From assembly GCA_938003915.1 (NCBI GenBank), contig CALKWV010000076.1, forward strand, positions 8,600 to 72,599: a stretch of DNA of 64,000 nucleotides. The letters are read 5' to 3'. A program made the translations under genes and the position numbers. Positions 1 to 64,000 of this stretch are shown piece after piece (positions within the stretch are counted from its first letter, which is position 1; each line of letters opens with the position of its first letter). This DNA comes from an uncultured Bacillota bacterium. Its GTDB lineage: Bacteria; Bacillota; Clostridia; Caldicoprobacterales; UBA3941. The notes under the pieces are model-generated. The model worked only from the letters and a program-made list of their open reading frames with translations, searched no databases and had not been told where the DNA came from.

Positions 1-402
1 TTAGGTATATTATTGGTTGTTGCTGTTCCCAGTATTACAGATTCAATAGACAAATGGATTTTGGAATCTACAGCTAGGCAGATTGTAGAAGATATTCGTT
101 GGACACAGCATCTAGCTATAACCAAGGGAGTAACCCATAATTTTGACCTTAATATTACAAACAGATCATATAGAATAAGAAGCGCTGTTATTCAAGAACC
201 AACTATAAAGAGTGTAAAGTTTAATTCAACAATTGCAAATATTAGTAGTTCCTTTAGAAATCATGGTTCTTATAAGAGGCTTTCTTTTGCAACTACAGGC
301 AATCCGTCTCAAACTGGCAGTATCGTTTTAACATCAAAAAAAGGTAGAGAATTAACTATAACAGTAGCAGTTGGAACAGGGAGGGTGACCATTAAATATT
401 GA
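1..402 (+). CDS. GspH/FimT-like minor pseudopilin (5' end outside the window)
   Basis: The frame is open from base 1 (LGILLVVAVPS = end of a pilin-type hydrophobic N-terminal helix). It is the first of four consecutive pilin-like genes upstream of pilMNO. Its stop overlaps the next start (TTGA). Confidence 0.5.
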   Translation, partial: LGILLVVAVPSITDSIDKWILESTARQIVEDIRWTQHLAITKGVTHNFDLNITNRSYRIRSAVIQEPTIKSVKFNSTIANISSSFRNHGSYKRLSFATTGNPSQTGSIVLTSKKGRELTITVAVGTGRVTIKY

Positions 403-1130
403 GTAAAAATAAAGGGGTATCATTAGTTGAAGTTCTTGTTTCCATTTTTATTTTAGCAATAATAATAGGCCCTTTTACTGGAATGTTTCTCCAATCTACA
501 AAAGTACGGGAATTTACGTCTAAGCAGCTTAAAGTAATATATTCAGTGCGAAATGAAATGGAAACTCTAATGTCAAAAAACTCTTTGGCGGCCTATGATC
601 ATTGTGGAATAAAAAAGATAAATGATTTCTTTATTCGAACATCAATTAAGCCTTATTCTGTTAAGACTGGTTCTAATTGTTTTTATATCATTGTTAAGAA
701 TATAGGGAATTTAAGAGATGAGATATTGATTTTCACTCCCAATGAGTACCAATCAGTTTTACTAGCACATGATAGCAATACTTTTAAAATAGAAATCGAT
801 ATTAAAAACACGTATTATAATTTAAATTTTGGGAATCGAATCATAACAGGCAGCCTTGATTCTTCTCATAAAAGTGATATATACATCAATTTAATAGAAA
901 AGCAATCTAGTAATAATATTATTTTTCATATAACTGGAAATGCCTATATAACTATATATCCAGGAAACAACAAAAATTGGACTTTGTTCTCTGACAATGA
1001 ATATACAATATTCGATAAATGCTTTTATAGAGATTATTCAATTTTTAGCGCTAAGATAGAAGCATTTGAGGATATTAATCTAGAACATTCCATATTTGAA
1101 ATACAGAATATTATAAGACTAAAAAATTAA
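399..1130 (+). CDS. prepilin-type N-terminal cleavage/methylation domain protein (minor pilin)
   Basis: The N-terminus MSKNKG/VSLVEVLVSIFILAIIIG has a short basic leader, a Gly cleavage site, Glu at +5 and a hydrophobic helix, as in type IV prepilins. The TTG start overlaps the upstream stop. Confidence 0.6.
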   Translation: MSKNKGVSLVEVLVSIFILAIIIGPFTGMFLQSTKVREFTSKQLKVIYSVRNEMETLMSKNSLAAYDHCGIKKINDFFIRTSIKPYSVKTGSNCFYIIVKNIGNLRDEILIFTPNEYQSVLLAHDSNTFKIEIDIKNTYYNLNFGNRIITGSLDSSHKSDIYINLIEKQSSNNIIFHITGNAYITIYPGNNKNWTLFSDNEYTIFDKCFYRDYSIFSAKIEAFEDINLEHSIFEIQNIIRLKN

Positions 1131-1136
1131 TATGCT

Positions 1137-1619
1137 TTGAAAGGATGTATTACTTTGGGACATTTATTACCAACAAAAAAATCATTTTTGACATGCAAGA
1201 ACTTTTACCAATCAAAAAAGGGCATTGCTTTAACTGAGCTTATTATATATGCCAGTCTCATTCTTATAGTGTTTTTCTTAGGTTATTCTATATATCTATT
1301 TGGCATACAAGGTTACATAAATAATGTTTCATCTATAGAAAATCAGTCTAATGTTCGTATAGCTATGGAACATATAACTTACCATATTAGAAGGTCTAAT
1401 TCAGTTTATATTAAGGAAAATAGTTTAATAGTAGGAGATGAAAGCTATAGCTTATCAGATAATATATTGATGAATAAAAACAATCAGTTGGCAACAGGTA
1501 TATCCGAGTTTTTCTTTGACAAACCTAGTCCTTCTTTAGTGTATGTTAAAATCTCTAGCATTCCAAATAAAAACAAGCAAAAGTTTTCCCTAGAGGCTTA
1601 TTTTCATATAATGAACTAG
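1137..1619 (+). CDS. prepilin-type N-terminal cleavage/methylation domain protein (PilW-like minor pilin)
   Basis: Contains the prepilin motif QSKKG/IALTELIIYASLILIVF. The true start is uncertain: TTG 1137, or TTG 1188 which gives a 12-aa leader. Confidence 0.55.
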   Translation: MKGCITLGHLLPTKKSFLTCKNFYQSKKGIALTELIIYASLILIVFFLGYSIYLFGIQGYINNVSSIENQSNVRIAMEHITYHIRRSNSVYIKENSLIVGDESYSLSDNILMNKNNQLATGISEFFFDKPSPSLVYVKISSIPNKNKQKFSLEAYFHIMN

Positions 1620-1667
1620 CTCCTTTTTTAATTACTTAAATTTAATAAAAAGGAGATTAGTCTTGAT

Positions 1668-2171
1668 ATGAATGGTTCAAAAGGTTCTGCTATAATTATA
1701 GTTCTTTTAGTGTTAATAGTTGTATCGGTATTGGGTATAACTTTGCTAAACATGGATCACATCCATTTAAAAATTTTGTCTGCGGACAAGCTCTACCAAG
1801 CAGCTTATTACTTTGCAGAAGCAGGTTTAACACAACAGATAGAAATTATATGTAACAATATGGAAAGTCTATATAAGGATCCGACAATTAAAAGCCGGCA
1901 CTCTTTTCTTGCCAAATTACTAGAGACTCCCATAAATCCTCCTGAATTTAAGGATTATTTAGGAAGAAAGGTTAAAATCAACATAACTTATAAAATAAAT
2001 AGTAACGTTAATGGAAAAGATCAATTAATTCTGGTATCTACCTGTAGCATCGGTGATATAAGACGGTCAATAAAGGCTACTATACATGTTCTTTGGAGGG
2101 ATCCTAAGGATCCGGACTTTGAATTAGACCATTCATGTTTTTATATAGCAGAATGGGGAGAGACTAGATAA
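1668..2171 (+). CDS. PilX-N/ComGG-like pilus minor component
   Basis: MNGSKGSAIIIVLLVLIVVSVLGITLL is a signal-anchor of the PilX_N type. It lies between the minor pilins and pilM. Confidence 0.45.
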   Translation: MNGSKGSAIIIVLLVLIVVSVLGITLLNMDHIHLKILSADKLYQAAYYFAEAGLTQQIEIICNNMESLYKDPTIKSRHSFLAKLLETPINPPEFKDYLGRKVKINITYKINSNVNGKDQLILVSTCSIGDIRRSIKATIHVLWRDPKDPDFELDHSCFYIAEWGETR

Positions 2172-2191
2172 TTTATCTGGAGGTATTTGAC

Positions 2192-3130
2192 GTGGTTATT
2201 AAGTCCAAAGTGTCTTTAGGATTAGATATAGATTCTCACAAGATCAAACTTATTAGAATGAATAATAATTCAATCTGCAACAAATGGATTATAGAATCAA
2301 TACCTAATGGTCTAATAACTAGGGATAGGATTCTTTCCGAAGATTTACTGGGACAACACATAAGAGAAATAATTAGATTATACAAGATTAGAGAAAAAAG
2401 ATGTGCCTTGTGCCTACCTGCTCATCACGTAACCATAAAAGGTATCACTCTCCCAAAAATGCAAAAAGAAATACTAATGGAGAACATTCTTTATGACATA
2501 AGAGAATATTTGCCCTTAGAATTAGACAATTATACTATAGACTACAGGATAATGAATACGACAACTATCAATGATATAGAATATTGGGATATCTTGGTAG
2601 TAGTTGTTTTAAAAGAAGTAATCTCTTCTTATATTAGAGTATTAAAAAAGGCTGGCTTAAAACCTATATTCTTAGATATTCCATTTAATTGCATGCAAAA
2701 ACTTCTCATAAAATTTTCTGATAATAGCAAACAAAAGATATTAAAAAGTGGAAACCTATGTTTAGTTGATCTAGGGCACTATTATAATGAGATTATCATT
2801 GTACAGAAGGGAATATATTTTGCAAACAGAACCGTAGCAAATGAAGAAGAAAAAACAGATTTATCTCAAATAAGAGATGAAATCTTGGGGATAATTAGAT
2901 ACTTCAATAATCAAGCATCTTCTAACAATCAATTGGATCATATAATCATATTTGGAGAAGAAGCAAGCTGGGAGTTATTGGAGTTGCTTAAACAAGATTT
3001 GAAATTAGGTGTATCTTTATGGACGGATTGGGTTAATTTTAATAATTTATTTTCTGATTATTATCCCGTTAAAAGAATTATATCACTGAGCAAGGCTATT
3101 GGTGCTACTATAAGGAGAATTGCCCTATGA
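2192..3130 (+). CDS. pilM: type IV pilus assembly protein PilM (actin-like ATPase fold)
   Basis: 312 aa with an LGLDIDSHKIKLIRM phosphate-1-like start. The GTG start has GGAGG 8 nt upstream. There is an ATGA overlap with the pilN-like gene. Confidence 0.75.
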   Translation: MVIKSKVSLGLDIDSHKIKLIRMNNNSICNKWIIESIPNGLITRDRILSEDLLGQHIREIIRLYKIREKRCALCLPAHHVTIKGITLPKMQKEILMENILYDIREYLPLELDNYTIDYRIMNTTTINDIEYWDILVVVVLKEVISSYIRVLKKAGLKPIFLDIPFNCMQKLLIKFSDNSKQKILKSGNLCLVDLGHYYNEIIIVQKGIYFANRTVANEEEKTDLSQIRDEILGIIRYFNNQASSNNQLDHIIIFGEEASWELLELLKQDLKLGVSLWTDWVNFNNLFSDYYPVKRIISLSKAIGATIRRIAL

Positions 3131-3702
3131 AGTTAGATATAAACCTAATGGCAGACCGTAAAATGCATGGAAATCATCTAACAATAACAGCACTTATATT
3201 ATTTATTATAATTATTTTATTTGCTTTTGTATTACCTATTAAATATAGAAATAGTCTTGTATCAGAAAAAGAAAAAACAAACCAAGAATTAGTATACATA
3301 AATAAAACAAATTCTGAATATCTCCATCTAAAAAATCAATTAGCAAGTTTGTCAAAACGTATAGAAATTAATGACCAAATAGAGGCCAGGAAAAAAGATT
3401 TTTATAATATTTTAGAAATAGTTGATGATTCAATTACTCGGGAAATCCAACTTTCCCATATAAGCATTAATGGAACAGTATTAACTATTCAAGGTTTTGC
3501 TCCTAATGATAAAACCATAGCTAATTTCATCCTAAAATTACAAGACAACCAATTAATAAAGGCAGTTAACATACAGGAAATTTTCTTAGACAAAGACAGG
3601 CAAAGTCGTAATTTCTCTATTGAATGTGTGACACAGCTTCCAGTTCCTTATATAGAAGATCTTTCCATTGAGGAGGAAGAGGAAGTTGAAGATTTCAACT
3701 AG
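3127..3702 (+). CDS. pilN: PilN-like fimbrial assembly protein
   Basis: Has a single N-terminal TM (LTITALILFIIIILFAFVLPI) followed by coiled-coil and beta regions. Position is after pilM. The C-terminus is unusually acidic (SIEEEEEVEDFN). Confidence 0.6.
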   Translation: MKLDINLMADRKMHGNHLTITALILFIIIILFAFVLPIKYRNSLVSEKEKTNQELVYINKTNSEYLHLKNQLASLSKRIEINDQIEARKKDFYNILEIVDDSITREIQLSHISINGTVLTIQGFAPNDKTIANFILKLQDNQLIKAVNIQEIFLDKDRQSRNFSIECVTQLPVPYIEDLSIEEEEEVEDFN

Positions 3703-4243
3703 GGAAAAAGCATTGATATCCATAACTTTAGTAGTGATTTTTGTAATACTATATTTTAACTTGTTCTTCAAAAAAATCCACCATGAAATTACCACAATGA
3801 AAAATCAAATCCAGAAAAATAAGGAAGACATAGAAGCAGCTTTATATTCTACACCTCAAATAGATGAATTAAAAAACAAATTATTAGAACTAAGGAGCCA
3901 ATCTGACCAGATTCTACAAGTAGTTGATACTAACAAGGTTAGCTCCCAGATTATTATCTTTATGGAAGAAGCTATTGGAGGATTAGGATTAGGGACCAAG
4001 ATAAAATTCATGGATACGCAGGAACAGAAAGAATATAAAATTATAACCATTACCCTTAATTTTGAGACTAGTTATGACAATATTAAAAAAATTATCTTTA
4101 ACCTAGAAAAGGCACCCTGGCCTCTTATAATTGATGATATAAAAATAAATAAAAAACAATCGGATTTAATAAACTCAGCCTTTGATTGGGATGTAGAGGC
4201 AGTATTACATTTTCTAATCTTCCGTCACGATGAATATAGCTAA
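3668..4243 (+). CDS. pilO: PilO-like pilus assembly protein
   Basis: Has an N-terminal TM (ALISITLVVIFVILYF) followed by a coiled coil. It overlaps the pilN 3' end. The more likely start is TTG 3686, preceded by the purine run GAGGAGGAAGAGGAAG. Confidence 0.55.
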   Translation: MRRKRKLKISTREKALISITLVVIFVILYFNLFFKKIHHEITTMKNQIQKNKEDIEAALYSTPQIDELKNKLLELRSQSDQILQVVDTNKVSSQIIIFMEEAIGGLGLGTKIKFMDTQEQKEYKIITITLNFETSYDNIKKIIFNLEKAPWPLIIDDIKINKKQSDLINSAFDWDVEAVLHFLIFRHDEYS

Positions 4244-4371
4244 TATGCCATTTACATAATTTAGATTAATACTATGGATTTATAGCTACAAATGTTATAA
4301 TCATAGAAATAGAAAATTCAAATTTTGTACATAAGCATCAATAAAATTCAGGTTAGGTGATGTGATTAATA

Positions 4372-4893
4372 ATGGACAATATAATACTAGTAGGCTTCAT
4401 GGGAGTGGGTAAATCCACCATTGGAAGTGAGCTAGCCAAAAAAATATCCTATAAATTTTTAGATTCGGATAATAAAATTGAGGAAAGAGCTGGCATGAGT
4501 ATACCGGATATTTTCCGTATCTATGGCGAAAAATATTTTAGAAGATTAGAATTTGAAATAATAAAGGATATAGTGAATATGTCAGGTATTGTATTGGCCA
4601 CCGGCGGAGGAGCAGTGATGAATAAACAGCTCTTTGAGATGTTGATGTCAAAGGGGACAGTTATTCATTTAGATGCTTCCCTATCAACTTTATATGATAG
4701 GCTTAAGGATTCAAATAACCGTCCTATGCTAAATCATAGTAATTGCAAAAAAAGAATAGATGAGCTCTACAGTCTTAGAAGGCCTGTATATATGAAAGCT
4801 CATCATACTATAAACACTGATGGTAAAAAGATAGAGGACATAGTGGATGAAATTGCAGAAATTATTATTGGAAGGGAAGAAGACAAGCGTTGA
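4372..4893 (+). CDS. aroK: shikimate kinase
   Basis: 173 aa with Walker A GFMGVGKSTIG and a typical AroK layout (DSD..IE, GGG lid). Confidence 0.9.
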   Translation: MDNIILVGFMGVGKSTIGSELAKKISYKFLDSDNKIEERAGMSIPDIFRIYGEKYFRRLEFEIIKDIVNMSGIVLATGGGAVMNKQLFEMLMSKGTVIHLDASLSTLYDRLKDSNNRPMLNHSNCKKRIDELYSLRRPVYMKAHHTINTDGKKIEDIVDEIAEIIIGREEDKR

Positions 4894-5777
4894 ATTTCAA
4901 TAACGGTATTCGATTTGGCCCCTCAGGTAATAGCGAATCCTTCTATAAACAAGGGCATAAGAGTAGCGTTGAAATGCCCAAATGGTTACATTATATGGGG
5001 TTAAACGCCTATGAGTATTCATTAACTCGAGGTATTAATATAAAAGAGGAAACGGCAAGATTAATTGGAAAAGAAGCTAAAAAATATGATATAGCAGTAA
5101 GCGTTCATGCACCATATTATATAAATCTTGCTTCACCTGAGAAGGAGAAAACAGAAAAGTCTATAAAGTATATTTTAGACTCCCTTGAAGTAGCTACATG
5201 GCTTGGAGCAAAAAAGGTGGTTTTTCATCCGGGTTCCTGTGCAAAAATTAGCAGAAAGGAAGCTAATGAAAATGTGATAAAAATGTTGGAACAGCTAATA
5301 GCCCAAGCCAGGGATTATCTTAAAAATGGTATGTTTTTATGTCCAGAAACGATGGGAAAATTAAATCAGATTGGTACATTAGATGAGATTTTATTCTTTT
5401 GTTCTCTACACGATAACATCATACCTACTTTAGATTTTGGACATATACATGCAAGGGGATTAGGGGCTATTAATAGCAAAGAAGATTATGAAGAAATCAT
5501 AAATAGGGTAGAAAATGCTATTGGCAATGAGAGAACCAAATATTTTCATTCTCATTTTAGCCGTATTGAATTCACCGAAGGTGGTGAAAAAAAACACTGG
5601 ACTATTTCTGATACACAATATGGACCAGAATTTTCCTATTTAGCTGAAGTAATAATTGAAAGAAATCTTACTCCAACAATTATTTGTGAGTCCAGAGGAG
5701 TTATGGCTGAAGATGCCCTTAAGTTGAAGAATATATATCAAGAAAAAATTATACTATCCAATAATGGCAATATATGA
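4890..5777 (+). CDS. xylose-isomerase-like TIM-barrel protein, endonuclease IV (Nfo)-related
   Basis: The motifs HAPYYINL, FHPGS, CPETMG, DFGHIHA and HFSRIE parallel the Nfo metal ligands. The TTG start overlaps the aroK stop (GTTGA). Confidence 0.65.
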   Translation: MNFNNGIRFGPSGNSESFYKQGHKSSVEMPKWLHYMGLNAYEYSLTRGINIKEETARLIGKEAKKYDIAVSVHAPYYINLASPEKEKTEKSIKYILDSLEVATWLGAKKVVFHPGSCAKISRKEANENVIKMLEQLIAQARDYLKNGMFLCPETMGKLNQIGTLDEILFFCSLHDNIIPTLDFGHIHARGLGAINSKEDYEEIINRVENAIGNERTKYFHSHFSRIEFTEGGEKKHWTISDTQYGPEFSYLAEVIIERNLTPTIICESRGVMAEDALKLKNIYQEKIILSNNGNI

Positions 5778-5817
5778 TAATATATATATGAAATTTTGAA
5801 AAGGAGTTATAATTAGA

Positions 5818-6264
5818 ATGAAAATTCTAATTTTGAATGGTCCCAATTTAAATCTTTTAGGAGTTAGAGAACCGTCTATTTATGGTAAGTCTAACTTGGA
5901 TGATCTAATTATGGATTTAGAAAATCGAGCCCAATCTTTAGGAGTGGAAATTTCTCATTTCCAGTCCAATAGCGAAGGAGCTTTAATAGACCAGATTCAT
6001 AAAGCTAGAGAAAAATTTCATGGTATAATCTTCAATCCTGGAGCTTTCAGCCATTATAGCTATGCTTTGAGGGATGCTATATCCGCGGTTGAGCTCCCGG
6101 TTATTGAAGTACATATATCAAATATAAATGCTAGGGAGTCTTTTCGAAATTTGTCTGTTATAGCCCCTGTATGCCTTGGCCAAATAAGTGGCTTAGGATT
6201 AGAGGGATATGGACTTGCCCTAGAATATCTAGTAAAATATTTATCTAATTCAACTGCAAAATAA
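5818..6264 (+). CDS. aroQ: type II 3-dehydroquinate dehydratase
   Basis: 148 aa. MKILILNGPNLNLLGVREPSIYG and HISNI..RE are classic AroQ signatures. Confidence 0.95.
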   Translation: MKILILNGPNLNLLGVREPSIYGKSNLDDLIMDLENRAQSLGVEISHFQSNSEGALIDQIHKAREKFHGIIFNPGAFSHYSYALRDAISAVELPVIEVHISNINARESFRNLSVIAPVCLGQISGLGLEGYGLALEYLVKYLSNSTAK

Positions 6265-6312
6265 TTGCAGCCATTAACTATTTTAAATTAATATGGATAG
6301 GAGATGAAAATT

Positions 6313-6870
6313 ATGATTTCAGCAGGAGATTTTAGAAAAGGTATTACAATTGAACTTGATGGTCAAGTTTATACCATTGTAGATTTTCAACATGTTAAAC
6401 CAGGTAAAGGGGCTGCCTTTGTAAGAACTAAGATAAAAAACATAGTAACTGGAAGTACTATAGAAAAAACTTTCAGCCCTACAGAAAAAGTACCTAGAGC
6501 TCATATAGAGACAAAGGAGATGCAATATCTTTACAATGATGGTAACCTATACTATTTTATGGACACAGAAACCTACGAGCAAATACCTCTAAATCAAGAC
6601 CAAGTGGAAGATGCAATTAAATTTATTAAAGAAAATATGAATGTAACCATCAAGTTCTATAAGGGTGAGGCTTTTTCTGTAGAACCTCCCTTCTTTGTTG
6701 AGTTAGAGGTAACCCATACAGAACCTGGCTTTAAAGGGGACACAGCTACAGGAGGTAGTAAGCCCGCTACCCTTGAGACGGGTGCAGTAGTCCAAGTTCC
6801 TCTCTTTGTTAATGTGGGTGACATTATACGTATCGATACTAGAACTGGTGAGTATATGGAAAGAGTTTAA
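6313..6870 (+). CDS. efp: elongation factor P
   Basis: [43 protein letters not shown] is canonical EF-P. ATG 6313 was chosen over ATG 6304 (GGAGA 8 nt upstream, and the usual EF-P N-terminus). Confidence 0.95.
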
Positions 6871-6921
6871 GGGGAATTATATTAGTGTTGACACACTATA
6901 AAGTAGAAAGAAGGGATAGTT

Positions 6922-7329
6922 TTGAATTATTTAATTGAACGAGTGGCCTACCTTAAAGGCTTGATGGATGGTTTAGGAATTAACGATAGTACCAATGAAG
7001 GAAAAATCCTTGTAAATATCGTTGATATTTTAGATGATATAGTTGATGAAATTATTGAACTACACGATTCTCGAGCTGAGCTAGATGAATACGTACAAAC
7101 CATTGATGAAGACTTATCAACTGTAGAAGATGAATTATATGGGAATAATGATTATGATGAAGATGATGATTATGATGATATCCAGTATATTGAGGTAGAG
7201 TGTCCCCACTGTCATGAAATTGTTTATTTTTCTGACGATATTTTTGATGTGGAGGACGAGTTATTATGCCCAAATTGTAATAAGACAATATACGATGAAG
7301 AAGACAATAATGATAATGACGCAGATTAA
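6922..7329 (+). CDS. acidic zinc-ribbon protein of unknown function (CD1247 N-terminal-domain-like)
   Basis: 135 aa. An N-terminal helical part is followed by a D/E-rich stretch and two CxxC pairs (CPHC...CPNC). It lies between efp and spoIIIAA and is followed by a strong terminator. Confidence 0.55.
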   Translation: MNYLIERVAYLKGLMDGLGINDSTNEGKILVNIVDILDDIVDEIIELHDSRAELDEYVQTIDEDLSTVEDELYGNNDYDEDDDYDDIQYIEVECPHCHEIVYFSDDIFDVEDELLCPNCNKTIYDEEDNNDNDAD

Positions 7330-7347
7330 TTTTACATATTTAAACTC

Positions 7348-7375
7348 AGACCGGTTAAACACCGGTCTTTTTTTA
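7348..7375 (+). terminator. rho-independent terminator after the zinc-ribbon gene
   Basis: AGACCGGT-taaac-ACCGGTCT followed by TTTTTTT. Confidence 0.9.
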
Positions 7376-7445
7376 TATAAAAAATGGTTATAAACAACCC
7401 TTTACTATCATAGATATATTATACAAAAAGAAAGGACGAGTCCAT

Positions 7446-8441
7446 ATGATACAAAGGATAGAAAATAACCAAAGAAATACTTTACAACCAATATTAGATG
7501 CACTGCCAGATAATATAAGAAGGATGGTTTTATCCATAAATCCCACGATACTGGAAGCCTTAGAGGAAATACGAATCCGCCAAAATCGTCCCCTCATGGT
7601 ATATAGCCGTGGAAGGGACTATTTTCTATGTATCAATGGAACAGCTGTTCCTCATTATCCAAAGAATGCCTACATCGTGACCAAAGAAGATATAAGGAGA
7701 ATATTAGATTTAATCTCTAATTATTCTATTTATGCTTTTGAAGAAGAATTGCGTCATGGATATATAACACTACAAGGCGGATATCGTGTTGGGATATCTG
7801 GCAAGGTAGTATTAGGGAAGGAAGGAATTGTTACCTTTCAACATATAACTTCCTTCAATATAAGAATAGCCAGACAAATCATCAACATAGCAAATAAAAT
7901 TTTGCCTTTTGTTATAGATAATGGTCAAGTGTTACACACTCTAATACTTTCCCCTCCCCAAATGGGGAAGACCACTTTATTGCGGGATCTATCCAGACAG
8001 CTTAGCAATGGTTTCCCTGGATTTAGAGGAGTGAAGGTAGGAATTGTGGATGAACGCTCTGAAATTGCAGGATGTTTTCAAGGAATACCTCAAAATGACG
8101 TAGGAGTCAGAACAGATATACTGGATGGATGTCCAAAAGCATTAGGCATAATTATGTTTATACGTTCCATGTCCCCTAACGTGATAATAACTGATGAAAT
8201 TGGCAAACCCGAAGATGTTATAGCCATAGAAGATGCTTTAAATGCTGGAATTAAAATTATAACAACTGCCCACAGCTCTGACCTAGAAGATGCTCGTCAA
8301 AGACCTATTTTAAAATCCCTTTTAGACAAGAAAGTTTTTCAAAGAATATTGGTGCTAGGTAACAGTCTTGGGACAGGAACTTTAGAGAAAGTTTATGATG
8401 GAATTAATGGACAAATATTATTAGATCGTCCTATTAGATAG
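7446..8441 (+). CDS. spoIIIAA: stage III sporulation protein AA (ATPase)
   Basis: 331 aa with Walker A SPPQMGKTTLLRD. It is the first gene of an 8-gene spoIIIA-ordered cluster. Confidence 0.9.
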   Translation: MIQRIENNQRNTLQPILDALPDNIRRMVLSINPTILEALEEIRIRQNRPLMVYSRGRDYFLCINGTAVPHYPKNAYIVTKEDIRRILDLISNYSIYAFEEELRHGYITLQGGYRVGISGKVVLGKEGIVTFQHITSFNIRIARQIINIANKILPFVIDNGQVLHTLILSPPQMGKTTLLRDLSRQLSNGFPGFRGVKVGIVDERSEIAGCFQGIPQNDVGVRTDILDGCPKALGIIMFIRSMSPNVIITDEIGKPEDVIAIEDALNAGIKIITTAHSSDLEDARQRPILKSLLDKKVFQRILVLGNSLGTGTLEKVYDGINGQILLDRPIR

Positions 8442-8477
8442 TTATAGAACAAAAGATTCTGGTTGGGAAGTGATAAG

Positions 8478-8999
8478 GTGTTTCTAAAAATAGCATCTAG
8501 CGTAGCAATTGTCGTATGCTGCACCCTTTTAGGAATGCATATGTCCTTTAGATATAAACAGAGAATATACAATATTAGAGTTTTACAAAGCATATTAGCT
8601 AATTTAGAAACAGAGATAGTTTATTACTCTACCTTTCTAACGCAGGCTATTAGAAATTCAATTAGAACATTGAATGGAGATTGGAAAATTTTTTTCATGG
8701 AAGTAGCAGATATTTTAGAAAATAAGCAGGAATATTCCCTTGATGACGCATGGAATAAATCTTTGAATAAAATACAAAAAAATCCGTATATAGGCAAAGC
8801 AGAGTTAGATATTATGTATCGATTTGGCTTACAGTTAGGCAGTAGCGATAGACAAAATCAACAGAAGTATTTTGAAATTGTACAAGAGCAACTAAAAATA
8901 GAAGAAGAAAATGCTAGGCAGCTTCACTTACGATATGGAAAAATGTACCGCAGCCTAGGCTTACTATTGGGTCTGGGTATAGCCATAATATTGTTCTAG
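8478..8999 (+). CDS. spoIIIAB: stage III sporulation protein AB
   Basis: Position and size fit, with an N-terminal TM (IASSVAIVVCCTLLG). GTG 8478 is preferred over the ORF-track TTG 8463. Confidence 0.8.
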   Translation: MFLKIASSVAIVVCCTLLGMHMSFRYKQRIYNIRVLQSILANLETEIVYYSTFLTQAIRNSIRTLNGDWKIFFMEVADILENKQEYSLDDAWNKSLNKIQKNPYIGKAELDIMYRFGLQLGSSDRQNQQKYFEIVQEQLKIEEENARQLHLRYGKMYRSLGLLLGLGIAIILF

Positions 9000-9021
9000 T
9001 TTACGAATGGAGGAAACTAAG

Positions 9022-9219
9022 GTGAACATTGATATTATTTTTAAGATAGCTGCAATTGGTATTTTGGTAGCAGTGGTAAATCATGTGCTTATAAGGGCAG
9101 GTAGGGATGAAATAGCTATGCTAACTACCCTTACAGGTGTAGTGATTGTTCTTCTAATGGTAGTAAACCTGATTAATGATTTATTTAATAGCGTGAGAAG
9201 TATCTTTCGTCTATATTAA
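9022..9219 (+). CDS. spoIIIAC: stage III sporulation protein AC
   Basis: A small two-TM protein starting VNIDIIFKIAAIGILVAVVNHVL, like SpoIIIAC. GTG 9022 has GGAGG 8 nt upstream; the ORF track starts at 9007. Confidence 0.8.
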   Translation: MNIDIIFKIAAIGILVAVVNHVLIRAGRDEIAMLTTLTGVVIVLLMVVNLINDLFNSVRSIFRLY

Positions 9220-9240
9220 AACCACTTAGAAGGTGTTCTT

Positions 9241-9627
9241 ATGGACATAGTTCAAATTGTTGGGATAGGCATTGTAGCTGCCATTCTTTCAATGATTATA
9301 AAACAGCATAAGCCTGAGATAGCTTTCCTTATAAGCATTGCAGCAGCTATATTTATATTTTTCATTATTGCTGATAAGCTCCCATATATTGTTAATGTGT
9401 TTAACGATATAATCAATAAAACTCAAATTGATACTGTTTTTATATCTACCTTAATAAAAATAATAGGTGTGGCATACATTACTGAATTCGGTTCTCAGAT
9501 TTGCCGGGATATGGGAGAAAATAGTATAGCTTCAAAAATAGAGCTGGGTGGTAAAGTGATAATTATGATTTTAGGGTTGCCAATATTAACAGCTCTAACT
9601 GAAATAGTTTTAGAAATATTGCCATAA
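9241..9627 (+). CDS. spoIIIAD: stage III sporulation protein AD
   Basis: MDIVQIVGIGIVAAIL matches the SpoIIIAD N-terminus. 128-aa polytopic membrane protein. Confidence 0.85.
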   Translation: MDIVQIVGIGIVAAILSMIIKQHKPEIAFLISIAAAIFIFFIIADKLPYIVNVFNDIINKTQIDTVFISTLIKIIGVAYITEFGSQICRDMGENSIASKIELGGKVIIMILGLPILTALTEIVLEILP

Positions 9628-9640
9628 GGAGTTTCAACAT

Positions 9641-10840
9641 ATGAAGAATTTAGCCGTTATTGGTGTTATAGTAGTGTTAGTTCTAATTCCAACGAATGTG
9701 CTAAAAGCATCTACAACAGAGGAATTTCAGATTGATATAAGAGAAGAAATTCAAAAAATCGCAGAAGAACAATTGAATATATTAAACATAAATCAATGGA
9801 ATGAATTTATTAAAAATGTAGATAATTATCAAGATAACTTATTAGCAAATATTAATATTAAGGAAATGATTATTAATCTGGTTACAGGCAACTATAAGTT
9901 TGACTGGAGAGAAATATATGAAAACTTTGGCAAGGCTTTTTTTGCAGAGATAAAGCTGAATTTAACACTTATGGCTAAAATTTTTGCTATAGCTATATTT
10001 ACCGGTATATTGAGTAATTTTAAAACAAATTTTACTGACAGCACAGTAGGAGAGCTGGCCTGGATAGTATGTTACATTATGATAGTAGTATTGATAATAC
10101 AGAGTATAACAGTAGTCCTCAATGTTGGAAAAAATACTATTGAACAAATGACATCATTTATGCAAATTCTTTTTCCTCCACTTTTAGCCCTTCTCATTGG
10201 TATGGGAGGCATAGCTTCATCGGGTGTTATGCAGCCAGCTACGGCATTGCTGACTGGAATCACTGGAGTATTCCTAAACAATGTTATGATACCATTGATT
10301 TTCTTATCCACAATTTTAGTTTTAGTCAGCAATATTAGTGAAAATATAAGTATAGAAAATCTAAGCAAGTTGACTAGAAATATTTGCTCCTGGGTATTAG
10401 GCATAGTATTTACAATCTTTATAGGAGTTCTTAGTGTCCAGGGGATAATGGCAGCATCCTTTGATGGGGTGTCTATTCGCACAACAAAATACGCCATTGA
10501 AACCTTCGTTCCAGTGGTAGGTAAAATGTTCTCTCAAACAGTAGATGTTGTTATTAACTCCTCCTTAATGTTAAAAAATGCAGTAGGTATAGTGGGATTA
10601 ATGGTTGCTATATCCATATGCCTATATCCTATATTAAAGATTCTTTCATTAATAGCTGTTTATAAGTTATCCAGTGCTTTGTTAGAACCCATTAGCGATG
10701 AAAGAATAGTTAATTGTTTAAATGAAATAGGCGGTGTGTTAGTAATACTCCTTGTAACCTTATTAGGCATAGCTATATTGTTTTTTTTAACTATAGCATT
10801 ATTAATGGGGTTAGGTAATATAACTGTAATGATGAGATAG
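9641..10840 (+). CDS. spoIIIAE: stage III sporulation protein AE
   Basis: 399 aa with a signal peptide plus a polytopic membrane domain. Fifth position in the operon. Confidence 0.85.
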   Translation: MKNLAVIGVIVVLVLIPTNVLKASTTEEFQIDIREEIQKIAEEQLNILNINQWNEFIKNVDNYQDNLLANINIKEMIINLVTGNYKFDWREIYENFGKAFFAEIKLNLTLMAKIFAIAIFTGILSNFKTNFTDSTVGELAWIVCYIMIVVLIIQSITVVLNVGKNTIEQMTSFMQILFPPLLALLIGMGGIASSGVMQPATALLTGITGVFLNNVMIPLIFLSTILVLVSNISENISIENLSKLTRNICSWVLGIVFTIFIGVLSVQGIMAASFDGVSIRTTKYAIETFVPVVGKMFSQTVDVVINSSLMLKNAVGIVGLMVAISICLYPILKILSLIAVYKLSSALLEPISDERIVNCLNEIGGVLVILLVTLLGIAILFFLTIALLMGLGNITVMMR

Positions 10841-10852
10841 AGGAGAATTTTA

Positions 10853-11452
10853 ATGATAAACCAGTGGATTTCAAATATAGTAGCAGTGGTAATACTGGCA
10901 ACATTGCTGGATATGGTTCTCCCTAATGGAAACCTAAAAAAATATACCAAATTTTTTATTGGACTTATTACTATTTTAGTAATTTTACAACCCATTATAA
11001 AGCTAACAGGTAATTACCCCCAGTTTATAAAAAACTTGTGGACTAAACAACTAGATGCGGAATTACAAACTATGAATGTTCAAAGCAAAGCTTTGGAAAT
11101 AAATCAGGAAAAATACTTAATGGAACTATATAAAAATAGATTAGAAGAAGATGTGGTTAGTAGGGTAAAAAGGTATATACCAAATCTAGATGTTTCAGCA
11201 AATGTTACATTAGATAATGTCCAGGATCAAGATACGTTTCTACTAAGTCAAATTGATATTACCATAGGATCTTCTAATTCCTTGAAAATAAAACCTGTAG
11301 AGATAAATATTGGCGATAAGTTTCCGACAGAAAAAGAAGTATTATCTCACTTAAATTTTGAAGATATAAATATTGATTTTGAAACCATCAAAGAGCATTT
11401 ATCTACTACTTATGAAATTGATAAATCAAGAATATACATAAATAAGAGATAG
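10853..11452 (+). CDS. spoIIIAF: stage III sporulation protein AF
   Basis: 199 aa with two N-terminal TMs followed by a soluble domain. Sixth position. Confidence 0.8.
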   Translation: MINQWISNIVAVVILATLLDMVLPNGNLKKYTKFFIGLITILVILQPIIKLTGNYPQFIKNLWTKQLDAELQTMNVQSKALEINQEKYLMELYKNRLEEDVVSRVKRYIPNLDVSANVTLDNVQDQDTFLLSQIDITIGSSNSLKIKPVEINIGDKFPTEKEVLSHLNFEDINIDFETIKEHLSTTYEIDKSRIYINKR

Positions 11453-11477
11453 CAATACCTATGATAAGGAGGACACT

Positions 11478-12083
11478 ATGGAAAATAAAAAAACACTAAA
11501 AGATCTAATATCACGGTTTAGGGAAATCAAAAATATTGAGTTAATACTGGCTATTCTTGTAATTTCTATTGTAGTAAGTATCTATGCTTCTACATTGAAT
11601 AAAGAACCTAGTTCTAATCAACAAAATGAATATCATCAGGATAGCGATAAAACTGATCTTCATTGGATAGATAATAATACATCTTATGAGAATCGAGATG
11701 AAAAAAGATTAAAGGAAATATTATCGGCTATTAAAGGGGCAGGGCAAGTAGAGGTTATGATAACTTATAGTTCCGGAAAAGAGATAATACCAGCAATGAA
11801 TACAGTAGAATCAACAACCATTACCGAAGAAGAGGACAATAGTGGAGGTACAAGAAGAATAAATCAAACGGATAAAAATTTCCATCCTTCAACCTATAAT
11901 GATTCAGAAGGGACAAAGCCCATTATTCTAAAGGAGGTGGAGCCAGAAATAAAAGGAGTAATAGTTATCGCCCAAGGAGCCGAAGATATTCGGGTAAAAA
12001 TGGAACTTATGCGGGCTGTACAGGTTGCATTAGGTGTTAAGCCCAATCAAGTAGAAGTTTTCCCGATGGAACAAAGAAATTAG
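11478..12083 (+). CDS. spoIIIAG: stage III sporulation protein AG
   Basis: 201 aa with an N-terminal TM and a C-terminal ring-building-motif-like region (GVIVIAQGAED..VKMELMRAVQVALGV). Confidence 0.85.
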   Translation: MENKKTLKDLISRFREIKNIELILAILVISIVVSIYASTLNKEPSSNQQNEYHQDSDKTDLHWIDNNTSYENRDEKRLKEILSAIKGAGQVEVMITYSSGKEIIPAMNTVESTTITEEEDNSGGTRRINQTDKNFHPSTYNDSEGTKPIILKEVEPEIKGVIVIAQGAEDIRVKMELMRAVQVALGVKPNQVEVFPMEQRN

Positions 12084-12096
12084 GGAGGGGATAAAT

Positions 12097-12681
12097 ATGA
12101 TTACGGTAAAAAGAAAAAATTTAGTTTTGGCTATGTTGGTAGTTCTTCTCGTTATAACGGGATATTTGAACTTTGTATACAATCAAAATGCTATTAAAGA
12201 GCAAGAAAATGCAAATTTCCTAGATAATGACAACCAAAAACCAGCTGTAACGGTAAATGATGCATTGGAAGGAAAAGATAGCAGTGAAGATGTGGATTCA
12301 TCATCAGATGTTGTAAGTACGTCTAGTAGTGGAGGCTTTTTCGTAGAGTATCGTTTTGAAAGAGAGAATACAAGAAAGAAAGAAATAGACTGGATAAAAG
12401 AAATTGTTGATAATCCCAATTCTGACCCTCAAACTAAAAATCAAGCCCAGCAACAACTCTTAGAAATTACATCCAATATGGAAAAAGAATTGAATATAGA
12501 AGGTCTTTTGAAAGCAAAAGGATTTAATGATTCCATTGTTATATTTAACCAGGACTATGTAAGCGTTATAGTTGATAAACAGGAATTAGCTCCTGAAGAA
12601 GTAGCCCAAATTTTAGATATAGTTAAACGGGAATCTGGTAAGGAGGCAGATAGTATAAAAATCATCCCTACTAGCCAATAA
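12097..12681 (+). CDS. spoIIIAH: stage III sporulation protein AH
   Basis: 194 aa with an N-terminal TM, a low-complexity linker and a C-terminal YscJ/FliF-like part. Last gene of the operon. Confidence 0.8.
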   Translation: MITVKRKNLVLAMLVVLLVITGYLNFVYNQNAIKEQENANFLDNDNQKPAVTVNDALEGKDSSEDVDSSSDVVSTSSSGGFFVEYRFERENTRKKEIDWIKEIVDNPNSDPQTKNQAQQQLLEITSNMEKELNIEGLLKAKGFNDSIVIFNQDYVSVIVDKQELAPEEVAQILDIVKRESGKEADSIKIIPTSQ

Positions 12682-12704
12682 AATTTTATTACTTTATTAA
12701 CACT

Positions 12705-12750
12705 GAGAACTATAGATATTTTCCATGTATTTATAGTTCTCATTTTATTT
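12705..12750 (+). terminator. hairpin terminator after spoIIIAH
   Basis: GAGAACTATA-17 nt-TATAGTTCTC followed by ATTTTATTT. Confidence 0.6.
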
Positions 12751-12870
12751 ATTATTGATATTGATGTATTATATAAAAATAATCTTTTTATTCTCATAGT
12801 AAGGTTAATATTCTATCAAAATGTCTTCCTTTTAGCTATATAATTATAAGAAAGCCAGGATTTATTTAGC

Positions 12871-12899
12871 TTGACATGACACTAAAAAAAGGATAAAAT
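12871..12899 (+). promoter_or_regulatory. sigma-A-type promoter upstream of rny
   Basis: TTGACA, 17-nt spacer, TAAAAT. It lies about 200 nt upstream of the rny start. Confidence 0.7.
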
Positions 12900-13108
12900 T
12901 AATTTAACATGCTATTGTGTATGGATGTTTACATCCATACAGTCAACTAAGTTAGTTCATAATAAAAAAATTGATTGTAAGCTTAGTTGATTATAAAAAT
13001 AGTGAATTGATCAATAAAAGGGATTGTAGAAGCCCACTTATCCTATGAGCCGAGTAATATGCCCGGCTTGACTTTTATAATCAGAAAATGAGGAGGTGTC
13101 CCTATCTA

Positions 13109-14653
13109 GTGCTAAAAATACTACTACAGGTATTTGTCCTGGTAGTAGTGGCTATTGGGGGAGTGGCGCTCGGATACAATTATCGTAAACGGATAGCCGA
13201 AGGCAAAATATCCAGTGCAGAAGAAGCTGCCAAGAGAATTGTAGAAGAAGCCAAAAAGCAAGCTGAAGCGACGCAACGCGAAGCTATACTAGAAGCAAAG
13301 GAAGAAATACACAAACTGCGAAACGAATTTGACAGAGAAATTAGAGAAAGACGAAATGAAATACAGCGAGTTGAGCGTAGAATTCAACAAAAAGAAGAGA
13401 ATTTAGATAGAAAGATGGATTCTTTAGAATCAAAAGAAGAATCTCTTAATAAAAGAAAAAAAGAGATTGAAAAACTTGAACAAGAAATTGAATCCATACA
13501 CAAGCAACAGCTGAGTGAACTGGAAAGAATTTCAGAAATGACAAAAGATCAGGCCCGTGAAACTCTATTAGAAAGTGTTGAAAGAGAATTATCTCACGAA
13601 ATGGCCGTTAAGATACGTGAATATGAGAATATGGCAAAAGAAGAGGCCGAAAAAAGAGCCCGATCAATTATTGCTTTGGCCATACAAAAGTCAGCAGCTG
13701 ATCATGTGGCTGAAGCCACTGTATCAGTGGTAGAACTGCCAAACGATGAAATGAAGGGGCGAATTATTGGTAGAGAAGGACGTAATATTCGCACCTTAGA
13801 GACTGCTACTGGAATAGACCTAATAATTGATGATACTCCAGAAGCAGTTATCCTGTCAGGTTTTGATCCTATACGAAGAGAGATAGCTAGAATTTCATTA
13901 GAAAAATTGATTTTAGATGGCAGAATTCACCCCACTCGAATTGAAGAAATGGTGGAAAAGGCTAAAAAAGAAGTAGAAACACAGATACGCGAGGCGGGGG
14001 AACAAGCCGTCTTCGAGGTTGGAATTCATGGAATCCATCCAGAACTTATAAAACTACTTGGAAGATTGAAATATCGGACCAGTTATGGGCAAAATGTATT
14101 GAGACATTCTATTGAAGTCGCTCATCTTGCTAGTATTATGGCTGCTGAATTAGGCGCAGACATAAAATTAGCTAAGCGAGCTGGTTTGCTACATGATATT
14201 GGTAAGGCGGTAGACCACGAAGTTGAAGGATCCCATACACAAATTGGTGCTGATCTTGCTAGAAAGTATAAAGAAAGCCCCGAAGTTGTGCATGCAATCT
14301 TAGCACACCATGGCGATATAGAAGCTACATCTGTAGAAGCTGTATTAGTTCAAGCCGCTGATGCCATATCGGCAGCAAGGCCAGGCGCAAGGCGCGAAAC
14401 TTTAGAAGCTTATATCAAGCGCTTAGAAAAGCTAGAAGAAATAGCAAATTCCTTCGCAGGAGTAGAAAAATCCTTTGCAATTCAGGCAGGTCGTGAGTTA
14501 AGAATTATAGTTAAGCCTGATAAAGTTAGCGATGATCAGGCCGTCCTAATGGCTAGAGATATTGTAAAAGCTGTAGAAAGAGAATTAGAATATCCAGGAC
14601 AAATAAAGATTAATGTAATTAGAGAAACTAGAGCTGTTGAATATGCAAAATAA
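13109..14653 (+). CDS. rny: ribonuclease Y
   Basis: Has an N-terminal TM, a long coiled coil, a KH domain ([15 protein letters not shown]) and an HD domain (HSIEVAHLA...LLHDIGKA). GTG 13109 is preferred because AGGAGG lies at 13091-13096, inside the ORF-track N-terminus (ATG 13088 has no RBS). Confidence 0.93.
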
Positions 14654-14678
14654 GGTGTAGCACTGCTACACCTTTTTT
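14653..14678 (+). terminator. rho-independent terminator after rny
   Basis: AGGTGTAGC-act-GCTACACCT followed by TTTTT. Confidence 0.9.
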
Positions 14679-14702
14679 GTTTATTTCTAATCTGAAAATC
14701 AA

Positions 14703-14732
14703 TTGACTAATATATAGAAAATTCTTTATAAT
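14703..14732 (+). promoter_or_regulatory. sigma-A-type promoter upstream of spoVS
   Basis: TTGACT, 18-nt spacer, TATAAT. Confidence 0.6.
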
Positions 14733-14817
14733 ATAAATAGAAAAAGTTTTAAAAAAGAGGATTTTTTTTATCGATGTAGAATATTAATAATAAATACCAA
14801 TGATAGGGGGTCAAATC

Positions 14818-15078
14818 GTGGAAGTATTAAAAGTATCAGCAAAATCTAGTCCTAATTCAGTAGCTGGGGCACTGGCTGGAGTGCTTAGAGAGCACGGCTC
14901 AGCCGAATTGCAAGCCATTGGCGCAGGAGCGTTAAATCAGGCAATAAAAGCAGTGGCCATAGCAAGAGGATTTGTTGCTCCTGGAGGAATGGATTTAGTA
15001 TGTATCCCGGCTTTCACTGATATTGTTATTGACGGTGAAGAGAGAACAGCAATGAAGCTAATAGTTGAACCCCGCTAA
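14818..15078 (+). CDS. spoVS: stage V sporulation protein S
   Basis: (M)EVLKVSAKSSPNSVAGALAGVLRE...MKLIVEPR is the highly conserved 86-aa SpoVS. GTG 14818 is preceded by GGGGG; the ORF track starts at 14800. Confidence 0.93.
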   Translation: MEVLKVSAKSSPNSVAGALAGVLREHGSAELQAIGAGALNQAIKAVAIARGFVAPGGMDLVCIPAFTDIVIDGEERTAMKLIVEPR

Positions 15079-15105
15079 ACCTACCAATAAAAGGTAGGTT
15101 TTTTC
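15078..15105 (+). terminator. rho-independent terminator after spoVS
   Basis: AACCTACC-7 nt-GGTAGGTT followed by TTTT. Confidence 0.85.
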
Positions 15106-15147
15106 TAGGTCTAAATTTCTATTAATCTTAGTTGAAAGAGTGATTAT

Positions 15148-16086
15148 ATGGAAAAATTCAAAATAATAGATGGCCATTGCGATACATTAACTAATCTGTT
15201 AGACAGACCTTCAACCATAGACGATCCGAAAAATCATGTAAATTTTGAAAAACTAATCAAAGGCTGCGTACATATTCAGTTTTTTGCTGCATGGATAGGT
15301 TCCAAGCAAAAATACGGTCCTCCTCTTCAAAGAGGTCTTAAATTAATAGATAAATTCAATACCATGTTAGCAAAAGACTCTAGAATTGTTCCCATACTAC
15401 AATGGAAAGATATTAATAAGATTAAGGACAATCAAATAGGAGCCTTATTAACTGTTGAATGCGGAAGTATATTGGAAGGAGAGCTTGCAAATCTAAGAAT
15501 TCTTCATAAGTTGGGAGTAAGGCTAATGACCCTAACCTGGAATTATCGTAATGAAATATGCGATGGTATTATGGAAACAAACAGTAAAAGTGGTTTATCT
15601 AATTTTGGTATATCAGTAGTTCAAGAAATGAATAGGTTAAATATGATTATTGATGTATCTCATATTTCAGTTTCAGGTTTTTGGGATGTAATTGAGCATT
15701 CAAAGGCACCAATTATAGCTTCCCATTCAAATGCAAAAGCATTATGCTCTCATGTTAGAAATTTAGATAATGAACAAATACAAGCTATATCAAAAGTTAA
15801 AGGCCTCATAGGTATTAATCTCTATCCGCCTTTTTTATCTAAAAATAGTTGTGGAGTAGATGATATTATTAGACATATCGAATATATAGCTGGGCTAGGA
15901 GGAGTAGATATAGTAGGGTTTGGTTCTGATTTTGATGGTATTGATAAGTTGCCTGAAGGTATAAATGGTCCACAAGATTTTCCTAAAATTATTAATAGAC
16001 TTTTGCAACTTAATTATTCAGAGAATGACGTTAAAAAAATATGTTCAGAGAATTATTTGAGGATTATAAAAACTGTACTTAAGTAA
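15148..16086 (+). CDS. membrane-dipeptidase family (peptidase M19) protein
   Basis: IIDGHCDTL at the N-terminus, plus DVSH, SHSN and GSDFDG motifs of the renal-dipeptidase family. Confidence 0.85.
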   Translation: MEKFKIIDGHCDTLTNLLDRPSTIDDPKNHVNFEKLIKGCVHIQFFAAWIGSKQKYGPPLQRGLKLIDKFNTMLAKDSRIVPILQWKDINKIKDNQIGALLTVECGSILEGELANLRILHKLGVRLMTLTWNYRNEICDGIMETNSKSGLSNFGISVVQEMNRLNMIIDVSHISVSGFWDVIEHSKAPIIASHSNAKALCSHVRNLDNEQIQAISKVKGLIGINLYPPFLSKNSCGVDDIIRHIEYIAGLGGVDIVGFGSDFDGIDKLPEGINGPQDFPKIINRLLQLNYSENDVKKICSENYLRIIKTVLK

Positions 16087-16122
16087 ATAATAAATTTAGC
16101 ATTTTGAACTAGGGAGAGAAGA

Positions 16123-16950
16123 ATGAGTAACATTAAAAGTGTAGATTTACATAATCACACCACTGCTTCAGATGGTATCTTTACTCCAAAAGAATTAGTA
16201 TATCATGCTAGCGCTAAAGGACTAGCTGCAATAGGAATAACAGATCACGATACTACAGACGGTATATGTGAGGCTAAAAAGGCAGGAAAAAACTATGGTA
16301 TAGAAATAATTCCTGGTATTGAATTAAATGCTCAAGAAGACAATGTTGAGATACATATCCTAGGTTACTATATGGATTATAATTTACCTTGGTTTCAAGA
16401 TATCCTTACCAAGATAAGGGATGCAAGATATTATAGAGCTGAAAAAATGGTAAACAATCTAGTTAATATTTTTGGTATGGATCTAGAGTTCGAGGACATA
16501 ATACAGAAGGCGGGAGGCAAGCACAACATTGGTAGGACCCACATAGCAAGGGCAATGATAGATAAGGGAATAGTAAAAAGTGTATCGGAGGCCTTTGAAA
16601 AATATATAGGAGAAGGATGCAAAGCATATGTAAAAAGATATAAGCTAACTGTTTCCGAAGGGATTAATATCATAAAAGAAGCTGGCGGAGTGCCAGTCTT
16701 AGCTCATCCTGGGCTAATTGGTGATGATACCATAGTTGAGCGTATAATATCCTATGGAATACTTGGCATTGAAGCTTATCACAGCAAGCATACTTACCAG
16801 CAATCACAAAAATACGCTAAGCTGGCCGAAGCTAACGGACTAATAATAACAGGCGGCAGTGATTGTCACGGCGATGGCAGTCCCATGGTAGGCGATGTAA
16901 CTATAACTTATAATACTATCAATGAACTTAGAAGGATTGCAAATTTATAA
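16123..16950 (+). CDS. PHP-domain phosphoesterase
   Basis: DLHNHTTASDG, ITDHDT and GGSDCHG are PHP metal-binding motifs. Confidence 0.8.
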   Translation: MSNIKSVDLHNHTTASDGIFTPKELVYHASAKGLAAIGITDHDTTDGICEAKKAGKNYGIEIIPGIELNAQEDNVEIHILGYYMDYNLPWFQDILTKIRDARYYRAEKMVNNLVNIFGMDLEFEDIIQKAGGKHNIGRTHIARAMIDKGIVKSVSEAFEKYIGEGCKAYVKRYKLTVSEGINIIKEAGGVPVLAHPGLIGDDTIVERIISYGILGIEAYHSKHTYQQSQKYAKLAEANGLIITGGSDCHGDGSPMVGDVTITYNTINELRRIANL

Positions 16951-16968
16951 TAGCAATCCTTCATTTTT
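16933..16968 (+). terminator. terminator overlapping the end of the PHP gene
   Basis: AGGATTGC-12 nt-GCAATCCT followed by TCATTTTT. Confidence 0.7.
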
Positions 16969-17054
16969 ATCATGGACTTATGGGAAAAACTGTGGTATAA
17001 TTAGTTAAAAATGATGGGTTATGAACTATAACTTTCATTTTGGGAGGCATAGTA

Positions 17055-18248
17055 ATGGAATTATCAAGGAAACATTCTGATATTACTGCGTCACTAACTT
17101 TAGAAATAGATGCAAAAGCTAAAAAAATGAAGGCACAGGGAATAGATGTAATAGGTTTTGGTGCCGGTGAGCCTGATTTTGATACACCTTCATTTATTAT
17201 TGAGGCTGCAAAGGAAGCCCTTGACAAAGGGTATACTAAATATACACCTTCTTCCGGAATCATGGAATTGAAAGAAGCTATATGTGAAAAGCTAAAAAGG
17301 GACAATAATCTTGACTATGAACCCAATGAGATTCTTATATCAAATGGTGCTAAACATTCATTGTATAATATTTTTCAGGCAATATTAAACCCTGGAGATG
17401 AAGTTATAATACCTTCACCTTATTGGGTTAGTTATCCTGAAATGGTGAAGATGGCCGATGGAGTACCTGTATTTGTAAACACATTAGATGAACATGGTTT
17501 TCGTATTGATATTGAGCACCTAGAAAGAATCATTACAGATAAAACCAAGGCTTTAATAATCAATAGTCCTAATAATCCTTGTGGATGCGTTTATGACAGA
17601 GAACAGCTAGAAGCTATAGCAAAATTAGCAGTAGAGCAGGATTTTTTTGTTGTATCAGACGAAATATACGACGAATTATTGTATGATGGTGCTGAGCATA
17701 TAAGCATTGCATCTCTTAACCCTGAAATAAAAGAGCGAACACTTTTGGTAAACGGAATGTCAAAGGCATATGCAATGACTGGATGGCGAATTGGCTATGC
17801 AGCAGGAAACAAAGAAATAATCCGTGTTATGTCTAACATCCAAAGTCATTCCACTTCTAATCCAAACTCTATTGCACAATATGCCAGTTTAGCCGCTTTA
17901 AAGGGTCCAAAAGATATAATCAAGGAAATGGTATGTACATTTGATGAAAGAAGAAAATTCATGGTTAATAGGATAAATAGTATAGATATGATTTCCTGTA
18001 CCAGGCCTCAAGGAGCTTTCTATGTAATGTTGAATATTAAAAATGTAATTGGAAGAACTTATAATGGACGAATTATCAAGGGATCTTTAGATTTTACAGA
18101 TGCACTATTAGAAGCTCAAAAGGTAGCTGTTGTGCCAGGTGTCGCTTTTGGAGCAGATGGATATGTAAGATTATCCTACGCTACTTCAAAGGAAAATATA
18201 GAAAAGGGGTTAAACCGCATAGAGAAATTTATAAAAGAGTTAAAATAA
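17055..18248 (+). CDS. pyridoxal-phosphate-dependent (aspartate) aminotransferase, class I
   Basis: GAGEPDFDTP, SNGAKH and the PLP-lysine region NGMSKAYAMTGWRIGY are AspB-type. ATG 17055 has GGGAGG 7 nt upstream; the ORF track starts at TTG 17040. Confidence 0.88.
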   Translation: MELSRKHSDITASLTLEIDAKAKKMKAQGIDVIGFGAGEPDFDTPSFIIEAAKEALDKGYTKYTPSSGIMELKEAICEKLKRDNNLDYEPNEILISNGAKHSLYNIFQAILNPGDEVIIPSPYWVSYPEMVKMADGVPVFVNTLDEHGFRIDIEHLERIITDKTKALIINSPNNPCGCVYDREQLEAIAKLAVEQDFFVVSDEIYDELLYDGAEHISIASLNPEIKERTLLVNGMSKAYAMTGWRIGYAAGNKEIIRVMSNIQSHSTSNPNSIAQYASLAALKGPKDIIKEMVCTFDERRKFMVNRINSIDMISCTRPQGAFYVMLNIKNVIGRTYNGRIIKGSLDFTDALLEAQKVAVVPGVAFGADGYVRLSYATSKENIEKGLNRIEKFIKELK

Positions 18249-18279
18249 AAAGGCTTTGTGTAAAGCCTTTTTATTTTTA
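18249..18279 (+). terminator. rho-independent terminator after the aminotransferase
   Basis: AAAGGCTTT-gtgt-AAAGCCTTT followed by TTATTTTT. Confidence 0.85.
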
Positions 18280-18290
18280 GTTAATCAGCA

Positions 18291-18325
18291 AAAAAGAGTG
18301 GATATAAATCTACCCACTCTTTTTC
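18291..18325 (-). terminator. terminator downstream of tRNA-Trp (possibly bidirectional)
   Basis: AGAGTGG-11 nt-CCACTCT flanked by an A-run on one side and a T-run on the other. Confidence 0.7.
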
Positions 18326-18328
18326 AAT

Positions 18329-18404
18329 TGGCAGGGGAGACAGGACTCGAACCCGCAACCAATGGTTTTGGAGACCACTACTCTACCAATTGAGCTACTC
18401 CCCT
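18329..18404 (-). tRNA. tRNA-Trp (anticodon CCA)
   Basis: The reverse complement reads AGGGGAGTAGCTCAATTGGTAGAGTAGTGGTCTCCAAAACCATTGGTTGCGGGTTCGAGTCCTGTCTCCCCTGCCA. It has a 7-bp acceptor stem, a GGTTCGAGTCC T-arm, the anticodon loop CT-CCA-AA and an encoded CCA end. Confidence 0.95.
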
Positions 18405-18431
18405 ACAAAGCCCTTTTTGTAGGCACCTATT

Positions 18432-18460
18432 ATTATATGATAATTAAATAAATATGTCAA
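18432..18460 (-). promoter_or_regulatory. sigma-A-type promoter of tRNA-Trp
   Basis: On the minus strand: TTGACA, 17 nt, TATAAT, ending about 27 nt upstream of the tRNA 5' end. Confidence 0.75.
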
Positions 18461-18543
18461 CATATTTAGCAAAAAAATTTGCAGCAACTTCATTTTTGTA
18501 TATGGTATAATCAACATATAAAATAAGAATGGGGATGGTAGGA

Positions 18544-19365
18544 ATGTTTCAGGGGAATTTAGGTGTTATTGGAGCTGGTAATATGGCAACTTCTATTATA
18601 GAGGGAATACTAAAAAAAGGAGTAATTGCTCCCAATAATATATATGTCTATGATATTGATTCTACCAAACTTTCTTCAATAGCAAGCAAAACAGGGGTAG
18701 TTCCGGCAGCTAGCAATATAGATTTAATAAAAAACTGCAAAGTTTTTATTATAGCTGTCAAACCTCATGTCTACGACAGTTTATTAAATCAAATATCTGA
18801 CCATATTACCAATGAACACTTACTTATATCCATTGCAGCTGGTATAACAACTGATTATATAAAACAAAAAATAGACAATAAATGTAAGGTTGTTAGAGTA
18901 ATGCCCAATACTCCTGCCCTAGTAGGGGAGGGAATGACTGCTATATGCGTTAACAAAGATATAGATAATGAGCAAAGGGAAATAGTTAATTTAATATTTT
19001 CATCCCTGGGAAGGGTAGAGGAAGTAGAAGAATCTCTTATTGACGCTGCAACAGCTATTAGTGGAAGCAGCCCTGCCTATATCTATGTGCTGATAGAAGC
19101 ACTTGCTGATGGAGGAGTACTCATGGGCTTACCTCGCCATCAAGCCTATAGAATGGCTGCACAATCGGTTTTAGGGGCAGCAAAAATGGTTCTAGAGTTG
19201 GAAGAGCACCCGGGCATTCTAAAGGACATGGTATGCTCTCCTGGGGGCACCACCATTGAAGCCATATACACTTTAGAACGAAATAACTTTAGGGGAAGTA
19301 TTATGGAAGCAGTAAGAAACTGTACTTTGAAAGCCCAGCAACTAAATAATAAAAACAAACAATAA
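18544..19365 (+). CDS. proC: pyrroline-5-carboxylate reductase
   Basis: NLGVIGAGNMATSI Rossmann start, VRVMPNTPALVGEG and SPGGTTIEA motifs. Three in-frame ATGs (18529, 18535, 18544) are possible; the last follows the purine-rich GGGGATGGTAGGA. Confidence 0.9.
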   Translation: MFQGNLGVIGAGNMATSIIEGILKKGVIAPNNIYVYDIDSTKLSSIASKTGVVPAASNIDLIKNCKVFIIAVKPHVYDSLLNQISDHITNEHLLISIAAGITTDYIKQKIDNKCKVVRVMPNTPALVGEGMTAICVNKDIDNEQREIVNLIFSSLGRVEEVEESLIDAATAISGSSPAYIYVLIEALADGGVLMGLPRHQAYRMAAQSVLGAAKMVLELEEHPGILKDMVCSPGGTTIEAIYTLERNNFRGSIMEAVRNCTLKAQQLNNKNKQ

Positions 19366-19410
19366 TGTGAAAATATATAAATTAATATTAATTAAAGGAT
19401 GAAGTGATAA

Positions 19411-20352
19411 ATGGACAAATATGAGTGTTTCAATTCCATAAAGGAAATTTTAGAGTCAAAGGGATGTCACATAGATAATAAAAAGGAAATAAGTTATGGA
19501 CTTCAATTTCAGATCACTTACCAGCAGCAAAAGGGAGTCTATCGAATATACCAAGGCAAAAAGGGTTTACGCTTAGATTCATCGCAAATTAAGGATAGCA
19601 GTTTTAGGCAATTTATTGACAACATAATAGAAGGATCATTTTTAATACCATCAAATAACCAAACTAAAAATCAAAATAAAGAACTATGTCATGACTATGA
19701 TGGCAATGATATTATATCTCAAGATCCCCAACAAATAATCGGCATAGATGAATCAGGGAAAGGGGATTATTTTGGTCCTTTGGTTATTGCTGGGGTTTAC
19801 GTTGATGAAAAAACCAGCACAATATTAAAGAAAGCAGGAGTCACCGATAGCAAAAAAATCCAAGATACAAAAATCAATAAATTAGCTAAAATTATTAAAG
19901 ATAATTGTCCTTATGACATTGTAATTATTTCCAATGAAAGATATAATGAGCTTTATGATTCAATAAAGAATCTAAATAAATTATTGGCCTGGGGACATGC
20001 CAGGGTGATTGAAAATCTATTAGAACGTGTAGACTGTAAATTTGCTTTATCTGATCAATTTGGAAAGCCTGAGTTGATGCAAGAGGCTTTAATGTCTAAA
20101 GGCAGAAAAATACAGCTTATGCAAAAAACTAAGGCTGAAGAAAATATTGCTGTTGCAGCAGCAAGCATACTAGCTAGAAATACCTTTGTAGAAAAAATAT
20201 CTGAGTTAGAATTACAATATCAAATAGAATTACCTAAAGGCGCATCAATGCAAGTAATTACAGCTGCTAAAAAGTTTGTACAGCAATATGGCTTTGATGC
20301 TATTAAGAAGGTAGCAAAGGTGCATTTTAAAATTACAAATCAAATTGATTAA
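19411..20352 (+). CDS. rnhC: ribonuclease HIII
   Basis: 313 aa. An N-terminal TBP-like/DUF3378-type domain is followed by an RNase HII/HIII core (IGIDESGKGDYFGPLVIAGV...DSKK). Confidence 0.88.
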   Translation: MDKYECFNSIKEILESKGCHIDNKKEISYGLQFQITYQQQKGVYRIYQGKKGLRLDSSQIKDSSFRQFIDNIIEGSFLIPSNNQTKNQNKELCHDYDGNDIISQDPQQIIGIDESGKGDYFGPLVIAGVYVDEKTSTILKKAGVTDSKKIQDTKINKLAKIIKDNCPYDIVIISNERYNELYDSIKNLNKLLAWGHARVIENLLERVDCKFALSDQFGKPELMQEALMSKGRKIQLMQKTKAEENIAVAAASILARNTFVEKISELELQYQIELPKGASMQVITAAKKFVQQYGFDAIKKVAKVHFKITNQID

Positions 20353-20461
20353 AATTAATTTGCTGAAATTAATTTTAAGATGAAGCACACATAAATACCA
20401 ATTTTTCCGTGGAGTAGGGCTTTATAGTACTATGCGCAAAAGACAAGTTTTAAGCAAAGTA

Positions 20462-20490
20462 TTGCAAAAATTCGCTGAAAGTGGTATAAT
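20462..20490 (+). promoter_or_regulatory. sigma-A-type promoter (extended -10) upstream of the recombinase gene
   Basis: TTGCAA, 17 nt, TATAAT with TG at -15/-14 (gTGgTATAAT). It lies 184 nt upstream of the GTG start. Confidence 0.65.
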
Positions 20491-20628
20491 TTTCTTACAG
20501 CTAGATGATCTTATACTCTACGAAAAATTCAATAGAAAAATATTTTAATGCTAATACTGTATAGGCTCTCATTCCCGTTTATTAATTAGATTAACCTAAA
20601 GGTATTTTTATTTTTAATTTAATTATAA

Positions 20629-20656
20629 ACTTATATTTATCTATACTTATATTTAT
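20629..20656 (+). repeat. tandem direct repeat ACTTATATTTAT x2 (4-nt spacer) just upstream of the recombinase start
   Basis: Copies at 20629-20640 and 20645-20656 are identical 12-mers separated by CTAT. Confidence 0.8.
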
Positions 20657-20673
20657 TTAAAGGATGTGTTTGT

Positions 20674-21729
20674 GTGTCAAGTAATTCTTATTATATTAAA
20701 GAGCAGCAAAGAAATACCAAAAGGCTACGTAAGCTTATAGCAGACCTTCCCGGCTTCTGTGAGGAATACTTCCGTGGTATTGAACATACCACTTCTATCC
20801 TTACTAGGATTAACTATGCTTATGATTTAAGAATATTTTTTGATTTTTTGATTAATGAAATTGATATTTTTCAGGGACTCACCCTCTCAAGCTTCACCCT
20901 AGAGCATTTAAACCAAATTCAGGTAATACATATTGAAAAATATTTGGAATATACTAGCTATTATATTAACCCTAATAATGAAGAAGAACGGCAAAATAGT
21001 GAAATGGGTAAAGCTAGGAAACTAGCTTCTGTCCGTTCCCTGCTATCATATTTTTTTAAAAAAGAAAAGATTGATAGGAACGTAGCACAATTAGTAGATA
21101 CACCTAAGCTTACAGAGAAACCCATTATTAGATTAGAGGTCGATGAAGTTGCAAATTTGCTTGATGCTGTAGAATCCGGAGAAAAGCTCACTGCAACTCA
21201 ACGAAGATACCACAAATATACTAAATCTAGAGATTTGGCAATCCTAACCCTTCTATTAGGTACTGGCATTCGCATTAGTGAATGCGTAGGGCTTAATATT
21301 ACGGATTTTGATTTTAATAACAACAGTTTCAAAGTAACCAGAAAAGGCGGCGATCAAGAAATCCTATACTATGGGGATGAGGTCAAGGAAGCTATACTCA
21401 ATTATTTAGAGGAAAGAAAAGAAATAAAAACCTTACCTGGACATGAAGATGCCCTTTTTCTATCCATGCAAAGAAAGCGAATTAGCCATAGAGCTCTACA
21501 AAATTTAGTAAAGAAGTACGCAAAAATAGTATCCCCACTTAAGAGAATCACTCCCCATAAGCTTAGAAGCACATTTGGAACTACTTTATACCAAGAAACT
21601 GGTGATATTTATTTAGTAGCTGATGTACTAGGACATAAGGATGTTAATACTACCAGGAAGCATTATGCGGCTATAAGTGAAGAAAAACGCCGCTTGGCTG
21701 CAAGAATAATAAAACTAAGGGAGGATTAA
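20674..21729 (+). CDS. XerS-like tyrosine recombinase (phage-integrase family)
   Basis: 351 aa. The catalytic pattern is R (GTGIRISE), HxxR (HKLRSTFGT) and H...Y (LGHKDVNTTRKHY). RDLAILTLLLGTGIRISE and VTRKGGDQE resemble XerS-type single recombinases as I recall them. Confidence 0.75.
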   Translation: MSSNSYYIKEQQRNTKRLRKLIADLPGFCEEYFRGIEHTTSILTRINYAYDLRIFFDFLINEIDIFQGLTLSSFTLEHLNQIQVIHIEKYLEYTSYYINPNNEEERQNSEMGKARKLASVRSLLSYFFKKEKIDRNVAQLVDTPKLTEKPIIRLEVDEVANLLDAVESGEKLTATQRRYHKYTKSRDLAILTLLLGTGIRISECVGLNITDFDFNNNSFKVTRKGGDQEILYYGDEVKEAILNYLEERKEIKTLPGHEDALFLSMQRKRISHRALQNLVKKYAKIVSPLKRITPHKLRSTFGTTLYQETGDIYLVADVLGHKDVNTTRKHYAAISEEKRRLAARIIKLRED

Positions 21730-21741
21730 CCTCCCTTTTTT
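21719..21741 (+). terminator. rho-independent terminator overlapping the recombinase stop codon
   Basis: GGGAGG-attaa-CCTCCC followed by TTTTTT. Confidence 0.85.
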
Positions 21742-21793
21742 CATGTGTATTATGGCTTTTTGTGAATTATTTTTAAGTTTTATTCATTTATGT

Positions 21794-22117
21794 TTATGGT
21801 TGTATTGTTACTGGAACTAATATATAATCCCCTTCCCTAATCAAAGAAGAATCCAATTGATTGACTTTTTTTATGCTATGAATATAATCTCGGATATCAG
21901 TTTTTGATGGCAAATAGCTCTTTGCTATGCTCCAAAGGGTGTCTCCAGGTTCAACATATACTTTTACATAAGTTTCTTGAATTGTGTTTAAAGATTTTCC
22001 TATAGCAAACATTATAGCAGGAAATATGAAAATCAATAAGATGGATATAAAAATTATGAAACGTGCTCTATTAATAACTCTAATCCGCTTTTTATATGTC
22101 TTATGTATAGGGCTCAT
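21794..22117 (-). CDS. LysM-domain membrane protein, YneA-like SOS cell-division inhibitor
   Basis: Has an N-terminal TM plus a LysM domain (VYVEPGDTLWSIAKSY...IREGDYILVPV). It is divergent from lexA, and its promoter carries LexA boxes. ATG 22117 has GGGAGG 6 nt upstream; the ORF track starts at 22144. Confidence 0.8.
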   Translation of the reverse strand: MSPIHKTYKKRIRVINRARFIIFISILLIFIFPAIMFAIGKSLNTIQETYVKVYVEPGDTLWSIAKSYLPSKTDIRDYIHSIKKVNQLDSSLIREGDYILVPVTIQP

Positions 22118-22130
22118 ATTATTCCTCCCA

Positions 22131-22142
22131 GAACATATGTTC
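22131..22142. promoter_or_regulatory. LexA box 1 (GAACATATGTTC)
   Basis: A perfect GAAC-N4-GTTC palindrome in the 5' UTR of the LysM gene, just upstream of its RBS. Confidence 0.85.
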
Positions 22143-22155
22143 AAGTGTTATTTAA

Positions 22156-22184
22156 ATTATACTCAAACATATGTTCTCTGTCAA
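22156..22184 (-). promoter_or_regulatory. sigma-A promoter of the yneA-like gene
   Basis: On the minus strand: TTGACA, 17 nt, TATAAT (both consensus). LexA box 2 lies in the spacer. Confidence 0.85.
22165..22176. promoter_or_regulatory. LexA box 2 (AAACATATGTTC)
   Basis: An 11/12 match to GAAC-N4-GTTC, lying entirely within the -35/-10 spacer of the yneA-like promoter. Confidence 0.8.
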
Positions 22185-22213
22185 GGACAAAAAGTAATAA
22201 TTTGCAAAAAACC

Positions 22214-22225
22214 GAACATCTGTTT
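22214..22225. promoter_or_regulatory. LexA box 3 (GAACATCTGTTT)
   Basis: CGAACATCTGTTTG is a Cheo-box-like site overlapping the -35 of the lexA promoter. Confidence 0.75.
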
Positions 22226-22252
22226 GAAGTAAGTGAGAGCTTGTGCTATAAT
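22224..22252 (+). promoter_or_regulatory. sigma-A promoter of lexA (extended -10)
   Basis: TTGAAG, 17 nt, TGcTATAAT. Confidence 0.75.
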
Positions 22253-22283
22253 ATAACTAAAATAGAAAATGAGGTGTACGCTA

Positions 22284-22898
22284 ATGCCTAATAACATAAA
22301 TAACAGCCAAAGGGCTATTTTAAACTTCATAAAGCAAATGGTTGCAGAAAAAGGCTATCCTCCCTCCGTAAGGGAAATTTGTCAAGGTGTGGGTATTAAA
22401 TCAACCTCTACTGTTCATAATCATTTAACAAAATTAGAAGAAGCCGGTCTAATTCGTAAGGATCCAACTAAGCCTAGGGCTATCGAAGTTCTTGATGAAG
22501 ACTCCCCTTTTATAAAAAAGGAGTTAGTTGATGTTCCTATAGTAGGTAAAGTTACTGCTGGCAGGCCCATTCTGGCTGTAGAAAATATAGAAGATACTTT
22601 TCCTCTCCCTGCTGAATATTTACATAATGACAATGTCTTTATGCTGACTGTTAGTGGAGAAAGTATGATAGAAGCCGGGATATTGGATGGGGATTATGTA
22701 ATCGTTAAACAACAATCCTATGCTGAAAATGGCGATATAGTAGTAGCCCTTATTGAAGATGAGGCAACAGTAAAGACTTTTTATAAAGAATCTGATTATA
22801 TTAGACTGCAACCCGAAAACCCTTACATGGATCCCATCATTGTAAAGGATGTGCATATATTAGGAAAGGTCATTGGGGTGATCCGCTTATATAGATAA
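22284..22898 (+). CDS. lexA: LexA repressor
   Basis: Has a winged-helix N-terminus ([34 protein letters not shown]), an AG cleavage site (VTAGRP) and the S24 peptidase Ser/Lys (SGESM...VKTF). ATG 22284 has GAGGTG 8 nt upstream; the ORF track starts at 22269. Confidence 0.95.
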
Positions 22899-22924
22899 TT
22901 AATTATAAAATTAGATAAATAAAA

Positions 22925-22969
22925 AAGCCCGCTAAACCTTCCCTCTATGGGGATAGGATTTGCGGGCTT
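22925..22969. terminator. shared hairpin terminator between convergent lexA and ynbB-like genes
   Basis: AAGCCCGC...GCGGGCTT outer stem enclosing further pairing. An A-run precedes it and a T-rich tract follows. Confidence 0.75.
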
Positions 22970-22987
22970 AATTTATTTTTAGTAAGA

Positions 22988-24250
22988 TTATAAATCTATA
23001 AATCCTTGCTTACAAAGGTTTAATATAGCAGATGTTAAAGCATATTTGACATGAGTAAAGGTAAGTCCACCTTGCAAATATGCTGTATATGGGGCTTTAA
23101 TGGGAGCATCAGCACTTAATTCAATGGATGCACCTTGTATAAAGGTTCCTGCCGCCATAATTACCTGATGGCTGTATCCAGGCATATCCCAGGGATAAGG
23201 GGTTACATGACTATCTACAGGAGAGGCCCCTTGAATTGCCTGACAAAACGCAATTAACTCATCATCGCTATTAAATCGAATACATTGAATTATATCTGAC
23301 CTATCTTCCTTCCAATTAGGCAATACCTCATAGCCTAACATTTCAAAAACTCTAGCTACCAATACAGCTCCTTTTAATGCTTGTCCTACGATATGAGGCG
23401 CCATAAATAGTCCCTGATAAAAAGGTAGATATGAAGCAGCATAAGAGCCTACTTCCCTCCCTACAGCGGGTGAGGTTAATCTATAGGACATCAATTCTAT
23501 CGCCCTTTTTGTTCCCGCTGCGTACCCGCCTGTTGGTGCAAGCCCACCCCCGGGATTTTTTATTAGAGATCCCACTGTTAGATCTGCACCTAGGTGGCTA
23601 GGCTCTACTTTTTCCGTAAATTCTCCGTAACAATTATCCACAATAATAAATATTTCTGGATTCTTCTGTTTTATTTTCTCTATTGGTTCTTTCATGTCAT
23701 CAACGGATATAGAAGGTCTCCACTCATAACCTCTTGAACGCTGTATAAATATAGCCTTTGTATTGGGCTTATCAGCTAGTTCTTTTAAGACTTTATCAAT
23801 ATCAATTTGACCATTATCATCTAAATCGACTTGACTATATGTAATATTCCAATCCTTAAGAGAACCATTATCTAAGCCATTCTGCTTAAAGCCAATAGTA
23901 TCCTCTAAAGTGTCATAAGGTTTGCCAGTTATGGACATAAGGTTATCTCCAGGTCTGAGAACAGCATACAAGGCATCACTTATAACATGGGTTCCCGAAC
24001 CCCACTGAGGTCTTACTAAGGCATCCTCACATCCAAAAACCAAAGCGTATAATTCCTCCAGCTGATCGCGACCTTCGTCGCTATATCCGTAACCTGTTGA
24101 AGGTATAAAATGTCTTTCACTTATATTGCATTCTTTCATGCACTCTATAATTCTAATTTGATTATACTCAGCTAATTGGTCTATCTTTTCAAATTCTCCA
24201 TATAGTTCTTTCTGGGCCTTATTTATTAAATTCAACACTTTATTTTTCAT
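22988..24250 (-). CDS. methionine gamma-lyase family / aluminium-resistance family PLP protein (YnbB-like)
   Basis: 420 aa. FIPSTGYGYSDEGRD and SLIKNPGGGLAPTGGY are typical of this family. It is the usual last gene after mutSL-miaA-hfq. Confidence 0.8.
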   Translation of the reverse strand: MKNKVLNLINKAQKELYGEFEKIDQLAEYNQIRIIECMKECNISERHFIPSTGYGYSDEGRDQLEELYALVFGCEDALVRPQWGSGTHVISDALYAVLRPGDNLMSITGKPYDTLEDTIGFKQNGLDNGSLKDWNITYSQVDLDDNGQIDIDKVLKELADKPNTKAIFIQRSRGYEWRPSISVDDMKEPIEKIKQKNPEIFIIVDNCYGEFTEKVEPSHLGADLTVGSLIKNPGGGLAPTGGYAAGTKRAIELMSYRLTSPAVGREVGSYAASYLPFYQGLFMAPHIVGQALKGAVLVARVFEMLGYEVLPNWKEDRSDIIQCIRFNSDDELIAFCQAIQGASPVDSHVTPYPWDMPGYSHQVIMAAGTFIQGASIELSADAPIKAPYTAYLQGGLTFTHVKYALTSAILNLCKQGFIDL

Positions 24251-24377
24251 AATATTTTCTTGCGCTCCTTATTATAAAATAATCTTTTGATTTCATATCA
24301 TAAAAACAGCTTATTTTTTCAATAGTTTTTATTCTTTACATTTTACAACTAATTGCAACTAAGCATTATAACTAAAC

Positions 24378-24406
24378 ACATTGAAAAGGAACCTGAAAGG
24401 TTCCTT
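24378..24406 (-). terminator. hairpin after hfq
   Basis: On the minus strand: AAGGAACC-tttca-GGTTCCTT followed by TTCAATGTGTTT. The U-tract is weak. Confidence 0.5.
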
Positions 24407-24430
24407 GTAATCAATGAGTTATGTATATGA

Positions 24431-24676
24431 TTATTGCTTTTCTCCATAATTGTCATTGGTTAAAGGCACTAGTCTTGAAGGGGTTATAGTAGAAACAGCT
24501 TGTTTATATAACATCATTTGTTTTCCTTCACTTTCTACAATCAAAACATAGTTATCAAAACCTTTTATCATTCCCCTAATTTGATAACCATTTATAAGAT
24601 GAATAGTAACAGGAATATGATCCTTTCGCACTTGATTTAAGAATATATCTTGAAAAACAATTGTTCCCTTATTCAT
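24431..24676 (-). CDS. hfq: RNA chaperone Hfq
   Basis: 81 aa with Sm1/Sm2 motifs (FLNQVRKDHIPVTIHLINGYQIRGMIKGFDNYVLIVES...MLYKQAVSTI). Confidence 0.95.
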   Translation of the reverse strand: MNKGTIVFQDIFLNQVRKDHIPVTIHLINGYQIRGMIKGFDNYVLIVESEGKQMMLYKQAVSTITPSRLVPLTNDNYGEKQ

Positions 24677-24756
24677 TTTTTCAAAGCCACCCTTCTTACT
24701 TATTTTTACATTTATACCTTAATTCTATTATATACCATATTTTATAGTATTAAAAG

Positions 24757-25716
24757 TTAATTTTCTTTATACTTTATTTGCAATTTGTCCATAATCCAAT
24801 CACATATATGTTTTATCAATTCCTCCTTATCCTCAAATGTGTCTACTTCTATCCAGTTAACATGGGTCAGCCTTCTAAACCAAGTAAGCTGTCGTTTGGC
24901 GAAACGGCGAGTATCCCTTTTCAATATGTAGATGGCTTCCTCCAAAGTGCGCCTCCCTAATAGGTATTGGATAATTTCCTTATAACCAAGACCTTGCATT
25001 GAATTAAGGTTTCTATCATAACCCTTTTCCATAAGCCATTTAACCTCATCCACTAAACCATTTTCCACCATTATATCAACTCTTTTATTTATCCTATCAT
25101 AAAGCTTATTTCTTTCCATAGTCAATCCTATTAGAACTATGGAGTATTGATGGTTTTTTCTTAAGTCACGTCCATAGTACTCAGACATAGGTTTACCTGT
25201 AATATGATACACCTCTAAAGCCCTAATTATACGCCGCACATCGTTAGGATGAAGTCGTTTAGCTGTCTCGGGATCTACGAGCTTTAATTTATTATATAGC
25301 CAATCTTTACCCTTTTCTTCCGCTTCCTTTTCTAATTTTTCACGGTATTCCTTATCTTCATGGGCATCGGTAAAATCCAAAGGATATATCAAAGAATTAA
25401 TATATAATCCAGTTCCCCCTGCTACTATAGGTAATTTACCCCTGCTATAGATCTCTTTAATTGTTTTTGTAGCAAGATCCTTATACAAAGAAACATTAAA
25501 GGGCTCATCGGGATAAACCACATCCAGCAGATGATGGGGAACTCCTTCCCTTTCTTCTATACTGGGTTTAGCTGTTCCAATATCCATGTATTTATAAATC
25601 TGCATTGAATCAGCAGATATAATTTCACCATTTAATCGCTTAGCTATTTCAATAGATATTGCCGTTTTGCCTACAGCTGTAGGCCCTAAAATAATAACTA
25701 AAGGTATTTTGCTCAT
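24757..25716 (-). CDS. miaA: tRNA dimethylallyltransferase
   Basis: P-loop ILGPTAVGKTAISIE, ISADSMQIYKYMDIGTAKP and RQLTWFR motifs. Confidence 0.95.
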   Translation of the reverse strand: MSKIPLVIILGPTAVGKTAISIEIAKRLNGEIISADSMQIYKYMDIGTAKPSIEEREGVPHHLLDVVYPDEPFNVSLYKDLATKTIKEIYSRGKLPIVAGGTGLYINSLIYPLDFTDAHEDKEYREKLEKEAEEKGKDWLYNKLKLVDPETAKRLHPNDVRRIIRALEVYHITGKPMSEYYGRDLRKNHQYSIVLIGLTMERNKLYDRINKRVDIMVENGLVDEVKWLMEKGYDRNLNSMQGLGYKEIIQYLLGRRTLEEAIYILKRDTRRFAKRQLTWFRRLTHVNWIEVDTFEDKEELIKHICDWIMDKLQIKYKEN

Positions 25717-25739
25717 AAAACTACTCCCCAGTTAATAGT

Positions 25740-27605
25740 TTATTGTATTCGTTTAAATGTCCTTTCCAATTGTTTTTTGGTAATTGAAATCATGATAGGT
25801 CTTCCATGGGGACAAGTCATGGGTACTTTATTATCTATGAGATCCCTAAGCAATGCTAATATCTCTCTTTCTGATAACTTATCCCCTGCCTTAACCGCAG
25901 CTTTACAGGACATCTGTATTATATCATCAATCTTTAGATTATAGCTAGTACCTTTTTTATATTCTTCCACATTATCTAGTAGCTCGCGGAAGAATTCCTT
26001 TACATTGCTATCTCCCAATACCATAGGTACTCCTCGGATAGCATAAGCTCGTCCACCAAAGTTTTCTATTTCAAATCCTAGAGATTTAAATAAATCCATG
26101 GACTCATTAATGATAATTTGTTCTGTGTGGGTGACTTCAATTATTACTGGAGGTAGTAACTGCTGGGTCATAACAGATTGTTCTGATAACATTTTCTTAT
26201 ATTTTTCAAATAATAAACGCTCATGAGCAGCATGTTGGTCCACCAGAAAACACTCTTCTTTGCCTTCCACAACTACATATGTGGAAAAAATCTTACCTAC
26301 TATTTTAAGTGGGATAGCCATGTTTCTATTGATATTATTATCCTGATATCTATCATTCATACTAGCAGCATCTAAGTTTTGATAATTTCTCTTAGGTTTT
26401 TTAGATTCTATATAAGAAGATGATGATTTATGGGAATCAACAATATAAATATTCCTTGATGGTTTATCAAAGGAAAAACTAGAGGAGTCAGTAGAAATAG
26501 ATGAAAAAACCTCTAACTGCTCACTATCTTCCACACCATCTATTGTCGTACTGGTATTATCATTAATAGTTAATGAGCTAATGGAGTCTTCCCTTAATAT
26601 TGGTATATAAGGATTATCTTGTAAAATTTTAGTTATATGCTGCTGAATATACTGTTTTACTTGCTCTTCCTCCCTAAATCTGACTTCGATTTTTGTGGGA
26701 TGAACATTTACATCTATAGCACTTGGCTCAATTTCTATATGAAGAACCACCCAGGGAAACAAGTTTACAGTAAGATATGGCTTGTAGGCTGCCTCAATAG
26801 CTTCTGCTAGTAAGCTACTCTTTATATATCTACCATTTATATAAAAAGATTGGAAATTTCGGTTTTTTCGAGCTAGAGAAGGTTTTCCTAAATAACCCCA
26901 CAATTTTATGCCTGCGTGATTATCTACAGGTTCTACAGGTATAAGCTGATCCACCACATCCTTACCATATACGCTTAAAATAGCGTTTTTAAGGTCGCCA
27001 TCTCCAGTAGAATAGTAGATGGTCTTCCCATTGTTTATATACCTAAAGGATATTTCAGGATGTGCAAGAATTAACTTGCCCATCAAATCGCTTATATGAG
27101 CAGTTTCTGTCCTGGTAGATTTAAGAAACTTCAGCCTGGCAGGAGTATTAAAGAAAAGATTTTTAGTAATGATGGTGGTACCTTCAGGGCATCCTATTTC
27201 TTTTTGGGATACAATCTTACCTCCATGATTAACAATGTGTATTCCAGATACACTATCCTTTTCGCGGGTAATCATCTCCAAATGTGTAACTGCTGCAATA
27301 CTAGCCAAAGCTTCACCTCTAAATCCCAGAGTGGCAATACTTTGTAAATCATCTGCTGAGCTAATCTTGCTAGTGGCATGCCTTTCAAAGGAAAGCCTAG
27401 CATCTTGAAAGCTCATACCCCTGCCGTTATCAGCCACTCTAATATAGGATTTGCCTCCATCTCGAATTTCAATGGTAATAGCAGTACTGCCGGCATCTAT
27501 AGAATTTTCAACTAACTCCTTTACTATGGAGGATGGCCGTTCCACCACTTCTCCTGCTGCTATTTTGTTTATAGTATTTTCATCTAAAATAAGAATTTGA
27601 TTCAT
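25740..27605 (-). CDS. mutL: DNA mismatch repair protein MutL
   Basis: GHKL ATPase N-terminus (INKIAAGEVVERPSSIVKELVENSIDAG) and a C-terminal dimerisation/endonuclease region (DQHAAHERLLFE). Confidence 0.95.
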   Translation of the reverse strand: MNQILILDENTINKIAAGEVVERPSSIVKELVENSIDAGSTAITIEIRDGGKSYIRVADNGRGMSFQDARLSFERHATSKISSADDLQSIATLGFRGEALASIAAVTHLEMITREKDSVSGIHIVNHGGKIVSQKEIGCPEGTTIITKNLFFNTPARLKFLKSTRTETAHISDLMGKLILAHPEISFRYINNGKTIYYSTGDGDLKNAILSVYGKDVVDQLIPVEPVDNHAGIKLWGYLGKPSLARKNRNFQSFYINGRYIKSSLLAEAIEAAYKPYLTVNLFPWVVLHIEIEPSAIDVNVHPTKIEVRFREEEQVKQYIQQHITKILQDNPYIPILREDSISSLTINDNTSTTIDGVEDSEQLEVFSSISTDSSSFSFDKPSRNIYIVDSHKSSSSYIESKKPKRNYQNLDAASMNDRYQDNNINRNMAIPLKIVGKIFSTYVVVEGKEECFLVDQHAAHERLLFEKYKKMLSEQSVMTQQLLPPVIIEVTHTEQIIINESMDLFKSLGFEIENFGGRAYAIRGVPMVLGDSNVKEFFRELLDNVEEYKKGTSYNLKIDDIIQMSCKAAVKAGDKLSEREILALLRDLIDNKVPMTCPHGRPIMISITKKQLERTFKRIQ

Positions 27606-27606
27606 G

Positions 27607-30222
27607 CTACTGCTCCTCGATTTCTTTAGATTTTTCTACTAGCCGATTCAATATATTCATAGCCTCAATAGGAGTTATATTGAGTATATCAATATTTCTA
27701 AGCTCTTCCTCAATTTCAGAGGGCTTAGGTTGGAAAAAGGATAATTGTAGACCATTTTCTTGTACTCCTACAACTTTTCTATCCCTCTGTATATCCACCT
27801 CTTCTAATTTTTCTAAAATATTTGCAGCTCTGTCAATTACTTTTTGGGGCAGCCCAGCCAATCTAGCAATTTGAATTCCTAGGCTTTTTTCAGCCCCTCC
27901 TCTTACAATTTTTCTTAGGAATATAATATCATTACCCTTCTCTTTTACAGTAATATAATAGTTTTTTACACCTTCTAGCTTGCCTTCTAATTCAGTCAGC
28001 TCATGGTAGTGGGTGGCAAATAAAGTTTTACATCCCAAACTCTTTTCCTTGCAAATATATTCTACTACTGCCCACGCAATACTAAGCCCATCGTAAGTAC
28101 TAGTGCCTCTGCCTATCTCATCTAAAATAAGTATACTTTTTGGAGTGGCATTATTAAGTATATTAGCTAATTCACTCATTTCCACCATAAAAGTACTTTG
28201 ACCAGCTGATAGATCATCAGATGCACCTACTCTTGTAAAAATTCTATCCACAACCCCTATGCGTGCCTTGCTAGCAGGTACAAAACTACCAATTTGAGCC
28301 ATTAATACAATTAAGGCCACTTGCCGCATATAGGTACTCTTTCCAGCCATATTAGGTCCGGTTATAATAGCCACCTGATTTTCCCCATTATCTAGGTAGG
28401 TATGATTTGGCACAAAAAGCTCATTGGGCAAGGTTTTCTCTACAACAGGATGGCGTCCGTCTCGAATATCAATTACATCTCCGTCATCAATATGAGGTCT
28501 GACGTAATCATTCTCCTGAGCTACCCGCGCCAGGGACCACAAAGCATCTAATTTGGAAATTATTTGAGCTGTTTTTTGAATCCGCTTTACCTGGCTAGCA
28601 ATCCTTTCTCGAATATCAACAAATAGTTTATATTCTAAATCTATGCTCTTTTCTTCAGCTCCCAAAATGGTATCTTCTATTTCTTTTAGTTCAGGAGTAA
28701 TATATCTTTCTGAATTAGCTAGGGTCTGTTTTCTTATATAATCGTCGGGAACTAGATCATAGTAAGACTTAGTAACATCTATATAATATCCAAAAACCTT
28801 GTTAAAACCAATTTTTAAATTTTTTATTCCTGTTCTTTCTCTCTCTTTTATCTCTAGTTCTGCCAACCAATCTTTTCCTTTGGTCATGGCCAAGCGATAT
28901 TTGTCCAACTGCTCATTATATCCATCTTTAATGATAGAACCTTCTCTCAAGGTTGCAGGTGGATTTTCGGCTATAGAAACTTCTATTAATTCGTAAATAT
29001 CCTCAAGTGTGTCCAATTCCTCATAAAAACTACTAAGTATATTAGATTTAAATTGAGCTAATACTTGCTTTATGTCAGGAAGCATAGCAAGGGATTGTTT
29101 GAGGGATATAAGATCCCTTGCATTGGCATTTCCATAAGAGATCCTGCTTATTAGTCTCTCTAAATCGTAAATCTTTCTTAAATTGAGTCTAAGTTCCTCC
29201 ATAGCTACAGGGTTGTTGTATAACTCTTCTACCCCGTCTAGTCTCTCTATGATAAGGCTTGAATTGATAAGAGGTTGTTGTATCCATTGTCTTATAACCC
29301 GTCCTCCCATGGCTGTATTGGTCTTATCAAGAAGCCAAAGCAAAGATCCCTTCTTAGACTTGCTCCTTATGGTCTCAGTTAGTTCTAAATTTCGGCGAGT
29401 TGCCGGATCCAACAACATGGTTGATTGAGTATGGTAAGGTTTAAGGGCAGTAATATGTTTTAGGGAGTTTTTTTGAGTATCACTTAGATAACTCAATAAT
29501 GCACCAGCTGCACTGATTCCAATAGACATGTGCTCACAGCCAAAACCTTCTAAGGAATATATATTAAAATGATTAATAAGTTTTTGGTAAGCAGTATTAT
29601 ACTCAAAGGCCCATGGATCATAGGGGGTAATAGTAGCATTTATTTTACTATTTTCGATAAACTCAACATCCCTTTCAACATCCTTTTGAATAATTACCTC
29701 ACTTGGTATAATACCCGATATTATATCTGCCACTTTTTCAGGACCTTTTTCCTTTTCTAGAACCTCACAAACATAAAACTCTCCCGTAGATATATCTGCC
29801 CATGACAAACCAAAATTTTCTCCGTCTTTTATGAAAGATAAAATATAGTTGTTGGTTTTTTCATCTAACATGGAGGATTCTAATAAGGTGCCAGGTGTGA
29901 TAACCCTAACCACATCTCGTTCAACAATCCCTTTTGCTTCAGATGGATCCTGTATTTGCTCGCATATAGCTACTTTATATCCTTTTTCAATAAGCTTTGC
30001 TATATAGCCTTCCGCAGAATGATATGGGACTCCGCACATAGGAGCCCTTTCAGGCAATCCACAGTCCCTGCCAGTTAGAGTTATTTCAAGCTCTTTAGAG
30101 GCTATAATTGCATCGTCAAAGAACATTTCATAGAAATCCCCTAATCTAAAAAAAAGAAGAGCATCTTTATACTGCTCTTTAATTTGCATATATTGTTGCA
30201 TCATTGGAGTCAACTTAGACAT
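27607..30222 (-). CDS. mutS: DNA mismatch repair protein MutS
   Basis: TPMMQQY..FFRLGDFYEMF mismatch-binding motif, Walker A GPNMAGKSTYMRQ, and STFMVEM. Confidence 0.97.
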   Translation of the reverse strand: MSKLTPMMQQYMQIKEQYKDALLFFRLGDFYEMFFDDAIIASKELEITLTGRDCGLPERAPMCGVPYHSAEGYIAKLIEKGYKVAICEQIQDPSEAKGIVERDVVRVITPGTLLESSMLDEKTNNYILSFIKDGENFGLSWADISTGEFYVCEVLEKEKGPEKVADIISGIIPSEVIIQKDVERDVEFIENSKINATITPYDPWAFEYNTAYQKLINHFNIYSLEGFGCEHMSIGISAAGALLSYLSDTQKNSLKHITALKPYHTQSTMLLDPATRRNLELTETIRSKSKKGSLLWLLDKTNTAMGGRVIRQWIQQPLINSSLIIERLDGVEELYNNPVAMEELRLNLRKIYDLERLISRISYGNANARDLISLKQSLAMLPDIKQVLAQFKSNILSSFYEELDTLEDIYELIEVSIAENPPATLREGSIIKDGYNEQLDKYRLAMTKGKDWLAELEIKERERTGIKNLKIGFNKVFGYYIDVTKSYYDLVPDDYIRKQTLANSERYITPELKEIEDTILGAEEKSIDLEYKLFVDIRERIASQVKRIQKTAQIISKLDALWSLARVAQENDYVRPHIDDGDVIDIRDGRHPVVEKTLPNELFVPNHTYLDNGENQVAIITGPNMAGKSTYMRQVALIVLMAQIGSFVPASKARIGVVDRIFTRVGASDDLSAGQSTFMVEMSELANILNNATPKSILILDEIGRGTSTYDGLSIAWAVVEYICKEKSLGCKTLFATHYHELTELEGKLEGVKNYYITVKEKGNDIIFLRKIVRGGAEKSLGIQIARLAGLPQKVIDRAANILEKLEEVDIQRDRKVVGVQENGLQLSFFQPKPSEIEEELRNIDILNITPIEAMNILNRLVEKSKEIEEQ

Positions 30223-30253
30223 AGGTATCCTCCCGTTAATATTCTAACCTCAA

Positions 30254-31672
30254 TTATATCATGATTCCTTCAAGGGTCCAAGTTTTTGTATTAGTGATTT
30301 TTACCTTTACTATCTTGCCTGTTACATCATGATCCGCTTCAAAGTTTACTAACTTATTTTGTCGGGTTCTGCCGCTATACATATCATCCTTATTTTTGCT
30401 TAATCCTTCAACTAATACTTCTACAGTACTGCCTAAAGCTTTTGCGTTAATTTCTTTGCTTATCTGATTTTGCAGATCCATGAGAATTTGAAGTCTTTCT
30501 TTTTTTACTTCTTGATCTATCTGTTCATCCATTTTAGCAGCAGGAGTCCCAGTCCTTATAGAATACATAAAGGTAAAGGCTGAATCGTATCTGACTCTTT
30601 TTACAATATCTAAAGTGTCGGCAAAATCCTCTTCAGTCTCTCCCGGGAATCCCACAATAATATCGGTAGTAATAGCAATATTAGGTATATGACGCCTAAT
30701 TTCATCTACTAATTCTAGATAATCTTCTCTAGTATAACGCCTATTCATAAGCTTTAATATCCTATTGCTACCAGATTGAATTGGTAAATGTAAATGTTCA
30801 CATACCTTTTCTGATTCCGCCATGGCCATAATTAAGTCCTTGGTTAAATCTTTAGGATGAGATGTCATAAACCTAATTCGTTCAATACCATTTATTTTAT
30901 TCACGTCTCTTAAGAGATTTGGGAAATAGTAATCAATATCCAAATCCTTTCCATAAGAGTTTACGTTTTGACCTAGTAAAGTAACCTCTTTGTAGCCTTC
31001 ATCAGCTAAATTTCTTATCTCATCCAAAATATCTGAAGGTTTTCTGCTTCTCTCTCTTCCTCTAACGTATGGAACTATACAATAGGTGCAAAAGTTGTTA
31101 CATCCATACATAATAGTTGTCCATGCAGACACTCCCAAATCCCTTTTAATTGGCACATCCTCCACTATACGCCCCTGCTCATCCAAAATTTCTACTACTG
31201 TTTGCTGGGAATCCATAGCTTGCAATAGAAGCTTTGGAAAATGGTGCAAATTGTGTGTACCAAAGATTAAATCTACAAAAGGAAATTTCTTGGTTATAAC
31301 AGTTGCCACTTCGTCCTGCTGCATCATGCAGCCACATACCCCGATTATGAGGTTAGGATTTCGCTGTTTATAAGGATATAGGGCTCCAACGTTACCGTAG
31401 ACTCTTAACTCTGCATTTTCTCTTACACAACAAGTATTAAAGAGAATTAGATCTGCATCAGATTGCTCAGCAGTTTCGGTATATCCCATGGCTTCCAACA
31501 TACCAGCCAATTTTTCTGAATCATGGACATTCATTTGGCAGCCATAAGTTACAATATGATATTTAAGGTTTTTACCTTTTATTAGCTTATTTATCTCATC
31601 TATATATTTCTCTTGTTCTTTAATTTCGTCTATAGATATATCTAAAACTTTTCTGCTCAAGATTTTCTCCAC
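30254..31672 (-). CDS. miaB: tRNA-i6A37 methylthiotransferase MiaB
   Basis: UPF0004 N-domain cysteines (TYGCQMN), radical-SAM CNNFCTYC and a TRAM C-terminus. The start is possibly TTG 31660, with AAGGTGGAG 6 nt upstream. Confidence 0.93.
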
Positions 31673-31709
31673 CTTTAAGATTCATATTTTTATATTTTTG
31701 ATACACAAT

Positions 31710-31739
31710 ATTATAGTAGCAAGTGCATAATTTGTCCAA
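31710..31739 (-). promoter_or_regulatory. candidate sigma-A promoter of the miaB-mutSL-miaA-hfq operon
   Basis: On the minus strand: TTGGAC, 18 nt, TATAAT. Confidence 0.5.
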
Positions 31740-31789
31740 TGTTTTGGATTAAAGAAATTATAATAAAAAATAAACGAGAGGTAGATAAA

Positions 31790-32005
31790 ATGTTTTCAAA
31801 AACTACCCTAATGGAATACATAAAAACCATAGTTACCAATTATACTGCTGCTCTTTTTATTTTTTTTAGTATTGCCCTATTTCTTTTCTATAAAATAGAG
31901 CTTTATCAAAAAGAATTTCCTAAAGAAACAACAATAGCAAAATTCGGTGCCATCTTATATGCTGGAGTAGGAATTGGACTACTTATAGCAAAATTATTTC
32001 TTTAA
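31790..32005 (+). CDS. small two-TM membrane protein, unknown function
   Basis: 71 aa from ATG 31790 (GAGAGG upstream) with two hydrophobic helices. The ORF track begins at 31739. Confidence 0.4.
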   Translation: MFSKTTLMEYIKTIVTNYTAALFIFFSIALFLFYKIELYQKEFPKETTIAKFGAILYAGVGIGLLIAKLFL

Positions 32006-32026
32006 GTATATAGTAGGCTAAAAAAA

Positions 32027-33157
32027 TTAGGGCTCAATGGTCCCTATTCTTCTAATTTTAACATCTACATCCACATCTAGCTCCACGGTTTTGAAGAGTT
32101 CATCCCACTGGTCTTTATGTTCTTTCCAAAACTTTGGATAATAACCTTCTATCTGTCCATTTATGTCAAAATTATCTGTCATATAAACATCTCTACCTTT
32201 TTTAAATACAGAATTTATGTTGTTTCGTATATCTTCTTCTAAGGCTTTTTTCCACTCTTCCATTAAATTCTCTGTTAATGGCACTGATGGAGTATTTTCT
32301 ATTTCATTTATGTCACCTTCAATGTTTATTTCAAGCTTTAAAGTTATATCATCACCTTCAATTACTGGTTTGGCAGTTGATCTAATATTATAGGCATTAA
32401 GGGTTATACTACCTCCTGCTTCCTTAGGTAATTCAACAGTGTGGTAATCCTGCGTTATTTCTCCTAATATAAAGCGTAACCATGTCACTTCCTCTCCAGT
32501 ATACCATCCCACTAGTTTATAATCTTTAAAAACCCCTGCTCCTGACACCTGTGCTATATCATCTTTTACAATCACCCTAGCCAATCCAATATCCGAGCCT
32601 CTAATAAAATTTCGATAGAGATAGCGCAAATCTTGAAAAGGAAAAACATCTGAGTTGTTTATAGAATTTTGGGTTATTATTTGATCTATAACCATGGCCG
32701 ATGATGGCCCCATGGCAGGTTCTAAATTTAATACATCTTTTGCTTGTCCTTGAGCCACACATATAGATGTAACTTTACGCAACTGTCTTTCCCTAAACAG
32801 AAAATCTAGACTATCTTTAATGCCTCTTTTTGCATACTTTTCACCAAAAACTATAAGTTTGCAATGAGCAAAATTAGGCACACTATCAAAATAGCTTAAT
32901 AAGCTATTGGTGGCATCAGCAAAGCTTTTTCCAGTTATACTAATTTGATGGGTAGATTTACTTTTCTCACCGCCTTCTCCCTTAAAAGCATCTAACAATG
33001 CAATCTGGTAGGTTAATAAAATGTTATCATTATCATCTAAATCTATGCCTAATCCTATAATGAAAGCATTGCGTTCTATCTCCACACGATCCCAGCATCC
33101 TGATATAGTTAATAAACAAAAAGCTATAAGAAATAACACGAAAATTTTTTTATGCAT
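32027..33157 (-). CDS. Ger(x)C-family germinant receptor lipoprotein
   Basis: Has a lipobox (LLTISGC) after a signal peptide. It is the third gene of a gerA-type operon. ATG 33157 overlaps the end of the B subunit gene. Confidence 0.85.
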   Translation of the reverse strand: MHKKIFVLFLIAFCLLTISGCWDRVEIERNAFIIGLGIDLDDNDNILLTYQIALLDAFKGEGGEKSKSTHQISITGKSFADATNSLLSYFDSVPNFAHCKLIVFGEKYAKRGIKDSLDFLFRERQLRKVTSICVAQGQAKDVLNLEPAMGPSSAMVIDQIITQNSINNSDVFPFQDLRYLYRNFIRGSDIGLARVIVKDDIAQVSGAGVFKDYKLVGWYTGEEVTWLRFILGEITQDYHTVELPKEAGGSITLNAYNIRSTAKPVIEGDDITLKLEINIEGDINEIENTPSVPLTENLMEEWKKALEEDIRNNINSVFKKGRDVYMTDNFDINGQIEGYYPKFWKEHKDQWDELFKTVELDVDVDVKIRRIGTIEP

Positions 33158-34250
33158 TTTTCCTCTCCCTCTTCCCACCAGATATCCATGCTAAAAACAG
33201 CATACCTACTATAATAATTGAAACACCTAGACCTATATAACCAGTGATGGAAGAAAACCTTCTTATTTCCATAAGATTCTGAGGAAGTATTGCCAATATG
33301 TAGACTATAGGGGTTAAAATATATACAAAAGGCTTATAATGCTTAAGTCCAAAAAGGCGTACTGTAGTAAATGAAGACATGTAAAATGAATTTCCAATAG
33401 TAGTAAAGGCTGCTAATATCCACAATACAGCAATAAAAATATCAAATCTTTCAGCAAAGGCCCCTGGAAAAGTAATTCCTTCCGCTAATGATATGGTAGG
33501 ATAATTCAGATTTTGGGTAGTCTCTAAACCAAAAACCCCAATAGTGATTGCTACCAATATTGTGTATAAAATAGTTGGTATACCTGTACCTATAATCGTA
33601 TATGGAATGACTTTTTTATGATCATTTAGAAAGGGTATCACTAAAAAAATAATTTCATAACCTTGAAAAGCTATAACCAGGTCAGGTATTCCCTTTATTA
33701 TTAGTCTAAAGTTTGGAATAAGTGTTGGTCTAAGGTTAACAAATTTAAAATTACTACCGCTTAAGACTATAACTAGTGCTAACGATAATATAATTATTGG
33801 TAGAAATAGCTCTGTTACCTTTGCTACACTATTGATTCCATTTGTAACCATATAAACTACTGTTAGCAACATGGAAATCATTATAATCTCCAAAGGAGTA
33901 TTCTTTAGCAGTAATCCTTTTAATGCATCTGAAAAATCCCTTAAAACAACACTAGCCACAATAATAAAATAAAAAGTAACTAATGCACCAAATAGTTTAC
34001 CCAAAACTTTACCTAAGATTAAAGTAGAATATTCCATAATGGTCTGGTTATGGAATCGTTTACCCAAAATAGCCATGGCCACGGCAATAACTATGGTCAA
34101 AACACCGCTTATAAGCGTGGAATAGACCGCTCCTTCTTCCGCTGATACAGCAGCCAATTTAGGCAGCCTTACAACTATTACTCCTATCATTGTAGAAATA
34201 ATCAATGACGAATATTGAATATAACTTAATCTACCTTGTTTCCTAGTCAT
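33150..34250 (-). CDS. germinant receptor B subunit (spore germination permease, APC-like)
   Basis: About 10 TMs. SYIQYSSLIISTMIGVIVV is a typical GerAB/GerKB start. ATG 34250 has AGGAGGGG upstream and overlaps the A-subunit stop by 8 nt. Confidence 0.85.
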   Translation of the reverse strand: MTRKQGRLSYIQYSSLIISTMIGVIVVRLPKLAAVSAEEGAVYSTLISGVLTIVIAVAMAILGKRFHNQTIMEYSTLILGKVLGKLFGALVTFYFIIVASVVLRDFSDALKGLLLKNTPLEIIMISMLLTVVYMVTNGINSVAKVTELFLPIIILSLALVIVLSGSNFKFVNLRPTLIPNFRLIIKGIPDLVIAFQGYEIIFLVIPFLNDHKKVIPYTIIGTGIPTILYTILVAITIGVFGLETTQNLNYPTISLAEGITFPGAFAERFDIFIAVLWILAAFTTIGNSFYMSSFTTVRLFGLKHYKPFVYILTPIVYILAILPQNLMEIRRFSSITGYIGLGVSIIIVGMLFLAWISGGKRERKNA

Positions 34251-35847
34251 TTTTCCCCTCCTTATAAGAATCCTGATCCATTCTATCAATATCTATGGGG
34301 TTAATACTAATTGGACGTCTCCACAATAAGTGACGTGGAAGTCGCATAATCCAATCTCTAGTGTCTTGTGGAACAAAGGGAGATTGGGGAGTCATATAAT
34401 CAAAACCAAAACTTTTTAGATTAGCTAAATGAATGTTTATCAATATAAAACCTAGAGCTACTCCATAAAGTCCTAAGGTAGCTGCTAAAATCATAAGCGG
34501 GAAACGAATAAGTCTTAAAGCAATAGCTGCACTGTAAGTGGGTATAATAAAGGAAGCTACGGCAGTAATAGCTACCAATAATACCATAGAGGGACTGGTT
34601 ATTCCTGCTCTTATTGCAGCATCACCGATAATTATACCTCCGATTATACCTATAGTTTGGCCAATTGCTTTTGGTAGTCTGGCTCCCGATTCCCTCAGTA
34701 GTTCAATTGTAATTTCCATAAGAAAAACTTCTATAAATACTGGAAAAGGTATCTGCATCCTATTTGCTGCAACAGCTAAAGCCAAGGGAGTAGGTAAAAA
34801 TCCTGGATGATAGGTTACAACTGCTATGTACAACGAAGGCACAAAAGCAGCTAATAATGAAGCAACCCATCGGATGGCTCTCAGAAAAGAACCAATAATC
34901 CATCTGTCATAATAATCCTCTGGAGATTGAATAAATTGATACAAGCCAGAGGGGACAATGAGTGCAAAGGGACTATGATCCACAAGAATAGCCACTCTTC
35001 CCTCCATAATATTGGACATAGTGACATCAGGTCTTTCGGTGATTTGTACTTGTGGAAAAGGAGATAAATAATTATCCTGAATCCACTGTTCTATTTGACC
35101 AGTTTCCATTATCTCATCTACATCTATCTGATTTAGACGTTTCTCTACTTCTTTTATTAACTCGGGATTGGTGATTCCTTTGATATAAATATAAGACACG
35201 TCAGTTTTGCTTCTTCGACCTAGTTGAATAGTTTTTATTACCATATTAGGATCCTTGCATTTCCTTCTCAATAAAGCAGTATTAACTCTTAAGGTCTCAG
35301 TAAATGCATCCTTAGGACCTCTAATTGATCCTTCAGTGTCAGGCTGTGACACTCCTCTAGCAGGCCACCCTCTGGCATTAAGCACAAGAATTTTATTAGA
35401 GCCTTCTACTATGAGAGCAACTTCTCCTGACATGACAAGGAGCATGGACCGGTCTAATGTAGCAGCCTCTTTGATCTCCCCTATAGCTACAGCACTCTCT
35501 TTTACAAATTCATAGGCATTATTTTTATCAACAGCCTCATCCATAGTTTTTTCTAGCAAGGTTATCTCATACATCAGGGGTTTTAAAATGTACTCATTAA
35601 TTACAGCATTATTAACTAGTCCATCTATATAAATAAGGGCACAGGGAATACCCTGAGAACCCAATTTAAACTCCCTAAAAACCGCATCAGAACTATCCTC
35701 AAGAAAAGCTTTAAATTTCTCTAAATTTTCCTCAACTGTGTCTGAAAGGGTTAAATCCACCTTCTCCTCAGCCTTTAACTGGGACGATTGCCTTTCTTGT
35801 ATTTTTTCTAAGTTTTTAGGATTTTTATCTTTCTTGATAATCCTCAT
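34243..35847 (-). CDS. germinant receptor A subunit (GerA/GerKA family)
   Basis: A soluble N-domain is followed by a membrane C-domain with the family motif PFPVFIEVFLMEITIELLRESG. ATG 35847 (MRIIKKDK) has GGTGGAGG upstream. Confidence 0.88.
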   Translation of the reverse strand: MRIIKKDKNPKNLEKIQERQSSQLKAEEKVDLTLSDTVEENLEKFKAFLEDSSDAVFREFKLGSQGIPCALIYIDGLVNNAVINEYILKPLMYEITLLEKTMDEAVDKNNAYEFVKESAVAIGEIKEAATLDRSMLLVMSGEVALIVEGSNKILVLNARGWPARGVSQPDTEGSIRGPKDAFTETLRVNTALLRRKCKDPNMVIKTIQLGRRSKTDVSYIYIKGITNPELIKEVEKRLNQIDVDEIMETGQIEQWIQDNYLSPFPQVQITERPDVTMSNIMEGRVAILVDHSPFALIVPSGLYQFIQSPEDYYDRWIIGSFLRAIRWVASLLAAFVPSLYIAVVTYHPGFLPTPLALAVAANRMQIPFPVFIEVFLMEITIELLRESGARLPKAIGQTIGIIGGIIIGDAAIRAGITSPSMVLLVAITAVASFIIPTYSAAIALRLIRFPLMILAATLGLYGVALGFILINIHLANLKSFGFDYMTPQSPFVPQDTRDWIMRLPRHLLWRRPISINPIDIDRMDQDSYKEGKND

Positions 35848-35940
35848 ACAGCCTCCACCTAATCTTTCTACAAAAAATTCTATAATTAGGTTACACAAAA
35901 AAGTAGCATTTATTCAAATCGTCATAAGTTCCATTGTTAT

Positions 35941-35983
35941 AAAAACAAAAGGACAGTAAACATATAAAATGCTTACCGTCCTT
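35941..35983 (-). terminator. rho-independent terminator after the DUF1015 gene
   Basis: On the minus strand: AAGGACGGTAA-13 nt-TTACTGTCCTT followed by TTGTTTTT. Confidence 0.75.
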
Positions 35984-36026
35984 TATAATTTAATCCTTAC
36001 ATTATAAATATTAGCATAGCTAATCG

Positions 36027-37358
36027 TTAACAAAACTTATTAAATACCAAACCGGTTATAAGCTTGGGATAGAAATAGGTAGATTTTTGTGGCATTTTTT
36101 CATTAGCTAGAGAAACATCTTGAATTTGCTTAACTGTAGTGGGTGACATAAAGAAAGTCATCTGCTGATTCCCTTTTTCTACCTCATTTATTCCTTCAGT
36201 TATACTATGGGTATATTCAAGATTCTTTTGTTCAGCTAGCTCCTTTTCCCCAATGCCAAGAAGTTCATTAAGAATAAGGGTATGTAAAATAGATACATCT
36301 AAATTCAGATAGGAGCTATGCCGGTTAGGATGATATTCCTTCATCACTTCTACAGACTTAAGGGATAAACTATAAAGGGATTGTCTCTCACCTGAATAAA
36401 GTACAAAAGTGTGCAGCCCCATTTTGTCTAAGATATCTTGAATAGTTTGATGTTTTTTAGCAGTTGAATAGTTTTCAACTTTATATTCCTCTACAATAAA
36501 ATTTTTATTTAGCTGCTTTAATAGGGAATCAAGATCAAAATCCCTAATATTATTTACCATTCGATGGGTGGGTAGCACTACAAGACCTGGATCCTTCATA
36601 TCTACCAAGGTCATCATTACATAATTATATAATTCCTCTCCTGTATGATTTGGATTTTTACCTTTTAGTTCATCTCTATAGGCCAAAGCGGTCTCGTAGC
36701 GGTGATGCCCGTCAGCAATATATATTTTCTTTCCCTGAAAAACTTCGCTTATCTTTTGTGTAAATTCAACATTATCTACAATCCAAATCCGCTCAATGCT
36801 TCCCACAACAGAATCTTCCAAAACAATATCAGGTTCATGCTTAGTAGAATAGTCTTTAATAAGGGTAGGAATCTTTTGTTCAGTGTCATCATAAAGTCCA
36901 AAAACCTGGCTAAAATTGGCATTGCATGCCCTCATAAGCTGTAAGCGATCAGCTTTTGGCTTAGATAAGGTGTTTTCATGGGGAAGTATAATTCCTTTAG
37001 AAAATTCCTCTAATCTTACCAACCCAATAATACCCGTTCTAGTATAGGTCTTTTTATTCTCTATCTGAAATTCCTGCTGATATATATAAAAACTATCCTG
37101 CTTTTCTCTAAGCAATACCTTTTGATCTAGCCACTCCTGAAGAGTTTGTCCTGCCCTGGTATATTTATTGTGTTCCTCATTATCTCCCGGAAGTTCCTTT
37201 GGAAGCTCCAGGCGGATAGAATTATAAGGACTAAGATTATAGAAATATTCTTGTTCTTCTTTGGAAATAATATCATATGGAGGAGTAGTTACTTTTGAAA
37301 CATCGCCTACAACGTCAAGATTATACCTTAGCCCTTTAAATGGTATAACTTCTGCCAT
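36027..37358 (-). CDS. DUF1015 family protein
   Basis: MAEVIPFKGLRYN start and IADGHHRYETA motif, as in DUF1015 proteins of unknown function. Confidence 0.8.
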   Translation of the reverse strand: MAEVIPFKGLRYNLDVVGDVSKVTTPPYDIISKEEQEYFYNLSPYNSIRLELPKELPGDNEEHNKYTRAGQTLQEWLDQKVLLREKQDSFYIYQQEFQIENKKTYTRTGIIGLVRLEEFSKGIILPHENTLSKPKADRLQLMRACNANFSQVFGLYDDTEQKIPTLIKDYSTKHEPDIVLEDSVVGSIERIWIVDNVEFTQKISEVFQGKKIYIADGHHRYETALAYRDELKGKNPNHTGEELYNYVMMTLVDMKDPGLVVLPTHRMVNNIRDFDLDSLLKQLNKNFIVEEYKVENYSTAKKHQTIQDILDKMGLHTFVLYSGERQSLYSLSLKSVEVMKEYHPNRHSSYLNLDVSILHTLILNELLGIGEKELAEQKNLEYTHSITEGINEVEKGNQQMTFFMSPTTVKQIQDVSLANEKMPQKSTYFYPKLITGLVFNKFC

Positions 37359-37410
37359 TATAAGACGCCCCTTTCTTCATAAATACAGCAATACTGCCAT
37401 TGTTTACACA

Positions 37411-37439
37411 ATTTTATATTATTTCGGAAGAATCGTCAA
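37411..37439 (-). promoter_or_regulatory. sigma-A-type promoter of the DUF1015 gene
   Basis: On the minus strand: TTGACG, 17 nt, TAAAAT. Confidence 0.65.
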
Positions 37440-37459
37440 TATTAAGGCAGGACTTTAGA

Positions 37460-38065
37460 TTATGCTTCTAAATCTTTTAGATTATTAAGATAATCTATTA
37501 GGTCTGAAGCCTCTTTTTTAGATAGATATTTACTATCAGTTTTTTGATATCTATTTTGTATTATATCCCTCATTTCCTCTTCAGTTAAGGCTAGAGAATT
37601 ATATATGGCATATATTGCTCTTTTCTGAGCATCAGTAATGGGATCACTCTGTTCTGAACTTCTATTAACAGGGCTATCTGCAATTCTCTCTCCTTCTTCT
37701 AACTCAGGTGCAAACTGGGTTCCATAGCCTAAAGCTGCGAGGGCTCTTCCATAGGCCTTGGTATACGCTTTCTCAATGTAATCAGGGAAATCCTCCCCTG
37801 TTTCTGAACCTACTCCTACTTCTATATTCCCTTTACTATCCGTTACTTGGAGCTCAAAATATGCAAAGCGGTTATGAATATCTATAATCTTATCCAAAAC
37901 AATGGTTTGTGTATTTTCCTTATTATTCTCACGAAACCAAACCATTCGCCATTTTACTTCTAAATAATCTGCATATTGAGTTTCCCATGTATTAGTCCTT
38001 GGATTTCTTCTCCTTAAAGGTAGCTTCGTCAGATGTTCCTCAGGATTAAAAGCTTTTGTTGTCAT
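37460..38065 (-). CDS. hypothetical protein, possible Rad52/Sak-like single-strand annealing domain plus helical C-terminal module
   Basis: 201 aa. YADYLEVKWRMVWFRE, then beta-rich segments, then EKAYTKAYGRALAALGYG resemble the Rad52/DUF1071 core as I recognise it. This call is unverified. Confidence 0.35.
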   Translation of the reverse strand: MTTKAFNPEEHLTKLPLRRRNPRTNTWETQYADYLEVKWRMVWFRENNKENTQTIVLDKIIDIHNRFAYFELQVTDSKGNIEVGVGSETGEDFPDYIEKAYTKAYGRALAALGYGTQFAPELEEGERIADSPVNRSSEQSDPITDAQKRAIYAIYNSLALTEEEMRDIIQNRYQKTDSKYLSKKEASDLIDYLNNLKDLEA

Positions 38066-38350
38066 AGTCTCAAACCCCTTTATAATTTATTAACTTTATA
38101 TAAAACTTTAAAATTTAGATTTTATTTTTATTATGTGTTAAAATACAAAAAATATCTTTATGATATTTTGGTAAAATCATTTTACTTGAAATATATGGCC
38201 CAATTAAACCGTGGTTAGACAGAATCTAACACATGAAACATCAAGTATATTGACGTATAATATACAATATGTTACTTTAACTTATATAATTGGATTGAAT
38301 AGTAAAAGATGCTGTAAATGTATTAATATATTAAGCTAGAGGTGAAAAAT

Positions 38351-39067
38351 TTGAAAGAAAAAATTATGGCTTTAAAGGTGGCTTTCCCATATACAATCCC
38401 TGTTTTAACAGGTTTTACTTTCTTGGGAATTGCTTACGGCATATTGATGAGCAGTAAAGGCTATGGTGCCGGATGGACGGTTTTGATGAGCCTAATGGTT
38501 TTTGCAGGATCAGCACAATATATTACAATTAATTTCCTTACAACGATTTTCAATCCTATTAATGCCTTTTTAATTACCCTAATGATAAATGCAAGACATT
38601 TATTTTATGGTATTTCAATGTTAGATAAATACAACGACTCTGGTAAATTAAAACCATACCTTATTTTCGGTCTGTGTGATGAAACCTTTTCTATTGTTTG
38701 TTCAACAGAAGCCCCAAAGGATGTAGATAAAGATTGGTTTTATTTTTTTATAACACTCCTAAACCATGCTTATTGGGTGTTAGGGTCTTTCCTAGGGGCA
38801 TGGCTAGGTTCTAAAATCTCTTTTAATACAAAAGGTCTTGATTTTGTCCTAACAGCTCTCTTTGTGGTAATATTCATTGGACAGTGGAAAAACAAAGAAA
38901 ACCGAAAACCCGCAATAGTAGGGGTTGTGTGCTCTATTATATGCTTAATTATATTCGGACAAGATAATTTTATTATTCCTTCCATGGCAGCCATATTAAT
39001 TGTATTAACAATATGGCGAAAAGAATTTATAAAAAAGGATATTCTAACAAAAGAGGGGATACAATGA
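38351..39067 (+). CDS. azlC: AzlC-family branched-chain amino acid exporter subunit
   Basis: Polytopic membrane protein with FAGSAQY and NARHLFYG motifs. TTG 38351 has AGAGGTG 6 nt upstream; the ORF track starts at GTG 38342. Confidence 0.85.
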   Translation: MKEKIMALKVAFPYTIPVLTGFTFLGIAYGILMSSKGYGAGWTVLMSLMVFAGSAQYITINFLTTIFNPINAFLITLMINARHLFYGISMLDKYNDSGKLKPYLIFGLCDETFSIVCSTEAPKDVDKDWFYFFITLLNHAYWVLGSFLGAWLGSKISFNTKGLDFVLTALFVVIFIGQWKNKENRKPAIVGVVCSIICLIIFGQDNFIIPSMAAILIVLTIWRKEFIKKDILTKEGIQ

Positions 39068-39399
39068 CTTTAACATCTACACAAACCATTCTTATCATTT
39101 GTATAGTAACACTGGGCACAATGATAACAAGATTTTTGCCTTTTATACTATTTAAGGGTAACAAGTCCAATAATACATACATCAAATATCTTGGACAGGT
39201 TTTACCCTATGCTACTATAGGTTTGCTAGTAGTATATTGCCTTAGAAATGTGAATTTTAAAACCCCATCCTATGGGTTTCCAGAAGCAATAGCTATTGTT
39301 TGCATTATAATACTTCATTATTGGAAAGAAAACACTCTTCTTAGTATTGGTGCAGGTACAGTTATATACATGATACTTGTTCAATTTGTTTTTGTTTAA
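39064..39399 (+). CDS. azlD: AzlD-family branched-chain amino acid transport protein
   Basis: 111-aa four-TM protein starting MTLTSTQTILIICIVTLGTMITRFLPF. It has an ATGA overlap with azlC; the ORF track starts at 39013 inside azlC. Confidence 0.85.
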   Translation: MTLTSTQTILIICIVTLGTMITRFLPFILFKGNKSNNTYIKYLGQVLPYATIGLLVVYCLRNVNFKTPSYGFPEAIAIVCIIILHYWKENTLLSIGAGTVIYMILVQFVFV

Positions 39400-39606
39400 A
39401 CAGCTTATTGACATAATATGCTTGTTCAACACCACTAACTAATATAATGGCTATTAGGTAGTGTGCAAACTCAACTGATCTGGCAAGAAACTTAACTTTT
39501 CCTTATTCTAAAATTAGTTAATTGGCAAACACTTAATAGCCATTTTATGCATTTAAAAAATGACTTTAGAAATATCACAATAGGTTAAATATGAATTAAA
39601 GTTAAC

Positions 39607-39635
39607 TTGACTTTGTAAAAAAATGTATATATAAT
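39607..39635 (+). promoter_or_regulatory. sigma-A promoter of the GntP-family permease gene
   Basis: TTGACT, 17 nt, TATAAT. Confidence 0.75.
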
Positions 39636-39647
39636 ATGTATGCAATA

Positions 39648-39684
39648 TTTTGATAATTCGTGCTTATCTAACGAATCATCAAAA
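39648..39684. promoter_or_regulatory. 14-bp-arm palindrome (candidate operator or leader hairpin)
   Basis: TTTTGATAATTCGT-9 nt-ACGAATCATCAAAA, with one mismatch. It lies between the promoter and the RBS. Confidence 0.5.
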
Positions 39685-39761
39685 TAACAATTTAACAATA
39701 AGGAGGTTTTCTGTATGTCTGGTATCCCCTAATTATTGCCTTTGTCATTGCTATTGCACTT

Positions 39762-41084
39762 ATGATCTATGCTATCTCTAAACTTAAAATCCATCCATTC
39801 CTATCTATTATGGCAATTTCTCTCATCTTTGCACTTGTAGCTGGTATTCCTCTAACGGAAATTCCCGATGTTATTGGAACTGGTTTTAGCAACACCTTTA
39901 AGAGTATTGGAATAGTTATTATTCTTGGTGCACTCATTGGTACATTACTAGAAAAAACTGGAGCTGCACTAAAAATGGCAGACGTAGTAGTCCGTGCGGT
40001 AGGAAAGAAAAGGCCTGAACTTGCAATGCTGATTATGGGCTGGATTGTATCTATACCCGTATTTTGTGACAGTGGTTTTGTTATTCTTAACCCCATTCGA
40101 AAAGCTATAGTAAAACGAACAGGAAGGTCTTCTGTTGCTAGTACCATTTCCCTATCTTTGGGGCTATACATTGCCCACTGTTTCATTCCTCCAACGCCTG
40201 GTCCAATAGCTGCTGCTAATACTTTATATACAGGTGCTGAACAAGATGTAAATCTTTTGTTGGTAATAATATTTGGTATATTAGCTTCAATCTTGCCACT
40301 TATAGCCAGTTATTTCTTTGCCTTATCAATCGGCAGAAGAATAAAAGACAGAGAAGAATTAGGCGAAACCAACGAAGAAGAGATTGTTCAATCTTATGAA
40401 GAGTTAGTTGCCAGCTATGGCAAGCTGCCAAATGCATGGATATCTTTTGCTCCTATTGTTGTTCCCATTATCTTAATGAGTCTTTCATCAGCCTTTGCCA
40501 TGGCTCAAATATCTATACCTATTATTACTTTCCTAGGAACTCCTATTATTGCTATCGCAGTTGGTGTTTTAATTGCTCTTTATATTTTATTGGTGCAAGA
40601 ACGCACTGGCGATTTTTATGAGCTTACTAATGAAACATTGAAGATAGCAGGTCCCATTCTGTTTATTACTGCAGCTGGTGGTGTTTTAGGAAATGTAATT
40701 GCAAATACCACCATGGTAGATTTTATTAAGGAAAATTCTACTGCCCTTGCTGCAATGGGTATGATGTTCCCCTTCTTGCTATCTGCTATTCTTAAAACTG
40801 CACAGGGATCTTCAACTGTTGCGCTTACAACCACAGCAGGAATTATAGCACCTATGCTAACATCAATTGGCCTTGCTACTCCTGAGCTAATAGCCCTAAC
40901 TGTAATTGCTATAGGTGCCGGAGCAATGACTGTATCCCATGCCAATGACAGCTATTTCTGGGTAGTAACCAACTTTGGTAATATGAGAGTGGAAGACGGA
41001 TATAAAACTCAAACTCTAGGTACTTTAATAGTGGGTATTGCATCAATTATCAATGTCTACATCCTCTATCTCTTTGTCAAATAA
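39762..41084 (+). CDS. GntP-family (gluconate/glycerate:H+) permease; the 5' end appears frameshifted (see findings)
   Basis: Polytopic, with GntP signatures (FCDSGFVILNP, TAQGSSTVALTTTAGI). ATG 39762 has no RBS. AAGGAGG plus ATG 39715 lie upstream in another frame. Confidence 0.85.
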   Translation: MIYAISKLKIHPFLSIMAISLIFALVAGIPLTEIPDVIGTGFSNTFKSIGIVIILGALIGTLLEKTGAALKMADVVVRAVGKKRPELAMLIMGWIVSIPVFCDSGFVILNPIRKAIVKRTGRSSVASTISLSLGLYIAHCFIPPTPGPIAAANTLYTGAEQDVNLLLVIIFGILASILPLIASYFFALSIGRRIKDREELGETNEEEIVQSYEELVASYGKLPNAWISFAPIVVPIILMSLSSAFAMAQISIPIITFLGTPIIAIAVGVLIALYILLVQERTGDFYELTNETLKIAGPILFITAAGGVLGNVIANTTMVDFIKENSTALAAMGMMFPFLLSAILKTAQGSSTVALTTTAGIIAPMLTSIGLATPELIALTVIAIGAGAMTVSHANDSYFWVVTNFGNMRVEDGYKTQTLGTLIVGIASIINVYILYLFVK

Positions 41085-41192
41085 AGTATAAGTATTTATT
41101 AGATTAAGTGTAGGAGAAATGATTCGTTTATGATATATAAAAATACATTTTAATGTTTATAATAATTTAGTATAATTAGCCTATAAGTCAAC

Positions 41193-41216
41193 GCCAAAGC
41201 ATATGCTTTGGCTTTT
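41193..41216 (+). terminator. hairpin terminator between the permease and glycerate kinase genes
   Basis: GCCAAAGCATATGCTTTGGC palindrome followed by TTTT. Confidence 0.7.
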
Positions 41217-41268
41217 CATAAACTATTAAAAAATAAATGATACTACAAATGATACAACATGGGAAGGT

Positions 41269-42510
41269 GTGATTTCTTTGGGTTTAAAAGAAGATGCTAA
41301 TAAAATCATTGATTCTGCTATAAAAGCAGCTCTACCTGATACAGCTGTAAAAAAAGCATTAAAGGAATTGGATATGCCAAAAGGAAGATTGCTACTGGTA
41401 TCCATAGGAAAAGCAGCCTGGTCCATGGCTAAAGCAGCCAGTGATATATTAGGTAACAGCATTGATGAAGGTATTGTTATTACTAAGTATAATCATTCAC
41501 AAGGTGAACTGCCTAATATTCACATTTATGAAGCTGGTCATCCTGTGCCTGACGAGAATTCCTTTACCGCAACAGAACAAGCAATACAGCTAGTATCTAA
41601 TCTTACACAAGATGATTTAGTTCTCTTTCTCATATCAGGTGGTGGTTCCGCACTGTTTGAAAAACCCCTGGTTTCTCAGGAAACATTGGAAGATATAACT
41701 AAACAATTACTAGCTTCAGGTGCTGATATTGTAGAAATCAATACCATACGTAAAAGGCTGTCGGCCGTTAAAGGAGGAAAATTTGCCAAGCTTTGTGAGC
41801 CAGCACAAGTTTTTTCTGTGGTACTTTCAGATATAATAGGTGATCCATTGGATATGATAGCTTCTGGACCAGCTTACCCAGACCAGTCAACTAGTGAGCA
41901 AGCCCTAGAAATTGTAAAAAAATATAATCTTTCTATTTCCAAAGAAGTAGAAGAATTGCTTAAAGTTGAAACTCCCGATACAATTACCAATGTAAAAACA
42001 ATGATAACGGGTAGTGTTAGCCAGCTTTGCGCCGCCGCTGAAAAAACTTGTAGAGAGCTAGGTTATGAACCTGTCGTATTAACTGCCAGTCTAAGCTGCC
42101 AAGCAAGAGAGGCAGGTAGTTTCTTAGCGTCTATTGCCCAATACTATAATAAATCAGACAAATCCCTAGCCTTTATAGCTGGTGGAGAAACCGTTGTACA
42201 TGTAAAAGGTACAGGAAAAGGGGGACGTAATCAAGAACTTGCACTTTCAGCTGCTCAGGGAATTTCAGGTCTAGACAATATTGCAATCTTTTCCATAGGC
42301 TCTGATGGTACTGATGGTCCTACTGATGCTGCTGGGGGCTATGTAGATACAAATACTGAAAAAGTTCTTGCTGAAAAAGGTATATCAATATTTGATGTAT
42401 TAGAGAACAATGATGCCTATAACGCTCTTAAGCAATGTGATGGACTAATCATTACAGGTCCTACTGGCACCAATGTAAATGATTTATCGGTGTTATTAAT
42501 TAAAAGATGA
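41269..42510 (+). CDS. glycerate 2-kinase (DUF4147 + MOFRL, GckA/TtuD family)
   Basis: GKAAWSMA, ISGGGSALFE, GGETVV and GSDGTDGPTDAAG are family motifs. The start may be TTG 41278 (GGAAGG 10 nt upstream) rather than GTG 41269. Confidence 0.85.
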   Translation: MISLGLKEDANKIIDSAIKAALPDTAVKKALKELDMPKGRLLLVSIGKAAWSMAKAASDILGNSIDEGIVITKYNHSQGELPNIHIYEAGHPVPDENSFTATEQAIQLVSNLTQDDLVLFLISGGGSALFEKPLVSQETLEDITKQLLASGADIVEINTIRKRLSAVKGGKFAKLCEPAQVFSVVLSDIIGDPLDMIASGPAYPDQSTSEQALEIVKKYNLSISKEVEELLKVETPDTITNVKTMITGSVSQLCAAAEKTCRELGYEPVVLTASLSCQAREAGSFLASIAQYYNKSDKSLAFIAGGETVVHVKGTGKGGRNQELALSAAQGISGLDNIAIFSIGSDGTDGPTDAAGGYVDTNTEKVLAEKGISIFDVLENNDAYNALKQCDGLIITGPTGTNVNDLSVLLIKR

Positions 42511-42523
42511 CCAAAGTGTATTA

Positions 42524-42563
42524 AAAAAGCTGATGTAGAGTTAACTCTACATCAGCTTTTTTC
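42524..42563 (+). terminator. rho-independent terminator after glycerate kinase
   Basis: AGCTGATGTAGAG-ttaa-CTCTACATCAGCT followed by TTTTTT. Confidence 0.92.
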
Positions 42564-42668
42564 TCTTTGTATAAACAATTATCATAAACAAAAAATATCT
42601 AAGTCTGATAATACTAATAATATATTAACTAGTTCATAATTTAATCGGTGCCTAAAACGGAGCCAATA

Positions 42669-42700
42669 CAAAAAAAGATTTCAACATATCAGTTGAAATC
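42669..42700 (-). terminator. rho-independent terminator of the tRNA operon
   Basis: On the minus strand: GATTTCAAC-6 nt-GTTGAAATC followed by TTTTTTT. Confidence 0.88.
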
Positions 42701-42708
42701 CTTGATAC

Positions 42709-42798
42709 TGGTGCCGGAGACCGGAATCGAACCGGTACGGTTTTATTCAAACCGCAGGATTTTAAGTCCTGTGCGTCTGCCAGTTCCGCCACTCCGGC
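42709..42798 (-). tRNA. tRNA-Leu (anticodon TAA), class II with long variable arm
   Basis: The reverse complement reads GCCGGAGTGGCGGAACTGGCAGACGCACAGGACTTAAAATCCTGCGG...GGTTCGATTCCGGTCTCCGGCACCA. The anticodon loop is CT-TAA-AA and the CCA end is encoded. Confidence 0.93.
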
Positions 42799-42805
42799 AA
42801 ATTAA

Positions 42806-42880
42806 TGGAGGCGGCACCCAGATTCGAACTGGGGAATAAAGGATTTGCAGTCCTCTGCCTTACCACTTGGCTATGCCGCC
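42806..42880 (-). tRNA. tRNA-Cys (anticodon GCA)
   Basis: The reverse complement reads GGCGGCATAGCCAAGTGGTAAGGCAGAGGACTGCAAATCCTTTATTCCCCAGTTCGAATCTGGGTGCCGCCTCCA. The anticodon loop is CT-GCA-AA. Confidence 0.93.
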
Positions 42881-42887
42881 ATTTTAG

Positions 42888-42962
42888 TGGAGCGGAAGAC
42901 GGGATTCGAACCCGCGACATTCGCCTTGGCAAGGCGACGCTCTACCACTGAGCCACTCCCGC
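42888..42962 (-). tRNA. tRNA-Gly (anticodon GCC)
   Basis: The reverse complement reads GCGGGAGTGGCTCAGTGGTAGAGCGTCGCCTTGCCAAGGCGAATGTCGCGGGTTCGAATCCCGTCTTCCGCTCCA. The anticodon loop is TT-GCC-AA. Confidence 0.93.
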
Positions 42963-42970
42963 TTATATTC

Positions 42971-43046
42971 TGGTGCCTCGGGGCAGAATCGAACCACCGA
43001 CACGCAGATTTTCAGTCTGCTGCTCTACCAACTGAGCTACCGAGGC
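42971..43046 (-). tRNA. tRNA-Phe (anticodon GAA)
   Basis: The reverse complement reads GCCTCGGTAGCTCAGTTGGTAGAGCAGCAGACTGAAAATCTGCGTGTCGGTGGTTCGATTCTGCCCCGAGGCACCA. The anticodon loop is CT-GAA-AA. Confidence 0.93.
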
Positions 43047-43054
43047 AAAATTTA

Positions 43055-43131
43055 TGGCGACCCGGAAGGGACTCGAACCCTCGACCTCCAGCGTGACAGG
43101 CTGGCATTCTAACCAGCTGAACTACCGGGCC
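43055..43131 (-). tRNA. tRNA-Asp (anticodon GTC)
   Basis: The reverse complement reads GGCCCGGTAGTTCAGCTGGTTAGAATGCCAGCCTGTCACGCTGGAGGTCGAGGGTTCGAGTCCCTTCCGGGTCGCCA. The anticodon loop is CT-GTC-AC. Confidence 0.93.
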
Positions 43132-43166
43132 TAATAAGCCATTTATATTCCCGAGGAACAAGTGAA

Positions 43167-43195
43167 ATTATATAATAAAAAATATGAAAAGTCAA
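43167..43195 (-). promoter_or_regulatory. sigma-A promoter of the Asp-Phe-Gly-Cys-Leu tRNA operon
   Basis: On the minus strand: TTGACT, 17 nt, TATAAT, about 35 nt upstream of tRNA-Asp. Confidence 0.8.
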
Positions 43196-43277
43196 CGCCT
43201 ATTTAAGTCGATTATAGCCTTATATCTTATGTTTACTCTCCCATCCTGCTATTTTCTTTGCGAAACAATCTTTAAAA

Positions 43278-43943
43278 TCACTCTTTCGCCTTTTTGCTTC
43301 TTTTTTCTAATTCGTCAAATACGCAATCTAGGGGTATATCTTGTTCCACTAAAACCACCATAAGATGATAGATTAGATCTCCAATCTCGTATACAACCTC
43401 GTAAGGAGATCTATTTTTAGCCGCTATAATCACTTCAGCAGATTCTTCTCCTACCTTTTTTAAGATTTTATCAAGCCCTTCATTAAATAAGTAACAGGTA
43501 TAAGATCCTTCTTTGGGATATTTTTTACGATCCATTATGGTATTATATACAGCTTGTAAAATTTTAGATTTTTCGTGCACTCCTATATATCTATCCTCTA
43601 ATTTATCCCCTTTTAGTTTCCTATAAAAACAGGATCTATTGCCAGTATGACATGCCCATCCCTTTTGTTTCACCTTTATTAAAAGAGTATCCTTATCACA
43701 GTCAATATATATTTCTTCTACTTTCTGAACATTTCCAGATGTTTGACCTTTTTGCCACAATTCTTGTCGACTTCTACTCCAAAAATGGGTTATGCCAGTT
43801 TCTATTGTTTTTCTCAATGATTCACGATTCATATAGGCCATCATTAAAACTTCACAACTATTTGCATCTTGTATGATTGCTGGAACTAAGCCTTGTTCAT
43901 TATATTTTATATTATTTATTATATCAATAGTATTCATATCCAT
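43278..43943 (-). CDS. hisIE: bifunctional phosphoribosyl-AMP cyclohydrolase / phosphoribosyl-ATP pyrophosphatase
   Basis: HisI part (GLVPAIIQD...MMAYMN...[16 protein letters not shown]...CHTG..SCF) fused to a HisE part ([14 protein letters not shown]...DLIYHLMV). Confidence 0.93.
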
Positions 43944-43946
43944 GAT

Positions 43947-44720
43947 TTACAATCCCTCACCCCTAAGAACATTTACTCCTCTTTCCTGTAAATATTTTTT
44001 TAACTGCCCTATTTCAATTTCCTTGAAATGAAATAGAGAAGCAGCCAAAACTGCATTGGCTCCACCTTCATTAATGGCATGGAAAAAATGTTCTAATTTC
44101 CCTGCACCACCTGAGGCTATTACTGGTATTTTTACTCGCTGAGTAAGGGCTTTAAGCAGCGGTATGTCATATCCAGATTTTGTACCATCCTTGTCTATGC
44201 TGGTTAATAATATCTCCCCTGCTCCTAGGCTTTCTACTTCTACCGCCCATTGAACTGCGTCCATATGTGTATCTGTCTTACCGCTGTCTATAATTACCGA
44301 CCAACTTTTTTGATGATTATCTTTTTGTTTAGCATCTATAGCTACAATAATATACTTCCTTCCTAGCTTAGACGCTACCTGAGAAATTAATTGAGGATTT
44401 CTATAAGCAGCTGAATTAATTACAACTTTGGAAGCTCCTTTAGCCAATAGTTCTTCAATATCTTGAAAAGTTTTAATTCCACCGCCAGCGATTAAAGGAA
44501 TAGAAATCTCCCTAGTAATTTTTTTGACCAATTTTAAGAATGTATCATATGACTCAGTTGATGAAGCAACATTTAATAAAAAGATCTCATCAGCCCCTGC
44601 TTTATCATAGGCTTTAACAATTTCTACTGGATCTCCTGCATCTTTTAGATTTTCAAACTGTACCCCTTTAACAACTCTTCCTTTTTTTATATCCAAACAA
44701 GGAATAATTCTTATATTCAT
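43947..44720 (-). CDS. hisF: imidazole glycerol phosphate synthase, cyclase subunit
   Basis: [31 protein letters not shown] and ASGGAG motifs. ATGA overlap with hisA. Confidence 0.95.
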
Positions 44721-45442
44721 ATTTGTTCCCCCTCGTACTGAAGAGCTTCATCAAGTAAAATGTCTCCTGTATACAATGCTTTACCAATAATTACTCCTGT
44801 AACTCCTATTTCCTTCAATGCTTTAATATCTTCCAGTCTACTAACGCCACCTGAGGCTATTACATTTAAATTTGTCTCTCTAACCATTCTGTCTATAGCC
44901 TGAAAGTTAGGACCTGAAAGCATACCATCTTTAGAAATGTCCGTAAAAATAACAGTTCTTACTCCTTTTTCTTCAAGCTGTTTTGCAAAACAAATAAAGT
45001 CAATTTCAGTCTCTTCTATCCATCCTTGAATAGCTACTTTTCCGCTTTTTGTATCAATGCTAACTGCAATTCTTTGTCCATGTTTCTCCAAGGCTTTTTC
45101 TAATAGTCTAGGCTGAGTTATTGCAGATGTACCTAGTATAATCCTTTTAACTTTAGGATTCCTTAAAAAAATATCTATCTTATCTAATGTACGAAATCCG
45201 CCACCAATTTGTATAGGTATTGAAATAGTATCAATAATCTCATTGATAACTTTAAGATTATTAGGTTCTCCGTAAAAAGCTCCATCCAGATCTACTATAT
45301 GTAAAATCTTAGCACCCATACTCTCCCATTTTAAAGCAACCTGTACAGGATTGTCATCATATACAGTTTTTTGATTTTTATCCCCTTGCACTAGGCGAAC
45401 ACATTTACCATCTTTTATATCAATTGCAGGATATATATACAT
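44717..45442 (-). CDS. hisA: ProFAR isomerase
   Basis: IYPAIDIKDGKCVRLVQGD, HIVDLDGA and TDISKDGMLSGPN motifs. Confidence 0.95.
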   Translation of the reverse strand: MYIYPAIDIKDGKCVRLVQGDKNQKTVYDDNPVQVALKWESMGAKILHIVDLDGAFYGEPNNLKVINEIIDTISIPIQIGGGFRTLDKIDIFLRNPKVKRIILGTSAITQPRLLEKALEKHGQRIAVSIDTKSGKVAIQGWIEETEIDFICFAKQLEEKGVRTVIFTDISKDGMLSGPNFQAIDRMVRETNLNVIASGGVSRLEDIKALKEIGVTGVIIGKALYTGDILLDEALQYEGEQI

Positions 45443-45459
45443 ACCTTAACCCCTTTTCT

Positions 45460-46056
45460 TTAATCTAGCATTCCTTTTGTAGAAGGAACTATATCTCTTT
45501 GATTAGAGGAAGCATCAATATAAATTGCTTGCTTTATAGCTCTACCTAAAGCTTTAAATATGCCTTCAATAATATGATGAGTATTTCTTCCATATAGCAC
45601 TCTCACATGAAGAGTTAGTCCGAGATGTGTAGAAAAGGCCCTTAAAAATTCTTCCAATAACTGTGTGTCAAAATCTCCTACAAAATCCGAAAGCGTGGGA
45701 GTCTCAAGATGTAAATAAGGTCTGCCGCTAATATCCAAACTAATCTCAGTGAGAGATTCATCCATTGGAATTGACGCATAACCATATCTGTTTATATCTT
45801 TTCTATCTCCAAGAGCCTGTCTAAAAGCTTGCCCCATGACAATCCCTATATCTTCTACACTATGATGTCCGTCTACCTGTAAATCTCCAATACAGTATAC
45901 TTTAAGATTAAAGCCACCATGGGCTGCAAAAAGGCTAAGCATATGGTCAAAGAAACCTATACCTGAATCTACCTCTACGTTACCACTTTCATCAAGGTTA
46001 ACTTGAACCCTGACATGGGTCTCCAAGGATTTTCTCTCAACTTCCCCTGTTCGCAT
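45460..46056 (-). CDS. hisB: imidazoleglycerol-phosphate dehydratase
   Basis: GIGFFDHML, DGHHSVEDIGI and NTHHIIEGIFKA motifs. ATG 46056 has GAGGTG 6 nt upstream; the ORF track starts at GTG 46065. Confidence 0.95.
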   Translation of the reverse strand: MRTGEVERKSLETHVRVQVNLDESGNVEVDSGIGFFDHMLSLFAAHGGFNLKVYCIGDLQVDGHHSVEDIGIVMGQAFRQALGDRKDINRYGYASIPMDESLTEISLDISGRPYLHLETPTLSDFVGDFDTQLLEEFLRAFSTHLGLTLHVRVLYGRNTHHIIEGIFKALGRAIKQAIYIDASSNQRDIVPSTKGMLD

Positions 46057-46057
46057 C

Positions 46058-47140
46058 CTAATCACCTCTTTTCAATTCAGCCATTATCTCTCTCATAGCA
46101 TCAATAACAGCTTGATTTGCTTTGTGACCTCCTATGGTAACCCGCAAACAATTTTCTAAATAAGGACTTTGTGAAAAATTTCTGACTAATATACCTCTAT
46201 CCAAAAGTTTTTGCCATACATGATTGCCATTGGGCACACGAATAAGAAGAAAATTGGCTTCTGAAGGGTAAACTTTTATCCCTTTCATATCCCTTAAAGC
46301 TTGATATAAAAATTCTCTCTGCTTCAAGATTTCATGAACTCTTTTTTTGACTATATCAAAATTTTCTAAAGTTATTATAGCTGCCTGCTGCGAAAAACTG
46401 TTGATATTGTATGGAGGCTTTACTTTTAAAATCTGTTTGGCTAGTTCCGGTGCACTTATACTATAGCCTATACGTAATCCCGCCAGTCCTAATGCCTTAG
46501 AAAAAGTTTTTAGTACAACAAGATTAGAACATTTATCTATAAGGTTTACCGCTGTCCCTTGGGTAAACTCTCCGTATGCCTCATCTACAACAACAATACC
46601 GTCAAAATCCTTGGCTATTTCTAAAACCTCATTAGCTTTAATAATATTACCCGTAGGATTGTTAGGGCTACATATAAAAACTAGTTTAGGCTTATACTGG
46701 TAGATAGCAGATTTAAAAGCCTCTATGTTATATTTAAAGTCTACATCCAAGGGTATTTCTACTGGTCTTCCACCAGCAATTAAAGTAAATATCTTATACA
46801 TTCCAAATGAAGGTGCTGGAAAGATTACAGAATCCCCTTTGTCTACAAAAGCAGTAGTAAGTATTTGTATAAGCTCATCGGAGCCGGAACCAACTATAAC
46901 CTTATTAGGAGATACATTACAATATTCTCCTATAGCTTCCCTTAAAAGGGTACTATTAGAATCTGGATATCTATTAAAATTAGCTTCATCCATGATTTTC
47001 CTAGCCAATGCTTCTTTTACCCTGTCGGGAATATCCCAGGGAGATTCATTAGCATCCAGCTTGTATTTATATGTTATTTCACTGCCACCCTCTTCATAGG
47101 GTGCTAAATCCATTAAATCACTTCTTAGATAATTTTTCAT
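46058..47140 (-). CDS. hisC: histidinol-phosphate aminotransferase
   Basis: 360 aa class-II aminotransferase. NPTGN, DEAY and TFSKALGLAGLRIGY (PLP lysine) motifs. Positioned between hisD and hisB. Confidence 0.93.
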   Translation of the reverse strand: MKNYLRSDLMDLAPYEEGGSEITYKYKLDANESPWDIPDRVKEALARKIMDEANFNRYPDSNSTLLREAIGEYCNVSPNKVIVGSGSDELIQILTTAFVDKGDSVIFPAPSFGMYKIFTLIAGGRPVEIPLDVDFKYNIEAFKSAIYQYKPKLVFICSPNNPTGNIIKANEVLEIAKDFDGIVVVDEAYGEFTQGTAVNLIDKCSNLVVLKTFSKALGLAGLRIGYSISAPELAKQILKVKPPYNINSFSQQAAIITLENFDIVKKRVHEILKQREFLYQALRDMKGIKVYPSEANFLLIRVPNGNHVWQKLLDRGILVRNFSQSPYLENCLRVTIGGHKANQAVIDAMREIMAELKRGD

Positions 47141-47143
47141 AGC

Positions 47144-48442
47144 CTATTTAAACCTCACTTCCACTGAACGGGCATGAGCTTCTAAACCCTCTGTTCTTGC
47201 AAATTTAGCAACATCTTGATAGATATAATATAAGGCTTCTTTTGAATAATAAAGGAAACTAGATTTTTTTATAAAATCATCTACCGATAACGGTGAAAAA
47301 AATCTGGCACTACCACTGGTAGGCAATATATGATTAGGACCAGCCATATAGTCGCCCAAGGGTTCTGGAGTAAAGCTACCTAAGAAGATGGAACCTGCAT
47401 GCTTAACCTTGCCCAATAGATCAAAGGGATCTTGTACTGCTAACTCCAAATGTTCTGGAGCTATTTCATTAGATAACTCTACCCCCTGCTCTATGTTGCT
47501 TACAATAATTATTGCTCCATAATCCTTTAGTGAACTTTGTACAATGTCATATTTGGGCAATTCAGCTGCCTGCCTTTCTATTTCCTGTTTTGTCATTTCA
47601 GCTAGTTCATAGCTATCTGTAATCAAAATTGAGCTAGCCAATGGATCATGCTCAGCTTGTGACAAAAGATCTGCGGCCACATAAACTGGATTTGCACTAC
47701 TATCTGCAACTATAACTACTTCACTGGGACCTGCTATCATATCTATATCTACATATCCATACACCAGCTTTTTTGCTAGTGTAACGTATATGTTTCCGGG
47801 ACCAGTAATCTTATCAACTTTTGGAATTGGAGATACACCAAAAGCTAAGGCAGCTATGGCTTGGGCACCACCCATTTTGAATATTTTATTTACACCTACT
47901 ATATGAGCTGCAACAAGGGTATAAGGATTTATAGTTCCTTGAGAATTAGGAGGAGTAACCATAATAATTTCAGAAACACCTGCAATTTTAGCAGGAATAG
48001 CATTCATTAGAACTGAAGAGGGATAAGCTGCCATACCTCCTGGAACATAAATACCCACCCTATCCATAGGAAGAATCTTTTGTCCCGTGACTACTTGAGA
48101 TTCATCATCAAAGTCAATCCAACTTTTTTGTTTTTGCTTTATATGATAGTTCCATATTTTGCTCTTGGCTTTTTTTATAATAGCTATAAATTCATCAGAA
48201 ACATCACTATATGCCTTATCTATTTCATCATCACATACCAACAATTCCCCAATATCATCAATAGCAAAATTATCAAATCGCTTAATATAATCAATTAAGG
48301 CAGATTGTCCGTATTTTTTTATGTTGTTTACAATTTCTTTTACAAGCTCATTCTCTTTGTCAAAATCTAAATGAGAAGGCCGATGCAAGGATTCCATAAT
48401 TTCGGATATACTTTTTTCTCTGCCATCAAATAAAGCAATCAT
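47144..48442 (-). CDS. hisD: histidinol dehydrogenase
   Basis: [21 protein letters not shown] and QAEHD motifs. 432 aa. Confidence 0.95.
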
Positions 48443-48446
48443 TTAT

Positions 48447-49076
48447 TTATTCCTCCAATACTTTTTCTATACAATCTATAAGCTGAGTTATGTCATCTTT
48501 TTTGGTTTTTAGACTTACTCTATTAACAATAAGTCTTGCACTAATATCACATATTTCTTCTAGTACCACCAATCCATTTTCCTTTAGAGTTCTTCCACTT
48601 TCTACTATATCTACAATTACATCCGATAATCCAACTATGGGTCCTAACTCTACTGAACCATTTAGCCTAATGATCTCCACATTTTCTCCTATACTTGTAA
48701 AATACCTTTTTGCAATATTAGGATATTTGGTAGATACTCTCCTGTGTGCTTTATTAATCCATGAATTTTCCTTATGGGGAAATCCCGCCACCACCATTTT
48801 GCATTTGCCAAAACCTAAGTCTAGAATTTCATAAACCTTACTTTGAGCTTCTAATAAACTATCTTTACCTGCAATACCTATATCCGCTGCTCCATATTCA
48901 ACATAAGTGGGTACATCACTAGGTTTGACAATTATAAAGCGTAAAGATTGCTTTGGAAAGCTAAAAACCAATTTTCTTGAAGATAGATCCAAATCCTCCA
49001 ATCCTTCAACAGCTTTGCTTAATAGCTTTAATGTCTGATCCCCTAGGCGACCTTTAGGTAAAGCTATAGTTAACAT
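48447..49076 (-). CDS. hisG: ATP phosphoribosyltransferase, short form
   Basis: 209 aa starting MLTIALPKGRL, with DIVESGRTLKENGL. It lacks the C-terminal regulatory domain and is paired with hisZ. Confidence 0.95.
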   Translation of the reverse strand: MLTIALPKGRLGDQTLKLLSKAVEGLEDLDLSSRKLVFSFPKQSLRFIIVKPSDVPTYVEYGAADIGIAGKDSLLEAQSKVYEILDLGFGKCKMVVAGFPHKENSWINKAHRRVSTKYPNIAKRYFTSIGENVEIIRLNGSVELGPIVGLSDVIVDIVESGRTLKENGLVVLEEICDISARLIVNRVSLKTKKDDITQLIDCIEKVLEE

Positions 49077-50275
49077 AACTCCCCTCCCTCTGGCTCTTTA
49101 CTTGCATCAATAATTTGAGAAATCCCTTTCAGTTTTGCGTATTCTTCAGCAGTATAAGTATTTTGGGAACTATGAAATATCTCTACTCGCTTGCCTTGGC
49201 GCCTTAAGTTTTGAGCTATTTTATATCCCTGTTTTCTATGTGTCTTATCAACCACTACCAGTATATCAATGCTAGGTATAGAAATTAAACTTTGCTGTCT
49301 CTCAAGAGCCATAAGTGTATTTTTTAGGTTAATTGCAAATCCTGTTGCAGGAATATCATAGCCAAACTCTGACAGTAACCTATCATAACGTCCTCCAACG
49401 CATATAGGAAAGCCTAAATTTTTTGTAAAAACTCTAAAAATAATACCAGTATAATAATTAAGGCTGTGAACCATTCCCAAATCCAGAGTTATAAATTCGT
49501 GAAGTCCAAAATCTTTAAGGATATCATATATCTCCATGATATTCTGAATAGCCTTTTGACATCTAGGATATCTATCATAGCGAGATGCTATCTTATGTAT
49601 ATCTATGTTTCCATAAAGTTTTGGCAAATCCAGAAACACTTCTTTTAGCTCTATATTTATAGGAAGTTCTTCAAGAAACTCTTTTAGGGCCAATATATTT
49701 TTGTCTTCGATTAATGCTCTCAATTGGCTGGCAGTTTGGAAATCTAAATCCGCTTCTTCTACCAAGCCCTTAAAAAATTCTACCTGCCCAATATCTATTT
49801 GAAAATCCTCTAAACTTAAATCCAAAAAACACTCTATGGCCGTTGATATTACTTCAGCATCCGCTTCTGGACCTTCAATGCCCATAAGCTCAATACCTGC
49901 CTGTGCAATCTCCCATTGTTTCCCCATATGGGGCTGTTGGTAACGGTAAATATTGGATAAATAAGAGAGCCTTATTGGTAGAGGGTTCTCTTTAAATTTA
50001 GTTGCCACCAAACGGGCTATGGGAGTAGTCATATCAGGTCTCATAACCAAAATCTGATTGCCTGGCCCTACTATTTTCAGCATTTGTTCTTGTTCAATGA
50101 AACCAGTTCCATTAGTAAAAACGTCCAAATATTCAAAAACAGGAGTTTCTATTTCATCATATCCTCTACTATAAAATACTCTACGGACGATATCTTCAAT
50201 CCTTCTTTTGTTGTAACACTCTTCTGGTAAACAATCCTGCAATCCTTCAGGAATTTGTCCCCTATAATTACTCAA
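49070..50275 (-). CDS. hisZ: ATP phosphoribosyltransferase regulatory subunit (HisRS paralogue)
   Basis: 401 aa with a class-II aaRS-like core and no anticodon-binding function expected. It is the first gene of the his operon. TTG start with AAGAGGGA upstream. Confidence 0.9.
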   Translation of the reverse strand: MSNYRGQIPEGLQDCLPEECYNKRRIEDIVRRVFYSRGYDEIETPVFEYLDVFTNGTGFIEQEQMLKIVGPGNQILVMRPDMTTPIARLVATKFKENPLPIRLSYLSNIYRYQQPHMGKQWEIAQAGIELMGIEGPEADAEVISTAIECFLDLSLEDFQIDIGQVEFFKGLVEEADLDFQTASQLRALIEDKNILALKEFLEELPINIELKEVFLDLPKLYGNIDIHKIASRYDRYPRCQKAIQNIMEIYDILKDFGLHEFITLDLGMVHSLNYYTGIIFRVFTKNLGFPICVGGRYDRLLSEFGYDIPATGFAINLKNTLMALERQQSLISIPSIDILVVVDKTHRKQGYKIAQNLRRQGKRVEIFHSSQNTYTAEEYAKLKGISQIIDASKEPEGGELC

Positions 50276-50334
50276 TTACATCCCTCTTTTTAATATTTTA
50301 TCATGATAAAGTAATGTTGTATTAAAGTAACTTT

Positions 50335-50363
50335 ATTATACTCAATTCAATTATGGTAGTCAA
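50335..50363 (-). promoter_or_regulatory. sigma-A promoter of the his operon
   Basis: On the minus strand: TTGACT, 17 nt, TATAAT. This leaves a leader of only about 50 nt. Confidence 0.8.
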
Positions 50364-50487
50364 TATCAAAATTTAAGAAAATTAAAAAGTCTTCCTAACT
50401 AAATTAACAAATGAACTCATATATAAAGAATTTTATTAAAAGCAAATTATAAATCTTGAGCTAATATCACAAATTGTGGTAAAAAAG

Positions 50488-50515
50488 TTGACGAATATAG
50501 CAGATAGATTATAAA
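50488..50515 (+). promoter_or_regulatory. candidate promoter of the hisK-type phosphatase gene
   Basis: TTGACG, 16 nt, TATAAA. Confidence 0.5.
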
Positions 50516-50542
50516 ATAACAGTAAATCTTTTTTAGAGGTGT

Positions 50543-51364
50543 ATGAATTTGCTTGTAGATTACCATATACATACCAATCACTCTATTGATGGGGAAATGA
50601 CTATAGATGAAGCCTGTATTAAGGCTATTAACCTTGGGATAAAGGAAATTGCCTTTACAGACCATATTGATTTAGATTGGCCAGATCCAGAATTTGATTT
50701 TGACACCATTGATTTAGAAAAATATTTTACAGATATAGAAAAAAACAAAACAAAGTATAAGGGACAGCTTAAAATAAAGGCTGGTATAGAAATTGGTTTA
50801 CAACCTCATGTGTTAAATGAAACAGCCAAAATAATAGAAGACTATCCCTTTGATTTTGTAATAGGCTCAGTACACATAATTCAAAGAATGGATCCCTACC
50901 GAGGAAAATATTATATTGGTAAGACTAAGGAAGAGATTTATAGACTCTATTATGAGGAAACCCTTAGATTAATAGAAGATTTTTCCCATTTTGACGTACT
51001 AGGTCATATTGGCTACATAAAAAGATATTCTCCCCTGCCTTATAATAAGGAAGATGAACTATTGCACTTAGATCTCATTGATGAAATTTTTAAAGTATTA
51101 ATAAAAAAAGGTAAAGGAATTGAAGTAAATACATCTGGCTATCGACATGTTTCAAATTGCCCCATGCCTCCTTTAGAATTAATTATGAGATATAGGGAGC
51201 TAGGGGGAAATATAATAACTTTAGGTTCAGATTCCCATAAGCTAGATGATTTCGGTTTTGGTCTAAAATCTGGGCTAGAAACTATAATGCGGGCAGGTTT
51301 TGATCAAATTACTACTTTTACTAATAGAAAACCTTATTTTCATCGCATTAGAAAAAAGGAATAG
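50543..51364 (+). CDS. hisK: histidinol-phosphatase, HisJ/HisK PHP family
   Basis: VDYHIHTNHSIDG, FTDH, GSVH, LGHIGY and GSDSH are PHP metal ligands in the HisJ arrangement. It is divergent from the his operon. Confidence 0.82.
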   Translation: MNLLVDYHIHTNHSIDGEMTIDEACIKAINLGIKEIAFTDHIDLDWPDPEFDFDTIDLEKYFTDIEKNKTKYKGQLKIKAGIEIGLQPHVLNETAKIIEDYPFDFVIGSVHIIQRMDPYRGKYYIGKTKEEIYRLYYEETLRLIEDFSHFDVLGHIGYIKRYSPLPYNKEDELLHLDLIDEIFKVLIKKGKGIEVNTSGYRHVSNCPMPPLELIMRYRELGGNIITLGSDSHKLDDFGFGLKSGLETIMRAGFDQITTFTNRKPYFHRIRKKE

Positions 51365-51393
51365 GCTTAATTTATAATTGCCTATTCCTTTAT
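51357..51393 (+). terminator. hairpin terminator overlapping the hisK stop
   Basis: AGGAATAGGC-13 nt-GCCTATTCCT followed by TTAT. The U-tract is weak. Confidence 0.55.
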
Positions 51394-51488
51394 ATAAATA
51401 TATTTATGAACATCAAGATTATGTTCATATGCAAAACCCCTATAACAAAGCGTTGAAAAAATTCCTTTATGTATCTTTCCTATGCTAC

Positions 51489-52850
51489 TTATGATGGTGT
51501 AACATGAACCTGGTAGCTTTGATTAAGTTTTTTGCTATACGTTATATTATCTATGGAAATATATATTTTTTCAGATTCTCGCCAAACTTCTAAAGGTAGT
51601 ATGCAATATATCTTCACATTACCATTATCATCATAAGGCATAGAGGGATACAAATAGCTTCCTGTTTCAATGATCTCACCAAAGTGATTTTGAACTGTTA
51701 TAACATTAGGTACGTTTATACTTCCTCTATTTACAGTTGATAATAAGCTTTTCTCATTACTACTAAAAAGATATTCCATCGTTAATATTGTATCATTATC
51801 CCTATTATCAGCATTGTCCCATATCAGCTCTATTTCAACATGATTATCTTTGAAATGCAAAGTTTCTAAAATAATATCTGTATTTATTACTCGGGCTAAT
51901 GGCATTTTTATAGTGTGAATACCTTTCTTTTTATTAGTAATACCAGTATCAATGGTACACTGAATAGAATCTTTTCCTATCAAGCTTAAAGATTCTATTT
52001 TTATATCAAATGAATCTGGCAATTCGTTAAAGGGTTGAATTTCTATGTGGTACTTAGACTCATCTTGATCTATCAAAACAGGGCTTTTATCAATTATGAA
52101 TTTTTCGTCTTTATCCGTAACGATTTGAGCCTGTATTTTGTATATGGTTTCAGGATTTGATCCTTTATATGTAAAATATATCTTACTATAAGAAACTCCG
52201 GCTTCCAATGCATATAGTTCTATATTATATTCTTCTACTTCAATAGTGCTATCAAGCTTAAACTTTTTTATAGGCTCCTCAGTATAAATAGCCTTTGGAT
52301 CTATATTAATAGCATCAAAATCATATTTTGTGTCCTCAATAAATAGTATGGGTTTAAAAAATAATTGAATATCATTTTCTTCCTCATTTATTGGATGAAC
52401 AGATGTTATTCTTAAAAAGCTATAAAAGTTGTTATTATAAAAGAACCCTTTTTCTGTTGAGGTGCCAACTGAATCCCTAGGGTGAATTTCTCTAGCCCGG
52501 GTATTATCATCAATAATAAAATATCCCCCTAAGTAAGCAACCTGATCAATATTTTCAACATGATAGAAGATAAAAGCATCTCTACTGTTATACCATATCC
52601 TATCTATCTTCAATCTATAATGGGTGTCTGGAATATTAAAAGTTTTATGTATTGGCTTTACCATATCCAATTGTTCTGCCCTAATAAGACCAGGAATGGA
52701 ATCATAATAATATTGTCTTATAGCATTAGAATTGGGATCAATATCAACACTGGTATCTTTTTTTCTATTCTTATATACAAAAGAAAATAGAACAATGAGC
52801 ACAACAACTATCAAAATCATGATTTGATAAACAAGATATTTTTTTCTCAA
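51489..52850 (-). CDS. single-pass membrane protein with large beta-rich extracytoplasmic domain, unknown function
   Basis: TTG 52850 has GGAGG 8 nt upstream. The N-terminus (M)RKKYLVYQIMILIVVVLIVLFSFVY is a signal anchor; the rest is hydrophilic and beta-strand-like. The ORF track starts at 52931. Confidence 0.5.
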   Translation of the reverse strand: MRKKYLVYQIMILIVVVLIVLFSFVYKNRKKDTSVDIDPNSNAIRQYYYDSIPGLIRAEQLDMVKPIHKTFNIPDTHYRLKIDRIWYNSRDAFIFYHVENIDQVAYLGGYFIIDDNTRAREIHPRDSVGTSTEKGFFYNNNFYSFLRITSVHPINEEENDIQLFFKPILFIEDTKYDFDAINIDPKAIYTEEPIKKFKLDSTIEVEEYNIELYALEAGVSYSKIYFTYKGSNPETIYKIQAQIVTDKDEKFIIDKSPVLIDQDESKYHIEIQPFNELPDSFDIKIESLSLIGKDSIQCTIDTGITNKKKGIHTIKMPLARVINTDIILETLHFKDNHVEIELIWDNADNRDNDTILTMEYLFSSNEKSLLSTVNRGSINVPNVITVQNHFGEIIETGSYLYPSMPYDDNGNVKIYCILPLEVWRESEKIYISIDNITYSKKLNQSYQVHVTPS

Positions 52851-52928
52851 GGGTTCTGCCTCCTTTATAATAAAGGACTTAGATATATCTATGATAGCAC
52901 ACTTCATAGTCAAATTCAGCCAAAATTC

Positions 52929-52974
52929 CAAAAAAATCTCCTTTAAATGATAAAATTAAATCATTTAAAGGAGA
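52929..52974 (-). terminator. strong rho-independent terminator ending the cphB-cphA-DUF2156-GNAT operon
   Basis: On the minus strand: TCTCCTTTAAATGAT-8 nt-ATCATTTAAAGGAGA (15-bp perfect stem) followed by TTTTTTT. Confidence 0.92.
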
Positions 52975-52992
52975 TTTTAATATTACTTAGAA

Positions 52993-54162
52993 TCAATAAT
53001 CCTCGTATATGTATGGAATAGTATCATAAAAAATATTTTCTAACGCTTTAATCTTATCTTTATTATTTATTTGGATCTTTTTGTACCTTATAGCTTGTTC
53101 TACCGTATAATATCCCCATAAAAGCTGAGACAGAACCGATATCTGAATTACAAAATCAGGTGATTTATTAGTAGGGGAGACTAATAACCTATTTTCATTG
53201 CCCTTTAGATTTATGCTTATATTGTTCCATTCAAGTAAAGGATCAATAACTTGTATCACTAGTTCATCATCATCTCTAATAGGAAGATTTTTAAGAGCTT
53301 TTTCTACATCAACTATTCTTCCCATTACAAAGGGCTTTTCCTGTTTTATGACACCCAATTCTATTATTTGAGGCAGGGGTGAAAGACCCAATTTATGTTG
53401 CAGAAATACTTTTTTATTTTCTAATGAAAAGTTTAGAGCAATTTTTAACATTTCTTTATATGTATCTATGTCTTTACAACATATTTCCCTTATACTAAGT
53501 CCATCTTGGTCATTCACTAAAAACATATATCCCATAGTTTGATTATCTTTTTTGAATATATATCCATCCCCACCATCTATTCGAGCATCTGATAAAATCC
53601 TATTCCAATCCTGCTTGTTTCTAATAACATATCCATTTAAATCCTTGGTATAATAAGAGTAGCACTTATTTAAATCCTCCAAATCTTCAGGTAAACTTAT
53701 AGGTCTTATGTCGCCATGGATATGAGTACCCTCTAGATAGTTAAAAAAATTATTTATATGGCCTGTATATAAATTATAGGAATAACAGGTCTCCCAGCCA
53801 TATTTTCTATAGAAGTTATAGTTAAAGGGCAACAATATGCTAACCCACTGTTTTCTTTCCCTCATTTCTTCAAGGCTTTTATATAATAACTTGGACACAT
53901 AGCCTTTACCCCGATCCTCTGGCCAGGTGGAGACACCTACAATATATGAAGTCTCCATATTTTTACCACGTATTGAGATATTATAGGGAAGAAGCTGTAA
54001 GGCAGAGCATATTCGACCATAATTACATACTACTAAAGTATTCTCATGTTGATATCTAGTATCAAAAAACCAATGAACAAAATTTGGAGAATCATCAAAA
54101 CAATATTCCCATAGTTTTATAACAGCTTTTTTTTCATTGGGCTTAGCTGTTCTTATATTCAT
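52993..54162 (-). CDS. Eis-like GNAT N-acetyltransferase (GNAT + SCP2-like C-terminal domain)
   Basis: About 390 aa. MNIRTAKPNEKKAVIKLWEYCF, then VGVSTWPEDRGKGYVSKLL (acetyl-CoA P-loop-like) and FYRKYGWE; the length and layout match Eis-family enzymes. Start is ATG 54162 or GTG 54171, which overlaps the upstream stop. Confidence 0.7.
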   Translation of the reverse strand: MNIRTAKPNEKKAVIKLWEYCFDDSPNFVHWFFDTRYQHENTLVVCNYGRICSALQLLPYNISIRGKNMETSYIVGVSTWPEDRGKGYVSKLLYKSLEEMRERKQWVSILLPFNYNFYRKYGWETCYSYNLYTGHINNFFNYLEGTHIHGDIRPISLPEDLEDLNKCYSYYTKDLNGYVIRNKQDWNRILSDARIDGGDGYIFKKDNQTMGYMFLVNDQDGLSIREICCKDIDTYKEMLKIALNFSLENKKVFLQHKLGLSPLPQIIELGVIKQEKPFVMGRIVDVEKALKNLPIRDDDELVIQVIDPLLEWNNISINLKGNENRLLVSPTNKSPDFVIQISVLSQLLWGYYTVEQAIRYKKIQINNKDKIKALENIFYDTIPYIYEDY

Positions 54163-54167
54163 GATTC

Positions 54168-55070
54168 TCACCTATTCAAATATCCCGTGTATTTGACTAT
54201 CATTTTATGAGGATAATAGGATTCTTTAGCCTTTCTAAGCCCAGGTAAGCCCATATCTTCTTCTCGATTTATATATGTATATTCACTCCAGCAATGCTCA
54301 GCAAATTGCTGATTAATCATGGCATAGCTACCATGGTAATCAGTATTGGCCTTTTCAATATGAATTACAGCCATGTCAGGATTTAACTCTTCACCTAAAG
54401 AAAAAGCCTGAATTTTACCATGAATTCTTAAAGCACCGCCTTTAATACCCAGGGTTTCCATATTTCTTAAGGCTTCAACTATAGCTACCCTTTCTTCCAT
54501 AATTCCTGGATCATCAGGGCGCGCAGCTGCCCATTCCATGGCTGCAATTAAGCATTCTTCCACATTATCATCAGTTATAGTCTCATAATTCCATTCATAT
54601 CGCTTTTTGAATTTATTGATATGATTGCGTTTTTTCTGATACTTTCTTCCCTTTAAATTAATTAGATCTTCAGATAAATATACATAGTCGTACATGTCTC
54701 TATCATCTTCATATCTGAATACTCCAGGCAAGGCCTTATCCATAATTTCTTTAATAGGCTCTGTAATAGCCTTGATTATTACTGGAAAGCCATTTTTCTG
54801 AAAATATTCCACCATCATCATTAGGGCCCTATCAAATCCTTCCTCTTGACTTCCAAGAGGTGGGAAGATTATTGGGAATTTATTTCTATATTGTCCAATC
54901 AAACATAAGTGATCTTCATATACTGTAAAAGTTAATTTATAATGATATCTCCATATAAAAAAATTAGTAAAATTAAATTCTGAGTTTTCATGGGGCTTTT
55001 TTCTAATGTATTCGTCAAAAATTGGTTTATCTTCTATTTCAATGTTTTTAAAATCTTTTTCTTGAAACAA
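54168..55070 (-). CDS. DUF2156 protein (MprF C-terminal / aminoacyl-tRNA-dependent transferase-like fold)
   Basis: 300 aa, soluble. SEFNFTNFFIWRYHYKL, KGRKYQKKRNHINKF and a tandem GNAT-like layout are typical of PF09924-type proteins as I recognise them. AAAGGAGG RBS. Confidence 0.65.
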   Translation of the reverse strand: MFQEKDFKNIEIEDKPIFDEYIRKKPHENSEFNFTNFFIWRYHYKLTFTVYEDHLCLIGQYRNKFPIIFPPLGSQEEGFDRALMMMVEYFQKNGFPVIIKAITEPIKEIMDKALPGVFRYEDDRDMYDYVYLSEDLINLKGRKYQKKRNHINKFKKRYEWNYETITDDNVEECLIAAMEWAAARPDDPGIMEERVAIVEALRNMETLGIKGGALRIHGKIQAFSLGEELNPDMAVIHIEKANTDYHGSYAMINQQFAEHCWSEYTYINREEDMGLPGLRKAKESYYPHKMIVKYTGYLNR

Positions 55071-55139
55071 TGTTACCCAATACCTCCTTTACCTCATAAA
55101 TATATAACACTAAAACATAAGCTTGAAACACATCTGCTT

Positions 55140-57791
55140 CTATTTTTTACTATATTGAACCTGGTCCAATTGTTTTGCCCCTCTACTGTCAAGATCCACC
55201 ATGGCTTTTTTTATTATATCTAGAACAGGTTCTAACTTCTCATAATAAATTACTATAAGATCCCCAGGTAATGCTTCACTTATGGCTTTATTAAGTGCCT
55301 GTGTTTCAGAAAGGATTACTTCAATATGATCTTTTCCCATTCCTTGAGATAGGACTCCTTCTTCTAAAAGTTTAGCTACCTCTCCCTTCTTTCTGTTTCT
55401 TAAATCAGAATCTTCCTTAATAATTATCTTATCAAAAATTGTTGCAGCAATGCTACCAATGGCTTTTATTGTAGAATTATCTCTATCTCCAGGTACACCA
55501 ATAATGCCTATTAATCTAGATGCCCCCATTTTTTTGATTGCCTCGCCCATAAGTTTATAACCGGCTATATTATGCCCATAGTCTACTATTACTCTAAAGT
55601 CCTTAATATTAAATACGTTAAAGCGGCCTGGGTTTTGTAGCTCGTCTGAATAAAAAGAGGTCATAGCCTTCTCAATTATGGGAAGTGGCACCATCATAGA
55701 ATATGCTGCTGCTATTGCTGCAAGACAATTTTCTATATTATGTACTAACCTACCACCATAAGTTGCTGGTATCTTGGATATATGTAAACTCTGGATGTTT
55801 CCATTACCTGTTGCTATGGTCACATATTTGTTTCTTAAAAAAACAGCTTTACCTCCTGCCAAAATATGTTTATGAATAATTAAGTTATCTTCCTGTTTTG
55901 AAAAATATATAATGTTGCAATTTACCCTATTAGCTGCTTGCACAACCATGGGATCATCAGCATTCAAAACAGCATATCCATTTGATTTAACGGATTCAAT
56001 CACCAGAGATTTTATAAAAAGTAAATCATCTAGAGTTTCCACACCATCTATTCCTAAATGATCTTCGCTTAAATTGGTTAAGACTCCTACATCACTTAAA
56101 TCGTAAGCCAGCCCAGATCTTATTATACCACCTCTTGCTGTTTCCAGCACTGCTATATCAATAGTTTTATCCATAAGCACAGTTCTAGCGCTTATGGGGC
56201 CTGTAGTATCGCCTTTTACAAGACATTTATCGTTTATGTATATACCGCCGGTTACAGCCATTCCTACGTTCATTCCATATACCTTAAAAATATGAGATAT
56301 CATGCGTGCGGTTGTAGTCTTGCCATTAGTTCCGGTTATGGATATTATTGGCACCGAATGTTTTGCAGTTGGCGGAAATAGCATATCCACTATTAAGTCA
56401 GCTACTTTTCGTGGCTTTCCTTTTGAAGGGAAAAGATGCATACGAAGGCCTGGAGCTGCATTTACTTCTATAACTGCCCCACCATTGGTTGAAATAGGTT
56501 TTGATATATCTGGACATGTAATATCTACTCCTGCTACATCAAGTCCAATAATTTGACTTGCTCTAACTGCAATATCTCCATTTTCTGGATGGATTTTATC
56601 AGTACAATCTATTGCCTCTCCTCCTGTACTGATATTTCCATTTTGTTTCAAATAAACTTTTTTACCTTTTGGTGGAATGTCATCCAATTTGTATCCCTGT
56701 TTTAATAAAACCCTTAGACTAATATCATCTATTTTTATTTTTGTAAGAGGTTTCTCATGCCCCAGCCCTCTTCTAGGATCTTTATTAGCTATTTCCACTA
56801 GTTCCGCAATACTATGCACCCCATCACCGATAACATGGGCAGGAATCCGCCTTGCAACAGCCGCTACTCTGCCGTTTATTACAAGAACTCTGTAATCATT
56901 TCCTTTAATACACTTTTCCACTAATACCTTGCTATCAAATTTAGAAGCGATCATGAAAGCATCAGCTACTTCACTTGGACTATTAACATCTAGAGATACA
57001 CCTTTTCCTTGATTTCCTCTTTCAGGCTTAACTACTACCGGATATCCAATTTTTTCCGCTATATCTAAAGCTTGCTGTAGTGTTTTACAAACGCCTCCTT
57101 CCGGTACTGGTATCCCTACCTCATCAAGGATCATTTTTGTTGTTGTCTTATCACAGGCGATATCCACTGCAATACAGCTGGTATTTTCCACTATTGTGGC
57201 CTGTATTCTCTTTTGGTATTTACCATAGCCTAATTGAATGATGCTATCATTTCCAATTCTTGTAACAGGTATTTGTCTTCTCTCAGCTGCTTCTACAATT
57301 GCTTTTGTACTTGGACCCAACTGATTTTCATATACCTTCTCTTCTACAATATCTAGAGCACTATTAAGGTCAAAAGGCTGCTGATTGCACAAAGATTTTA
57401 CTAGTTGGACAGCTACTTTTGCTACTTCTAAACCTCTGGTTTCATCTATATATTCAAAGACTATAGTATAAAGAGAAGTGTCTTTGATTCTTCTAGCCTT
57501 CCCAAAACTTACATCTTCCCCCAATATATTCAATAGTTCTAGGGCTATATGTTCAATCACATGGGCCATGTAAGTTCCTTCATACAATCTTTCTACAAAC
57601 CCTCCTGGATAGCCAAGAGAGCATTTGTGTTCATATAAACCAGGTAGGATTTCAAGGAGTTTAGCATTAAAATTTTCAATATCTTTAGATGAAATATCTA
57701 TCCATTCACCTAAGTCTACAACCATTTTTATAGTCTTTCTATGACTATATATATTCCTTCCTTTAAAAGCCTTAAGCTCTATGATCTTCAA
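55140..57791 (-). CDS. cphA: cyanophycin synthetase
   Basis: 883 aa from TTG 57791 (AGGAGG 7 nt upstream). Has an N-domain ((M)KIIELKAFKGRNIYS), an ATP-grasp domain (VVVKPERGNQGKGV) and a Mur-ligase-like domain (ITGTNGKTTT). The ORF-track start at 57857 would overlap cphB. Confidence 0.93.
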   Translation of the reverse strand: MKIIELKAFKGRNIYSHRKTIKMVVDLGEWIDISSKDIENFNAKLLEILPGLYEHKCSLGYPGGFVERLYEGTYMAHVIEHIALELLNILGEDVSFGKARRIKDTSLYTIVFEYIDETRGLEVAKVAVQLVKSLCNQQPFDLNSALDIVEEKVYENQLGPSTKAIVEAAERRQIPVTRIGNDSIIQLGYGKYQKRIQATIVENTSCIAVDIACDKTTTKMILDEVGIPVPEGGVCKTLQQALDIAEKIGYPVVVKPERGNQGKGVSLDVNSPSEVADAFMIASKFDSKVLVEKCIKGNDYRVLVINGRVAAVARRIPAHVIGDGVHSIAELVEIANKDPRRGLGHEKPLTKIKIDDISLRVLLKQGYKLDDIPPKGKKVYLKQNGNISTGGEAIDCTDKIHPENGDIAVRASQIIGLDVAGVDITCPDISKPISTNGGAVIEVNAAPGLRMHLFPSKGKPRKVADLIVDMLFPPTAKHSVPIISITGTNGKTTTARMISHIFKVYGMNVGMAVTGGIYINDKCLVKGDTTGPISARTVLMDKTIDIAVLETARGGIIRSGLAYDLSDVGVLTNLSEDHLGIDGVETLDDLLFIKSLVIESVKSNGYAVLNADDPMVVQAANRVNCNIIYFSKQEDNLIIHKHILAGGKAVFLRNKYVTIATGNGNIQSLHISKIPATYGGRLVHNIENCLAAIAAAYSMMVPLPIIEKAMTSFYSDELQNPGRFNVFNIKDFRVIVDYGHNIAGYKLMGEAIKKMGASRLIGIIGVPGDRDNSTIKAIGSIAATIFDKIIIKEDSDLRNRKKGEVAKLLEEGVLSQGMGKDHIEVILSETQALNKAISEALPGDLIVIYYEKLEPVLDIIKKAMVDLDSRGAKQLDQVQYSKK

Positions 57792-57795
57792 GTCA

Positions 57796-58605
57796 CTACC
57801 TCCTAAGTATAGGTTTTCGAGTTTTAATATTATATTTATATCCTGCTGGCAATACATGCATTTTTATATTTGTAAAAGCCAATATTTCATCGGGTTCTAG
57901 TTCCGATACATTGCTATAATCCGAATGACTTCCGTCTATAATTGTAACTGCATTAGATCCTATGACCTCAAAAATAGCAGCATCATTTATAATTAATGCC
58001 GTATCCTCATCAATTCCAATTCCCAAAACATGGGGATTTTGGGCTATAGCAGTCAATAGCCTCCCTATCCTACCTCTTTGAGCAAAATGTTGATCTATTA
58101 CAACATCTTTAAGTAATCCCAAGCCAGGTGCCATTTTCAGTGTGCATTTTCTAGGTGCATCTTCATTGTTACCTGAAATTATCATAGTTTCACTCATAAC
58201 TGATGCTCCGGCACTGGTTCCAGCAATTATAGCACCGCTATCATAAGCTGTGTATAGAGCATTTTCAGCTCTAGTACCTCCCATTACAGATGTAATACGC
58301 AATTGATCGCCACCTGTTATAAATATACAAGAGGCCTGACTTATTAACTGACTTTTTTCTATCTCATTGGCATCCTGCCTAGTTCGAATATGGACTGCAG
58401 AAATATGGGAGGCCCCCAATCTTTCAAAAACTTCAATATATTCCCTAGCAGTTTTCTCGGGATACTCTGTTGCTGCTGTTAATATTACCACATCCCCTTC
58501 TCTAGATTTGGATAAATCTATAAGGGTCTTTAATATTGTGCAGTCCTCTTTTTTGTCTTCAGCTCCGCCAATTATCATCAAAGTTCCTTTTATAACTTCC
58601 TCCAT
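57796..58605 (-). CDS. cphB: cyanophycinase (peptidase S51)
   Basis: GTLMIIGGAEDK, GGDQLR and the catalytic-serine region AGTSAGASVMS. ATG 58605 has AGGAGA 6 nt upstream; the ORF track starts at GTG 58623. Confidence 0.9.
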   Translation of the reverse strand: MEEVIKGTLMIIGGAEDKKEDCTILKTLIDLSKSREGDVVILTAATEYPEKTAREYIEVFERLGASHISAVHIRTRQDANEIEKSQLISQASCIFITGGDQLRITSVMGGTRAENALYTAYDSGAIIAGTSAGASVMSETMIISGNNEDAPRKCTLKMAPGLGLLKDVVIDQHFAQRGRIGRLLTAIAQNPHVLGIGIDEDTALIINDAAIFEVIGSNAVTIIDGSHSDYSNVSELEPDEILAFTNIKMHVLPAGYKYNIKTRKPILRR

Positions 58606-58674
58606 ATCCTTTCTCCTATTCACAGCAATGATATTATTTTCTCTTATTCTAATAATTTTATTCCAAATTTTACA

Positions 58675-58718
58675 TTAAAAAATGAGGGTCCCATACTACT
58701 AATATGAGAACCCCCATT
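58675..58718 (-). terminator. terminator after the membrane-protein gene, upstream of cphB
   Basis: On the minus strand: AATGGGGGT-20 nt-ACCCTCATT (one G-U pair) followed by TTTTAA. Confidence 0.65.
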
Positions 58719-58726
58719 TTCCTGAT

Positions 58727-59287
58727 TTATCTATCTACTTTTGACTTTTCAGCTCTTTGAGCATCTGATTCTTTAATTACATCCAATATTTTTTTACGTC
58801 TTCTCTGTCCATCTAAATAGCTCAAGCCTGTTAAAATAGGTAAAATAGCAATTGGTATAATAGCAATATATGGCATTTTATCCTGGAAAGTTATGAAAAG
58901 TTTAGTATACGGAGCCAAGCATATCCTAAGAACTATTTCTGCATAGTTAACTTTAGCCTCTATTATTATTGCTAATATGTATAGAATCAATACAGGTATA
59001 GATGCTATTAGTCCAATTATAAAACCTTTCGGCTTCCAAAATATATTTCGTTTTAGATCACTCTGACTAATATAGCTAATATCAGAGTAAATTATAAACC
59101 ACAAGAAAAAAATTAGTAATAGCCCGATCAACCATTGATAGATTTCATTATTTTCCCACAAGCTCATCAATGGTATCATGAGAAAAAATTCTACTATAGA
59201 AATTATGATATGAGTGCCAATAAGCTTTAAGCTTAATTTACCAACTCCCATAAGATTCATCCTTCCAAAAAAGATATAATTTCTCAC
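58727..59287 (-). CDS. polytopic membrane protein, unknown function
   Basis: Has 4-5 hydrophobic helices and a basic C-terminal tail. It lies downstream of degU. The start is uncertain: GTG 59287, or ATG 59251 preceded by GGAAGG. Confidence 0.5.
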   Translation of the reverse strand: MRNYIFFGRMNLMGVGKLSLKLIGTHIIISIVEFFLMIPLMSLWENNEIYQWLIGLLLIFFLWFIIYSDISYISQSDLKRNIFWKPKGFIIGLIASIPVLILYILAIIIEAKVNYAEIVLRICLAPYTKLFITFQDKMPYIAIIPIAILPILTGLSYLDGQRRRKKILDVIKESDAQRAEKSKVDR

Positions 59288-59374
59288 CCTATATCTTCCT
59301 AGTACTGTTATATCCTAATAATTAGCATAAGCCTTTATTATAATATTGTATAACATAAGTCAATAGTTTACTAG

Positions 59375-60040
59375 CTAAATACCATATTGTTTTTTATTTT
59401 TCTTGAAAACATACACAGCAGCTTGAGTCCTGTCAGAAACATCTATCTTTTTGAATATATTTGAAACGTGATTTTTTACCGTCTTATCACTAATAAATAA
59501 TTCATCTGCAATCTCACGATTATTTTTCCCTTCTGCTATCAACAATAGTACCTCTATTTCTCTCTGTGTTAAATTGTCTTGCTCTAATTCCTTAATTATA
59601 TCTCTAGTGCTAATATCATCATTGTCTTTTTCAAGATTATTCATATTATCAATTATATTAGGATGGATGTATTTCTCTCCGTTATGAACAACACGAATAG
59701 CTTCAATAAGCTGATCAGATTCAGCATCCTTCATAATATAACCTGAGGCTCCTGCTTTCATGGATTTTCTGAGATATTCCCTGTCTTCATGAATTGTTAA
59801 GACTATTATTCGAGCAGTAGAACCTCTTTCCTTCAATTCCTTAATAGCTTCCATTCCGTTTTTTATAGGCATATTAATGTCCATAAGTATGACATCAGGC
59901 TTAGTTAATAAGGCTTTTTCTACTGCCTCCTCCCCATTCTTTGCTTGGGCAACAACTCGAATATCATCTTCTAATTCTAATATCTGTTGTAAACCTTTCC
60001 TCATAAGTGAGTGATCGTCTGCAATCATGACGTTAATCAT
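59375..60040 (-). CDS. degU: NarL/LuxR-family response regulator, DegU-like
   Basis: Receiver domain (IADDH...DVILMDINMP...LTIHED) plus a LuxR HTH (LTQREIEVLLLIAEGKNNREIADELFISDKTVKNHVSNIF). Confidence 0.85.
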   Translation of the reverse strand: MINVMIADDHSLMRKGLQQILELEDDIRVVAQAKNGEEAVEKALLTKPDVILMDINMPIKNGMEAIKELKERGSTARIIVLTIHEDREYLRKSMKAGASGYIMKDAESDQLIEAIRVVHNGEKYIHPNIIDNMNNLEKDNDDISTRDIIKELEQDNLTQREIEVLLLIAEGKNNREIADELFISDKTVKNHVSNIFKKIDVSDRTQAAVYVFKKNKKQYGI

Positions 60041-60050
60041 TTGTAATTTT

Positions 60051-61223
60051 TCACTCCTTTTCTTGTGGATTTAATGGAATTTCGATTCTCACTGTCGTGC
60101 CTTTCCCCACACGGGAATTAATACTAAATTTCCCTTTCATAAGTTCAGCTCGTTGTTTCATGCTATAAATCCCAAAACCACCATAATCAATATTTCTTGA
60201 TGGGGCAAAACACTCGTCTGTTATATCAAATCCTTTACCATTATCTATTACCGAAGCTATTAACATATCTTCTATTATCTTTAAACTAATAAATACCTGA
60301 GTAGCGTTTGCATGCTTTACAACATTGTTCAAAGCTTCCTGAATTATCCTAAAAACTGCTACTTCTATTAGGGGATTAATACTTACATACTCTGGATAAG
60401 TTTCCAAAATCACATCAATATTAGTTTCATTCATAAATCGATTGGTATATTGCTTTAAGGTGGCGATTAGTCCAAGATCATCTAGTGACATAGGACGAAG
60501 ATCGAAAATTATCCTACGTATCTCTTGAAGAGAGCTTCGCACTAATTTTTTAAGATCTCGAATTTCTTCGCGAGCCCTGTCTACATCCATATCCACTAAT
60601 TTCTCGCACAATTCTGTTTTTAAAGCTAAGTTAGAAAGGGATTGGGCAGGACCATCATGTATGTCTCTTGCCACTCTTTGACGCTCTTCCTCTTGGGCCA
60701 TGATGATTCTTATACCCATCTCTTCTTTCTTTTGAATCTCTAAAATAGTGTCATCTAAATTTGTAAGAGCGATTTTTAGATAATTCATGGCTGAAGCAAC
60801 ATGACTTGTTATATATTCTGCTCTTTCCAAGGTTGAGCGCATCCTTCTTAATTGATGTTCTAAATCAGTACGTTGAGCTATAAGCTGTTCCTCTTGTTTT
60901 CTATAAATAAGGACCTGAATCTGTAAATCTTTAGTTTCGTCATAAGCTTTTCTTATATCCTCTTCATCATATTTTTTTAAGTTCTTGCTAATTACCATAA
61001 GTTTATATCTGCTCTTTCTTTCTAGCTTTTCTAACCGCTCCACCTCTTCAATAGTTTTGACTATTTTTACTTGTAATGCCTCAAGACAGGACTCAAGTCT
61101 CTTGCACTCCTGCCTACACTCCTCAGCTATTTCAAATATTTCTTTTTTCCCTTTTTCTATTGCTGCTATGGTTTTTTGAACTATTTGATCCATCTGTGCT
61201 AAATGTACAGAATCTTTGGCCAC
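60051..61223 (-). CDS. degS: cytoplasmic sensor histidine kinase, DegS-like
   Basis: No TM. A DegS-type coiled-coil N-domain is followed by HisKA_3 (RIIMAQEEERQRVARDIHDGPAQSL) and HATPase_c. The layout is closely parallel to B. subtilis DegS. Confidence 0.85.
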   Translation of the reverse strand: MAKDSVHLAQMDQIVQKTIAAIEKGKKEIFEIAEECRQECKRLESCLEALQVKIVKTIEEVERLEKLERKSRYKLMVISKNLKKYDEEDIRKAYDETKDLQIQVLIYRKQEEQLIAQRTDLEHQLRRMRSTLERAEYITSHVASAMNYLKIALTNLDDTILEIQKKEEMGIRIIMAQEEERQRVARDIHDGPAQSLSNLALKTELCEKLVDMDVDRAREEIRDLKKLVRSSLQEIRRIIFDLRPMSLDDLGLIATLKQYTNRFMNETNIDVILETYPEYVSINPLIEVAVFRIIQEALNNVVKHANATQVFISLKIIEDMLIASVIDNGKGFDITDECFAPSRNIDYGGFGIYSMKQRAELMKGKFSINSRVGKGTTVRIEIPLNPQEKE

Positions 61224-61359
61224 TTTATCAATCTCCTATGTATAAAAATATAATTGAAATATTGAAACATAATAAATATACACAACTCTATTATTTCGAC
61301 ATTTTTTTATTATTTCCTCTTTATTAGTAGCAGAAATCCTTATATTTACAAAAGAATAT

Positions 61360-61388
61360 TAAAAAGACACTGTTTGTACTCAGTGTCT
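61360..61388 (-). terminator. rho-independent terminator after the 5-FTHF cyclo-ligase gene
   Basis: On the minus strand: AGACACTG-8 nt-CAGTGTCT followed by TTTTTAA. It abuts the stop codon. Confidence 0.8.
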
Positions 61389-61969
61389 TAGCATGTAACT
61401 ATCTCATTTTCTGTTATTATCATATCCAACGGGACATCCAAAGAGTCTACTGGCACTTCCTCTATAAGTTGAAAATTATATGCTAATCCTATTTTAAGTG
61501 TATTTGCGGATACAGTTTTGAGAAAACCATCGTAATAACCTTTGCCATATCCTAGCCTATTCCCTTTTCTATCGAATGCCAAGCCAGGCACTAAAACAAT
61601 CTCTAGCGTTTCCGGTTCAATTGGTCTTATTAAGTCACTTTTCGGCTCTAAAAGTCCAAAATGTGAAGATACCAATTCATTCATATGAAAAATCTGAGAT
61701 GCAATAAGCTCTGTAGTTTCTGGTACACATACTGGTACTGAAACATTTTTTTCATCCTTTAAAAGCTGCTTTATTATCTCAATTGTTCTGACTTCGCTTC
61801 TTACACTTACATAGCTCATATAATTTTTATAGGAGCTATTATTTAACAGTGAATTTAATTGGTCTTTAATTTTTTTGCTTCTGTCCAATATTTCCTCTTC
61901 ACTTAGTTTATTCCTTAACTCTTGCATTTCTGTTCGAAGTTTCCTTTTTTCCTTAATTATATCCTTCAT
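61388..61969 (-). CDS. 5-formyltetrahydrofolate cyclo-ligase
   Basis: KRKLRTEM..LRNKLS start, LVPGLAFDRKGNRLGYGKGYYD motif. ATG 61969 has GGAGGG 5 nt upstream, just after the alr stop. Confidence 0.88.
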   Translation of the reverse strand: MKDIIKEKRKLRTEMQELRNKLSEEEILDRSKKIKDQLNSLLNNSSYKNYMSYVSVRSEVRTIEIIKQLLKDEKNVSVPVCVPETTELIASQIFHMNELVSSHFGLLEPKSDLIRPIEPETLEIVLVPGLAFDRKGNRLGYGKGYYDGFLKTVSANTLKIGLAYNFQLIEEVPVDSLDVPLDMIITENEIVTC

Positions 61970-61970
61970 A

Positions 61971-63092
61971 TTAACCCTCCACATATATACGAGGAACCCT
62001 TTTATTTATATTAGTAATAACCTCATAGGAAATAGTACCATATAATTTAGCTATATCATCAGCAAAAATCCTCTCATTGCCTTGCTGTCCTAACAATACT
62101 ACATCATCACCTATCTGTGCTTCTGGTATGTCTGTAACATCCACTAGCATTTGATCCATGCATATATTACCTATTATGGGGGCTTTCTTACCTCTTATAA
62201 TAACCCAGCCCCTATTGCTTAATAGCCTGCTATAACCGTCACCATACCCTACAGGAAGGGTGGCTACTTTTCTTGGTTCTTCAGCTATATAAGTTCTTCC
62301 ATAGCTAACACTACAACCTAAACCAATCTCCTTTATATAAACTATTTTAGTGTACCAGTTAAGAATCGGTTCAAGCTCTAAGCCTTGCCTTCTGCTGTAC
62401 TTGGGTTCATAGCCATACATTCCTATACCTGTTCTAACCAAATTATAATGGGATTCAGGATAATTAATTATTGAAGCTGTATTGGCAGCATGAATCCATC
62501 TAGGTTTTATACCTGCTTTTTTTATTTCGTCTAATACCTTATTAAAACGCTCTAACTGCATTAATGAGTATCCATTGTCATTACACTCATCTGCACAGGC
62601 AAAGTGGGTGAATATACCTTCTAATATTAGATAATCCATTTTCTCTATTTCAGCACATAGACTAGTAGCTTCATCTATATCTCTAACTCCAATTCTACCC
62701 ATGCCACTATCTATTTTAACATGTACTTTGACCTTCTTTTGTTTGTTTCCTGCTTTTTGGTTTATCAACCTAGCCATATCTATAGTAAAAACACAAACTG
62801 ATAGATTATAATCTATTACTAAATCTATTTGATTAACATCAATACCACTTAAAACTAATATATCACAATTTATACCTGCTTCTCTTAGCTGAACACCTTC
62901 TTCCGGCACAGCAACTCCCAAAAGCCTAGCCCCTGATTTTAAAGCCTGCTTTGCTATTTCCACAATTCCATGCCCATAAGCATTGGCCTTAACAACCGCC
63001 ATTAATGCAGTTCCAGGGTTAAGCAGGCCCATTAATTTTTGTATATTTCTATCCAACTTAGTAAGACTTATTTCTACCCTAGTAGGTCTCAT
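61971..63092 (-). CDS. alr: alanine racemase
   Basis: PLP-lysine motif AVVKANAYGHG, plus GYGDGY and the C-terminal YEVITNINKRVPRIY. ATG 63092 (MRPTRVEISL) has AGAGGTG upstream; the ORF track starts at 63146. Confidence 0.93.
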   Translation of the reverse strand: MRPTRVEISLTKLDRNIQKLMGLLNPGTALMAVVKANAYGHGIVEIAKQALKSGARLLGVAVPEEGVQLREAGINCDILVLSGIDVNQIDLVIDYNLSVCVFTIDMARLINQKAGNKQKKVKVHVKIDSGMGRIGVRDIDEATSLCAEIEKMDYLILEGIFTHFACADECNDNGYSLMQLERFNKVLDEIKKAGIKPRWIHAANTASIINYPESHYNLVRTGIGMYGYEPKYSRRQGLELEPILNWYTKIVYIKEIGLGCSVSYGRTYIAEEPRKVATLPVGYGDGYSRLLSNRGWVIIRGKKAPIIGNICMDQMLVDVTDIPEAQIGDDVVLLGQQGNERIFADDIAKLYGTISYEVITNINKRVPRIYVEG

Positions 63093-63183
63093 AAAATCAC
63101 CTCTAAGGCCATTATACCTATCATATATTCTTTTTTCTAGAGCCACATCTCCTCTTTTTTATATAGTAGTGGCATATAAGGGG

Positions 63184-63615
63184 TTAAAGCTCATATACTT
63201 CTTGACTAGATAAAATATTAATCTTTTTCTCTTTTAAAGCTTTAATGGCTCTATCTGTATCATTTAGCTTAAAAAGGATCAAAGCTTTCTGAGAGGGCCT
63301 TCTTACAAATGAATAAAGGTACTCTATACTGATCTGGTGATTACTAAGTATTTCAAGAACTTGATGTAATCCTCCCGGACAATCGGGCACTTCCACTGCC
63401 AATACATCTGCTGTGTTTACAGTAAAGCCCGCATTCTTTAAGACTTTTACAGCTAGCTGAGGCCTATTTACTATCATTCTGATTATACCAAAATTAGCAG
63501 TCTCAGCTATAGATATGGCGCTGATATCTATATTGTTTCGACTTAATACGTCAGTAACTTGTACCAAGCGACCCTTTTTATTTTCTAAAAACACAGAGAT
63601 TTGTTTTACAGTCAT
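63184..63615 (-). CDS. ACT-domain protein (tandem ACT, PaaK-associated type)
   Basis: MTVKQISVFLENKKGRLVQVTDVLS is followed by a second ACT-like repeat. ATG 63615 has GAGGGGAG upstream. It sits directly downstream of paaK, as is common. Confidence 0.75.
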   Translation of the reverse strand: MTVKQISVFLENKKGRLVQVTDVLSRNNIDISAISIAETANFGIIRMIVNRPQLAVKVLKNAGFTVNTADVLAVEVPDCPGGLHQVLEILSNHQISIEYLYSFVRRPSQKALILFKLNDTDRAIKALKEKKINILSSQEVYEL

Positions 63616-63628
63616 TTTATCTCCCCTC

Positions 63629-64000
63629 TTATTTTCTTCTATCAAGCACTCTTACAGCTTTACCCTGGCTTCTCTCTATGGTTTTGGGTTCAACTAGTTT
63701 CACCTTGGCAGATAATCCTAGGGTACATTGAATTTCATTGGCAATCCTTTGTTTTAAATTTTCTAATTTGCGTACTTCATCGGAAAAGAGGTTTTCGGAT
63801 ACTTCTATCCATACCTCTAAACTATCCATATTCCCAACCCGATCAATAACCAAAAGATAATGTGGCTCTGCCTCGCCAATATTCACTAAGATGCTCTCAA
63901 TCTGAGAAGGGAATACGTTAACTCCGCGAATAACTAGCATATCGTCTGTCCTTCCCAGAACCTTATGCATTCTAACATGGGTACGACCACATGGGCATGG
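63629..64000 (-). CDS. paaK: phenylacetate-CoA ligase, C-terminal part (5' end outside the window)
   Basis: [20 protein letters not shown]...[10 protein letters not shown] is the PaaK C-terminal domain. The frame stays open to the window edge ([13 protein letters not shown]). Confidence 0.85.

Follow-up and report, generated by a model that had tools for sequence, protein, structure and literature searches.

On the minus strand of the window (the whole 64,000-nucleotide stretch of DNA that was analysed), cphB, cphA, a gene for a stand-alone DUF2156 protein and a gene for an Eis-like GNAT are all present and compactly spaced, and two strong hairpin terminators bracket the four genes. The four open reading frames were found where the first-pass annotation had placed them. 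The features, listed in forward coordinates, were as follows.

52926..52978 (hairpin 52933-52978), minus strand: intrinsic terminator 3' of the GNAT gene, 19-bp stem and T-run, from scan and fold
52993..54162, minus strand: Eis-like acetyltransferase, GNAT-GNAT-SCP2, 389 aa (PF13527, weak PF17668, PF13530)
54168..55070, minus strand: stand-alone DUF2156 double-GNAT protein, 300 aa, without a membrane domain (PF09924)
55071..55139, minus strand: cphA-DUF2156 spacer, 69 nt, with a promoter-like motif and the RBS AAAGGAGG
55140..57791, minus strand: cphA, predicted cyanophycin synthetase, 883 aa (TIGR02068), start TTG 57791
57796..58623, minus strand: cphB, predicted cyanophycinase (peptidase S51), 275 aa (TIGR02069 and PF03575)
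58677..58722, minus strand: intrinsic terminator 3' of the upstream membrane-protein gene and 5' of cphB, fold followed by U6
58727..59287, minus strand: TM186, small multi-pass membrane protein, start codon uncertain, with conserved homologues upstream of cphB

The gene junctions were read from the sequence. The cphB stop codon (TAG, 57798-57796) is followed after 4 nt by the cphA start codon (TTG 57791), and an AGGAGG lies within cphB at 57804-57799, 7 nt 5' of this TTG, as had been described. The ATG at 57857 chosen by the ORF finder as the cphA start was rejected, as it is an upstream extension overlapping cphB. The cphA stop codon (55142-55140) and the DUF2156 start codon (TTG 55070), which lines up with the GTG/ATG starts of orthologues, are separated by 69 nt, in which the RBS AAAGGAGG occupies 55090-55083. 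The DUF2156 gene ends with a TGA at 54170-54168, and the GNAT gene most likely starts at ATG 54162 after a 5-nt gap; the exact 389-aa product from this ATG is already recorded as a called gene. This corrects the earlier statement that the two genes overlap or abut; the overlapping GTG 54171 is just the longest-ORF start.

Both terminators exist as proposed, with corrected details. The one 3' of the GNAT gene folded at -25.5 kcal/mol (z = -6.9; 0/200 shuffles folded as well), its hairpin spanning 52933-52978 with a 19-bp stem and not 52929-52974 with a 15-bp stem. The one upstream of cphB folded at -23.5 kcal/mol (z = -6.0; 0/200 shuffles) and was shifted from 58675-58718 to about 58677-58722. 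Just weak intragenic terminator-like sites were found between the two hairpins, in line with the claim that the first strong terminator comes 3' of the GNAT gene.

Judged by its sequence, CphB qualifies as a cyanophycinase: it scored 335 bits with the equivalog model TIGR02069 (cutoff 127), matched PF03575 at 5.6e-26, and carries the GTSAG serine motif (S51), which is visible in the translation. CphA, translated from TTG 57791, scored 1261 bits with the equivalog TIGR02068 (cutoff 850), model positions 1-860 of 862 aligning to residues 2-862, and the Cyanophycin_syn N-domain, ATP-grasp, Mur_ligase_M and Mur_ligase_C domains were all found (PF18921, PF08443/PF02786, PF08245, and PF02875), as predicted for a cyanophycin synthetase of the CphA1 type. 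The cphB-cphA pair forms a cyanophycinase/cyanophycin-synthetase operon of the canonical kind, with translational coupling. Thermoanaerobacter kivui (L107) has the same gene order, with abutting or overlapping genes, and its CphA (57% identity to that of the window) shares the full N-domain, ATP-grasp and Mur-ligase architecture, but this locus and two other Clostridia loci lack the two downstream genes and the upstream membrane-protein gene of the window's clade.

The results showed that the GNAT protein has the Eis-family architecture that had been assigned to it (GNAT-GNAT-SCP2), with matches to PF13527 (1e-38), PF13530 SCP2_2 (2e-15) and, weakly, PF17668 (0.004). Among PDB sequences, it matched 3N7Z (4e-35, residues 2-387) and also 2I00, 2HV2, and 2OZG. 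With Eis of M. tuberculosis and the Eis-like enzymes of B. anthracis (3N7Z), E. faecalis (2I00/2HV2) and Anabaena (2OZG) it shares this architecture, the motif A R-G-K-G and a fixed aromatic C-terminus, which reads ...EDY-COOH in the window and is conserved as E(D/Y/W)(Y/F) in 38 orthologues. It differs from Eis in being non-orthologous and in being paired with a DUF2156 gene; since it scored 41.9 bits with the equivalog NF002368, for which the cutoff is 576, it is named Eis-like only. To our knowledge, no DUF2156 partner gene has been described at Eis loci. Eis enzymes have been linked to lysine acetylation.

The DUF2156 protein matched PF09924 over its full length (3.7e-57, 194 bits, cutoff 27.5; residues 26-295 of 300 aligned to profile positions 5-296 of 298), which upholds the earlier family assignment and the tandem-GNAT fold. 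Its AF2 model (pLDDT 92.9) was compared with known structures, and 2HQY (BT_3689 of Bacteroides) was the closest (3e-58 by sequence, 8e-96 with the family profile, TM 0.90, 36% identity). The next structural neighbours were the MprF synthase domains (TM 0.62-0.68), FemX (about 0.58) and the aminoacyl-tRNA-dependent peptide synthases Sba18/Sbb17, as compared with 0.40-0.52 for acetyl-CoA tandem GNATs. The protein shares with the MprF C-domains (4V36, 5VRV, 6LV0, 7DUW) the Pfam family, the fold and a basic inter-domain helix, conserved in DUF2156 as the very basic LKGRKYQKKRNHINKFKKRY and resembling the MprF helix that has been proposed to bind tRNA. It differs from them in lacking the N-terminal membrane (flippase/anchor) domain, in an identity of just 11-17%, and in a donor that may be acetyl-CoA.

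All of the best 120 DUF2156 homologues were about 300 aa long with PF09924 as the sole domain, and 38 invariant alignment columns were common to members that are linked to cphAB and members that are not, which points to one chemistry throughout the family. BT_3689, which has all family-invariant motifs, and HPB8_1270 of H. pylori are likewise stand-alone and resemble the window protein in length, subfamily and fold. The Bacteroides copies also have an Acetyltransf_9 GNAT gene downstream, but they lie after lrgA-lrgB, with pta nearby, and not after cphBA.

It has been stated that acetyl-CoA is in the active site of 2HQY (BT_3689 of B. thetaiotaomicron), and deletion of HPB8_1270 lowered the lysine acetylation of RNase J (PMC10700544). 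The nearest characterised DUF2156 relatives are tied to acetyl-CoA and not to aminoacyl-tRNA, contrary to the donor that the first-pass annotation had assumed (PMC10700544). Since these relatives and the Eis chemistry point the same way, acetyl-CoA would be the likeliest donor. An aminoacyl-tRNA donor would fit the modelled fold and the basic helix; the closest homologue has been reported with acetyl-CoA. The acetyl-CoA evidence is second-hand, consisting of one paper's statement and the phenotype of a deletion mutant of a distant species (PMC10700544).

We surveyed 80 species-level loci of stand-alone DUF2156 among the matches listed, a sample and not a census, in Clostridia, Negativicutes, Bacteroidota, and Acholeplasmataceae. 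The DUF2156+GNAT pair occurred in 24-25 of these 80 loci, in three phyla, with a median intergenic gap of 27 nt. An Acetyltransf_9 GNAT was the sole recurrent neighbour (23 of 45 immediately downstream ORFs), and no other family stood next to DUF2156 more than three times among these loci. The two genes thus form an autonomous, translationally coupled, widespread and uncharacterised cassette, common in anaerobes, and human-gut Bacteroides, Megasphaera and Phascolarctobacterium are among its hosts; this conserved two-gene unit is the lasting result of the analysis. No enrichment near cphAB was seen, and the pair mostly adjoins unrelated genes: cphAB was near DUF2156 in just 2 of the 80 loci among the matches listed, and about 23 cassette loci there were without cphAB.

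A metagenome scan with CphA gave 13 close relatives, and the wider reverse survey comprised four single look-ups. All relatives examined, with identities as low as 49% for DUF2156 and 60% for CphA, keep the order cphB-cphA-DUF2156-GNAT; the pair was present at loci with CphA relatives of at least 60% identity. It was absent from the cphB-cphA loci of T. kivui (57% CphA identity), a Clostridia MAG (56%) and a Clostridiaceae MAG (54%), i.e. from 3/3 loci outside the clade. In an NJ tree, all cphAB-linked DUF2156 proteins fell in one clade of Caldicoprobacterales-like Clostridia, which implies a single juxtaposition and not repeated, independent enrichment.

Synteny within this clade extends over alr, 5-FTHF cyclo-ligase, degS, degU, TM186, cphB, cphA, DUF2156, GNAT, U480, PHP, and hisZ, so the unrelated genes around cphBA are equally syntenic. 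The inner block TM186-cphB-cphA-DUF2156-GNAT was never broken in about 14 lineages (49-100% DUF2156 identity), with at least four different neighbours on each outer side of it, suggesting that the block is steadier than pure drift predicts. A TM186 homologue lies immediately upstream of cphB at loci L001, L082-L087, L090-L101, L105, and L108, and accompanies cphB in the clade even where the farther upstream flank differs. L001 belongs to Caldicoprobacter oshimai DSM 21659, a cultured relative. TM186 had no Pfam, NCBIfam or PADLOC match, and Pfam searches at E<=1 gave just noise for TM186 and U480. In T. kivui, a DUF4446 protein is encoded upstream of cphB; it showed no similarity to TM186 and was rejected as its counterpart. 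PADLOC defence models run on GNAT, DUF2156, TM186 and U480 gave nothing meaningful, the sole match being U480 to a 2TM effector (E 0.0024).

The signals at the cphA-DUF2156 junction bear on whether the four genes form a single unit. The 69-nt spacer of the window contains the claimed RBS and, as claimed, no terminator and no significant structure (fold z = +0.6). It also contains a promoter-like motif, GTTTCA at 55129-55124 and, after a 17-nt gap, a TG-extended TATATA at 55106-55101; TGTTTCA and GTGTTATATA were invariant across seven orthologous spacers (CphA identity to the window 66-97%). Since a consensus promoter scan called no promoter in the window's spacer, a spacer promoter is postulated from this conservation and from the relatives. 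A sporulation-sigma reading of the motif was rejected, as there is no CATA-type -10 and the motif fits a TG-extended sigma-A -10. An Rfam scan of 51300-59500 at E<=1 (T-box, riboswitch, leader) gave no match.

In several relatives, the sequences showed that the cassette has its own predicted sigma-A-type promoter, often with a terminator between cphA and the cassette. Terminators after cphA were found in L002, L084, L088/L102 and L092, and a 12/12 sigma-70 promoter (TTGACA-N16-TATAAT) precedes DUF2156 in L086/L100. With its 69-nt spacer, no terminator and no promoter called by the consensus scan, the window cassette is likely to be co-transcribed with cphA. The picture of a single transcription unit fits the window spacer, which is free of a terminator, while the conserved promoter-like motif and the terminators or promoters of the relatives speak against it. 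As for the broader idea of an extended cyanophycin operon, the compact arrangement supports it, whereas the autonomy of the pair, its linkage to cphBA in one clade and the relatives' own signals do not. These results are largely of the sort that the first-pass annotation had itself named as counting against its reading.

We lean, with some reserve, towards the explanation that a generic acyltransferase cassette is parked beside cphBA and that its function is not cyanophycin-specific. The cassette joined cphBA once, in the ancestor of the Caldicoprobacterales-like clade, and was then passed down vertically within the larger syntenic block. In the window, it may be transcribed from the conserved internal promoter, with some read-through from cphBA since no terminator follows cphA. 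The two proteins would most likely transfer acyl groups, with acetyl-CoA as the probable donor, to amine acceptors such as protein lysines or small basic amines. The fold of DUF2156, nearer to aminoacyl-tRNA transferases than to acetyl-CoA tandem GNATs, and its very basic helix count against this explanation, as do the unbroken inner block of the clade, the likely co-transcription with cphA in the window and the second-hand nature of the acetyl-CoA evidence. None of the results show the pair acting on cyanophycin, and taken together they speak for a lineage-specific juxtaposition with cphBA. We found no paper in the searchable literature linking the DUF2156/GNAT pair to cyanophycin, as the first-pass annotation had also stated, and acetyltransferases, GNATs and DUFs are unmentioned in the Schmeing-lab bioinformatics papers on cyanophycin clusters.

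It is possible, though we regard it as the weaker explanation, that the cassette was recruited in Caldicoprobacterales as a clade-specific accessory module of cyanophycin metabolism. Its targets could be the polymer or its primer (acylated, for instance, at the N-terminus or on Lys side chains), the dipeptide beta-Asp-Arg/Lys once it is released (N-acetylated on the free alpha-amine of Asp), or CphA or CphB themselves; regulatory lysine acetylation of the latter would couple nitrogen storage to the acetyl-CoA status. The gene acuA, which regulates AcsA and is adjacent to acsA, is a precedent. The unbroken four-gene order amid rearranged flanks in all of the approximately 14 lineages, the window spacer without a terminator between strong outer ones, and the link of both Eis enzymes and HPB8_1270 to lysine acetylation are consistent with such recruitment, as is a natural precedent for a GNAT joined to a CphA-like ATP-grasp domain, TIGR03103 (N-acetylglutaminylglutamine synthetase), which matched residues 155-476 of CphA. 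However, the juxtaposition arose once, the pair is missing at 3/3 neighbouring cphBA loci, cassettes without cphAB are frequent among the matches listed, and terminators or promoters split the units in several clade members; moreover, Bacteroides and Negativicutes members without adjacent cphAB have exactly the same catalytic motifs, and the unrelated surrounding genes are equally syntenic.

It appears rather unlikely that the DUF2156 and Eis-like GNAT proteins are dedicated cyanophycin accessory enzymes in Caldicoprobacterales-like Clostridia, modifying the polymer or dipeptide or acetylating CphA/CphB. We are similarly doubtful of the modifications that this would entail, in which the pair would act on the polymer or on beta-Asp-Arg/Lys by capping, acylation or aminoacylation, and the small membrane protein would be a further component. 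If true, with such dedicated accessory enzymes an enzymatic layer that modifies or regulates cyanophycin would be described for the first time, and action of the pair on cyanophycin would mean that this biopolymer, which is of interest to biotechnology, has a hitherto unrecognised step of modification or control.

Least probable is an aminoacyl-tRNA-dependent pathway unrelated to cyanophycin, in which DUF2156 would aminoacylate a soluble or lipid acceptor (cf. MprF, FemX, VlmA, Sbb17) and the Eis-like GNAT would then N-acetylate the new alpha-amine: the structural neighbours that follow 2HQY and the conserved basic helix would suit it, but the family profile reached 2HQY as its sole match among PDB sequences and no MprF chain at E<=10, the nearest homologue has been reported with acetyl-CoA and a relative with an acetylation phenotype (PMC10700544), and DUF2156 has no obvious access to lipids because it has no membrane domain. 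In five Negativicutes loci, DUF2156 lies directly upstream of DUF1934-argS (argS being the arginyl-tRNA synthetase gene), which favours such a pathway, but this adjacency is limited to one lineage, in which the DUF2156 copies stand without the GNAT partner.

The first-pass annotation had placed cphB, cphA, a DUF2156 gene and a GNAT gene in one tightly packed arrangement, and this observation was confirmed: the ORFs, their families, the junctions and the strong hairpin terminators that bracket them were all found. In the window, all four genes follow one another head to tail, encoded by the minus strand. The host is an uncultured Clostridia MAG, and close homologues are annotated at source as "Clostridiales bacterium" or "Caldicoprobacterales bacterium".

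Features of the cphB–cphA region, in window coordinates.
51489–52931, minus: 480-aa protein with an N-terminal hydrophobic segment, directly past the GNAT terminator
52933–52978, minus: terminator hairpin past the GNAT gene (z = -6.9)
52993–54162, minus: GNAT, 389 aa (Acetyltransf_9, 1e-38; SCP2_2, 2e-15)
54168–55070, minus: DUF2156 protein, 300 aa (PF09924 across the full length, 3.7e-57)
55140–57791, minus: cphA, cyanophycin synthetase, from TTG 57791 (TIGR02068, 1261 bits, cutoff 850)
57796–58623, minus: cphB, cyanophycinase (TIGR02069, 335 bits, cutoff 127)
about 58677–58722, minus: terminator hairpin upstream of cphB (z = -6.0)
58727–59287, minus: small multi-pass membrane protein, about 175–187 aa, directly upstream of cphB
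59375–61223, minus: DegS/DegU-type two-component system, immediately upstream of the membrane-protein–cphB–cphA block

The domain architecture of CphA comprises the N-domain, ATP-grasp and Mur-ligase parts. Between the cphB TAG and the cphA TTG there are 4 nt, AGGAGG lying within cphB, and examination of positions 57792–57857 left this TTG as the credible start; the longest ORF opens at ATG 57857, has a 62-nt overlap with cphB and adds 22 residues that fall outside the cyanophycin synthetase equivalog model. The cphA–DUF2156 spacer is 69 nt long and contains AAAGGAGG. The DUF2156 stop had been said to overlap or abut the GNAT start; the TGA lies 5 nt before an ATG whose 389-aa product is already recorded in identical form, whereas the overlapping GTG is merely the longest-ORF start. 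In a relative on a low-coverage (2.5x) metagenome contig (L083, 4424–5241 and 8938–10115), cphB and the GNAT gene are each broken into two ORFs, probably by assembly frameshifts rather than as pseudogenes.

Gene neighbourhoods were surveyed both from DUF2156 and from CphA. A profile scan with one genome per species gave, among the matches listed, a sample of 80 stand-alone DUF2156 loci (37–57% identity to the window's protein) in Clostridia, Negativicutes (Megasphaera, Phascolarctobacterium, Acidaminococcus, Sporomusaceae), Bacteroidota (Bacteroides, Dysgonamonadaceae) and one Acholeplasmataceae MAG. Tblastn, clustering of adjacent ORFs and a Pfam census of immediately downstream ORFs agreed that the sole recurrent neighbour in these listed loci was an Acetyltransf_9 GNAT (23 of 45 immediately downstream ORFs; 24–25 of the 80 loci; median gap 27 nt), any other family occurring at most three times. 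The tie to cyanophycin suggested in the first-pass annotation was weakened here: cphA and cphB were present at only two of the 80 listed loci, Caldicoprobacter oshimai and a Bacillota MAG, which are the two closest relatives. Elsewhere the neighbours were lineage-specific housekeeping genes, among them lrgA–lrgB with pta close by in Bacteroides and DUF1934–argS or purL in Negativicutes; other Clostridia showed gap, an M20 peptidase and a SpoU methylase there. The most likely account, which we hold with moderate confidence, is that a canonical cphBA operon adjoins an autonomous, widespread acyltransferase cassette of generic rather than cyanophycin-specific function.

Recruitment of the pair to cyanophycin within one clade, for modification of the polymer or dipeptide or for acetylation control of CphA/CphB, appears unlikely. 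Its main support is an inner block that is unbroken throughout the Caldicoprobacterales-like clade, with at least four different neighbours at each outer junction, together with the lack of a terminator after cphA in the window genome. The order cphB–cphA–DUF2156–GNAT was found in every locus of this clade with sufficient flank (about 14 distinct lineages; identity to the window 49–100% for DUF2156 and 60–97% for CphA). With CphA as the query, the pair was still present in a relative of 60% identity; in Thermoanaerobacter kivui (57%), a Clostridia MAG (56%) and a Clostridiaceae MAG (54%), cphB–cphA is followed by unrelated genes. In a neighbour-joining tree all cphAB-linked DUF2156 proteins were monophyletic, and the linkage thus represents one evolutionary event; the sister, Fervidicella, has the GNAT and no cphAB within the fetched flanks. 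Clade synteny runs from alr, 5-FTHF cyclo-ligase, degS, degU and the small membrane protein through cphB, cphA, DUF2156 and GNAT to the 480-aa protein, PHP phosphatase and hisZ, and since plainly unrelated genes are included, the conservation is partly phylogenetic inertia.

Folding detected no significant structure in the window's cphA–DUF2156 spacer (z = +0.6), and without a terminator there read-through is likely. Orthologous spacers measure 40–210 nt. Textbook terminators lie immediately 3' of cphA in L002, L084, L088/L102 and L092, the L086/L100 spacer carries a perfect TTGACA-N16-TATAAT promoter, and other spacers have TG-extended -10 elements. Alignment of seven spacers from the window's lineage revealed two invariant blocks, TGTTTCA and GTGTTATATA, whose arrangement would fit a -35-like sequence and a TG-extended -10 separated by 17 nt, with the conserved RBS downstream. 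A consensus promoter scan made no call at this position in the window, and the promoter is putative, suggested by conservation. Given these signals, we regard the cassette as most plausibly a transcription unit in itself, with possible additional read-through in the window.

A third account, an aminoacyl-tRNA-dependent pathway independent of cyanophycin, seems more doubtful still: the AF2 model of the DUF2156 protein (pLDDT 92.9, confident) resembles MprF synthase domains (TM 0.62–0.68) and FemX and the aminoacyl-tRNA-dependent peptide synthases Sba18/Sbb17 (about 0.6) more than acetyl-CoA tandem GNATs (0.40–0.52), yet superposes best on 2HQY (Bacteroides BT_3689; TM 0.90), the only structure reachable by sequence search, whose active site is reported to hold acetyl-CoA (PMC10700544). 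In the same study, the single experimental lead in the literature searched, deletion of HPB8_1270, a DUF2156 gene of H. pylori, reportedly reduced acetylation at four RNase J lysines. The premise that this fold implies an aminoacyl-tRNA donor is thereby weakened, although such a donor is still possible. The family is highly conserved, with 38 invariant columns, all common to the Bacteroides protein, which include a markedly basic helix, KGRKYxKKRNHINKF, and a YINREEDMGxxGLRKAKxSYxP motif; these are the same in cphAB-linked and unlinked members, and the chemistry is accordingly the same with or without adjacent cphAB.

The GNAT's PDB relatives are Eis-like enzymes (3N7Z, 4e-35; 2I00; 2HV2; 2OZG), and it shows the Eis hallmarks: a three-domain build, a motif A that reads R-G-K-G, and an aromatic C-terminus that is fixed in 38 orthologues. 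It is not an Eis orthologue (equivalog score 41.9 bits, cutoff 576). Our literature search found no paper joining cyanophycin with DUF2156 or with this GNAT, which leaves the arrangement unreported in the literature searched. As the evidence stands, it amounts to a gene neighbourhood and not to a novel type of system.

In Bacteroides (L060, L061, L068, L071) the cassette is closely spaced behind lrgA–lrgB in the same orientation, pta lying upstream and tldD/pmbA downstream, an overflow/acetyl-CoA-metabolism context that fits an acetyl-CoA-dependent function. At L005, L008, L011, L028 and L030 (Negativicutes and one mis-binned MAG), a GNAT-less stand-alone DUF2156 gene lies just upstream of DUF1934–argS, often with purL upstream. 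As argS encodes arginyl-tRNA synthetase, this neighbourhood is arginine-related, in parallel with cphA; its restriction to one lineage makes synteny the probable reason.

The small membrane protein matched nothing in Pfam, NCBIfam or PADLOC. Its homologue stays directly 5' of cphB in most clade members despite varied genes further upstream (degU, 5-FTHF cyclo-ligase, DUF192/T2SS, amidohydrolase) and is absent from L088/L102. Between this gene and cphB stands a strong terminator; its product might be a component, so far uncharacterised, that is associated with cyanophycin. The 480-aa protein gave only noise-level Pfam matches; homologues (27–99% identity) occupy the corresponding place in L082, L088–L091, L094–L097, L102 and L106, and one is displaced in L083. 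The DegS/DegU-type system, a candidate regulator of the locus, is likewise conserved immediately upstream of the block in numerous members of the clade: L001 (C. oshimai), L082, L083, L094, L099, L101, L105 and L108. In spore-forming Clostridia (L088–L093, L109, L110), cphBA repeatedly lies beside sporulation and germination genes (gerA operon, DUF1540, CLC_0170, ylbF, sipL, Germane, alanine racemase), which agrees with cyanophycin having been reported as spore-associated material (PMC5532821).
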